Below are positions 1 through 44,923 of a stretch of DNA of 44,923 nt, in pieces. Origin of the DNA: Candidatus Neomicrothrix sp. UBA7828 (GTDB lineage: Bacteria; Actinomycetota; Acidimicrobiia; Acidimicrobiales; UBA8592); NCBI GenBank assembly GCA_002500385.1, contig DLTU01000159.1, positions 2,455 through 47,377 on the forward strand, in the 5' to 3' direction. The stretch's first letter is position 1. The number at the start of each line of letters is the position of its first letter. The notes under the pieces are model-generated. The model had not been told where the DNA came from. It made no database searches and was given only the letters and a program-made list of their open reading frames with translations. A program made the translations under genes and the position numbers.

Positions 1-1024
1 CATAAATCTGGTCTCAATGGATGGCGGTTGGAAAAGCACTGCTACCGGATTGTCCGGCTACACAGCACTTCGCCACCATCACAACCCCCAAACAATGGTT
101 CAGTCAAAAAGTTTCATGGACCAAGAGAATTCAGAACTACACAAATCCAACTGGCGACAAGGAAAAGTCCTAAAGGAATCAGGCATTCAAGTATTCCAGA
201 TTGAAACTACAGTAAACAACAACACATTCGGATATGACGGACCACTCGCAATGCTCCAAAAGCGCGAATGGGAGTGGACTTTCAAAGATCGCATGTCATT
301 TCTGGGTATGCAAGCAGGGCTAAAGAGAATGTCGCCTGCATCAAAACGCAAATCCTTTCAAGGATGGCATTCACCATACGAAATTACATCTGTACAAGCA
401 GGCGAAGTGGAAGCTGTACACAAAATGACCACTGACAATGTATACAAGCAGCACCTTGTGCAAGTTAACGGACAAACGGACATTCTAACGATGGGATTAC
501 CTTACATATGCCCTTACAACGTTAACTCCGTGATGAATCCCATACTCGTCGCTTGCCTTGGGCTTGGATATTTCTTCAATATGTACAAAGGCAAACCGCT
601 TGTTAGAAAAGGTGGAGTAGTTATCATGACTCATCCCACACCTTGGGAATTCCATCCAGTACATCATCCTAGCTATATTGACTTTTTTGAAAGAGTTCTC
701 AGCGAAACTACAGACCCCGCTGTGATAAGTCAAAAGTATGAAAAGTCATTTGCAGAAGATGATTGGTATAGGCATTTGTACAGAACCTCTTACGCCTATC
801 ATGGAGTGCATCCCTTTTATATGTGGTATTGGTGTGCACACGCTCTCGACCACCTTTCAGAAATAATTATTGTAGGCGGCAACCAAGAAGCTGTGAGAAG
901 GATGGGATTTAGATCAGCTACCACACTGCAAGATGCATTAGAAATTGCATCAGATTCAGTTGGGTTTAGCCCCACCATAACGCACTACCACAGCCCTCCA
1001 ATTTTAATGGCAGACGTTACATAG
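1..1024 (+). CDS. Lactate racemase (LarA/DUF2088)-like domain protein, 5'-truncated by the window edge
   Basis: The frame is open from position 2 (INLVSMDGGWK...). The GGWKS..G, 'KPLVRKGGVVIM' and 'GFRSATTLQDALE' segments resemble the C-terminal part of LarA-like proteins. The N-terminal catalytic residues are outside the window. Confidence 0.6.
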   Translation, partial: INLVSMDGGWKSTATGLSGYTALRHHHNPQTMVQSKSFMDQENSELHKSNWRQGKVLKESGIQVFQIETTVNNNTFGYDGPLAMLQKREWEWTFKDRMSFLGMQAGLKRMSPASKRKSFQGWHSPYEITSVQAGEVEAVHKMTTDNVYKQHLVQVNGQTDILTMGLPYICPYNVNSVMNPILVACLGLGYFFNMYKGKPLVRKGGVVIMTHPTPWEFHPVHHPSYIDFFERVLSETTDPAVISQKYEKSFAEDDWYRHLYRTSYAYHGVHPFYMWYWCAHALDHLSEIIIVGGNQEAVRRMGFRSATTLQDALEIASDSVGFSPTITHYHSPPILMADVT

Positions 1025-1025
1025 C

Positions 1026-2018
1026 ATGGCAAGGAAATTAACCAAACGAGAAATACAACGCAAGACGAGAGAAATCTATAAAGCGGTTGGAAATACCCCT
1101 CAAAGAATGAGGTCAACAGCGATCATTAAATCCGCGCAATTCCCATACCGATCAGCTCGCACACCCAACGGCGTTACTCCCCTCGAGCGCAAAACTTACC
1201 TTGGATCTGAGTATCCTACGGTTTGGGCTCGTCGGCTACCAGCCAGGACCGTAAGACTTCTATCCACCGAACTAATTGCTAAACCCCTAATGGGCTATAT
1301 CGCTAGCCCACAACGAACCGGTTATGACCGACTCGAGGGTCTCAGAAAACGACAAGCAGTTATCTTTGTCGCCAACCACCATAGCCATGCAGACACTCCC
1401 CTAATACTAACATCCATTCCATTCCACTGGCGTAAACGGCTGATCGTCGGTGCTGCCGCTGATTATTTCTTTAAAACGAAATTCGGCGGCTCTTTATCCG
1501 CTCTATTCATCGGTGCTATTCCTGTAGAAAGAAATAAAGTAAGCAGAGAATCGTCAGATCAAATTGCATCATTAATTAAACGAGGTTGGTCCTTCATGGT
1601 GTTTCCAGAGGGAGGGCGCTCCCCTGACGGATGGGGTCAACCCTTCCGAGCAGGGGCAGCTTATCTTTCAATAAAATGTGATGTGCCAATAGTCCCGATA
1701 CATCTTGCTGGAACGGGAAATATCCTACGAAAAGGTAAAGTATGGCCCAAGCGCTCATCAACTAAAGTTACATTTGGCGCTCCGATTTGGCCAAGAGAAA
1801 AGGAGAACAGTAGAACTTATTCAAAAAAGATCGAGCAGGCAATTGCGGAGTTAGCCGATGAGGAAAATAATGATTGGTGGGTTGCCCAGAAGCGAAAATA
1901 CTCTGGCCAAACCCCAACGCTGCAAGCCCCCGAAATGGGAAGCTGGCGAAAGGCTTGGAACCTTGAAGCTAAATTAGGGAAATCGGCAGAAACCAAAAGA
2001 CGCTGGCCGACAATTTAA
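1026..2018 (+). CDS. Lysophospholipid/1-acyl-sn-glycerol-3-phosphate acyltransferase (PlsC family)
   Basis: NHHSHAD (HxxxxD) and FPEGGRS motifs, plus a basic N-terminal extension. Starts 1 nt after the upstream stop. Confidence 0.88.
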   Translation: MARKLTKREIQRKTREIYKAVGNTPQRMRSTAIIKSAQFPYRSARTPNGVTPLERKTYLGSEYPTVWARRLPARTVRLLSTELIAKPLMGYIASPQRTGYDRLEGLRKRQAVIFVANHHSHADTPLILTSIPFHWRKRLIVGAAADYFFKTKFGGSLSALFIGAIPVERNKVSRESSDQIASLIKRGWSFMVFPEGGRSPDGWGQPFRAGAAYLSIKCDVPIVPIHLAGTGNILRKGKVWPKRSSTKVTFGAPIWPREKENSRTYSKKIEQAIAELADEENNDWWVAQKRKYSGQTPTLQAPEMGSWRKAWNLEAKLGKSAETKRRWPTI

Positions 2019-2112
2019 GATTCACCACCACAAGTGTGTTGATTTACGATAGATTTATACTGCTTTAAAAGTAGATGCGTTCCTGCATGCAGTAAACGTA
2101 GATAGAGGAATT

Positions 2113-4398
2113 ATGACTGTTTACACGAAGACCCCAATTGAATTAATTGAAGATGTTTACTCCACGCTTGAAGAAAGATTGGGCAACGCAAGAACACAGT
2201 TCGGACGTCAACTAACCTACGCTGAAAAAGTACTAATTAACCATTTAGACTCACCCGACCAGTCCCTTGAGAGAGGGTCTTCATATGTAGACCTGAGACC
2301 CGACCGTGTTGCAATGCAAGATGCCACAGCTCAGATGGCTTGGTTACAATTTATGACAGCTGGCCTTGAAAAGGTAGCTGTTCCCACGACAACACACGCA
2401 GATCACTTGATACAGGCAAAAGTCGAAGGTAAACATGACCTATTAACAGCATCCAAAACAAACGAGGAAGTTTATGACTTCCTTGAATCTGTTTGTGCAA
2501 AATATGGAGCTGGATTTTGGAAACCCGGAAGTGGAATAATTCACCAAGTCGTCCTAGAACAGTACGCATTTCCAGGTGGAATGATCATCGGGACCGACAG
2601 CCACACCCCGAATGGAGGGGGCTTAGGCATGATCGCAATTGGGGTTGGCGGAGCTGACGCAGTTGACGTTATGACTGGCTTTCCTTGGAACGTTCGATGG
2701 CCGAAACTAATTGGCGTACACCTCAAAGGCTCCCTAAATGGATGGACAGCTCCCAAAGATGTCATCCTAAAAGTGGCTGAAATTCTTACCGTAAAAGGTG
2801 GTACAGGAGCAATAGTAGAATATTTCGGTGAAGGAGCCTCTAACCTCTCAGCTACCGGCAAAGCAACAATTTGCAATATGGGCGCAGAAATAGGTGCAAC
2901 TACATCGATCTTCCCTTATGACGACTCAATCAACCGCTATCTTCACTCAACAGACCGAAGTGATGTAGCTGAACTTGCTAATCATCATCAACAACATTTA
3001 ACCGCTGACCCTGAAGTATTGCAGGCTCCGGAAAAATATTTTGACCAAGTCATTGAGATTGACTTAGACAAATTGCGCCCACATATCAACGGGCCACATA
3101 CGCCAGACTTAGCAAGAGAAGTACAGGAACTAGGCGCTGAAGCAAAGTCTAATAACTGGCCTCTGGAAATAAGTGCTGCATTAATCGGTAGTTGCACGAA
3201 TTCATCCTACGAAGATATAACGCGCGCTGCTTCAATAGCCAGAGAAGCTGCTCAGCATGGTTTAAAATCAAAATGTCGGCTCTTAATTACACCTGGTTCC
3301 GAACAAGTCAGGGCAACGATAACGCGAGACGGCTTACTAGCCGACTTTGAAGCGGTAGGCGCTGTAGTTCTGGCGAACGCCTGTGGACCATGCATTGGAC
3401 AATGGGACCGGTCAGAAGAAAAAGACCACGAAACAGGAACACCAAACGTTATCGTTACTTCGTACAATCGCAATTTCCCAAAACGAAATGACGGAGACCC
3501 ATCAACTCTGGCATTCGTAACTTCACCAGAAACGGTTATGGCACTTGCACTTGCTGGAACTGTGGATTTCGATCCTATTAACGGAAGCCTTCAGACAGCA
3601 GCCGGAGAACAGGTAACTTTGTCAACTCCTGAGGGAATTGAACTGCCTCCGAGTGGCTTTGATCCTGGAGAAGATACTTTCATTGCCCCACCGGAAAATG
3701 CAACAGAGCTCGAAGTTAAAGTCTCGCCATCTTCTGACAGACTTCAAGTTCTCGAGCCATTCCCTGCGTGGAATGGGAAAGACTACGAAAATTTGCCTAT
3801 CCTTGTCAAAGCCAAGGGCAAATTCACGACTGACCACATTTCTATGGCCGGACCCTGGCTAAAATATCGCGGGCACCTAGAAAACATCTCTGGCAATTTA
3901 TATTTAGGAGCCGTAAATGCTTTTGATGGTTATGAAGTTGGTTACGGGAGAAATGTGATTACAGGCGAAACACAAACCTTTCCTGAAATCGCTAAATCTT
4001 ACCATGAAGCAAACCAGCCTTGGGTTGTTATAGGTGATGAAAATATGGGCGAGGGATCAAGCCGCGAGCACGCAGCCATGGAGCCGCGATTTCGATTAGG
4101 ACTTGTAGCCATTGCACGAAGTTTTGCGCGTATTCACGAGACCAATCTAAAGAAACAGGGAATGCTACCTCTTACGTTTTTAGATCCGAGTGATTACGAC
4201 AGAATCGACGAATCAGACCAGTTATCAATCCGCAATTTAGGTGACCTTCAACCTGGGAAAACAATTACTGTTAACGTCACGAAGTCATCGGAAGAAACAT
4301 TCAGTTTTGAGACAACACATACGTTCAGCGACGACCAGATCGAATGGTTTAAGGCCGGTTCGGCTCTTAACGTAATCCGCTCTCAAACTCTGAGCTAA
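2113..4398 (+). CDS. acn: Aconitate hydratase, short mitochondrial-like type
   Basis: DRVAMQDATAQMA, GIIHQ, GTDSHTPN, [4Fe-4S] ligands GSCTNSS and NACGPCIG, TTDHIS, GEGSSREHAA. 761 aa, with a GAGG SD upstream. Confidence 0.95.
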   Translation: MTVYTKTPIELIEDVYSTLEERLGNARTQFGRQLTYAEKVLINHLDSPDQSLERGSSYVDLRPDRVAMQDATAQMAWLQFMTAGLEKVAVPTTTHADHLIQAKVEGKHDLLTASKTNEEVYDFLESVCAKYGAGFWKPGSGIIHQVVLEQYAFPGGMIIGTDSHTPNGGGLGMIAIGVGGADAVDVMTGFPWNVRWPKLIGVHLKGSLNGWTAPKDVILKVAEILTVKGGTGAIVEYFGEGASNLSATGKATICNMGAEIGATTSIFPYDDSINRYLHSTDRSDVAELANHHQQHLTADPEVLQAPEKYFDQVIEIDLDKLRPHINGPHTPDLAREVQELGAEAKSNNWPLEISAALIGSCTNSSYEDITRAASIAREAAQHGLKSKCRLLITPGSEQVRATITRDGLLADFEAVGAVVLANACGPCIGQWDRSEEKDHETGTPNVIVTSYNRNFPKRNDGDPSTLAFVTSPETVMALALAGTVDFDPINGSLQTAAGEQVTLSTPEGIELPPSGFDPGEDTFIAPPENATELEVKVSPSSDRLQVLEPFPAWNGKDYENLPILVKAKGKFTTDHISMAGPWLKYRGHLENISGNLYLGAVNAFDGYEVGYGRNVITGETQTFPEIAKSYHEANQPWVVIGDENMGEGSSREHAAMEPRFRLGLVAIARSFARIHETNLKKQGMLPLTFLDPSDYDRIDESDQLSIRNLGDLQPGKTITVNVTKSSEETFSFETTHTFSDDQIEWFKAGSALNVIRSQTLS

Positions 4399-4403
4399 TC
4401 TGG

Positions 4404-4454
4404 TATCTAATTCAACGATAGCCGGTAAGTAGTTATCGTTAAACTAGATATAAT
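4404..4454 (+). promoter_or_regulatory. Two LysR-type boxes (TATC-N9-GATA at 4404-4420 and 4434-4450) overlapping a TATAAT -10 (4449-4454) of a probably leaderless lysR
   Basis: Each box fits T-N11-A. The two boxes are 15/17 identical as an inverted repeat. ATG 4460 follows the TATAAT after a 5-nt gap, with no SD. Confidence 0.65.
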
Positions 4455-4459
4455 TCTGT

Positions 4460-5368
4460 ATGGATATTAGACAAATAAATGCACTAGTTGCAGTAGTTGA
4501 CACAGGCAGTTTCAGCGCAGCGGCGCAATCCCTACACACTGTCCAGTCAAACATCTCAACCCATATTGCTAGGCTAGAACAAGAGCTATCTGTATCCTTA
4601 ATTGACAGGCGAACTGGTGCACTAACCGAAGAGGGAGCTCTCGTAGTTGAACGGGCACGCCGTGTTCAAACTGAACTTGAGTCAATTTCATTAGACGTCA
4701 AGGCGCTCCACACCGAAGTTTCAGGAATCGTGAGGCTAGGTGTAATCGGAACCACAGGCCGTTGGGTGTCACCTATACTACTGCAGTCCATGATTGAGAA
4801 ATATCCGAAGGTCAAGATCCAGATTACGGACGCAGTAACAAGCAACTTGCTGCCGCTAGTCGTACAGGGAAGAGTTGACGGAGCAATAGTAAACCTGCCG
4901 ATCGCTCATCCAGATGTTGAAGTTGAAGCTTTATTTGAAGAAGAACCCGTTCTTGTCGCACCTAATTCACACCCTCTTTCGAAATATGACTCTGTGACCC
5001 CATCCGTTCTCGCCGAATTTCCTCTTTTATTGAACCCCAAAGGAGTTCCCTTCAGGGATAGTTTAGACAGAGATTTAGCAGCCCACGGAATTATACTCTC
5101 ACCTAAAGCTGAAGTAGATGGCATGCGGCTCTTAGCATCGCTGGCCACAGATGGCTTTGGAGCGGCAATTCTCCCAGCCACGGCTGCCCAAGGAACTGGC
5201 AAATGGAAAAGAATTCCACTGGAAGGTTTTACAAGACGCATAGTGGGTTTAGCAACGAACAAACGAGTGCCTCTATCTGCTACAACTAGAGTCGTTCGTG
5301 AAGTGCTCCGGAAAATGATCCTTGAATATGGTTCTGACCAAAATGGCATCTACTTAGCGACTAAGTAA
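4460..5368 (+). CDS. LysR-family transcriptional regulator
   Basis: N-terminal HTH 'GSFSAAAQSLHTVQSNISTHIARLEQEL' followed by a substrate-binding domain; 302 aa. Confidence 0.95.
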   Translation: MDIRQINALVAVVDTGSFSAAAQSLHTVQSNISTHIARLEQELSVSLIDRRTGALTEEGALVVERARRVQTELESISLDVKALHTEVSGIVRLGVIGTTGRWVSPILLQSMIEKYPKVKIQITDAVTSNLLPLVVQGRVDGAIVNLPIAHPDVEVEALFEEEPVLVAPNSHPLSKYDSVTPSVLAEFPLLLNPKGVPFRDSLDRDLAAHGIILSPKAEVDGMRLLASLATDGFGAAILPATAAQGTGKWKRIPLEGFTRRIVGLATNKRVPLSATTRVVREVLRKMILEYGSDQNGIYLATK

Positions 5369-5403
5369 CGCCTATTTCATGACAATCATACTAAGATGAC
5401 CCT

Positions 5404-6759
5404 GTGAGTGGACAAGAAAATACCGTTCAAGTACAAACTCAACTTTCACAGGGCACGGTTGTTGAAGTTAAACGAGACAACGATAAAAACTTTGTGGAAG
5501 TATCTCTAGGGTCCCCGACTGAGCCCGTACCTCTTTCGGCAGAAGATGGTCAGAAGTTAGTCGAAGGAGTGAGAACTGCAAGAGCTCAATATATTCCTCT
5601 CGTTTGCAACATTAACTCAACTGGAGCACCGCCTGATGCAGGAGTCGAAGCACTTGATGGTTGGGGGAAAGCCGCTCAGGAGATAACGGCGAGTTCGGGG
5701 ATAATACCAATCATTTTTTGCGTCAAAGAAACGGCATTAGCCGGACCAGCACTCCTTTTAGGATTAGCTGATTTTGTAATAATGATTAAAGATTCCTATA
5801 GCTATGTAAGTGGCCCAAGAATGGTTCAAGAGTTTACAGGAGTACCAATTGACCCTGAAACCTTGGGGGGGGCTGCAAAACACGCTCAAATGTCTGGCCT
5901 CGCAAGCTTTGTTGTTCCTGACCTCGATTCAGCCTCAGAAGTAGTGGATGAATTACTTGCATTACTTCCAAGCAGTTCATCGTCAACCCCACCAACCAAT
6001 CCCACGAGCGACCCAGCTGATCGGCTACTAACGAACATTGAAAATATAGTACCGGATACTCAGACTGGCAGCTACGACATGCGCGAAATACTAGCGCAAA
6101 TAGCTGACGATGAAATCCTTACCGAAATACGAAAAGACTGGGCTACCAACATCATTACGGCACTATGCACAATTAACGGCAACACAGTTGGAATCGTAGC
6201 GAACCAACCACAATCTCTTGCCGGCACTCTAGACATATCTGCCTCCCAGAAAGGGGCGCGATTTGTCAACTTCTGCGATGCTTTTAATGTTCCTATCATC
6301 ACCTTCGTTGATACACCCGGATTTCAACCCGGAAAGGATCTTGAGTGGCGAGGAATGATCCGACACGGAGCCCAACTTGCTTTTGCCTATGCAAATGCGA
6401 CAATACCCCGAATATGTGTAACCGTGAGAAAAAGCTACGGAGGAGCATATATCGTAATGGACAGCAAACATATGGGGAACGACCTGTCGATAGCATGGCC
6501 TTCGGCTGAAATCGCCGTAATGGGAGCAAAAGGAGCTATAGAAATTCTTCATCGCAAAGCAACCCGATCTGATCGTGAACAACTTGAATCTGATTACGAA
6601 AGTAGGCTTCTGAACCCTTACACAGCGGCAGAGCGAGGCTCTGTTGATATGGTGATACATCCAGAGAACACCAGAATTGAAGTTTCAGCTGCTTTAGATT
6701 TCCTTCTATCCAAACGAGAAAAGCTCCAAAAGCGACTTCATAGCAATACCCCACTCTAG
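5404..6759 (+). CDS. Acyl-CoA carboxylase carboxyltransferase (PccB/AccD-like) with a divergent N-terminal half
   Basis: GIVANQP, FVDTPGF, RKSYGGAY, AEIAVMG motifs and C-terminal HSNTPL. Confidence 0.85.
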   Translation: MSGQENTVQVQTQLSQGTVVEVKRDNDKNFVEVSLGSPTEPVPLSAEDGQKLVEGVRTARAQYIPLVCNINSTGAPPDAGVEALDGWGKAAQEITASSGIIPIIFCVKETALAGPALLLGLADFVIMIKDSYSYVSGPRMVQEFTGVPIDPETLGGAAKHAQMSGLASFVVPDLDSASEVVDELLALLPSSSSSTPPTNPTSDPADRLLTNIENIVPDTQTGSYDMREILAQIADDEILTEIRKDWATNIITALCTINGNTVGIVANQPQSLAGTLDISASQKGARFVNFCDAFNVPIITFVDTPGFQPGKDLEWRGMIRHGAQLAFAYANATIPRICVTVRKSYGGAYIVMDSKHMGNDLSIAWPSAEIAVMGAKGAIEILHRKATRSDREQLESDYESRLLNPYTAAERGSVDMVIHPENTRIEVSAALDFLLSKREKLQKRLHSNTPL

Positions 6760-6863
6760 AAGTTAGAAAACTTTCACAATGTACCTAGAAAGATACGACA
6801 AAGTTAGCGAGATGACATATTTTGCCGATAACATGCAACTTGTAAAACGATCGGAGCGGAGTT

Positions 6864-8132
6864 TTGAAAGAGTCTATAACTATTACTGACAACCGCTCCG
6901 GTGAGTCAATTGAGATACCTATAGAAGACGGCGGTGTTGATTCTGGTCCATGGACAAAGTTTCTTCCTGGCATTTGGTTTAAAGATGAAGGTTTCGCTGC
7001 TACAGCAGTTACCAATAGCTCAATAACATACATTGACGGTGGCGCCGGGCAACTTGAATATCGTGGATATCGAATTGAAGACCTAGCGAAACAATCAACC
7101 TTTACTGAGGTTGCTTATCTATTGGTTCATGGTGAGCTTCCTTCCACAAGTAGCCTAGACGACTGGAACAACGAGCTTGCCAGACTCGCCCACCTTGACG
7201 ATCAGCAAAATAACAATCTACTTAAGGCATTCAACAACCAATCGCATCCAATGGGAATGTTCACGGCTGGCTTAGCTGCATTATCTACGCTTTACCCGGA
7301 TGCACGAGATGTTGAAGACTCAGAAATAAGACAAAAACACGTACTTAATGCAATTGCGAAAGTGCCAACGTTAGCCGCTTCAGCGGCCGCGTATAGGAAT
7401 GGCTACTCTGGTGCACGATCTAACAACGATCTTTCCTACATCGATAATTTCCTATCAATGGCTTTCTCCTCACCGAATAACCCTTTCCAACACAACCCAA
7501 CTTTTACCAAAGCCTTGGACCAACTTTTGATTCTACATGCCGATCATGAGCAGAATTGCTCTACTACTGCCGTTAGAGTCGTCGGCTCTTCTCACGCAGA
7601 CCCTTACTCTGCCCTTGCAGCGGGAAGTGCTGCTTTATCAGGGCCTAGACACGGAGGAGCCAACGAAGCAGTTCTAAATATGCTAGATGAAATTGGTTCA
7701 TTTGATAATGTCAATAGCTTTATTGATTCAGTCAAAAATGGTGAGGGCCGCCTGATGGGCTTCGGCCATCGCGTCTACAAAAACTATGACCCAAGAGCAC
7801 AGATTATTAAAGACACAGCTCACGAAATTTTTGAGATAACAGGAAAGAATCCAAAACTAGATATAGCCCTAAAGCTTGAAGAGGCTGCGTTAGAAGATGA
7901 GTATTTCATCAGCCGAAAGCTTTACCCAAATGTTGACTTCTATTCTGGACTCATATACCAGGCTATGGGATTTCCAGTTGAAATGTTCACTGTTCTATTC
8001 GCTGTGGCTAGAACAGCCGGATGGATATCACATTGGGATGAAATGCTCTCAAGGAATACAAGAATAGCTCGACCAAGGCAACTTTATGTCGGTGAGGAAA
8101 CGAGATCATTTATAACAATTGAGGAAAGATAA
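6864..8132 (+). CDS. gltA: Citrate synthase
   Basis: HADHEQNCST, GPRHGGAN, GFGHRVYK and YPNVDFYSG motifs. TTG start with a GGAG SD. Confidence 0.95.
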   Translation: MKESITITDNRSGESIEIPIEDGGVDSGPWTKFLPGIWFKDEGFAATAVTNSSITYIDGGAGQLEYRGYRIEDLAKQSTFTEVAYLLVHGELPSTSSLDDWNNELARLAHLDDQQNNNLLKAFNNQSHPMGMFTAGLAALSTLYPDARDVEDSEIRQKHVLNAIAKVPTLAASAAAYRNGYSGARSNNDLSYIDNFLSMAFSSPNNPFQHNPTFTKALDQLLILHADHEQNCSTTAVRVVGSSHADPYSALAAGSAALSGPRHGGANEAVLNMLDEIGSFDNVNSFIDSVKNGEGRLMGFGHRVYKNYDPRAQIIKDTAHEIFEITGKNPKLDIALKLEEAALEDEYFISRKLYPNVDFYSGLIYQAMGFPVEMFTVLFAVARTAGWISHWDEMLSRNTRIARPRQLYVGEETRSFITIEER

Positions 8133-8134
8133 AT

Positions 8135-8821
8135 TTAAACACTCTCGCTTTCCAAGATGGTTGCAGCTGTAATAGCTGCTGTTTCAGATCTCAAGATTGA
8201 CCTGTGAAATGAATACTTAGGATTTGCTGTGTCAAGTTCTGCACTGCTCCATCCACCTTCGGGCCCGATAGCAATTCGTCGGACCTCTTTTGATATCTTT
8301 ATCGCTGCCTGATGAGCTAATGCAATACCAGTGTCTTTAATAATTTCCTCGAAACTTCCCCCTAAGTTTATTTTTGGAAGCCAAACACCTTTTGACTGAG
8401 CTAAAGCTAAGCGAGAAACCTTTCGTAACTTCTTCTCATTCTTTTCCATCTTTTTAAGATCCCATTTAGGCACGGATCTTTCGGAGAAAAAGAACGATAT
8501 GGTACCTATCCCTAATTCTGTAAGTTTCTGAGTAACTAATTCAGGCTTTCCAGATTTCGTTATTGAAATATAAATTTCAGAAGCAACCTTAGGAGCTTCA
8601 CAAAATTGCTCTGTTTCAACAGGCGTTAGAATAGACTTATCAAATCTAAATATCCTCCAAGAGCCTCTCCCATCAGTAGCCGTCAAGTGACTACCCAACC
8701 GCAGTCTCCTAACAGCCTGCAAGTGATGCATTTCTGCTTCTTCAAGGGTCGGCGAGGCTAAATCCTCCAAAACTATATGTGGAAGGTCGAGTTCATGTAA
8801 TCCACTTAAAGACCTACTCAT
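8135..8821 (-). CDS. rsmE: 16S rRNA m3U1498 methyltransferase
   Basis: [19 protein letters not shown] and ILRSETA motifs; follows dnaJ. Confidence 0.92.
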
Positions 8822-9914
8822 TCCGTTTACTCTTTCGACTCCTTTTAGGCTTTTCCTTTAACGTTTCCCCAAACTCCTCAGCTAATTCAATCATCAAGCG
8901 CTTCGACACTTCTGAGAGATTTTGCGGAGTATCTACAACTATTTCCACAATCAAATCGCCCCTACCACGTCGCTGAAGCCTCGGGACCCCTAAACCCGAA
9001 TAACGAAACTTATCACCGGTTCGCGAACCTGCAGGAATCTTTAGTTTCTGCATTCCGTCAAATGTTTCATATTCAATTTCAGCACCAAGCGCTGCGAAGG
9101 TCACAGGTATCCAGAGTTGCTCTAACAAATTCTCACCATTACGAGAAAACCGAGAATGCCGCTCAACTACATATCTGACATGTATATCTCCTCGTTCCCC
9201 TCCGCGAGGACCGGCAGGTCCCATACCTGATAATCGTTGAGTAATTCCGGTATCAACGCCTTTAGGAACTTCAATAGAGAAGCTCTTTTCAGATTTCTTA
9301 ATGCCAACTCCCCCACATGAGCTACAAGGGTCGGTGATCAATGTTCCAAAGCCTTGACAAGAAGGACAAACGGCAGTTGACATAATTTGCCCAAGGATTG
9401 ATTGACGGACTTGCTGGAGTTGCCCATGCCCATCACATCGGCCGCATGATTCCGATTCGCCATTTTGGCTTCCGCTGCCAGTACAGGTCTCACATTCCAG
9501 AGCGAGGTTTAACGTGAATTCTGCTTCTCCACCATTCACAACCTCTTCTAAAGTTATATTCAATCCAATTTCAACGTCCTCTCCCGAATTTCTTTGTTGC
9601 GCTTGAAAGCCTGAAGAACCAAAAGGACTTTGGCCACCAAAAAATGCTTCAAAAATATCGCTAATTCCTCCTGCGCCTTGGAAAGGAGACCCAGCACTAC
9701 CTACGGCACCGAATTGATCATATTGACTACGTTTCTCATGGTCACTTAAAATTTCGTAGGCCATCGCTATGTCTTTGAACTTTTGTTCAGCTTCAGCATC
9801 GTCAGGATTTGCATCTGGGTGAAATTTTCTTGCCAGTTCCCTGTAGGCTTTCTTAATTTCAGTCAACGAGGCGGTTCGGCTCACTCCCAACAAATCATAT
9901 AGATCATGTTCCAT
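8814..9914 (-). CDS. dnaJ: Molecular chaperone DnaJ
   Basis: J domain with HPD, G/F-rich region and four CxxCxGxG repeats. Confidence 0.96.
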
Positions 9915-9959
9915 TGTCTATCCCCTGCAACGTAGCTGACTCACAATAAGAATTCGCAC

Positions 9960-11744
9960 CTAATCGTCTATCTTCAGTGCTGACACGAATGCTTCTTGTG
10001 GAACATCAACTCTACCAATAGATTTCATTCGCTTTTTGCCTTCTTTCTGCTTCTTCAAGAGTTTATTCTTTCTCGTGACATCTCCACCGTATAGCTTTGC
10101 AGTCACATCCTTTCTATATGCCTTTACAGTTTCTCGGGAAATGATCTTGCTTGATATTGCAGCTTGAATTGGAACATCAAATTGCTGGCGAGGAATTAAT
10201 TCACGTAGCTTTTTCGTCATCTTTTGCCCGTAGTCATATGCTTTATCCCTATGCACTATTGAACTAAAAGCATCAACAGGATCACCCTGTAAAAGAATTT
10301 CTACCTTTACCAAGTCAGATCTGCTATAGCCATCACTTTCGTAATCCATACTTGCATAGCCTTGTGTTCTGCTTTTCATTTGGTCAAAGAAGTCTAATAC
10401 AACCTCTGCTAAAGGAAGCCTGTATGAAAGTTCAACACGCTCAGGTGAGAGATATTCCATCTTTACCAGTTCCCCTCTTCTGCTTTGGCATAGGTCCATC
10501 AGAGTTCCTGTATAGTTACTAGGGGTTATAACCGATGCCAGTAAATAGGGTTCTTCAATCTGAGACATACTATTGCTTTGCGGAACATCACTCGGATTAT
10601 CAACGTATTCAATCTGGCCATTGGTTAAAGTCAATCGGTACTCAACAGAAGGTGCAGTGGAAATAAGTGTTAAATTAAACTCTCTTTCTAAACGTTCCCT
10701 AACGATTTCCATATGAAGCAAACCAAGAAATCCACACCGAAAACCAAAACCTAAAGCACTTGATGTCTCAGGTTCGTAGGTAAAGCTAGAGTCATTTAAT
10801 CGCAGCTTCTCCAAAGCGTCGCGTAATGCCGGATAATCATCCCCATCCATTGGATATAAGCCGCTAAATACCATTGGCTTGGGCTCTCGATAACCCTCTA
10901 AGGGCATCTCGGCCTTTTCTCCGGCGCAAGTGACTGTCTCTCCTGAACGTGCTTCGCCCACGTCTTTGATACCTGCGATCAAATACCCCACTTCACCAGC
11001 GCCTAACGATTTCACAGCTTTCAGCTCAGGAGTCCGCACACCTATCTCTTCTATGATTGCCTCTGTACCGCGTTGCATAAAATAAACCTTCTCACCTTGA
11101 GAAATTTCACCGTTTACGACACGAATAGAGCTCACAACTCCGCGATACTGATCATAATGACTATCAAAGATCAATGCTTGTAGAGGTTCACCAGCATCTC
11201 CATCCGGATAAGGAACTCTCTCAACAACCTTATCTAATAACTCTTTTACGCCCTCGCCGGTCTTGGCGCTAACGCGTAGAATCTCCTCTGAATTGATGCC
11301 AAGAACCTGCTCGATCTCTGAGGCGTACAGATCGGGTTCAGCGGCAGGTAAATCAATTTTATTTAACGCAACGACTATCTCAAGGTCATTCTCTAAAGCA
11401 AGAAAAGTGTTCGCCAAAGTTTGTGCTTCTATTCCCTGCGCAGCGTCGACCAGAAGAATCACTCCTTCGCAGGCAGCTAATGAGCGTGAAACCTCATACC
11501 CAAAATCAACATGACCAGGGGTATCAATCAGATTGATAGTAGCGTCCTGGTGCTGCAACCGAACACTTTGAAGTTTTATTGTAATTCCGCGCTCTCTCTC
11601 AAGGTCCATTGAATCGAGATATTGAGCGCGCATCTGCCGAGGGTCTACAGCACCACACAACTCAAGCATCCGGTCAGCTAAAGTCGACTTGCCATGATCA
11701 ATATGAGCTATTATCGCTATGTTTCTTATATTTTCTTGGTTCAT
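9960..11744 (-). CDS. lepA: Elongation factor 4 (LepA)
   Basis: [38 protein letters not shown] and the LepA C-terminus. Confidence 0.98.
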
Positions 11745-11864
11745 TTGAGTTCTTGCAGTTAAGTGTACTTTTTAAGCTTCGCTTCGGTACCATACAGTAT
11801 CTAGTTATGCTATTACCTAATTGATAGCAACCTGATTATAAGAACTATTTTACAAGGGCAGAAC

Positions 11865-12125
11865 GTGGCAAACATCAAAGGTCAAATAAAACGAAACCGC
11901 CAGAATGAAAAAAGGCGTCTACGGAATAAAGGAATTCGTTCCGAAATAAACTCTCGAGTAAAGACTACGCTAAAAAATGCCGAATCGGATAACGCAACTT
12001 CAGAAGACTTGCAGGAAGCTGTTAAGAAGATTGATAAAGCAGTAGCCAAAGGAATTATGCACAAGAACACTGCTGCACGAAAGAAAAGTCGCCTTTCCAA
12101 AAAGCTAAACTCTCTAGAAAGCTAG
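11865..12125 (+). CDS. rpsT: 30S ribosomal protein S20
   Basis: MANIKGQIKRNRQNEKRR and HKNTAARKKSRL; divergent from lepA. Confidence 0.97.
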   Translation: MANIKGQIKRNRQNEKRRLRNKGIRSEINSRVKTTLKNAESDNATSEDLQEAVKKIDKAVAKGIMHKNTAARKKSRLSKKLNSLES

Positions 12126-12127
12126 TT

Positions 12128-13138
12128 CTACCTGCTGTAAAGCGAAGACAATCGGGCTACGAGAACCTCCATTACAATTTCTGCTGCTACTCCAGTACCA
12201 CCTCTAAGATTTGCATCAGCTTCTGCAAGTAGTTGAACAGCTCGCTTCGATTTTTCAGGCCCTAGCTTCTTCGCTTCAGAGAGAGTTTTCTTGGCCCTGT
12301 AAGCTGACTTATCTCCTAAGAAGTTTGCTGCTTCTTCTGAAGTCATTCCGTTTCTTCCCGATAGTTGAAGAATCCGAAAGAAATGACTTGATAGAAAACT
12401 CAAAATTTGCATCTGATGCTGCCCTCCGCTTCCTTGCATTCTTGTCAGTATTCCGATCGCTGCCGCAGCATTTCCAGAGGTAATCTCATTGGTCAATTCC
12501 CACGGTGGAACACTCCCTAATTGTCCTATATATGGCTCAATATCAGATGACTGCAGATCCGAACCGCTTCCAAAGACTGATTCCAAAGTCGCTAATATTG
12601 CAGGTATTCGGGCGATATCTTCGCCAATACTCTTCTCTAATAAAGATATAGATGCCTCGTCAAGCATGACCGATGCTTCACCGACTTGCTCCCTAATCCA
12701 ACCATTAATCTTTCGCCCGACACGAACATCAATCACCTCTCCGCACACGTTAACTACCTCAATTAAAGATTTGGGTATTTGGTTAGCTCTTTGCAGTTGC
12801 GCACCTTTCTCCCAAACAAGTATTAGGTAGTTAGTCTCAATAGGGTTCTGCATATACGAAAGTAAGGGTTCGATATCTTCTTTTTTCGAAAATCGGGCAA
12901 AATCACGGCCTATGACAATTCTCCTTCCAGTTAGGAATGGGATTGTCTGGATAGCGCTTACTAGAGATTCGACCGAATAAGTTTCTGAATCAGTTTTGTA
13001 ATCGTCTTCCGCTAGCTCTTCAACTGCTAATGATTTATCCTCATCCTCAAGCAGCTCTTTCGTGAGTTTCTCTAATTTACGACTAACTATTGAGGGTTCA
13101 TCGCCTCTTATTAGATACACGTTAACGAATTTATTCAC
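12128..13138 (-). CDS. holA: DNA polymerase III delta subunit
   Basis: N-terminal VYLIRGDE, PFL..RRIV, C-terminal 'LAEADANLRG'; in the usual position convergent with rpsT. Confidence 0.85.
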   Translation of the reverse strand: MNKFVNVYLIRGDEPSIVSRKLEKLTKELLEDEDKSLAVEELAEDDYKTDSETYSVESLVSAIQTIPFLTGRRIVIGRDFARFSKKEDIEPLLSYMQNPIETNYLILVWEKGAQLQRANQIPKSLIEVVNVCGEVIDVRVGRKINGWIREQVGEASVMLDEASISLLEKSIGEDIARIPAILATLESVFGSGSDLQSSDIEPYIGQLGSVPPWELTNEITSGNAAAAIGILTRMQGSGGQHQMQILSFLSSHFFRILQLSGRNGMTSEEAANFLGDKSAYRAKKTLSEAKKLGPEKSKRAVQLLAEADANLRGGTGVAAEIVMEVLVARLSSLYSR

Positions 13139-13172
13139 GGTTAGATCTTACACCACACAATTTGGTGAATAA

Positions 13173-13874
13173 CTAGAATAGTTTTGAAGCAAGCTTTCTT
13201 CTAAAAATATTTGCTTGCGCAGATTCAGAACCGAGAACATCCAAAAGGTCAACGAATTCTTTGCGAGCTTCGTCATTTTCGGCAACTTCTTCCAGAAGCG
13301 ATTCAAGCCTCTCGGTAATCTCTTCTGGTTTAATATCGCCAGTTCTTGCTAAAGCCTCAATTCTTCGAGTTTCCGGGCTTTCAGGGATTCTTTTAAGAAG
13401 TCCCAGCGCTTCGTCAACTCTACCTGTATCAACAAATATTGTCGCAAGTGCAGTGACTGCTTGAACATGGTCAGGGATTGCACTAAGTATCTCAGATAAA
13501 GCTTCTTCTGACCCTTCTGTAAGTAAATTATCAATAATCGTGTCCTGCTCAGTTGGCATTAAGCCATCCACAAACTCTTGCACAGCATCTTCCCCTTGAC
13601 CTCCCATGAACCCATTTACCACTGCCCCATCTTTGAATGCGTATACGGCTGGGATGCTCTGAACTTGGAAAGTTTGGCGTATTTGCGGATTCTCGTCAAT
13701 ATTGACTGCAACAAGTTCTACAGCTCCATTTGCTCTAGCTACAACGGTCTCAAGGATAGGTGTTAATGATTTGCAGGGCTCGCACCATGGCGCCCATAAA
13801 TCAACTATGACCGGTAGCGTTTCAGAACGAGTTATTACATCGTCGTTGAAGGTGTCGTCTGTTACTGACTTCAT
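13173..13874 (-). CDS. Thioredoxin-TPR protein (YbbN/CnoX-like chaperedoxin)
   Basis: DLWAPWCEPCK, VQSIPAV, a helical C-terminal part and the ending RRKLASKLF. Confidence 0.85.
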   Translation of the reverse strand: MKSVTDDTFNDDVITRSETLPVIVDLWAPWCEPCKSLTPILETVVARANGAVELVAVNIDENPQIRQTFQVQSIPAVYAFKDGAVVNGFMGGQGEDAVQEFVDGLMPTEQDTIIDNLLTEGSEEALSEILSAIPDHVQAVTALATIFVDTGRVDEALGLLKRIPESPETRRIEALARTGDIKPEEITERLESLLEEVAENDEARKEFVDLLDVLGSESAQANIFRRKLASKLF

Positions 13875-13919
13875 AGAATCAATATAGCCAAAAGCAATTT
13901 ATTTCACCCTATTATACAA

Positions 13920-14042
13920 TCACTCGAAATAATCATTTACGATAATTTCCTCATCATAGAAGAGCGTCTGGTTTGCTGCGGAACAATGGGGGCAATATGG
14001 TTCTTCAGGTTTATAATCCTTTGTACAAGCTTCGCAAACCAT
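13920..14042 (-). CDS. Putative 40-aa zinc-ribbon microprotein, absent from the ORF track
   Basis: Manual translation gives MVCEACTKDYKPEEPYCPHCSAANQTLFYDEEIIVNDYFE*, with CxxC-x10-CPxC and an acidic tail. It fills the gap between tRNA-Ala and the thioredoxin promoter. Confidence 0.6.
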   Translation of the reverse strand: MVCEACTKDYKPEEPYCPHCSAANQTLFYDEEIIVNDYFE

Positions 14043-14046
14043 AGTG

Positions 14047-14119
14047 TGGAGCTAAGGGGAATTGAACCCCTGACCTCTTCCATGCCATGGAAGCGCTCTA
14101 CCAACTGAGCTATAGCCCC
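14047..14119 (-). tRNA. tRNA-Ala (GGC), CCA not encoded
   Basis: GGGGCTATAGCTCAGTTGGTAGAGCGCTTCCATGGCATGGAAGAGGTCAGGGGTTCAATTCCCCTTAGCTCCA folds as a cloverleaf, with G3:U70 and anticodon GGC. Confidence 0.97.
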
Positions 14120-14182
14120 TCAAAAACGTACCCTATCTGTTTACTCAGGAACCTTGACATAGAAACCCAAAATAGCCTTAAA

Positions 14183-14530
14183 TTATTGAACGATCTCTGT
14201 AGTCATATCAGCCCATAATTTTTCTAAATTATAATGCTCGCGCTCCTCTGTATGAAAAACATGCACAACAAAGTCTCCATAATCCATGAGGACCCATAGA
14301 TGCTCATTGTTTCCCTCAATACGAATTGGTTTTGGGCCAGATTTATTAGTTATTTGAGCTTCAATTTCTTCAACTAATGCACGAACTTGGCGAGAATTCA
14401 TTCCAGATGTAATGACAAAATGATCTGAGATACCTAATACGTCTCCAACATCAATAATTAGAGTGTCCTGCCCCAACTTGTCGTTGATGGCATTTACAGC
14501 TATGTCAATCCAAGGTGATCTCACTTGCAT
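14183..14530 (-). CDS. rsfS: Ribosome silencing factor
   Basis: DHFVITSG, RQVRAL, WVLMDYGDFVVHVF and YNLEKLW motifs. Confidence 0.95.
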   Translation of the reverse strand: MQVRSPWIDIAVNAINDKLGQDTLIIDVGDVLGISDHFVITSGMNSRQVRALVEEIEAQITNKSGPKPIRIEGNNEHLWVLMDYGDFVVHVFHTEEREHYNLEKLWADMTTEIVQ

Positions 14531-14540
14531 TCATGGTAAC

Positions 14541-15680
14541 TCATTCTATGGAATTACCCCCTATCACAACAGCAACATCTACTACAGACTCAGGCAATGG
14601 TTCGAATTCAATGATGGAGCCACCAATAGCTTTGCTGAATATTTTAGCATAATCCAAGTAAGCCTCGTCATAGTAAGTAATTCGACTCTCACGTACACCA
14701 AATTGCTCTGCATTACCTATTAGCTTTATTTCCGCTCCGGCTGAGACAAGATTTGGCACAAACGTATTGACCATATCTACTCCCCCAATACCGTCAAGCA
14801 ACTTTATTTTGGCCCGTCCGTTCTCGAAGGGAGCTATAGGGAACGGAACTGCCTCAAGAAGCATTGCACTCAGGAAGGCTTCTTCAACTCTCAAGTATTT
14901 ATTAGAATCCTCAACTTCAAGTAAATCCAGATTTTGAGTGATGATATTTCCAGAGCTTAATCCACGAAACATTCGATTCAATTCCGTTTCTTGCCATACG
15001 TTCTCTAAAGTTTTCGTTTCATCACCAGATAAGGACCCTAGCCACGATTCCCAAAAATTCTTATGTCTTAGCCATCTGTTGTAACTTGATTCATCATCGC
15101 TTTCCCATGCTAGATAGCTATAAACTTCTGAAGGACTCAAGGCCAATTGGCCAGATTCGTAAACTATTTTAGGCTCACCGTCATCTAGCTCGATAAGCGG
15201 ATCATTCAGTGAAACAGTCAGAGGATTAGCTACTTCAAAAAAGTCCTCTATTGCTTCCTCGCTGATAAAGGATGTCGCGTTAAATCCCAACTTCAGATAC
15301 CGCCCCAACTCGATAAGGAACTCTGGCTCATTAACTGTTGAATAGATTTCACCAATTGACGAGTTCTCTGCAATAAGCAGATCGACAGGGAAGACAACGA
15401 CAGTTCCACCGATGTCATCAGCAAATAAAGACAATAGTGCAATTGAAACCAATTCGTTATTGGCTCCCTCGATTCCTAGCAGATATGTAGGTGTCGAAGT
15501 CACATAGCTCTCAAATCCAGGTGCTAGTGGGTCAAGAACTACCTCGGCAAAGTCTCCATCAGCAGACTCTAGAATGGCATCGGTTGCATCGCGAACGAGC
15601 AATAATCCGGCTAAACCTAGTCCAATGATGGTAAGCGGCAGAAGCCAAGTCCACCACCGAAATTTTCTATACGCCGTCAA
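14541..15680 (-). CDS. Membrane-anchored LCP-like protein with a LytR C-terminal domain
   Basis: N-terminal TM helix. C-terminal 'IKLLDGIG..GNA..SRITYYD..VDVAVVIGG' resembles LytR_C. Lies between nadD and rsfS as in other actinobacteria. Confidence 0.65.
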   Translation of the reverse strand: MTAYRKFRWWTWLLPLTIIGLGLAGLLLVRDATDAILESADGDFAEVVLDPLAPGFESYVTSTPTYLLGIEGANNELVSIALLSLFADDIGGTVVVFPVDLLIAENSSIGEIYSTVNEPEFLIELGRYLKLGFNATSFISEEAIEDFFEVANPLTVSLNDPLIELDDGEPKIVYESGQLALSPSEVYSYLAWESDDESSYNRWLRHKNFWESWLGSLSGDETKTLENVWQETELNRMFRGLSSGNIITQNLDLLEVEDSNKYLRVEEAFLSAMLLEAVPFPIAPFENGRAKIKLLDGIGGVDMVNTFVPNLVSAGAEIKLIGNAEQFGVRESRITYYDEAYLDYAKIFSKAIGGSIIEFEPLPESVVDVAVVIGGNSIE

Positions 15681-15683
15681 GAG

Positions 15684-16277
15684 TCACTCACGATAAAGGC
15701 CATTTTCTGCAATATAGTTTCTGATTACTTCAGGAATTGTATCTGAAAGGCTCTCTTCGCTATCTAGTAGAGAGCGAATATTTTGCGAAGAGATATCTAA
15801 GTTAAGTCCTTGAACATGAATAGCTGAAGAGAGAGCAGCGGGTAACTCTATCTTCATAAACCCAGGTCGATCAACTACCACTACCCGAGCTTGATCTAAA
15901 ATTAATTCAGGCTCTCTCCATGTCTCGATACCAATCGCAGAGTCGTAGCCGAGTAATAAGAAAAATTCAGCACTTTGGTAGTTTGGACGAAGCGCGCGCA
16001 GGGTACCTGCTGTATTTGACTCGCCACCTAATTGAAATTCAATATCGGTAACGGTGGCGTCACTATAGTCCCGAAAAAGAAGCCTTGTCATTTCCAGCCT
16101 ATGAGAGCCATCTGTAACTTGGCGAGTAGCGCTCTTTTGCCAAGGGTCGTTAGCGACAGTCACCAATACATGATCAAGTCCTACTTTCTCTACCGCTAAT
16201 TTGACCAGTTCCAGATGAGCTTTATGAGGTGGGTCAAATGAGCCCCCAAACACACCTAATCTAATATTTTCTTGCAC
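15684..16277 (-). CDS. nadD: Nicotinate-nucleotide adenylyltransferase
   Basis: GVFGGSFDPPHKAH, LLGYD...W and ISSQNIR motifs. Confidence 0.92.
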   Translation of the reverse strand: MQENIRLGVFGGSFDPPHKAHLELVKLAVEKVGLDHVLVTVANDPWQKSATRQVTDGSHRLEMTRLLFRDYSDATVTDIEFQLGGESNTAGTLRALRPNYQSAEFFLLLGYDSAIGIETWREPELILDQARVVVVDRPGFMKIELPAALSSAIHVQGLNLDISSQNIRSLLDSEESLSDTIPEVIRNYIAENGLYRE

Positions 16278-16358
16278 TTTTGTATGCTATACGATGAACC
16301 GTGCGATGCAGAAGGTATTGCCTAGTTGCACCCATATCGAGAGATTTGAGTGAAATGC

Positions 16359-16387
16359 TTGATTTACCTTGGAATATGTATTAAGTT
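16359..16387 (+). promoter_or_regulatory. Candidate sigma70-type promoter for the sigma factor gene
   Basis: TTGATT-N17-TAAGTT, implying a 5' leader of about 170 nt. Confidence 0.45.
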
Positions 16388-16530
16388 AGACATGCTTTTA
16401 GATCAGCCCAATTTTGGGTTGTTCATACGCGCTAAGCATTTAGCAAGACAAATAATATCGACAGATCCCCCCCGATCAAACCGTTGAAAAACTAAGATTT
16501 GGTTGTTTTATCAAATCTGGATAGCAATAC

Positions 16531-16551
16531 CCCCCAACCCCCAACCCCCAA
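16531..16551 (+). repeat. Tandem repeat (CCCCCAA)x3 just upstream of the sigma factor RBS
   Basis: Directly visible as cccccaa cccccaa cccccaa, ending 15 nt before ATG 16567. Confidence 0.9.
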
Positions 16552-16566
16552 CAGAGTGAGAAAATT

Positions 16567-17403
16567 ATGAGTGATTCAGTAGGACAATACTTAAACGAGA
16601 TAGGGCTAGTGCCCCTCCTAACAGCAGCAGAAGAGCGCGAGCTTTCTCAGATTATTGAGAAAGGCGTCGAAGCACGGGAGCGCCTAGGTGCAGGTGAAAA
16701 AGGCGTGGAACTCAAAAGAGCTGACCGCAAAGCAGCAGAGGCCAAAGACCGATTTATCAGAGCGAACCTAAGGCTAGTTGTCAGCGTAGCCCGACGTTAT
16801 CCTCTTCCAGCTGGTATGGAATTACTAGATTTGATCCAAGAGGGAAATCTTGGCCTAGAGCATGCAGTTGATAAATTTGATTGGCGAAAAGGTTTCAAAT
16901 TCTCAACATATGCCACTTTCTGGATACGTCAGGCAATAGGCCGAGCACTTGACCAGAAAGCGAGCCTAGTTAGATTACCTGGCGACAGATCTGCAAGCCT
17001 TCGCGCTGCGCTCAGGCAGGTCTCAGGAGACGGAGATGAACTCGACGAGGAACATGCAAGGCTTCATCGGCTAACAACACCTACTTCACTTGACAGAACA
17101 ATTGGAGATGATGACAGCAATGAGCTTGTTGACCTTCTGCCAGATGTCAACCCCGGACCAGAACAAGCGGTCATGGAAGAAGCGCGAGAAACAATGGTTT
17201 ACGACTTATTAAACGTTCTAGATGATCGTGCGAGGTATGCTGTTGAGCAACGTTTTGGCCTTCAGGACGGACGCAAGCGAAGCTATCGAGAAGTTGGTGA
17301 GGAACTAGGCGTAACTGCTGAAGCTGCCCGCCGACTCGTAAAGCGAGCTGTAAATATTGTTCGCGAAAGCGCCCCTGATCAAATGGATATTGACGCTGCA
17401 TAA
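16567..17403 (+). CDS. RNA polymerase sigma factor, RpoD/SigB-related (group 2-like), divergent
   Basis: Region 1.2 DSVGQYLNEIG; region 2 ANLRLVVSVARRY, DLIQEGNLGL, FSTYATFWIRQAI; region 4 HTH. No region 1.1. Confidence 0.93.
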   Translation: MSDSVGQYLNEIGLVPLLTAAEERELSQIIEKGVEARERLGAGEKGVELKRADRKAAEAKDRFIRANLRLVVSVARRYPLPAGMELLDLIQEGNLGLEHAVDKFDWRKGFKFSTYATFWIRQAIGRALDQKASLVRLPGDRSASLRAALRQVSGDGDELDEEHARLHRLTTPTSLDRTIGDDDSNELVDLLPDVNPGPEQAVMEEARETMVYDLLNVLDDRARYAVEQRFGLQDGRKRSYREVGEELGVTAEAARRLVKRAVNIVRESAPDQMDIDAA

Positions 17404-17471
17404 TTAACTGATTATCAATGTAAATCGGTAAATTGGTTGTGATCTCAGTAATTAACAGAGAGAATTAATGG

Positions 17472-18818
17472 GTGACTATTAATTGGAGCCCCAATAGCTG
17501 GACTAGTTTTCCTGCAGATCAACAACCTGATTGGCCAGACGATAACGAACTCAACGCTGTTCTGAAAGAAATTTCCGAGCTACCACCTCTTGTTTTCGCC
17601 GGGGAAGCAAGAACCTTAAAAAATCAGCTAGCACGGGTCTGTAACGGAGAGGCCCTTCTTCTCCAAGCTGGTGACTGTGCGGAATCCTTCTCAGCCCTCT
17701 CAGCAAATTCAATACGAGACAAACTTAAAGTTATTCTCCAAATGGCAGTTGCCTTAACTTACTCAACTGGCATGCCAGTGGTAAAAGTAGGACGAATCGC
17801 CGGACAATTCGCTAAACCTCGGTCGAGCCCTACAGAGACGAAAGATAACGTAGAGCTTCCATCCTTCCGAGGTCACATAGTCAACGATACGGACTTTAAC
17901 GCAGGGGCCCGAACTGCTGATCCCAAGAGGCTTCTAATGGCATATAACCAAAGCTCTGCTACCTTAAACCTACTCAGAGCATTTACCAGCGGAGGTTTTG
18001 CGGACTTAACGCAAGTCCATTCCTGGAACCAACAATTTGTTGCGAACAGCCCTGCAGGAGCACAATACAAGGAAATAGCTGATGGAATCACAAATGCGTT
18101 AGCGTTTATGAGGGCTTGCGGTATCACATCAGAAGATCACGCCGCTCTCCACGAAGTCGATTTCTATACAAGCCATGAAGCTCTCTTACTAGGCTATGAA
18201 GAGGCCCTCACTCGAAACGACTCTATAAGCGGAGATTGGTACGACTGCTCGGCTCACATGCTATGGATTGGAGAGAGAACAAGGCAACTTGATGGCGCTC
18301 ATATCGAATTTCTTCGCGGTGTAGAAAATCCATTAGGTTGCAAGTTAGGTCCAACTGCAACAGCAGAAGAAGCTATTAAGTTATGCGAAATATTAAACCC
18401 CCAACAAATCCCAGGAAGACTGACATTCATTACCAGAATGGGAGCTTCAGTCATAGAAAATACTCTTCCAGATTTAGTAAGTACAGTTCAAGGATCCGGA
18501 CATCCTGTAGTTTGGGCTTGCGATCCAATGCACGGTAACACATACACAGCGGAATCTGGTTTGAAGACTAGAAACTTTTCTGATGTTGTAGATGAAACAA
18601 AGAAATTTTTCCACATACACCGATCATTAGGGACATGGGCAGGAGGAATCCACGTTGAACTCACTGGTGACAATGTTACCGAGTGTGTAGGAGGAGCCGA
18701 AAACCTCTCGGACGATGACCTAGCTCTGCGTTACGAAACCATGTGCGACCCAAGACTGAACGCCTCCCAAAGTCTTGAGCTCGCGTTTCATGTAGCTGAA
18801 GAGTTACGAGCCAGCTAA
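17472..18818 (+). CDS. Class II DAHP synthase
   Basis: LQAGDCAE, RIAGQFAKPRS, LWIGERTR, CDPMHGN and CDPRLN motifs. Confidence 0.96.
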   Translation: MTINWSPNSWTSFPADQQPDWPDDNELNAVLKEISELPPLVFAGEARTLKNQLARVCNGEALLLQAGDCAESFSALSANSIRDKLKVILQMAVALTYSTGMPVVKVGRIAGQFAKPRSSPTETKDNVELPSFRGHIVNDTDFNAGARTADPKRLLMAYNQSSATLNLLRAFTSGGFADLTQVHSWNQQFVANSPAGAQYKEIADGITNALAFMRACGITSEDHAALHEVDFYTSHEALLLGYEEALTRNDSISGDWYDCSAHMLWIGERTRQLDGAHIEFLRGVENPLGCKLGPTATAEEAIKLCEILNPQQIPGRLTFITRMGASVIENTLPDLVSTVQGSGHPVVWACDPMHGNTYTAESGLKTRNFSDVVDETKKFFHIHRSLGTWAGGIHVELTGDNVTECVGGAENLSDDDLALRYETMCDPRLNASQSLELAFHVAEELRAS

Positions 18819-20266
18819 ATAAGATTCTCAACAAAAGCTTCAAGTTGCTTTAAGTTTCGAACCTCAAACGTTCCATTACAGTAACCGCTGTATTCTCCAA
18901 CGATAGAGTCACCTGTGTCCCAATAACTCTTCGGTTCAGGGTTTAGCCAAAAGACTTTTCGTGCCTTCTCCTCCATATTCTTTATCACCCATGATTGCGA
19001 TGCGTGATAATTATTACGCGCATCTCCGAGAATTATCACTGTCGTCTTTGAACCTATATCCTTTGAAAAACGTTCATCAAATATCTCAAATGCATGCCCA
19101 TAATCAGAGTGACCATCAACCCAAATAACATCCGCTTCAGTATTAACCCTATGTATTGCTTCGGTAATATCATCAACATTCTCAAAGAAGTCAGTAACTT
19201 CGTCTAAGCCATCTATGAAAACGAACGAACGAACTTTTGAGAACTGATTATTCAACGCATAAACAAGGTGGAGTGTGAACCTCGCGAAAGCAGCAACGGA
19301 CCCTGAGATATCAGCGATCACCATTATCTCTGGTTTGGAGGGTTTAGGATACTTGAATTTAGGTTCCGCTGGAACGCCTCCATACGACAAGGAATGTCGC
19401 ACAGTTCTTCGGAAATCAAGTGGGCCCTTTCTCCCATGTCGTCTCTTTCGCGCTAACCGAACTGCCAATTTTCTAGTCAAAGGCCATATAGCACGTCGCA
19501 AAGCTACCATCTCTTCCCGACTAGCATGCATAAAGTCAACATCTTCAGGAAGGGGTTTACGAAGTGTTTTCGCCATCGCTTCCACTCCTCTGTCAGCTAC
19601 AAGCCTGCGCCGGATTTCCGCCTCGATTTCCTTTTTTAATTCTTCGATCCTGTGTTCATACTCATCTTTCCTTAAACGTTCCTCAAGAAAATCCGAATCG
19701 GGATCACCGTCAGCCTTGCTAGTAAGCAAGCGATCCAGAACCTCTTCAAGGTTCAAGTTACGCAGTGTCCTGTATAAGTAATATGTTCCACCCACAGGTC
19801 TACCGGGTTCCATTCCAGCAAACCGCTGAACAGATTGGCGAGCAACTGTTCTCATTAAATTTCTATCTTGCTTGGCAAGTGCTTGAAATAACATTTCAGC
19901 TAATTGCTCTTGCGTTAAGCCTTCTTGACTACCGCCTTGTCCCGGTGCTTGCCCTTCTTGCATATCTTCATGTTCAGTAGCAGTATCGTCAGAGTCCCAT
20001 TCACCATCAAGTAATTCGTATTCTTGCCCGCGCAACGAGAAATAGACTTCAAACACAGTTTCGAATGCTCTCCAGTGTGAGTGATTCTTAACAAGAGTGC
20101 CTGCTAAAGCGTACTTAAATGTTTCTCGGTCCTCGATGGGAATGTGTTTCACTGCTTCTACTGCATCAAGATTTTCCGTCAAGCTAACTGGCAAACCTGC
20201 GCTTCGTAATTCAACAATGAAACCGTTTAATAGCTCAAGCAACGGAGAATGAGTTGCAATTTTCAA
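18815..20266 (-). CDS. VWA-domain protein (CoxE-like)
   Basis: MIDAS DISGS, LDFRRTVR, ILGDARNN and WLNPEP motifs; paired with a MoxR ATPase. Confidence 0.9.
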   Translation of the reverse strand: MKIATHSPLLELLNGFIVELRSAGLPVSLTENLDAVEAVKHIPIEDRETFKYALAGTLVKNHSHWRAFETVFEVYFSLRGQEYELLDGEWDSDDTATEHEDMQEGQAPGQGGSQEGLTQEQLAEMLFQALAKQDRNLMRTVARQSVQRFAGMEPGRPVGGTYYLYRTLRNLNLEEVLDRLLTSKADGDPDSDFLEERLRKDEYEHRIEELKKEIEAEIRRRLVADRGVEAMAKTLRKPLPEDVDFMHASREEMVALRRAIWPLTRKLAVRLARKRRHGRKGPLDFRRTVRHSLSYGGVPAEPKFKYPKPSKPEIMVIADISGSVAAFARFTLHLVYALNNQFSKVRSFVFIDGLDEVTDFFENVDDITEAIHRVNTEADVIWVDGHSDYGHAFEIFDERFSKDIGSKTTVIILGDARNNYHASQSWVIKNMEEKARKVFWLNPEPKSYWDTGDSIVGEYSGYCNGTFEVRNLKQLEAFVENLI

Positions 20267-21166
20267 TTAATTACTCACCGAAGAATTCAAATCCTCATCA
20301 CTTGAGAACTCTTTGATTGCTTTATCAATATCTGAACGGTATTTTAGAAGAATATTGACTGTATCAGTTGCAGTTTGAGCATCGATGTGCTCAACACCTA
20401 AGTGTATTAGTGTTCGTGCCCAATCTAATGTCTCAGAAACAGAAGGGGCCTTTTTAAGTTCTAGTTGCCTGATAGTTCTAACAACTCGCGCTATTTGCTC
20501 GCCCAAATTATCTTCGATATCAGGCACTTTTGTGAGGATAATCTCCCTTTCACGCTCAAGATCAGGATAATCGATATGGAGGAACAGGCATCGTCGTTTA
20601 AGGGCCTCCGAAAGTTCCCGAGTATTATTGGATGTCAAAAACACAAGTGGGATTTGTTTAGCTTCTATTGTCCCTAATTCAGGTATTGATACCTGATAGT
20701 CAGAGAGGATTTCTAGTAGCAAAGCTTCGGTCTCAATTTCAACCCTATCTACCTCATCAATCAGCAACACTACCGGGTCATCAGAGCGAATAGCCTCAAG
20801 TAGTGGCCGAGTTAAAAGGAATTCATCGGAAAAGATATCATCTTCGATCTCCTCCCATGAATTTGATTCGTTCGCATTGCGTTCTGCTTGAATCCTTAGA
20901 AGTTGTTTTTTGTAATTCCATTCGTACAGGGCTTTGGATTCATCTAAGCCCTCATAACATTGAAGTCTTATCAGTCGCGACCCAGTCATCTCAGCCACAC
21001 TCTTAGCGAGTTGGGTCTTTCCTGTGCCAGCAGGACCTTCAACAAGTATGGGTTTTTGAAGACGATCAGCTAAATAAACGATGCCAGCAATACCATCATC
21101 TGCTAAGTAATCAACAGATCGGAGGTCTTCCTTTACTTTGCTGACTTCGTTAAATCTATACGACAT
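20267..21166 (-). CDS. MoxR-family AAA+ ATPase (CoxD-like)
   Basis: Walker A GPAGTGKT, RLQCYEGLD, Walker B LLIDEVD, ALKRRC. Confidence 0.93.
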   Translation of the reverse strand: MSYRFNEVSKVKEDLRSVDYLADDGIAGIVYLADRLQKPILVEGPAGTGKTQLAKSVAEMTGSRLIRLQCYEGLDESKALYEWNYKKQLLRIQAERNANESNSWEEIEDDIFSDEFLLTRPLLEAIRSDDPVVLLIDEVDRVEIETEALLLEILSDYQVSIPELGTIEAKQIPLVFLTSNNTRELSEALKRRCLFLHIDYPDLEREREIILTKVPDIEDNLGEQIARVVRTIRQLELKKAPSVSETLDWARTLIHLGVEHIDAQTATDTVNILLKYRSDIDKAIKEFSSDEDLNSSVSN

Positions 21167-21302
21167 ACGTTTTAAAGGGTAGAGGGCATCACACTATTTA
21201 TGCGAACTGTATTGGGATAAATTGTGTATTTCTGACTGCTTACGTTGATTGTTTGTTTAGAGGTAGGCTTATCTTGTGGATAACAGCCAATTAAGAACTG
21301 AA

Positions 21303-22937
21303 ATGAGTAGACCAAGTGGTCGAAATGCAATGATCGTAGGTGCAGGGATATTACTGTCACGACTATCGGGACTCATCCGAGAGCTTATTTTCGCTGGTTT
21401 GCTCGGCACCAGAGTGGCGGCCGACGCCTTCAAAGCAGCGCTGCAAATACCTCGCCTATTACAAAACATACTTGGTGAAGGAACATTATCCGCTTCTTTT
21501 ATTCCAACTTACAGCCGCCTCATTGATGACCCTGACGATGAGAATGAGCCAGGCTTGGTTGCTGGAATGATAGTTACTCTTCTTGGACTGGTTACCTCAG
21601 CAGTCGTAATTATAGGAATTCTTGCTGCTAGACCTATAAGCAAAGTTCTGCTCCCATTGCTACCAGACGAAACATTTGAACTTACTGTCGACTTAGTCAG
21701 AATAATGTGGGCTGGGTTGGGCTTCATTGTCCTCTCTTCATGGTGTTTAGGAGTTCTAAACGCACACCGGAAATTCTTTTTGTCCTTCGCTGCCCCGATT
21801 CTCTGGAATGCTGCGCAAATTATCTTTGCACTTATAGCTTGGGCGCAGGACTGGTCTGACGCTTCTATTGCGGAAGCGGCGGCGTGGGGCGTTCTAGTAG
21901 GCGGTGTGCTTCAGTTCCTTGTTCAAATTCCAGTAGTCATGAGAGTATCCCCATCAATTAGATTAGGGCTTAAGAGAGGTTCAAGCGCTGTTCGTGAAAT
22001 AGTTTCAAAATTTTTTCCAGCCATAATGGGAAGAGGAGTTATTCAATTTTCAGGTTTTCTGGACTTATTTCTTGCTGGCTTCCTTGCAACCGGAGCATTC
22101 ACAGCCTTATCCCTCGCCCAAATTATTTACATGTTACCTATCGGTTTATTTGTCATGTCAATTATTTCTGCAGACCTTCCCGAGTTTTCTAGAGACAGAG
22201 ATGATATCTCTGCTATTACCACAAGATTTATAACTAGCTCAGAGCGAATAGGCTTCTATTTGATATTCTCTAGTATTGCATTTGTAACAATGGGAGAACC
22301 ATTGGTGGACTTCCTGTTCGAGAGAGGCAAATTCACAAGTGAGGACACGCTTTACATTTGGATTGTTTTAGCGGCATACAGTCTGGGACTATATGCTACC
22401 GGAATGAGTAGGCTCTATCAGAATTTATGCTATTCGTTTGGAGACGTCAAAGGTCCGGCCCGACTAGCGGGTTTTCGTGTTTTAGTAGCAGGATCCGTAG
22501 GCTTCCTACTTATGTTTCAGCTCGATCGTTTTGCGATTGATCGTAACGCGATCATCAAGATCGGTGATTTCCCCTCTTTCTCCCCTTTGCCAGAAATTGA
22601 GCGAGCTTTAGATACTGCCCCCCAGCCATTAGGCGCTTTGGGCTTAGCGTTAGGGAGCTCAGTAGCTGCTTGGGTTGAATATTCTCTCTTGAAGAAGAGA
22701 GTTTTCGAAAAGTTCCATATAAAGAAGGATCCACATTTAGTTAGAAGGTTTTTTCTCGTCCCTGGGTTAATCTCAGCAATTCTCGCAGGAACCATTTCCT
22801 TTACCCTGTTTGACTGCAATGCATATTTAGTAGCACCCATTGCACTATTAGTGAGTGGGATTGTCTACACATTTACTTCATCATTTTTAGGTTCGAAAGC
22901 TGCGAAAGAGTTTCTACAAACGGTTCGTGTATATTAA
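21303..22937 (+). CDS. murJ: Lipid II flippase MurJ
   Basis: LSRLSGLIRE, ADAF, GEGTLSASFIP and many TM helices. ATG 21303 preferred over the ORF-track start at 21276. Confidence 0.92.
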   Translation: MSRPSGRNAMIVGAGILLSRLSGLIRELIFAGLLGTRVAADAFKAALQIPRLLQNILGEGTLSASFIPTYSRLIDDPDDENEPGLVAGMIVTLLGLVTSAVVIIGILAARPISKVLLPLLPDETFELTVDLVRIMWAGLGFIVLSSWCLGVLNAHRKFFLSFAAPILWNAAQIIFALIAWAQDWSDASIAEAAAWGVLVGGVLQFLVQIPVVMRVSPSIRLGLKRGSSAVREIVSKFFPAIMGRGVIQFSGFLDLFLAGFLATGAFTALSLAQIIYMLPIGLFVMSIISADLPEFSRDRDDISAITTRFITSSERIGFYLIFSSIAFVTMGEPLVDFLFERGKFTSEDTLYIWIVLAAYSLGLYATGMSRLYQNLCYSFGDVKGPARLAGFRVLVAGSVGFLLMFQLDRFAIDRNAIIKIGDFPSFSPLPEIERALDTAPQPLGALGLALGSSVAAWVEYSLLKKRVFEKFHIKKDPHLVRRFFLVPGLISAILAGTISFTLFDCNAYLVAPIALLVSGIVYTFTSSFLGSKAAKEFLQTVRVY

Positions 22938-24040
22938 TAATGCTTATCGCTCAAGATGACTAACTCATCTCTATGTATAACCTCACTTGATTGCATCTCA
23001 TCTGTTCCGTTTACTTTTTCTCCTAGGAAATCCTTAAGTTCGGAAGAATCTAAGGAAACTAGGCCGCGGGCGATAAGTTCTGATTTTTCATTTAAGATTT
23101 CTACAGCGTCGCCTCTATTAAATATCCCATGTAGCTCAAGAACACCAACAACTAGAAGAGATCCGCCATTGTCTTCAATGGCTTCTTGAGCACCCATGTC
23201 GATAACAAGCTTTGCTTTCGACTGGACAGCAAACGCTATCCATAGCTTTCGAGCCGATAAAGGTTTTGGTTTTGGGCGAATAATAGTTCCTAATTCCCCT
23301 ACGCGAAGTAGTGAGTCTGCTACGACGTTGTCTCGTGTAGCAGCCGCGATTGTTGTGGTCACACCAGCCCACGAAGCCATTCTTGCAGCGGCTAATTTAG
23401 ACTCCATTCCACCACTTCCTAACTTACCGGAGGCGCCTCCCACTACTGCATCTATTTTGTCAAGTGATCCTATTTCGCGAACCAATTTAAGTTTCTCAGA
23501 GGTTTTTCTCTTTGGATCTTGTGAATAGATCCCATCTGTGTCAGTCAGCATCAACAATTGTGTAGCGTTAAGGAGTTGGGCTAACAGAGCCGCTATCCTA
23601 TCGTTATCACCCCACCGTATAGCATCATCAGCTATTGCATCGTTTTCATTAACTATCGGGAGTATTCCAGAAGCTAAGAGCTCTTCAACTGTTGATCGAG
23701 CGTGTAGGTAACGTTTACGAACGAAAAAATCATCAGGGGCCATCAATAACTGAGCGATAGAAATATTATGCTTTGAGAAGCTTTCAGCATATCTTGCCAT
23801 TAATTTTGGTTGACCGATTGCTGATGCCGCTTGGAGAACCCGAGAATCTGACGGACGGCTATCCACATAGCCCAGATCAGCAAGACCTGCACCTATTGCT
23901 CCGCTACTAACTAGAACTATCTCAGAAAAATCGCGTTTAGCCATTGCGATTTCTTTTGCTAACTTATCAATGGCAATCGTACTAATGGAGCCATCGGGCT
24001 TCGTTAATGAAGAAGTACCAATTTTTACTATGACTGTCAC
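22934..24040 (-). CDS. proB: Glutamate 5-kinase with PUA domain
   Basis: VKIGTSS, VSSGAI, PIVNENDA, GDND, GGMESKL and RKLWI motifs. Confidence 0.95.
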   Translation of the reverse strand: MTVIVKIGTSSLTKPDGSISTIAIDKLAKEIAMAKRDFSEIVLVSSGAIGAGLADLGYVDSRPSDSRVLQAASAIGQPKLMARYAESFSKHNISIAQLLMAPDDFFVRKRYLHARSTVEELLASGILPIVNENDAIADDAIRWGDNDRIAALLAQLLNATQLLMLTDTDGIYSQDPKRKTSEKLKLVREIGSLDKIDAVVGGASGKLGSGGMESKLAAARMASWAGVTTTIAAATRDNVVADSLLRVGELGTIIRPKPKPLSARKLWIAFAVQSKAKLVIDMGAQEAIEDNGGSLLVVGVLELHGIFNRGDAVEILNEKSELIARGLVSLDSSELKDFLGEKVNGTDEMQSSEVIHRDELVILSDKHY

Positions 24041-24089
24041 TTATTCATTCTTGCAGAATTGCTGGTGAAAGTCTTTCATTTATCTTTGC

Positions 24090-25346
24090 TCAATCAATCC
24101 AATGTTCATCATCGTCCATGTACTCAAACTGCAGTTCGCCAATTTGCACTAAGTTACCTTGTCTAATACCCGCTTTGCGGAGGGCCTTATTTACCCCTAT
24201 CTTCTCTAGGGTAAATTGAATGTATTCAAGCGCTTCAATATTTGTAAGATCATTTAAAGAAACTGCTCTCTCTGCCTGACGACCTTTGACAGTGAATATA
24301 TTCCCTTCCTTCAAGACAGAGATTCCTTTTGGCGCAGGACGGTGAATAACGATTTCATCCGAGTTGGCATTCTCAGTTTCTCGTGCTTCTTTCACAAGAC
24401 GTTCAAGTTTGTATTTCATCTCTTGTACACCCTCCCCAGTAATAGATGAAATCTTTAGGGAGCCTTCTAAGGCAGCTTGAGTCGCAACATCAGCTTTGGA
24501 TGAAATTAGCAATCTGGGGCGGTCTAACAGTTCCGGTTTGTAAGTCCTTAGTTCTTCTAACAATATCTCCAACTGGTGCTCAACTCCTCGCCCGTCGTAA
24601 GGTGAGAGATCAAGCAGAATTGCTAGTACGCGAGCTCTTTCAACATGTCGAAGAAACTGATGTCCTAAGCCCTTTCCATCTGCAGCACCCTCAATCAATC
24701 CAGGAATGTCTGCAATAACCATTTCGAACTCTTCACTCCCCTTCACAACTCCTAGGTTTGGAACTAGCGTCGTAAAGGGATAGTCAGCAATTTTAGGCTT
24801 TGCTGCTGAGACACGAGAAATAAGAGTACTTTTGCCCACATTAGGAAACCCCACTAGGGCGACATCGGCTAAGAGCTTCAGTTCCAGATTTAGCCATTGT
24901 TCCTCTCCATGCTCCCCCTGTTCAGCGAAACTTGGAGCTCGTCGCCTATTACTTAGAAACCTAGAATTACCTTTGCCGCCTCGCCCTCCGGCAGCTGCAA
25001 GCCATTTCGTTCCAGTTGAAGAGAGGTCAGCGAGTATATTACCAACGGGATCTTTAACCAGAGTACCTACCGGGACATTAATAAATTCTGAGTTTCCGTT
25101 TGCACCGTGCCGACGCTTACCACTGCCGTGCTTCCCACTCTCAGCCTTCCGATGAGGGTAATCTCGAAAAGCTAACAAGGAAGCCACGTTATGGTCAGCT
25201 ACTAACCAGATATCACCTCCGTTACCGCCATCCCCACCATCAGGGCCCCCACGGTCCACGTGGGCCTCTCGACGAAATGAGACACACCCAGCGCCACCAT
25301 CCCCAGCCTTTACGTTAAGGCCACATTCGTCAACGAAATTAGACAT
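24090..25346 (-). CDS. obgE: GTPase ObgE/CgtA
   Basis: Gly-rich Obg domain, GFPNVGKST, YPFTTL, DIPG and a C-terminal extension. Confidence 0.97.
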   Translation of the reverse strand: MSNFVDECGLNVKAGDGGAGCVSFRREAHVDRGGPDGGDGGNGGDIWLVADHNVASLLAFRDYPHRKAESGKHGSGKRRHGANGNSEFINVPVGTLVKDPVGNILADLSSTGTKWLAAAGGRGGKGNSRFLSNRRRAPSFAEQGEHGEEQWLNLELKLLADVALVGFPNVGKSTLISRVSAAKPKIADYPFTTLVPNLGVVKGSEEFEMVIADIPGLIEGAADGKGLGHQFLRHVERARVLAILLDLSPYDGRGVEHQLEILLEELRTYKPELLDRPRLLISSKADVATQAALEGSLKISSITGEGVQEMKYKLERLVKEARETENANSDEIVIHRPAPKGISVLKEGNIFTVKGRQAERAVSLNDLTNIEALEYIQFTLEKIGVNKALRKAGIRQGNLVQIGELQFEYMDDDEHWID

Positions 25347-25391
25347 AATGGCATTCTAGTAATTTATTTGACTGGAAGATAGAAATTTGAA

Positions 25392-25643
25392 TTAGTCAGG
25401 AAGGACGTCTACAAGCTTTCTTCCACGTCGATTCCCAAATTTAACACGACCACTAACAGTTGCAAATAGCGTGTCATCTCCGCCTCTACGAACATTTTGT
25501 CCAGGATGAACCTTCGTTCCTCTCTGGCGTACAATGATGGAGCCAGCTGACACTGCGGTTCCATCATAGGCTTTAACACCAAGCCTTTGGGCGTTGGAAT
25601 CTCTACCATTTCGCGTTGAACCGCCACCTTTTGTTTTTGACAT
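25392..25643 (-). CDS. rpmA: 50S ribosomal protein L27
   Basis: [18 protein letters not shown] and IIVRQRGT motifs. Confidence 0.97.
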
Positions 25644-25954
25644 TATTTGTTCCTTGAAATTGATGTAATTTTTATTTCGTTATAGTTCTGTCGGTGACCC
25701 CAACGTCGTCGCTGGTTACTTTTATTCTTATAGGTAAACCCAGTAATTTTTTTCGATTTCCCTCTATCAACTATCTCAGCATTGACGTTGACATTTTCCA
25801 ATTCACTAGGCTTAGCAAGCACTGTACTTCCATCAACCAGCATTAACGGTGTAAGAGATATAGATTCACCAATGTCGCCCATAAGTTCAACTTGAAGGAC
25901 TTGATTCTCCTCTACGCGATATTGTTTTCCACCTGTTTTTACTACTGCATACAT
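25643..25954 (-). CDS. rplU: 50S ribosomal protein L21
   Basis: [12 protein letters not shown] and GHRQ motifs. Confidence 0.97.
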
Positions 25955-26012
25955 ATTTTCATGATATTCGGTTTACTCAGAAATACCGACTATTTCTTTC
26001 AAAGCTTGTGTA

Positions 26013-27533
26013 TTATTCCTGAGCTTTGGTGAATGTTTGTGTTAACCCTTCACCAATTCTTTTTCTAGTCATTTCAACTAATCCAAGCTCGGAAATTCCA
26101 AAAACCTGAGTACGGGTTTTGTCTCTAGCTAATTCTGCTCGGAATGTTTTCATTACCTCGTTTCTATGCTGAGTTTTTTCCATATCCACGAAGTCAATGA
26201 CGATTATCCCTCCGATATCTCTGAGGCGTAGCTGGTGCGCAACTTCTTTAGCTGCCTCAAGGTTGTTCCGATAGACAGTTTCCTCCAAACTTGAGGTCCC
26301 AACATTCTTTCCTGTATTCACATCAATCACAGTAAGCGCCTCTGTATGTTCAATGATCAGAGAACCTCCTGAAGGAAGCCAGACCTTGCTGTCAAGAGCT
26401 TTGGCTAACTGCTCTTCAACATAAAAGCGCTCAAATAGATGAACTTCCTCAATAGAACTATTGTGATATTCAATACGGTCTGCAAGAGCGGGAGCAACTG
26501 TTGCTAAGTAGGATTTAGCTTCTTCGAATAACTCAGGATCGTCAATAATGACCGACCGATATTCTTTGTTAAACTCTTCTCTAATCATACGGAAAGGCAT
26601 CTCAGGCTCTCGGTAAAGCAATTTAGGAGTTTCCGCTTTTGCGGACTGTTTTTGGATATCTAACCATTGGTTTACTAAGCGTTTAACATCATGTTCAATT
26701 TCTTCTTTTGTTATGTGTTGAGCAGCAGTTCTGACAATAACACCATGTTCTTTCGGTTTTGCCTTCTCGAGAATTTGACGGAGCCGCTTTCGCTCTTTTT
26801 CTGGTAACCTTTTTGATATCCCAAATACTTCAGTATTTGGAACAAGAACCACGAATCTACCAGCAAGCGAAATCTCTTGCGTTAACCTTGCACCTTTGTG
26901 CGCAATGGGGTTCTTAGTCACTTGACATAAAATTGATTCTTTGTTTTTAAGCGCTTCTTCTATTCTTATTGTTTCGTTTGATTTACTAGAGGCATTCTTT
27001 ATGAGATCACTTTGATAAAGTACCGCATTTTTCGGAGTTCCTATATCCACAAAAGCTGCTTCCATGCCTGGAAGAACATTCTCTACTCTCCCCATATAGA
27101 TATTGCCATGAATTTCGCTAATATCATCTGCGGGTCGAGAGACATAAAACTCAATAAGCGATCGTCCCTCCAGCATAGCTATTTGAGTTACATTGTCTTC
27201 TACGTGAACGACCATTGTGTAACGCCCGACAGCCTTACCTTTCCGTTCTCTTCCTCGACGTTTTTTTAAAGTTTCGTCATCAAGTTCAACAGAAATATTG
27301 GCAGGATTCTCACGGTTGGAGTTCCCTGCCTTGGAGCGTCGACGTTTACGCTTCTTATTTCCTTGCGACCTAGTTTCTGGCGCATCCGGCGCTGGTCTAG
27401 AGTCCCCTATTTTAGGCTTACCATTTTCGGATCTATCTTTCGAGTTGAATTCGAGTTTTTGGTAATTATTTCCTAGTTCTAACTTACCTGTTTGGGCATT
27501 TGTACCTTTTTCATGATTCTTTTCTTCGTCCAT
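26013..27533 (-). CDS. rne: Ribonuclease E/G
   Basis: S1 domain GNIY.GRV.NVLPGMEAAFVDIG, KGARLT, IDVNTG, RLRDIGGIIVIDFVDM. Basic, disordered-looking N-terminus. Confidence 0.93.
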   Translation of the reverse strand: MDEEKNHEKGTNAQTGKLELGNNYQKLEFNSKDRSENGKPKIGDSRPAPDAPETRSQGNKKRKRRRSKAGNSNRENPANISVELDDETLKKRRGRERKGKAVGRYTMVVHVEDNVTQIAMLEGRSLIEFYVSRPADDISEIHGNIYMGRVENVLPGMEAAFVDIGTPKNAVLYQSDLIKNASSKSNETIRIEEALKNKESILCQVTKNPIAHKGARLTQEISLAGRFVVLVPNTEVFGISKRLPEKERKRLRQILEKAKPKEHGVIVRTAAQHITKEEIEHDVKRLVNQWLDIQKQSAKAETPKLLYREPEMPFRMIREEFNKEYRSVIIDDPELFEEAKSYLATVAPALADRIEYHNSSIEEVHLFERFYVEEQLAKALDSKVWLPSGGSLIIEHTEALTVIDVNTGKNVGTSSLEETVYRNNLEAAKEVAHQLRLRDIGGIIVIDFVDMEKTQHRNEVMKTFRAELARDKTRTQVFGISELGLVEMTRKRIGEGLTQTFTKAQE

Positions 27534-27549
27534 CTTTTCATTTCCCTTC

Positions 27550-28266
27550 TCATGGTGAACACAGTTCCAAATTAAAGTCGAGACAATCCCCCAAATCGAG
27601 TGGATCTATTTGACCATCTCCTGTGTCAATAAATTGTTTTAAGCGGCGTAGCTTAACCATAGTTAGACTCGGTTCAGCTGCTCCTAAGAATTCACTTGGC
27701 CGCAAGGATCTTGGCTGAGTGTTTAATTCTGTTTGTATAGTTGTTCTTTTCAGCAAAGTGTTTCCCTGAACTTCAATGTTGCGAATATACGGGCGTATAT
27801 CATCCACTAATTGTTTTCCTTTACGAGTTCGTTCAATTACTAATTCTTTAGAATTAAGAACTATCCCCGCCCACCTATTAACATCTTCTATATTCTCTTT
27901 AACTTCAATACTCCATACTGTTGAGGTCACAGATTGTTGGAGAGAGATATATTTACTCTGCATTTTAACCATTCCTGTGACCGCAATTCCTTCGGGGAGT
28001 GTTCTAGTTAAGACTTCTGGTATTGATGAGATATTTGAAGTCTCATATTTTTGATCATCTAAATGAAAATCAAGGTATTCACATTCTGACTCGGCACCGG
28101 TGGGTAAAGCCAAGCCAAAGGCAATTCTAGGTCTTGGCGAGAAGCCTTGACTGTATACCAGTGGAATTTCTGCACGGCGCAATGATCGTTCCCAGACTTT
28201 TGCTATGTCTCTGTGGCTGGCAAATCGAATTTTCCCAATCTTGGTTGTTTGTAAGCGTAATATCAT
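27550..28266 (-). CDS. Radical SAM-associated protein (TIGR03936/DUF2344-like)
   Basis: RFASHRD..W.R..RRA and YSQGFSPRPRIAFGLALPTG motifs. Confidence 0.88.
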   Translation of the reverse strand: MILRLQTTKIGKIRFASHRDIAKVWERSLRRAEIPLVYSQGFSPRPRIAFGLALPTGAESECEYLDFHLDDQKYETSNISSIPEVLTRTLPEGIAVTGMVKMQSKYISLQQSVTSTVWSIEVKENIEDVNRWAGIVLNSKELVIERTRKGKQLVDDIRPYIRNIEVQGNTLLKRTTIQTELNTQPRSLRPSEFLGAAEPSLTMVKLRRLKQFIDTGDGQIDPLDLGDCLDFNLELCSP

Positions 28267-28267
28267 T

Positions 28268-30217
28268 TTATCTGGCTTTACTTGTTATCTGGAGAAGTTG
28301 AGGCGCAAAGCTTCCATTCTCAAGATTCTGCCATGTGCCTTGACTACCGCCGACTGGAGGCGACGTTGAAGAGACCACATGGTCTAATCCATAGCCCGTA
28401 CACGCTCCGCAATCATAGCAAGGTGTCCATCTACAATCCTCTAATCCTTTTTCCTCGAGGGCATCTCGCCATTCCTGCCATAGGAAATCCTTATATAGTC
28501 CAGCGTCTAGGTGATCCCACGGAAGAGGCTCTTCAACTTTTCTGTGTCGGTATGTAAACCATTCGTACCCTAGGCCCTCTTTTTCCATTGCAGAGATCCA
28601 CAAATCTAGATCAAAGTGCTCGCTCCACTCCTGAAAGGTTCCACCGGAGGACCACACACTTCTTAAGACTTCTCCAAGTCTCCTATCACCTCGACTTAAT
28701 ATCCCCTCTACTAATGTTGCTTTGGGGTCATGCCATTTAAGTTTCACTCCTTTTGTTTTCCGGATTTCGTCTTTTAGCATGTGTACTTTTCGGTTCAATT
28801 CTTCGAGAGTATTCTGTCCGAACCATTGAAAGGGAGTGAAGGGCTTTGGGACAAACCCCCCAACGCTCACCGTAACTGATGCAGCGCTCGTATAGCGTTT
28901 ACCGATGGCAACACAGTTCGCTGCCAAACGTGCTATTCCGAGAGTGTCTTCGTCAGTTTCTGTTGGTAAACCAATAAGAAAGTAGAGTTTCATTCTTCGC
29001 CAACCTTGTGAGAATGCTGATTCAACCGCTCCATACAAGTCTTCTTCGCGAATTAGCTTATTTATGACTTGCCTCATCCTCCATGTCCCTGCCTCTGGCG
29101 CAAAAGTCAACCCAGTTCGACGTGCATTTTGTATGCTCGCAGCGATATCAACTGTAAAAGCATCCACGCGCAACGATGGAAGCGAAATACTCACTTGGCC
29201 GCAATTCACTGGATCAGCGATAGTTTCTTCCACCACATCTTTTATCCCGCTGTAATCCGCCGTGGAAAGAGAAGTCAACGCTACCTCATCATAACCTGTT
29301 CGTTTTAAGCCAGATTGAATCATAGTTCGTACCTGTTCATCAGACCTTTCTCTAACGGGACGGGTAATCATTCCTGCCTGGCAAAACCGACACCCACGTG
29401 TACAACCTCGGAATACTTCTACATTTAATCGGTCGTGCACTACTTCAGTAATAGGAACTAATTGTTCTTTGGGATAAGGCCATTCTTCTAGGTCAACGAT
29501 GGTCCTCTTTTCAATAAGTTCCGGAGTTTCGTCATTTATCGGTTTAAGGATTTGAGCACCATTCATATCATATGTGGCCTCGTACATACTAGGGACATAT
29601 ACACCCTCAAGTTTTGATAGTTCAAGAAGTAATTCTTGCCGATTCAGCAAAATGTTATTAGATGATTTGAACTGATATATCACTTCAGTGATATCAGAAA
29701 CAACCTCTTCTCCGTCCCCTAATGCAAAGAAATCAACTATATCCGCTAATGGTTCAGGGTTATAGACACAATGTCCTCCCGCCCCAATTAAAGGATGACC
29801 ACCTTTTCTATCTGAGGACATCACAGGGACATCTGCAAGGTCTAAGCAATTTATAAGATTGGTGTACACAAGTTCTGAGGAGAGATTAAATGCAATGACA
29901 TCAAATTCACTTGCTGGCCTGTGCGTATCCACGCTGAATAGTTGTATGCCTTCAGTTCGCATAATTTCTTCTAAATCAACCCATGGTGCATATGCCCGCT
30001 CCGCTTCCGAAATTGGTGATTCATTAAGGATTTCATACAGAATTTGCAGCCCCTGATTAGGAAGGCCTATCTCATAGACATCGGGGTATGTCAGTAACCA
30101 TGCAACATTTGATTCCTTATGAAGCGGCCTTTGCGCACCTTCTTCAAGGCCGATATAGCGCGCTGGCTTCTCGACTTGATCTAAATAACCCTCGAGAGTT
30201 TCCCATATGGAGCTCAT
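28268..30217 (-). CDS. B12-binding radical SAM protein (TIGR03960-like)
   Basis: KPARYIG, YPDVYEIG, GCTRGCRFC, TFAPEAG and a C-terminal CRWTPCYDCGAC. Confidence 0.92.
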   Translation of the reverse strand: MSSIWETLEGYLDQVEKPARYIGLEEGAQRPLHKESNVAWLLTYPDVYEIGLPNQGLQILYEILNESPISEAERAYAPWVDLEEIMRTEGIQLFSVDTHRPASEFDVIAFNLSSELVYTNLINCLDLADVPVMSSDRKGGHPLIGAGGHCVYNPEPLADIVDFFALGDGEEVVSDITEVIYQFKSSNNILLNRQELLLELSKLEGVYVPSMYEATYDMNGAQILKPINDETPELIEKRTIVDLEEWPYPKEQLVPITEVVHDRLNVEVFRGCTRGCRFCQAGMITRPVRERSDEQVRTMIQSGLKRTGYDEVALTSLSTADYSGIKDVVEETIADPVNCGQVSISLPSLRVDAFTVDIAASIQNARRTGLTFAPEAGTWRMRQVINKLIREEDLYGAVESAFSQGWRRMKLYFLIGLPTETDEDTLGIARLAANCVAIGKRYTSAASVTVSVGGFVPKPFTPFQWFGQNTLEELNRKVHMLKDEIRKTKGVKLKWHDPKATLVEGILSRGDRRLGEVLRSVWSSGGTFQEWSEHFDLDLWISAMEKEGLGYEWFTYRHRKVEEPLPWDHLDAGLYKDFLWQEWRDALEEKGLEDCRWTPCYDCGACTGYGLDHVVSSTSPPVGGSQGTWQNLENGSFAPQLLQITSKAR

Positions 30218-30268
30218 TTACATTACCTTCCCGGTAGCTTATTCTACTCTTCAAAAAGCGTTAAAGTA

Positions 30269-31423
30269 TTAAACAACCTGATATCGACGCATATGTACGT
30301 TGAGGACAAGACCTATTCCAACAAAACAAGAAATTGTTGAGGACCCACCATAGGATACAAAAGGTATCGGAATTCCTGTTATGGGCATTATTCCTAGTGT
30401 CATTCCTACGGACTGGAACATCTGGAAAGCAAAAAGTGTCATCACGCCACAACATATTAAAGTTCCCAGCAAGTCTGGCGATTTCCGAGCTGTGCGCATG
30501 CAGCGCCACATTACGATAGCGAATAAAGCCAATACGCTAACTGATCCAACAAAACCAAATTCTTCCCCGATAACGGAGAAAATAAAATCTGTATGTTGTT
30601 CAGGAACAAACTCCCCACGAGTTTGTTGACCTTGTCCAAAACCTTGACCAGTTAATCCTCCACTTCCTATAGCAATTTGTGCTTGAGTTTGCTGATACGC
30701 TGCTTCGGTCTGGCTTGAAGCTGGGTCAATGAATGATGTGAGCCTGTCCTGCTGGTAGTCCTGCAGTACCCCACTGCTCCAAACCAATGTCGATAAAATT
30801 ACTCCTACAACTGTAAGCACTAAAATATGTCTTGTTTGTGCTCCGGCAACGAGCAACATTCCCATTGTTATGGCTATGAACACGAGAGCTGTACCAACGT
30901 CTGTTTCTAAAAGGATTAATCCGATCGGGATCAGACCCAGCAAGAGCCCATTACCTAATTGGCGTGCATCTAAGCGCCCATTAAACCTTTCAAGATAGTT
31001 AGCAAGCATGAAAATATAAGCTATTTTGCAGAGTTCTGATGGTTGGAGTTGGAAACTCCCAAATTCAAACCATGCCTTTGTTCCATTTCTCTCTACTCCT
31101 AGTGGCGTCAGTACTAGTAAGAGAAGGAACATCCCACCCCAGAAGACTGCAGGGACCCAATCTCGAACTCTTCGATAGGGAAAATAAGCTGCTGTAGCCA
31201 TTGCAACTACACCTACTACGGCGAAAAGCAATTGCCGATTAAGGTATGCCCTATCATACAACTCTGGGTCGTTTCCCCTAGTAGCACTGTAAACCATGAA
31301 TGCCCCAATGACGGCTAAGGCGATACTACTAAGCACAAGGGCTATATCTATGTGCAGCCAAGGTGACCAAGGGTCACCAGTTGGGTTTAAATTAAGATTC
31401 TTATGCTTTCTTTGAGCCTTCAT
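30269..31423 (-). CDS. rodA: SEDS glycosyltransferase RodA
   Basis: QPSEL.K, D.GTA, PEQHTDFIFS and GIPIPFVSYGGSS motifs. Confidence 0.95.
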   Translation of the reverse strand: MKAQRKHKNLNLNPTGDPWSPWLHIDIALVLSSIALAVIGAFMVYSATRGNDPELYDRAYLNRQLLFAVVGVVAMATAAYFPYRRVRDWVPAVFWGGMFLLLLVLTPLGVERNGTKAWFEFGSFQLQPSELCKIAYIFMLANYLERFNGRLDARQLGNGLLLGLIPIGLILLETDVGTALVFIAITMGMLLVAGAQTRHILVLTVVGVILSTLVWSSGVLQDYQQDRLTSFIDPASSQTEAAYQQTQAQIAIGSGGLTGQGFGQGQQTRGEFVPEQHTDFIFSVIGEEFGFVGSVSVLALFAIVMWRCMRTARKSPDLLGTLICCGVMTLFAFQMFQSVGMTLGIMPITGIPIPFVSYGGSSTISCFVGIGLVLNVHMRRYQVV

Positions 31424-33528
31424 GAGGTACTGTCTTCCTCATTCGTTTTATCCGTTTCAGCAATGGGATTGAGTGACACCTTCGCCGCCTGTTCCTTTGC
31501 TATTTCATCTCTCTCAGCTTGGCTCAGAAAAGCAGGTACTCTTTCTAACGCTATGCTCTCAAAGTATCGTCTGATTACTGGTGCCGCGACCTGCCCGCCA
31601 AACCCAGCCTCTTCGAGAATGACTACTGCCACATATTCTGGGTCTGGGTTAGGTCCCCATCCGACAAACAGACCATAGTCAGCAATCAATATATTTTCGA
31701 CTTGTTTCTCAGATGTTCCCGTTTTCCCTGAGACAGGCCATTGTTCATGCGGGAAATCTTTAAATGCATTGTATGCAGTTCCTTCAGTTCCTATTTCTGA
31801 GCGCCATGTTGTTACAGCAGCAAGGCCTTCAAGGATCGGTTCTGAAAATGCATCCGGCAAAAAGATCTCCTTTAGTACTCTTGGAGCAAATTCAACTTGT
31901 GTCTCTCCCGTGATGGGGTCAAGTATCCGTAGTCCTAAATTTGGTGCATAAAGTGTCCCTCCATTAACTAATGCTGAATACGAGTTAGCGATTTGAAGCG
32001 GAGTCGCTAAGACATCCCCCTGCCCAATTGAGGTATTTAAAGTGTCCCCCGTTAGCCACTGACCGGTAAGGAATGCATCTGGGTTCTCACGGTATGCATC
32101 TCGACGTGAGGCTGGGGTTGGGATTCTGCCGCTCCCTTCGCCAGCAAGTGTGACACCCGTTCTACTACCGTAGCCAAAACTCGTTGCGGCTACCTGCACT
32201 GATTCAAGGTCAAAACCTGGGAGGATATCGAAGCTGGCAGCAAGGTTATAGAAGTAAACATCGGATGAATACGTCAGCGCTAACCTCAAATCAACATCTC
32301 CGTAGGCAGCCTCTCCTGCGTTTTGAAATCGGCAGGTTCCGCCCTCACAACTTGGAATCAGGTACACTCCCTCATCATAAAAGAGATCATCAATGCTCAA
32401 AATCCCACGTGAACCTATTAGACCTGTATCAAGTGCAGCATAGGCAGTAAAAGGTTTAAAAGTTGACCCGGGAGGGTATGTTCCCTGTATAGCCCTATTA
32501 AGGAGTGGAAGATAATTACCAGGGTCTGTGAGTCTATCAAAATCGTCATTACTTATACCAGATACGAATAGCTCGGGGTCGAATGTTGGGTAGGAGGCCA
32601 TAGCTACTATTGACCCATCTCTTGGATCCAGCACGACCATTGCTCCGGCAGGGGCATTGAAGATAACAACTCCTTCTTCTTCAAACTTTGTTGGTTGTTG
32701 TCTGGCTATGGAAAGCCCTTTGGCCAATTCTTGCTCGGCTAACGCCTGAAGGTCTATGTCAATTGTCAATTGAACATCGCTTCCTGCTTTAGCTGGAATT
32801 TCTTCATTTATTTCAAGAATATTATTAAACTTGTCGACGGTAACTACCTTCGTTCCAGGTGTTCCTCGAAGTGCGTCTTCATAGAAGAGTTCGATTCCGC
32901 TCTTACCGATTTCATCGTTTGCTAAATATGTTTTCTCTTTAAGGGCTACAGAGGACATCTCATCTTCGCTGAGAAGGCCAACATAACCAAGAATATGCGC
33001 AGCTAACGAACCGTACGGATAATCACGGACAGTCGTAACCGTTGTGTTCACTCCAGGGAATTTATATGAGTACTCAGCAAGGTAAATTTGTAATTCTTCA
33101 GAAATGTCTTGAACAACCGGCACCTCTGCAAATGGGCCATACCTGTTAGAACGATATGCTGATTCTATTTCCGCCACTTTTGTAAGATTTCCTGAGCGAC
33201 TTATTTCAGTCGCTAGGTCAAAGAACAAATCCTGTAAATCGTCTGTAGCAACTGTAGCCATTTCTTCTTTGTCGATTGTGACCAGTATTGATGCTCTATT
33301 ATCTACTAATACTCTTCCCTTCACATCAAGTATTCTTCCACGTGGAGCAAGTTCAATAATGGTTTCAGTAGTGTTGTCCGCAGCGCGTTCGACAAAAGAG
33401 GTTTCTTTGATCACTTGCAAATACCAAAGTCTGGCAATCAAAGGTACGAAAAGCGAAATTGCAACTGCTGCTAGTACTGCGAGTCTCAATCTATGAGATT
33501 GGGGCAGGTATCTTGAATTAACTGACAT
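31420..33528 (-). CDS. mrdA: Penicillin-binding protein 2
   Basis: TM anchor, APRGRI, SxxK (GSTFK), SSD and KTGT motifs. Confidence 0.94.
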   Translation of the reverse strand: MSVNSRYLPQSHRLRLAVLAAVAISLFVPLIARLWYLQVIKETSFVERAADNTTETIIELAPRGRILDVKGRVLVDNRASILVTIDKEEMATVATDDLQDLFFDLATEISRSGNLTKVAEIESAYRSNRYGPFAEVPVVQDISEELQIYLAEYSYKFPGVNTTVTTVRDYPYGSLAAHILGYVGLLSEDEMSSVALKEKTYLANDEIGKSGIELFYEDALRGTPGTKVVTVDKFNNILEINEEIPAKAGSDVQLTIDIDLQALAEQELAKGLSIARQQPTKFEEEGVVIFNAPAGAMVVLDPRDGSIVAMASYPTFDPELFVSGISNDDFDRLTDPGNYLPLLNRAIQGTYPPGSTFKPFTAYAALDTGLIGSRGILSIDDLFYDEGVYLIPSCEGGTCRFQNAGEAAYGDVDLRLALTYSSDVYFYNLAASFDILPGFDLESVQVAATSFGYGSRTGVTLAGEGSGRIPTPASRRDAYRENPDAFLTGQWLTGDTLNTSIGQGDVLATPLQIANSYSALVNGGTLYAPNLGLRILDPITGETQVEFAPRVLKEIFLPDAFSEPILEGLAAVTTWRSEIGTEGTAYNAFKDFPHEQWPVSGKTGTSEKQVENILIADYGLFVGWGPNPDPEYVAVVILEEAGFGGQVAAPVIRRYFESIALERVPAFLSQAERDEIAKEQAAKVSLNPIAETDKTNEEDSTS

Positions 33529-33537
33529 TTAGTTACC

Positions 33538-34074
33538 TTAATTCCGTTGTACACGGGTCATTGCAATCTGATTATTTCTGTAGTTGTTTTGGTGAAATAC
33601 CCATTCCATCAAAAAGTGAAGTATCGGAATAAACAAGCCCGTGTAAAGTCCTCCTACAACCAAAATCTTTCCAAAATTCTTGTTATAAAGGTTAGGTTCT
33701 GCAATTAATTCTCCAAATAGAACGAAAGTTACTAGGCCCAGAACTATACCTATAAGAGAAATTACTGTCCGAACGATCCTTTCAACATCTTCAGCGATTA
33801 GTTCAGAAATTATTCCGATCAAGTATCCGATTAACGCATATGTTAGGGCGCTTAAACCCATTGGGGAAGCAAGATATAGATCCACAAGGAAGCCACTTAG
33901 GAAACCAATTAAAGCCCCGTCGGTTGGGCCACCCTGCCATCCTGAAGCTACTGCTGCTCCCAACATAATTTCAGGCATGACACCGAAAAATCGGATACTA
34001 GCGAACAACTCAAGTTGCAGTATTAAAAGGACTAACAGAACTATGACTGCTTTTAATGCGCGAAGGAAAGTCAT
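33538..34074 (-). CDS. mreD: Rod shape-determining protein MreD
   Basis: Hydrophobic, with GFLSGFLVDL; lies between mreC and pbp2. Confidence 0.88.
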   Translation of the reverse strand: MTFLRALKAVIVLLVLLILQLELFASIRFFGVMPEIMLGAAVASGWQGGPTDGALIGFLSGFLVDLYLASPMGLSALTYALIGYLIGIISELIAEDVERIVRTVISLIGIVLGLVTFVLFGELIAEPNLYNKNFGKILVVGGLYTGLFIPILHFLMEWVFHQNNYRNNQIAMTRVQRN

Positions 34075-34931
34075 TATCTATTTCCCCCTAAGTCCGAAAT
34101 TGTCGGTTCGTATAAGATAACCGTTACAAATTCAAGATTTTCTAATTGTCCAGTAGGTGCGACGACTAGCTCTTTCTCGAGGTTAATCTCATCTACCACG
34201 ATTTCCAAGATCGTTCCAACAGCGAAGCCACCGGGATAGGGACTTCTTTCCGAGCCGCTTGTTACCATAATCGATCCAATTTCTACTTGCGCTGAAACTG
34301 GTATCCCATCGGATACTTTCAAAGGCTGGCCTACACCTCCCCCACTGAGGATTCCTATTTCGTTCGTACCAACGGCTAGAACCCCTACATTGACATTTGG
34401 ATCAGTAATAAGTCGCACACGGGAACTCCTTAGACCTGGGTCCTCAATGCGCCCAATCAAACCTCCAACTGATACGACAGCCATTCCTTCCCTAATTCCG
34501 CTTTGTGTTCCTTTTCCAATTTCGATTATGTAAGGGTCAAAATTCGAGACTGAGCGTGCAGTGATCTCAGCAACAATTGTTTTCTGGCCGCCTATGTTTT
34601 CGAGATCAAGTTGAGTACGTAGTGCGGTTAATTCTTCGACTGCACCTTCAGTCGTAACACGGTATTCAAGTAGTTCACTCAATTGTTCGCGAAGGAGTGC
34701 ATTTTCTCTTTCGAGAGCGTCTCCTTCAGAAAGTGATTCCCAGGCATCCGCTACCGGATCAAAAACAATGCTTGCAATGTTTCTGAATGGCTGGATGATA
34801 GCTGTAGTAGCTTTTCGAAGGTTTGCTAAAGGTTCGTACCCTCGAGCATCAAGGGAGATTAGCGTTACAGATATCAATAGAAGAATTGCGAGTGTAAACC
34901 TAGAGCCACTGCTTCTTTGTGGCACAGCCAT
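34074..34931 (-). CDS. mreC: Rod shape-determining protein MreC
   Basis: TM helix, coiled coil LERENALLR, GLIGRI, VTSG..YP.G. Confidence 0.92.
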   Translation of the reverse strand: MAVPQRSSGSRFTLAILLLISVTLISLDARGYEPLANLRKATTAIIQPFRNIASIVFDPVADAWESLSEGDALERENALLREQLSELLEYRVTTEGAVEELTALRTQLDLENIGGQKTIVAEITARSVSNFDPYIIEIGKGTQSGIREGMAVVSVGGLIGRIEDPGLRSSRVRLITDPNVNVGVLAVGTNEIGILSGGGVGQPLKVSDGIPVSAQVEIGSIMVTSGSERSPYPGGFAVGTILEIVVDEINLEKELVVAPTGQLENLEFVTVILYEPTISDLGGNR

Positions 34932-34945
34932 TCAATCCTCCTCTT

Positions 34946-35974
34946 CTAGATTTGAGTGGAGGTGAAGAGTACCCCTTTAAGTGAGTCAAAAGCCTCTAGT
35001 GATTTACCTGAACCTAATGCAACAGCGTGTAGCGGGTTTGGTGAAACGCATACTGGCATTCCAGTTTCGTGAGCTATACATTCAGGCATACCAGTTAACA
35101 ATGCACCGCCTCCGGCCAGCATAATTCCTTTTTCCATTATATCTGCCGCTAATTCAGGAGGAGTTACGTCCAGAGTCATCTTGACTGCGTCAAGGATTGC
35201 CGAAAGTGGCTCTGCTATCGCTTCTCGAATTTCGGAGGTAGATGTCACAATTGTCTTAGGTAAACCGGTTATTAAATCTCTTCCTCGCACTTCGGCAAAG
35301 ACTTCTTCTGTTGACCATGCGCTAGCGAGTTTGATCTTCAACTCTTCTGCTGTTCTGACTCCCAAAGCGACACTGTATTCTTTTTTTATGAACTGAATAA
35401 TCGAATTATCAAGCTCATCTCCACCAACACGAACAGATTTATTCGCAACGACTCCTCCTAGAGAAATAACCGCTACTTCGGTTGTCCCACCGCCAATATC
35501 CACGATCATATTTCCGCTCGGGTCCTGAACCTGCATTCCGGAACCTATTGCTGCAGCCATTGGCTCTTCAATGATGTAGGCCGGTTTCCTAGCTCCTGCA
35601 AATTCTGCTGCCTCTTGAACTGCGCGCTGTTCAACACCAGTTATTCCAGAGGGAACGCAAATAACCATTCGTGGTTTAGCAAGTCTACTCTGGTGGACCT
35701 TCTCAATAAAATGTCGAAGCATTTGCTCACACATATCAAAATCAGCAATAACCCCGTCCCTAAGTGGTCGTGAGGCTTGGATATGGCTAGGGGTTCTCCC
35801 TATCATTCTTTTTGCATCAGAGCCTACTGCCAGTGCAGAACCATCTCTGATATCTATTGCCACTACTGAAGGCTCGTTTAAAACTATCCCCTCACCACGA
35901 ACGTAGACAAGAGTGTTAGCAGTACCGAGGTCTACGGCCATGTCTCTGCCCATAACGCCAAGTATTGAAGCCAT
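34946..35974 (-). CDS. mreB: Rod shape-determining protein MreB
   Basis: DLGTANT, EEPMAAAIG, DIGGGTTEVA and LAGGGALL motifs. Confidence 0.98.
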   Translation of the reverse strand: MASILGVMGRDMAVDLGTANTLVYVRGEGIVLNEPSVVAIDIRDGSALAVGSDAKRMIGRTPSHIQASRPLRDGVIADFDMCEQMLRHFIEKVHQSRLAKPRMVICVPSGITGVEQRAVQEAAEFAGARKPAYIIEEPMAAAIGSGMQVQDPSGNMIVDIGGGTTEVAVISLGGVVANKSVRVGGDELDNSIIQFIKKEYSVALGVRTAEELKIKLASAWSTEEVFAEVRGRDLITGLPKTIVTSTSEIREAIAEPLSAILDAVKMTLDVTPPELAADIMEKGIMLAGGGALLTGMPECIAHETGMPVCVSPNPLHAVALGSGKSLEAFDSLKGVLFTSTQI

Positions 35975-36046
35975 TAGGAATTACCCTGTTTCATCTGCCT
36001 ATTCTCTCCAAACTGTATTGAGTTACGAGCCTCTCTCCGCATATTT

Positions 36047-36074
36047 ATTGTACGACTTCCATTGAAAAGTGCAA
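36047..36074 (-). promoter_or_regulatory. Candidate mreB operon promoter
   Basis: TTGCAC-N16-TACAAT on the minus strand. Confidence 0.5.
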
Positions 36075-36104
36075 TGCACCCCGAAAAAGTTCACCTAATA
36101 TTCT

Positions 36105-36506
36105 TTAACCAAAGAATATTTCGATTTCTCTCTTGGCGGATTCAGCTGAATCAGATCCATGTACCAGGTTTTCAGTGAATAGAGCGCTAAAGTCTCCACG
36201 AATCGTGCCTGATTCAGCTTCGGCAGCATTCGTTGCGCCCATCATTTTTCTTACAATCTCCCATGTGTCCTCAGGCCCTTCAATGACCATTGCGACAGCA
36301 GGCGATCTGCCTATGAAATCCACTAAATCATCGTAGAAAGGCTTACCAACATGCTCTGCATAATGCTTTTCCGCTAGATTCGGGCCAATTACTAGCATTC
36401 GTAGTGCAACTATTTTGAGACCTTTTTTTTCAAAGCGTGAAATAATTTCGCCGACGAGACTTCGCTCGACTGCATCTGGTTTGCAAAGTACTAAAGTTTG
36501 TTTCAT
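36105..36506 (-). CDS. ndk: Nucleoside diphosphate kinase
   Basis: KPDAV, GTIRGDF and NLVHGSDS motifs. Confidence 0.97.
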   Translation of the reverse strand: MKQTLVLCKPDAVERSLVGEIISRFEKKGLKIVALRMLVIGPNLAEKHYAEHVGKPFYDDLVDFIGRSPAVAMVIEGPEDTWEIVRKMMGATNAAEAESGTIRGDFSALFTENLVHGSDSAESAKREIEIFFG

Positions 36507-36529
36507 GCGAGAAGCCTATCGGAATGATT

Positions 36530-37834
36530 TCACTTTTGTTCGGATTGAAATTTCTGATTTGCTTCTCGCAGAGCGCCCACTACATACATAGATCCTGTTC
36601 CGAAAATCAACCCATCAGGAGAAGATGTTTTCAGTGCCTTCCTCAGTGCCTCTTCTGGATTAGGAGAAATAATGGTTTTAGAGCAATATTGTGACGCTAT
36701 TAGAGCTAAATCATCTGAGGACATTGATCGTGGACTAGGAGCTTCAGTGGTGAATATGCAGTCAAATTCCCTAGCGTTAAGGTTTGATAACATCCAATCC
36801 GCATCTTTCTCCTCTGTCATGCCTACTATTAGTGTTCTAGAGCCATCTAAAGTGAAGCTACTTTCCAGAGTTTGCGCCGCCGCTAAAGCTCCAGGAGGGT
36901 TATGTGCTCCATCAAGAATAACTAATGGCTCTTTTGAAATCACCTCAAACCTTCCTGGCAAAGCTATATTCTGAAAAGAGTTCTCCACGATTGACAACGG
37001 TATATCTGTTCCTAGAAATGCCGATGCCCCTGCAACAGCTATTGCTGCATTTTGCCCTTGATGGATGCCATGTTGAGACAAAAAAATATTCTTATAGAGT
37101 ACATCATTTATCTTCAAAGATAGGTGCCGGCCGTCTATTGCGAGGTCATTTTCAATACATGCAAAATCTATATCACGTCTCAATATCCTTGCAGAATTCT
37201 CTTGCAGAACGATATCTTCTACTTCATCATCAGTTTCGCCTAAACAAACGACTGATCCTTCTTTAATGATACCTGCTTTTTCCCATGCAAGTTTTCCCCT
37301 CCATCCTTCTGCACCATCTGTGTGATCGAATCCGACATTGGTAATAACCGCTACTTTGGCATCAGCGATGTTTGTAGCGTCATAACGTCCAAGCATACCG
37401 ACTTCTATAACGGCAACATCAACCGCATTATTAGCGAAACAGGAAAGAGCCGCCGCTGTCATCAATTCGAACCAGCTTGGAGTTATCTTGAGGATTGACG
37501 TTACTAACTTTAAGTGGCTAACTACTTCAGCAAACTCATCTTCAGATATTGGTTCAGTATTTAGTTGTATTCTTTCAGTGATTGAGCTTACGTGTGGTGA
37601 ACAATACGTCCCTACATTTAAACCCATTGAGCTTAACAGCGCAGAAATCAAGGCAGATGTTGAACCCTTGCCGTTTGTTCCTGTTATGTGAATGCATGGA
37701 AAGTCCTTTTGGGGACTCCCTATTGCCTGAGCCAGAAGGCGCATGTTGTCAAGTGCATTATCGTCAATCTTTTCCTTAGTTAGGGAGCGATTAATATGGC
37801 TACTAAGAAACTGTAAGGATTCCTCAAAATTCAT
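36530..37834 (-). CDS. folC: Folylpolyglutamate/dihydrofolate synthase
   Basis: HITGTNGKGS, EVG..GRYDATN, PGRFE and DGAHNP motifs. Confidence 0.95.
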   Translation of the reverse strand: MNFEESLQFLSSHINRSLTKEKIDDNALDNMRLLAQAIGSPQKDFPCIHITGTNGKGSTSALISALLSSMGLNVGTYCSPHVSSITERIQLNTEPISEDEFAEVVSHLKLVTSILKITPSWFELMTAAALSCFANNAVDVAVIEVGMLGRYDATNIADAKVAVITNVGFDHTDGAEGWRGKLAWEKAGIIKEGSVVCLGETDDEVEDIVLQENSARILRRDIDFACIENDLAIDGRHLSLKINDVLYKNIFLSQHGIHQGQNAAIAVAGASAFLGTDIPLSIVENSFQNIALPGRFEVISKEPLVILDGAHNPPGALAAAQTLESSFTLDGSRTLIVGMTEEKDADWMLSNLNAREFDCIFTTEAPSPRSMSSDDLALIASQYCSKTIISPNPEEALRKALKTSSPDGLIFGTGSMYVVGALREANQKFQSEQK

Positions 37835-37850
37835 TATCAGTTGACATAGA

Positions 37851-39107
37851 CTATGAGGCCGCTAGACCGCTCTCGCCTCGTAATATTAATTTAGGTGGCT
37901 CAGTCTTTAGAACTACATCCTCGTTGATCACGCACGAAATAACGTCGTCCCTGCCAGGAATCTCGTACATTACTTCAAGGAGGACCTCTTCAAGAATAGA
38001 CCTAAGTCCTCTAGCTCCTATCCGGCGTTCAAGAGCGAGCGTAGCTATTGCTTCTAGAGCTCCGTCAGTAATTTCAAGATTTACATCCTCGAAACCAAAT
38101 ATTTTCTTGTATTGTTTGATTAAGGCATTTTTAGGTTCATTGAGTATTCTAACTAGTGCATCATTCTCAAGGTTTCCAACTGCTCCCACAACTGGTAGTC
38201 GACCTATGAATTCGGGAATGAGCCCATATTTGACTAGATCCTCGGGTTGAACCTGGGCGTAGAGTTCGGTAAGATTTTTATCATTGGCATTCCGGATGTC
38301 GGCACCAAAACCTACGCCGCTGCTGCCTATTCGGTTTTCAATGATCTCGTCAAGTCCTGCAAACGCCCCACCGCATATGAAGAGAATATTCTTCGTGTCA
38401 ATTTGCAAGAATTCCTGATGAGGATGTTTCCTTCCGCCTTGTGGCGGAACTGAAGCTGAAGTTCCTTCAAGAATTTTTAGGAGTGCCTGCTGAACGCCTT
38501 CTCCTGATACATCTCTTGTTATTGAAGGGTTTTCGCTTTTTCTGGAAACTTTATCTATTTCGTCAATATAGATGATTCCCATTTCAGCTTTCTTTACGTC
38601 CAAATCAGCTGATTGAATTAATTTGAGGAGTATGTTCTCAACATCTTCTCCGACGTAGCCTGCCTCTGTAAGCGCTGTAGCATCTGCGATTGCGAATGGA
38701 ACATTGAGCATTCTTGCAAGTGTTTCAGCCATTAAGGTCTTGCCGCATCCAGTTGGGCCTATCAGCAAGATATTACTTTTAGAAAGCTCAACCTCGTCGT
38801 CACTTTTTTCACCCACCTGAACGCGTTTATAATGGTTATAAACAGCTACGGAGAGAATTCTCTTTGCTTGTTCTTGCCCAATTATGTAATCATCAAGGAA
38901 CGCATTTATTTCCTCAGGCTTAGGAAGCTCATCAAACCCTAACTCAGATGGTTGGGAAAGCTCCTCATCGATTATCTCGTTGCAAAGATCAATGCATTCA
39001 TCGCAAATATAGACACCAGGGCCAGCAATTAACTTTTTAACTTGTTTTTGAGATTTCCCACAAAACGAGCATTTTAGTAACTCTGAGGTTTCCCCGAATT
39101 TCGCCAT
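37851..39107 (-). CDS. clpX: ATP-dependent Clp protease ATPase ClpX
   Basis: Zinc domain [31 protein letters not shown] and the VGF docking loop. Confidence 0.98.
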
Positions 39108-39128
39108 TTCACTTTCCCCCTTCGTTTA

Positions 39129-39764
39129 TTAGACGGCAGTTATTGGGCCTGCGTTGTCAACATTTGGGCGAGAATTGATCACCTCATCAATTATTCCATA
39201 TTCTTTGGCTTCGTACGCGTCCATAATATTATCTCGGTCAGTATCAAGGCGGATTTGCTCCACTGTCTGCCCAGTATGTGTTGCGAGTACTTCTTCTAGC
39301 TGGTTCTTGAGTCTTTGAATTTCCCTTGACGCAATCTCTAAATCAGAGACTTGACCTTGAGCACCTGCATATGGCTGATGTATGAGAATTCGTGAATGTG
39401 GTAATGCTAGCCGTTTACCTGGAGTTCCGGCTGCTAGAAGCACTGCAGCGGCAGCTACAGCTTGCCCGTAGCATATTGTGGCTACTTGAGGTTTGATATA
39501 AGACATAGTGTCATAAATGGCAAATACAGAGTTGATGTTACCGCCCGGAGAATTGATATAAAGACTTACATCTTTGTCCGGGTTCTCGGACTCAAGGTGA
39601 AGTAGCTGAGCGCAAACTAAATTTGCGATCCCATCGTCAATTGGCGTTCCAATAAAAATAATATTCTCTTTAAGGAGTTTTGAGTAAAGGTCGTATCCCC
39701 TCTCTCCTCTATTAGTTTGTTCAACAACAGTCGGTACTAGGTAACTAGTTGGTCCATCAATCAT
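39129..39764 (-). CDS. clpP: ClpP proteolytic subunit, ClpP2-like, with the catalytic Ser replaced by Ala
   Basis: [30 protein letters not shown] and DTDRD motifs. The start is probably ATG 39764 or GTG 39773 rather than 39803. Confidence 0.92.
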
Positions 39765-41250
39765 CTGACTCACTTGATTCTTCTTCCTTGGGGTTGGGGT
39801 CATCAGGGTTACCTCTATTTTGACTCAATTCGGATGCATTTTCTGTGTTTTCAGCGAAGATTTCTTTTTTGTCGATTTCGTTTCCCTCTTCGTCCTTTAT
39901 TTTAACTGAGTCCTCAACTAGTTTGAGGGCTTTTTGCTTCAGTAAATCTGCTTTCAAGATTCGGATTTGACCGTTCTCCTGCAAAGAGTTGGTCAAGTTT
40001 TCCTTTTCCGTTTGAATGCGAGAAGATAATTGCGCATCTATCTCTTCAGGTTTCAATTCTGAGGAATAATCAATTTCTTCAGCTTGTATTGCTGCTTGTA
40101 ACGCATATTGTTTAGCAACATTTTCGATTTCGTTTTCCACGTCGCTATCGGTAACTTCAATTGATTCAGCTACTGCAACTGCCCGCAATGCCAGATCTGT
40201 TCTAACCGCTTGTTCTGACGGCTCTCGTAAGTTTGCAACGATGTCCTCAATAGATTGGTTTGTCGCTTGAAGAAATTGCTCAAACTGCATCCCCTGCTGA
40301 GCCATACGCATCGCCATATCCTGAACTTGCTGCTGAGTTTGTTCTTGTATCAAAGGCTCCGGTATCTCTTCAGTCACCAGCTCAGATACTGCTGCAAGTA
40401 TTTTGGAAGTTGCCTGTCCGGGTAGTTGATTCCGTTTCATCTCCTCCATGCGGTCTTTGGTATCAGCCACAAGCAGGTCAACTGTTTCAAATTCAGATAA
40501 CTCAGCGACTAGCTCATCGGTTAATTCTGGAAGAATTTTTTCTTCAATGCTCAGAATTTTCGCCACGAAACCTAACTCAGTATCCTCCTCAGAAGGGTGC
40601 GGTCCTCCAAATTCAATTTCTTGACCAACTTCCACACCTTCTAGAGATGCGTTAATTTCTTCAATGATAAATGAGGACCCAATTTCGAAGACAAATCCTT
40701 CGGCTGTCAGACTCTCTTCTGGCTCACCATTGATAGCTCCTGATAAATCCATGGTTATAAAGTCGCCAGCAGTGGCAGGTCGGCTAACTTCGTTCCGTTC
40801 GGAAGCTTGCTCTAGCAACCTATTTACACTTTCGTCTATTTCTCCTTGCGTTACGTGTGGACTAGGCACTTCTATTTCTAAGTTTTTGTATCCTTCTATC
40901 TCTAAAATTGGTCTAACTTCAACGGTCGCTTCGAAAACTGCTGGACCAGATTCTTGCCCTTCAATGAGTTCAAGTTGAGGTTGCGCTATGACATCTAGTT
41001 CATGTTCATTGATAGCTTGGAAGTAGACTTCGCCAACGATGTCGTTCAGAGCTTCGCTTCTAGCGTATTCTTTTCCAAATTTAGCTTCAAGCACCTTTCT
41101 TGGTGCCTTTCCTTGACGGAAGCCTGGAAGTTTTACTTCTTTCGATATTTTTTTAAAGGCTTCATCGATTGCGACATCAATAATCTCCTCGGGGACTTCA
41201 ATGTTAACTTTCACTTTGTTATCTTCTAGATTTTTTACGGAACTATTCAC
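39757..41250 (-). CDS. tig: Trigger factor
   Basis: Ribosome-binding [10 protein letters not shown] and an FKBP-like middle domain. Probable start GTG 41250 ([14 protein letters not shown]). Confidence 0.95.
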
Positions 41251-41356
41251 AGACCGAAAGTGTATCTGCTTGTTCGATGCTCTCATCCAAGTGGAGGGTG
41301 ATTTCTGAATCTTCTTTCTATCAAAAATCATAAAAACCCGATAACATCGTAAGCCT

Positions 41357-41428
41357 GCGGGTGTAGTTCAACGGCTAGAACCTCAGCCTTCCAAGCTGAT
41401 GATGGGAGTTCGATTCTCCTCACCCGCT
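41357..41428 (+). tRNA. tRNA-Gly (TCC), CCA not encoded
   Basis: GCGGGTGTAGTTCAACGGCTAGAACCTCAGCCTTCCAAGCTGATGATGGGAGTTCGATTCTCCTCACCCGCT folds as a cloverleaf with a U73 discriminator. Confidence 0.96.
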
Positions 41429-41466
41429 CAGACGTAATATTGTGGACAGGAGCGAAAGAGGTCCAA

Positions 41467-42087
41467 GTGTCATCAATATTTGTAGGAATAGCAGGCGGTA
41501 GTTGCTCAGGCAAGACAACTTTGGTTAAAAGTGTTGAAGAGCAACTGGGTTTTCCCGTAGCAAGGTTGGCATTTGATAGCTATTACTGTGATCAAGGCCA
41601 TCTTTCGCTTAACGATCGTGCCTTGGTTAATTACGACCACCCTGACTCACTTGACGTGGGTCTGTTTATAGACGACATCCGAAAGCTTCGCAGTGGATTT
41701 GATATTTCGTCACCCATCTACGATTTTGCAACACACACTCGGAGCGACGAAATTACTGAGTTATCACCGACTGAAATTATTCTTATTGACGGCATTCTTC
41801 TTCTCGCTTTCTCTGAAATTTGCGATTTGCTGAATCTTAAAATCTTTGTTTCAGCCCCAGAAGATATCCGTTTGGAACGTCGCATATTACGCGATGTAGC
41901 AGAAAGAGGGAGAACAGCCGAACAGGCGCATACACAATTCCTTAAAACAGTTCAGCCCATGCACTCTCAATTTGTTGAGCCTTCAAAAAAGAACGCTGAT
42001 ATGATCCTTGACGGCGCAGGGGACATTAACGAGATGGCGAAAACTGTTAAATCCCAAATTGATTCTATATCACTTGGGAGTGACTAA
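41467..42087 (+). CDS. udk: Uridine kinase
   Basis: GIAGGSCSGKTT, DSYY, NYDHPDS, RRILRD..ERGR and FVEPSK motifs. GTG 41467 has a GAGG SD. Confidence 0.93.
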   Translation: MSSIFVGIAGGSCSGKTTLVKSVEEQLGFPVARLAFDSYYCDQGHLSLNDRALVNYDHPDSLDVGLFIDDIRKLRSGFDISSPIYDFATHTRSDEITELSPTEIILIDGILLLAFSEICDLLNLKIFVSAPEDIRLERRILRDVAERGRTAEQAHTQFLKTVQPMHSQFVEPSKKNADMILDGAGDINEMAKTVKSQIDSISLGSD

Positions 42088-44198
42088 CTCTCACTTTCGT
42101 TGAGGACAGATTCTCCACCCAGTGATGTAATAATTGCGTCAACATAGTACCTTGCTCCTATAGGGATCGTATGAACACCGTCGCGCGAAAAGTACTCAGG
42201 TTTATTGTTTGAAAGTGAGTACCAATCAAGAAGCTCAGTATTTTCAAACCTGACGGCAGCCTCACTTAACAAATTATTCACTTTGTTCTCCCATCGTCTT
42301 GGAACGCGTACATTTATCAAAAGAACTTTTCGGACGTCCCGAAGTAATTCAAGGGATTCATTAATTATGCTTTCATCTATCACCCCGTTATTCCCTAGGT
42401 GTATGACTACGATTTCACCTATTTCGTTCTGCCTATCAAGGTCTCGGACAATCCCCCGCAATTCATACCATTGGCGATTCTTAGCTGCAGAAACTGTTAT
42501 CTGGTCTGAAATAGTTGAAATATCTTTAAAAAATGCTTCCTCAACGCCATCGTTCCCAACATCTGTGAGAGCTCCCAGCATGACCGAGTCACCGATGAAG
42601 GTAATACGATCAAAGCTAATCGGAACAGCATAAGAAGTGATATTCATTAGTGCTTGCCAGTCTTCTGGATTGCCTTCCACTGCTTCTTGAAAGTCATCTA
42701 AATTAAATGGCAGATCGTTAAAGTTGACTTGATTTGAAGCCTGACCGTTTACTGCGTCGTCTTGAACTAAAAGTGTCGTTTCCTTAATCGGAGTAGCTTG
42801 AGGTTGTGGAGTAATTTGTGGCGCTGGCCTTGGAGTTGGCTTCATTGTGGTTGATATAGAATTATCTTTTTTGGCAATATGAATTGCTTCCTCTGGGTTC
42901 TCATCTGCTGTCACATCAACAGTTTCAAATTGCTGAATACTCCTATCGGCTTGAACACCTTGGAGGATCATGATGCTCGCAAATACACCTAGAGACGAAA
43001 GCGCTAATTTAGGAAGAGAAGACTTTAGTTCTTTAATTTTTTTGACTTTCGCAAGTTCCCTCATCATCCTTCGTTCCCGAATTGGACGTTCGATGCATTG
43101 GTAACTTATCTCGACAAGCACAAGGGTTACGAACATCCTTACAGCGAAAAGCTCCCATCCGTTAATATCAACATCGACGCGCTCTCTGGTGAGTTGAAAT
43201 ACGGGCCAATGCCAAAGGTACAAACCATATGATCGCTTCCCTACCCAAACAAACGGAGCTAATCCAAGTATCGAATTAAGATTCGAGTTTGGGGTTACTA
43301 CGCAGGCTATAACAATCGCAGTTACGATTGAGGTTATCAGGAATCCGCCACGGAATAATTGATCTGCATCCGGCATGAGTAACGTGTAATGCATATTTGC
43401 CCAAACGAGGACACCTATTGCTACAAGACCAACAGGGAAAAGAACATCCTTACCCTTAGGAAATAGTTTCGATTTCTCAACATTCCAAGGTCGCCAAATA
43501 TAAGCAAGTAATGCGCCTATTAATAGGCCTGACGCCCTGGTGTCAGTTCCGTAATACACTCGTAGAGGGTCTTCAAAGGGCTGATACATGGTCCACATCA
43601 GAAAAGCTGAACTCACTATGCCCAAAACGAGGAATGATATAGTCACCTTTCGGTTTATGTACCTTTGGAGGCAGAACAGAAGAAGAGGCCAAAGCAAATA
43701 AAACTGTTCCTCGACTGCTAGAGACCAAAGATGGTGAAAGAAGTTCTTGCGCTCAAAAACGTCAGTATAAGAAATTTCTTGAAAAATACCGAACCAGTTA
43801 TATACATAACCTAAAGTCGAAAGAACCTCTCCTTTAGTGGGAACCACATCTTCAGCCATTGAATAAGCAAAAGCGACTGAACCTCCTATATAAAGAAATA
43901 ATGCAGGAAGTAACCTCCTTGCTCTCCTTGCCCAGAATTGCCGAAGGTTGATGGCACGATTTAAATTGAACTCCTCGAGGAGTAAGGCAGTGATTAAATA
44001 ACCACTGATGACAAAAAAGATTTCGACACCTAGAAAGCCACCCGGAACACTTTCTATTTCTGAATGGTACGCAATCACTGCCACCACAGCAAGCGCTCGT
44101 AAACCGTCCAACCCAGGCATGTAAGGAAGTCCAGCAATATTGTGAGCTTTATGAGCTAATGTCTTTGAACCTTTACTTGCTTTAGAATTGAAATTCAT
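42084..44198 (-). CDS. Acyltransferase-3/SGNH fusion, OatA-like O-acetyltransferase
   Basis: LDGLRALAV, GVEIFFVISGYLIT, HLWSLAVEEQFY, a Pro/Thr/Gln linker, then SGNH motifs GDSV, LGNN and DGVH. Confidence 0.9.
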   Translation of the reverse strand: MNFNSKASKGSKTLAHKAHNIAGLPYMPGLDGLRALAVVAVIAYHSEIESVPGGFLGVEIFFVISGYLITALLLEEFNLNRAINLRQFWARRARRLLPALFLYIGGSVAFAYSMAEDVVPTKGEVLSTLGYVYNWFGIFQEISYTDVFERKNFFHHLWSLAVEEQFYLLWPLLLFCLQRYINRKVTISFLVLGIVSSAFLMWTMYQPFEDPLRVYYGTDTRASGLLIGALLAYIWRPWNVEKSKLFPKGKDVLFPVGLVAIGVLVWANMHYTLLMPDADQLFRGGFLITSIVTAIVIACVVTPNSNLNSILGLAPFVWVGKRSYGLYLWHWPVFQLTRERVDVDINGWELFAVRMFVTLVLVEISYQCIERPIRERRMMRELAKVKKIKELKSSLPKLALSSLGVFASIMILQGVQADRSIQQFETVDVTADENPEEAIHIAKKDNSISTTMKPTPRPAPQITPQPQATPIKETTLLVQDDAVNGQASNQVNFNDLPFNLDDFQEAVEGNPEDWQALMNITSYAVPISFDRITFIGDSVMLGALTDVGNDGVEEAFFKDISTISDQITVSAAKNRQWYELRGIVRDLDRQNEIGEIVVIHLGNNGVIDESIINESLELLRDVRKVLLINVRVPRRWENKVNNLLSEAAVRFENTELLDWYSLSNNKPEYFSRDGVHTIPIGARYYVDAIITSLGGESVLNESES

Positions 44199-44238
44199 TA
44201 CCTTTCAGGTTAGTGCGATGTGCAAATATCTTGCTTTA

Positions 44239-44923
44239 TTACTGACTTTCCTGTCTTTCAAGGAACTCGTAAACTTCAACCATATCTACGCCAGGAAAGC
44301 GCGAGAAGCTTCTCGCTGGCAAAGGTAACCCCGAAGATACGTTACTTCGGTCTCTAGCTGAAGGCCATGCTACCCCTTGCCAATGCTGCCTTACGCTAGG
44401 TCTTGGAGTATTGCAACAATCTTTATCTGGGCAATGCGATGTTGAGAATCTTTTTGTATCGCTGCCTCGGAACCATTTTGCTTGATCTGCTGTTGTGCCT
44501 ATAGTGACAGCGTGATAGGGCACTCTGTCTGCTTCGACATGGGTAACGCACCAATACTTTCCCGAAGGTGTATCAGTGTATTGATAGTGCAAAGAAAGTG
44601 AGTCCTGCGTATGGAAAGCCTGCCGAGTTCCCCAGTTCCTGCATAGATGTTCACCCTCAATTGTTCCGTCAATACCTTGGGGAAGAGGAACACCATCGTT
44701 TTCATAAGCTTTCCAAACAACGCCTTCATCATCTGACCTCAGGAAATGCAATGTCAAACCAAGGTGCTCAGTTGCTAAATTAGTCAATCTATGTCCTGCC
44801 ATTTCGTAAGAAATATAAAATATCTCCTGTAAATCCTCTATAGATATGTCCATAGATTCATGTGCTTTTTGCAAAAATTCCACTGCTGGCTTTTCAGGCG
44901 CAAGGATTGCGGCTGCGAAATAG
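44239..44923 (-). CDS. XRE/ImmA-IrrE-domain transcriptional regulator (RamB/PrpR/ScfR-like), 5'-truncated
   Basis: The frame stays open to the window edge (YFAAAILAPE...). 'IEDL...F.ISYE.AGHRLTNL..HFLR.D..G' resembles the ScfR family. The HTH is outside the window. Confidence 0.65.
   Translation of the reverse strand, partial: YFAAAILAPEKPAVEFLQKAHESMDISIEDLQEIFYISYEMAGHRLTNLATEHLGLTLHFLRSDDEGVVWKAYENDGVPLPQGIDGTIEGEHLCRNWGTRQAFHTQDSLSLHYQYTDTPSGKYWCVTHVEADRVPYHAVTIGTTADQAKWFRGSDTKRFSTSHCPDKDCCNTPRPSVRQHWQGVAWPSARDRSNVSSGLPLPARSFSRFPGVDMVEVYEFLERQESQ

What the first reader, a model, noticed from the sequence alone, without database searches (positions are those of the whole stretch)
39129..39773. 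The only ClpP at the tig-clpX locus is a ClpP2-type subunit lacking its catalytic serine (possible ClpR-like pseudo-protease)
Seen: the nucleophile motif reads [19 protein letters not shown] (codons GTA GCT at 39458-39453), whereas mycobacterial ClpP2 has [19 protein letters not shown]. The His (IHQP) and Asp (DTDRD) are kept and the ORF is otherwise intact. Only one clpP lies between tig and clpX. Known: actinobacteria usually carry clpP1-clpP2 here, ClpP2 is the ring that docks ClpX/ClpC, and inactive ClpR subunits are known from cyanobacteria and plastids. Inference: this lineage may have turned ClpP2 into a docking-only subunit that pairs with an active ClpP encoded elsewhere. Two adjacent residue changes (A>V and S>A) argue against a single sequencing error.
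Basis: partly seen in the sequence, partly recalled or inferred. Interest (0 to 1): 0.72.

Follow-up and report, generated by a model that had tools for sequence, protein, structure and literature searches.

The report
Naturally serine-less housekeeping ClpP2 subunit
In one genus of marine actinobacteria the main ClpP2 protease subunit has lost the serine that cuts proteins yet is tightly conserved, so it likely serves only as the docking ring for the ATP motors while a second, intact ClpP encoded elsewhere likely does the cutting.

Summary
The only clpP between tig and clpX reads GQAVAAAA: Ser107 is Ala, while His132 and Asp181 are kept. It is not an error. All 17 copies recovered from the 23 genomes of this marine Acidimicrobiales genus have Val-Ala, with all four Ala codons in use, and dN/dS is about 0.009. 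Relatives keep Ser (351 of the other 393 genomes of the order matched a Ser-type motif, none a Ser-less one), so this is one derived loss. The protein groups with actinobacterial ClpP2 and keeps the ATPase-docking residues and N-loop. A ClpP1-type gene elsewhere has a full triad in 21 of 21 copies. Best reading (0.8): a ClpP1P2 barrel in which this ring docks ClpX/ClpC1 and ClpP1 cuts. That division of labour is already shown with engineered Ser-to-Ala ClpP2 in mycobacteria, Streptomyces and Actinoplanes. What is new is natural fixation in the housekeeping ClpP2, with all five fixed changes at conserved sites lying in the catalytic cleft. It is not a ClpR member. A lone clpP at this locus is normal for the order. 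The scan earlier noted dead ClpPs on other DNA, described as extra paralogues. Nothing biochemical was tested.

The parts
39129..39773 (-). clpP2-type gene lacking the catalytic Ser (214 aa from GTG 39773; 211 aa from ATG 39764, which overlaps the tig stop codon)
   Evidence: (NCBIfam PRK00277 300 bits, PRK12553 273 bits, both over cut-off), tree, fold
39453..39458 (-). Val106-Ala107 codons (GTA GCT) in place of Ala-Ser at the nucleophile elbow
   Evidence: 71 of 71 in-clade rows Val-Ala against 115 of 115 Ala-Ser in the Ser-bearing rows
39525..39539 (-). Residues 79-83 (NINSV) next to the oxyanion Gly78, carrying three more clade-fixed changes: D79N, A82S, L83V
   Evidence: role of Gly78 and Ile80 by spacing to Gly69/Ile71 (PMC4436076)
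39378..39380 (-). His132 of the triad (HQP motif), retained
   Evidence: 71 of 71 in-clade rows
39231..39233 (-). Asp181 of the triad, retained, beside the D179-R180 oligomerisation sensor
   Evidence: 70 of 71 in-clade rows, one row truncated
39558..39566 (-). Ser70-Leu71-Tyr72, first part of the predicted ATPase-docking pocket
   Evidence: same residues and spacing as Streptomyces ClpP2 S94/Y96 (PMC9765437); S70 and Y72 in 71 of 71 rows
39498..39500 (-). Tyr92, third residue of the predicted docking pocket
   Evidence: matches Streptomyces Y116 and mycobacterial Y95 by spacing; 70 of 71 rows
39690..39743 (-). N-terminal axial loop (residues 11-28) with the conserved Pro14, typical of ClpP2 and missing from the ClpP1 partner
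   Evidence: PMC4416901 passages
37851..39107 (-). clpX, 21 bases downstream, with a VGF docking loop at 38307-38315
   Evidence: (TIGR00382 653 bits)
39757..41331 (-). tig (trigger factor), upstream gene of the cluster
   Evidence: TIGR00115 293 bits

Best explanation
This gene encodes the genus's housekeeping ClpP2, which has lost its catalytic serine and likely forms a non-cutting seven-subunit ring that likely stacks on a ring of the intact ClpP1 encoded on another contig. ClpX (next gene) and ClpC1 would dock on this ring through its Ser70/Tyr72/Tyr92 pocket and N-loop, unfold substrates and feed them into the chamber. The seven ClpP1 sites would do all the cutting. His132, Gln133 and Asp179-Arg180-Asp181 are likely kept because they help hold the barrel in its active shape. 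Shown: the Ser loss, its fixation and single origin, purifying selection, ClpP2 orthology, retained docking residues, and a triad-complete ClpP1. Inferred from engineered mutants in other actinobacteria: ring pairing, one-sided docking, no activity in this subunit.
For: Fixation: 17 of 17 copies in the genus; 54 of 120 database homologues carry Val-Ala, all at 89% identity or more. Selection: median pairwise dN/dS 0.009 (27 usable of 136 pairs), like ClpP1 at 0.010 (12 of 105). Orthology: nested in Ser-bearing tig-clpP-clpX proteins of the order, in a group (SH-aLRT 96) that includes the second gene of tandem clpP1-clpP2 operons; the C93 protein groups (100) with the first gene and its top solved-structure hits include chains named proteolytic subunit 1. 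Partner triad intact in 21 of 21 full-length copies; no third cellular clpP in the 94%-complete G002 and G007. Docking side: S70, Y72, Y92, P14 conserved; ClpX has VGF and ClpC1 has LGF. The partner lacks the N-loop Pro motif, and 11 of 21 copies have Leu at the third pocket position, as mycobacterial ClpP1 does. Precedent: ClpP2 Ser-to-Ala is dispensable while its pocket is essential in M. tuberculosis and M. smegmatis (PMC9067928) and Streptomyces (PMC9765437); clpP2 S113A is viable but the deletion could not be made in Actinoplanes (PMC13689560).
Against: No biochemical or binding evidence here. The two genes are unlinked and no shared upstream operator was found. The partner ClpP1 keeps Trp and Tyr in its own pocket, and Phe in 10 of 21 copies, so docking on that face is not excluded. 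His and Asp are invariant, which a purely passive ring does not obviously need. The own genome is 71% complete, so a further clpP could be missing from it. Transcription rests on two short RNA-run contigs.
Confidence: 0.8

Rival explanations
1. The dead subunit mixes with ClpP1 inside each ring, as ClpR does with ClpP3 in cyanobacteria, and acts as a spacer or regulator rather than as a separate docking ring.
For: Non-catalytic subunits form mixed rings in Synechococcus and plastids (PMC13689560, PMC7966870 passages). Nothing here measures stoichiometry.
Against: It descends from ClpP2, which forms homoheptameric rings in mycobacteria (PMC9067928). Outside the cleft no conserved site changed in a fixed way, so subunit interfaces look ancestral. 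It scores 192 bits against a cut-off of 263 on PRK12552, which I recall as the ClpR-like model.
Confidence: 0.08
2. The subunit forms its own protease-dead barrel that binds ClpX or ClpC1 and so holds substrates or dampens proteolysis, while ClpP1 works alone.
For: The genes are unlinked, the dead gene sits 21 bases before clpX, and ClpP1 keeps aromatic pocket residues.
Against: The genes are also unlinked in Ser-bearing relatives across the order, so the split predates the loss. ClpP1 lacks the ClpP2-type N-loop. In Streptomyces and mycobacteria ATPase-driven degradation needs both subunits.
Confidence: 0.07
3. The subunit is still active through another nucleophile, such as the Ser82 fixed in this clade, working with the retained His and Asp.
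For: His132 and Asp181 are invariant and Ser82 is fixed in 71 of 71 rows. The Actinoplanes authors leave open activity without the canonical Ser (PMC13689560).
Against: Ser82 also occurs in 12 of 115 rows that keep Ser107, so it is a tolerated variant. It lies in helix 80-92, not at the elbow after strand 97-106.
Confidence: 0.04
4. Sequencing or assembly error, or a decaying pseudogene.
For: Single Ser-less ClpP2-like sequences occur sporadically (P0101; 5 metagenome matches, one frameshifted) and may be errors.
Against: 17 of 17 genomes, four synonymous Ala codons, saturated synonymous sites with dN/dS near 0.01, open frames.
Confidence: 0.01

Closest known systems
Actinobacterial ClpP2 of the asymmetric ClpP1P2 protease (M. 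tuberculosis and M. smegmatis, PMC9067928 and PMC4416901; Streptomyces, PMC9765437; Actinoplanes, PMC13689560)
   Same: Orthologous group, position upstream of clpX, AxxAAAVLL elbow motif, S/Y/Y docking pocket, N-loop proline, partner of ClpP1 type; its serine was shown dispensable by engineered Ser-to-Ala alleles.
   Different: Those ClpP2s keep the serine in nature. Here it is lost and fixed across a genus with four more cleft changes, and clpP1 is unlinked (an order-wide trait).
ClpR of cyanobacteria, plastids and apicoplasts (PMC7966870)
   Same: A conserved, non-catalytic ClpP homologue that depends on an active partner.
   Different: ClpR is described as lacking the triad, whereas here only Ser is gone. 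Separate origin from ClpP2, below the cut-off of the model I recall as ClpR-like, and predicted to form its own ring rather than mixed rings.
Triad-less accessory ClpPs of actinomycetes (Actinoplanes ClpP3; Streptomyces SCO7280, SGR6291, Sven0839; a Nocardia asteroides allele; PMC13689560, PMC9067928)
   Same: Natural loss of catalytic residues in an actinobacterial ClpP; the three Streptomyces proteins fall in a ClpP2-containing clade.
   Different: Those organisms carry several clpP genes, and Actinoplanes and Streptomyces also keep a Ser-bearing ClpP2; Actinoplanes ClpP3 lacks the docking aromatics. Here the dead copy is the only ClpP2 found, in the tig-clpP-clpX cluster, with docking residues intact.

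Membership tests
ClpP family (PF00574) | Profile match and ClpP fold | tested here: met
   PF00574 261.9 bits; model pLDDT 83.5, TM-score about 0.8 to ClpP chains
Active ClpP peptidase | Ser-His-Asp triad | tested here: not met
   Ala107, His132, Asp181
Actinobacterial ClpP2 (orthology) | Groups with the second gene of tandem clpP1-clpP2 operons | tested here: met
   101-row group, SH-aLRT 96, quick tree without bootstrap; named mycobacterial or Streptomyces sequences were not in the tree
Actinobacterial ClpP2 (orthology) | Aromatic docking pocket and N-loop proline | tested here: met
   S70, Y72, Y92, P14 in 70-71 of 71 rows, matched by spacing to S94/Y96/Y116 and Y75/Y95
Actinobacterial ClpP2 (orthology) | A ClpP1-type partner with full triad in the same genome | tested here: met
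   G000:C93:3830-4441; 21 of 21 full-length copies in the genus
Actinobacterial ClpP2 (orthology) | Forms a 7+7 barrel with ClpP1 and alone binds ClpX/ClpC1 | not testable with these tools
   needs reconstitution
ClpR | Lacks the catalytic triad | tested here: inconclusive
   Only Ser is lost; His and Asp kept. Definition from PMC7966870
ClpR | Passes the ClpR-like profile | tested here: not met
   PRK12552 192.3 bits, cut-off 263; that this model stands for ClpR is recalled
ClpR | Descent from the cyanobacterial ClpR clade | tested here: not met
   Nested among Ser-bearing Acidimicrobiales ClpP2 (SH-aLRT 99 for that 61-row group); no ClpR row was included, so this rests on the nesting
ClpR | Sits in mixed rings with an active ClpP | not testable with these tools
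   needs native mass spectrometry or a structure

The most novel reading that the evidence does not exclude
The cleft was not merely switched off but rebuilt. All five fixed changes at otherwise conserved sites (D79N, A82S, L83V, A106V, S107A) line it, while His and Asp stay invariant. The dead ClpP2 site would then be a non-cutting peptide-binding or allosteric switch that controls the ClpP1 ring, making this a natural half-barrel protease with a sensor ring and a cutter ring, and a direct way to learn why nearly all other actinobacteria keep a serine that is dispensable in the laboratory.
Probability: 0.2. Interest if true: 0.72.

Novelty: new variant of a known kind. Interest (0 to 1): 0.5.

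Why it matters
Work on mycobacteria, Streptomyces and Actinoplanes concluded from engineered mutants that ClpP2 is a docking scaffold whose active site is dispensable. Yet the serine was present in essentially every ClpP2 motif found here outside this genus, including genomes of 1.4-1.5 Mb. This genus is the natural experiment: it has run for long enough to saturate synonymous sites with a Ser-less housekeeping ClpP2. That supports the asymmetric model with evolutionary evidence and gives a harmless, ready-made pair (Ser-less genus against Ser-bearing sister at 84-87% identity) to ask what the ClpP2 site does. It confirms and extends a known mechanism; it does not reveal a new one.

Tried and rejected
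Expression: RNA-run contigs gave one 158-base exact piece (39298-39455) and one 161-base piece with 10 differences; these are contigs with no silent-stretch control, so transcription is not shown. Co-regulation: the only ClgR-like match (motif recalled) found in all 14 genus clpP1 upstream regions scanned lies inside a tRNA-Leu gene; a second match occurred in 5 of 14; upstream regions of clpP2 and clpC were not scanned for it. Promoter and terminator scan was at chance level (5 found against 6.7 and 4.1 expected). Codon-model omega could not be read from IQ-TREE output, so pairwise Nei-Gojobori values are used, and most pairs were saturated and dropped. The careful tree did not finish; the quick tree is reported. 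The two Ser-less pattern hits in the other class were checked in one locus, L218, and lie antisense to an acyl-CoA dehydrogenase-like frame, not in clpP; the second has the identical matched sequence and was not opened. Loss of clpP2 in some genus members: rejected for 5 of the 6 genomes without it, since tig is also missing and clpX is missing or cut at a contig end; G022 was not checked. A third ClpP hit in G018 is a 27% G+C contig, likely viral contamination. Genome streamlining as a sufficient cause: rejected, since 1.4-1.5 Mb genomes keep Ser. No complex prediction was run, because ClpP subunits would pair by likeness to solved structures. The DNA patterns need intact flanking residues, so they miss divergent dead paralogues.

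Full report
Observation. The frame at 39129-39773 (-) is intact and reads [14 protein letters not shown], with GTA GCT at 39458-39453. Position 107 is the nucleophile position: Gly78, His132 and Asp181 lie at -29, +25 and +74, the spacing of Gly69, His123 and Asp172 around Ser98 in M. tuberculosis ClpP1 (PMC4436076, two passages). tig and clpX flank it. An AlphaFold2 model has a normal ClpP fold (pLDDT 83.5; TM-score about 0.8 to solved ClpP chains). Named homologues at 90-93% identity are labelled Acidimicrobiales, and the runs that hold the stretch are mostly marine metagenomes.

Is it real and fixed? Of 23 genomes of the genus (own included), 17 yielded the tig-clpP-clpX gene and all 17 have Val-Ala. 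Five of the other six lack tig as well and have clpX missing or cut at a contig end, so these are assembly gaps; G022 gave no ClpP and was not examined further. The Ala codon occurs in all four forms. Among the 120 best database homologues, 54 have Val-Ala (all 89.6% identical or more), 65 have Ala-Ser (87.3% or less) and one has Ala-Ala. Pairwise dN/dS has a median of 0.009 and a maximum of 0.035 in the 27 of 136 pairs with dS 0.05-1.5; the rest were nearly identical or saturated (median pS 0.78, pN 0.05). The partner gene gives 0.010 in 12 of 105 pairs. So this is an old, maintained state.

How widespread? A DNA pattern for the ClpP2 elbow with a G- or C-starting codon at the Ser position hit 6 of 401 genomes of the order, all in this genus. 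The same pattern with an A- or T-starting codon hit 351 of the 401, none in the genus; the 150 matches printed read as Ser codons by eye, 244 were not printed. In another class of the phylum the Ser-less pattern gave 2 hits in 301 genomes, not in clpP, and the Ser-type pattern hit 53 of 61. Two genomes in each Ser-type count are flagged unpublished (G407, G165; G490, G483), as is one outgroup tree row (G418); no claim depends on them alone. The sister genus in the same family (G260, 84% identity) keeps Ser. A metagenome scan for Ala-Ala/Gly/Pro forms found 5 scattered singletons. The patterns miss divergent paralogues.

What it is. A quick maximum-likelihood tree of 157 rows (duplicates, matches under 140 residues or with stops, about two thirds of L082-L104 and all but seven proteobacterial loci left out) puts the genus's Ser-less proteins in one clade (SH-aLRT 99). 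That clade is nested in Ser-bearing tig-clpP-clpX proteins of the order, inside a group (96) that holds the second gene of tandem clpP1-clpP2 operons. The genome's other ClpP (C93:3830-4441, 49% identical) falls with the first gene of such operons (100); its top solved-structure hits include chains named proteolytic subunit 1. It has Ser104, His129 and Asp178 in 21 of 21 full-length genus copies. One clpP at the tig-clpX locus with clpP1 elsewhere is the norm in the loci of this order, so that part of the finding is ordinary.

Anatomy. The docking pocket is Ser70, Tyr72, Tyr92, the same residues and spacing as S94/Y96/Y116 of Streptomyces ClpP2, whose mutation blocked all three ATPases (PMC9765437 passages), and as Y75/Y95 of mycobacterial ClpP2 (PMC4416901 passages). 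These, the N-loop Pro14, the HQP motif and the D179-R180 sensor are conserved in 70-71 of 71 in-clade rows. ClpX keeps VGF and ClpC1 keeps LGF. Of 129 sites conserved in at least 85% of 115 Ser-bearing rows, six differ in the clade. One (position 10) is polymorphic; the five fixed ones are D79N, A82S, L83V, A106V and S107A, all in two segments around Gly78 and the elbow. The segments were chosen after the fact and the rows are kin, so the nominal p of 0.0003 (Ser itself excluded) is descriptive only. The cluster fits either relaxed constraint on a dead cleft or its rebuilding.

Mechanism. In M. tuberculosis and M. smegmatis, ClpP2 Ser-to-Ala had little or no effect on growth while its pocket and the ClpP1 serine were essential; the authors propose that ClpP2 scaffolds chaperones and ClpP1 cuts (PMC9067928: abstract, introduction, first results sections, section 8). 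Streptomyces ClpP1 with ClpP2 S131A kept full activity. In Actinoplanes clpP2 could not be deleted but S113A was viable (PMC13689560 passages). The simplest reading is that this genus fixed in nature what those studies engineered (0.8). The HQP glutamine and the sensor arginine take part in the network that stabilises the active state in E. coli ClpP (PMC9035409 passages), which offers a reason for keeping that region. Against this reading: nothing was assayed, the genes are unlinked with no shared operator found, ClpP1 keeps some pocket aromatics, and transcription evidence is two short contigs.

Comparison and novelty. It works like ClpR in being a conserved non-catalytic subunit, but it is not a member (membership table; ClpR definition from PMC7966870 passages). 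Five literature searches (listings only, apart from the papers cited) showed no report of a Ser-less housekeeping ClpP2 or of ClpP in these marine Acidimicrobiales. The library lacks most subscription papers. Supplementary figure S4 of PMC9067928 and S2-S3 of PMC13689560, which survey triad conservation, were not seen and may bear on this.

Verdict. Real, clade-fixed and well explained by a known asymmetric mechanism. New variant of a known kind; interest 0.5.

Noticed in passing
G000:C93:3830-4441 (L071) and L013-L030, L221, L230-L233: The ClpP1 partner has Leu in place of Phe at the third docking-pocket position in 11 of 21 genus copies, the subclade that includes this genome, as if its own docking face were decaying after the split of roles.
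   Followed up: partly
L071:4499-4583: clpP1 lies directly downstream of a tRNA-Leu(TAG) gene on the same strand; the same sequence is aligned upstream in the 14 genus loci examined.
   Followed up: partly
P0101; L158, L160, L161: Isolated Ser-less ClpP2-like sequences outside the genus. L161 is the second gene of a tandem clpP1-clpP2 pair; L158 also lacks the His. Single records, so error or independent loss cannot be told apart.
   Followed up: partly
L206, L207: Extra ClpP2-clade paralogues in two large genomes of another class have Arg in place of the catalytic His.
   Followed up: no
L046, L209: Two genomes of the same family carry an extra stand-alone ClpP2-like paralogue with Trp right after the Ser (GQAASWA).
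   Followed up: no
G000:C60:3743-6283, C58:22446-26831, C128: The genome also encodes ClpC1, a proteasome ATPase-like and a proteasome beta-like gene, and FtsH; no Lon motif was hit in this 71%-complete assembly.
   Followed up: partly
L228 (G018:C61): A 27% G+C contig with a divergent ClpP-like gene is binned in a genome of this genus; likely viral contamination.
   Followed up: partly
L084, L087, L088: Records titled Bifidobacterium carry a tig-clpP-clpX ClpP that groups with Ilumatobacteraceae-type sequences (L084 and L087 in the tree); the labels look wrong.
   Followed up: no
window 41357-41429: tRNA-Gly(TCC) on the + strand just upstream of tig, divergent from it.
   Followed up: no
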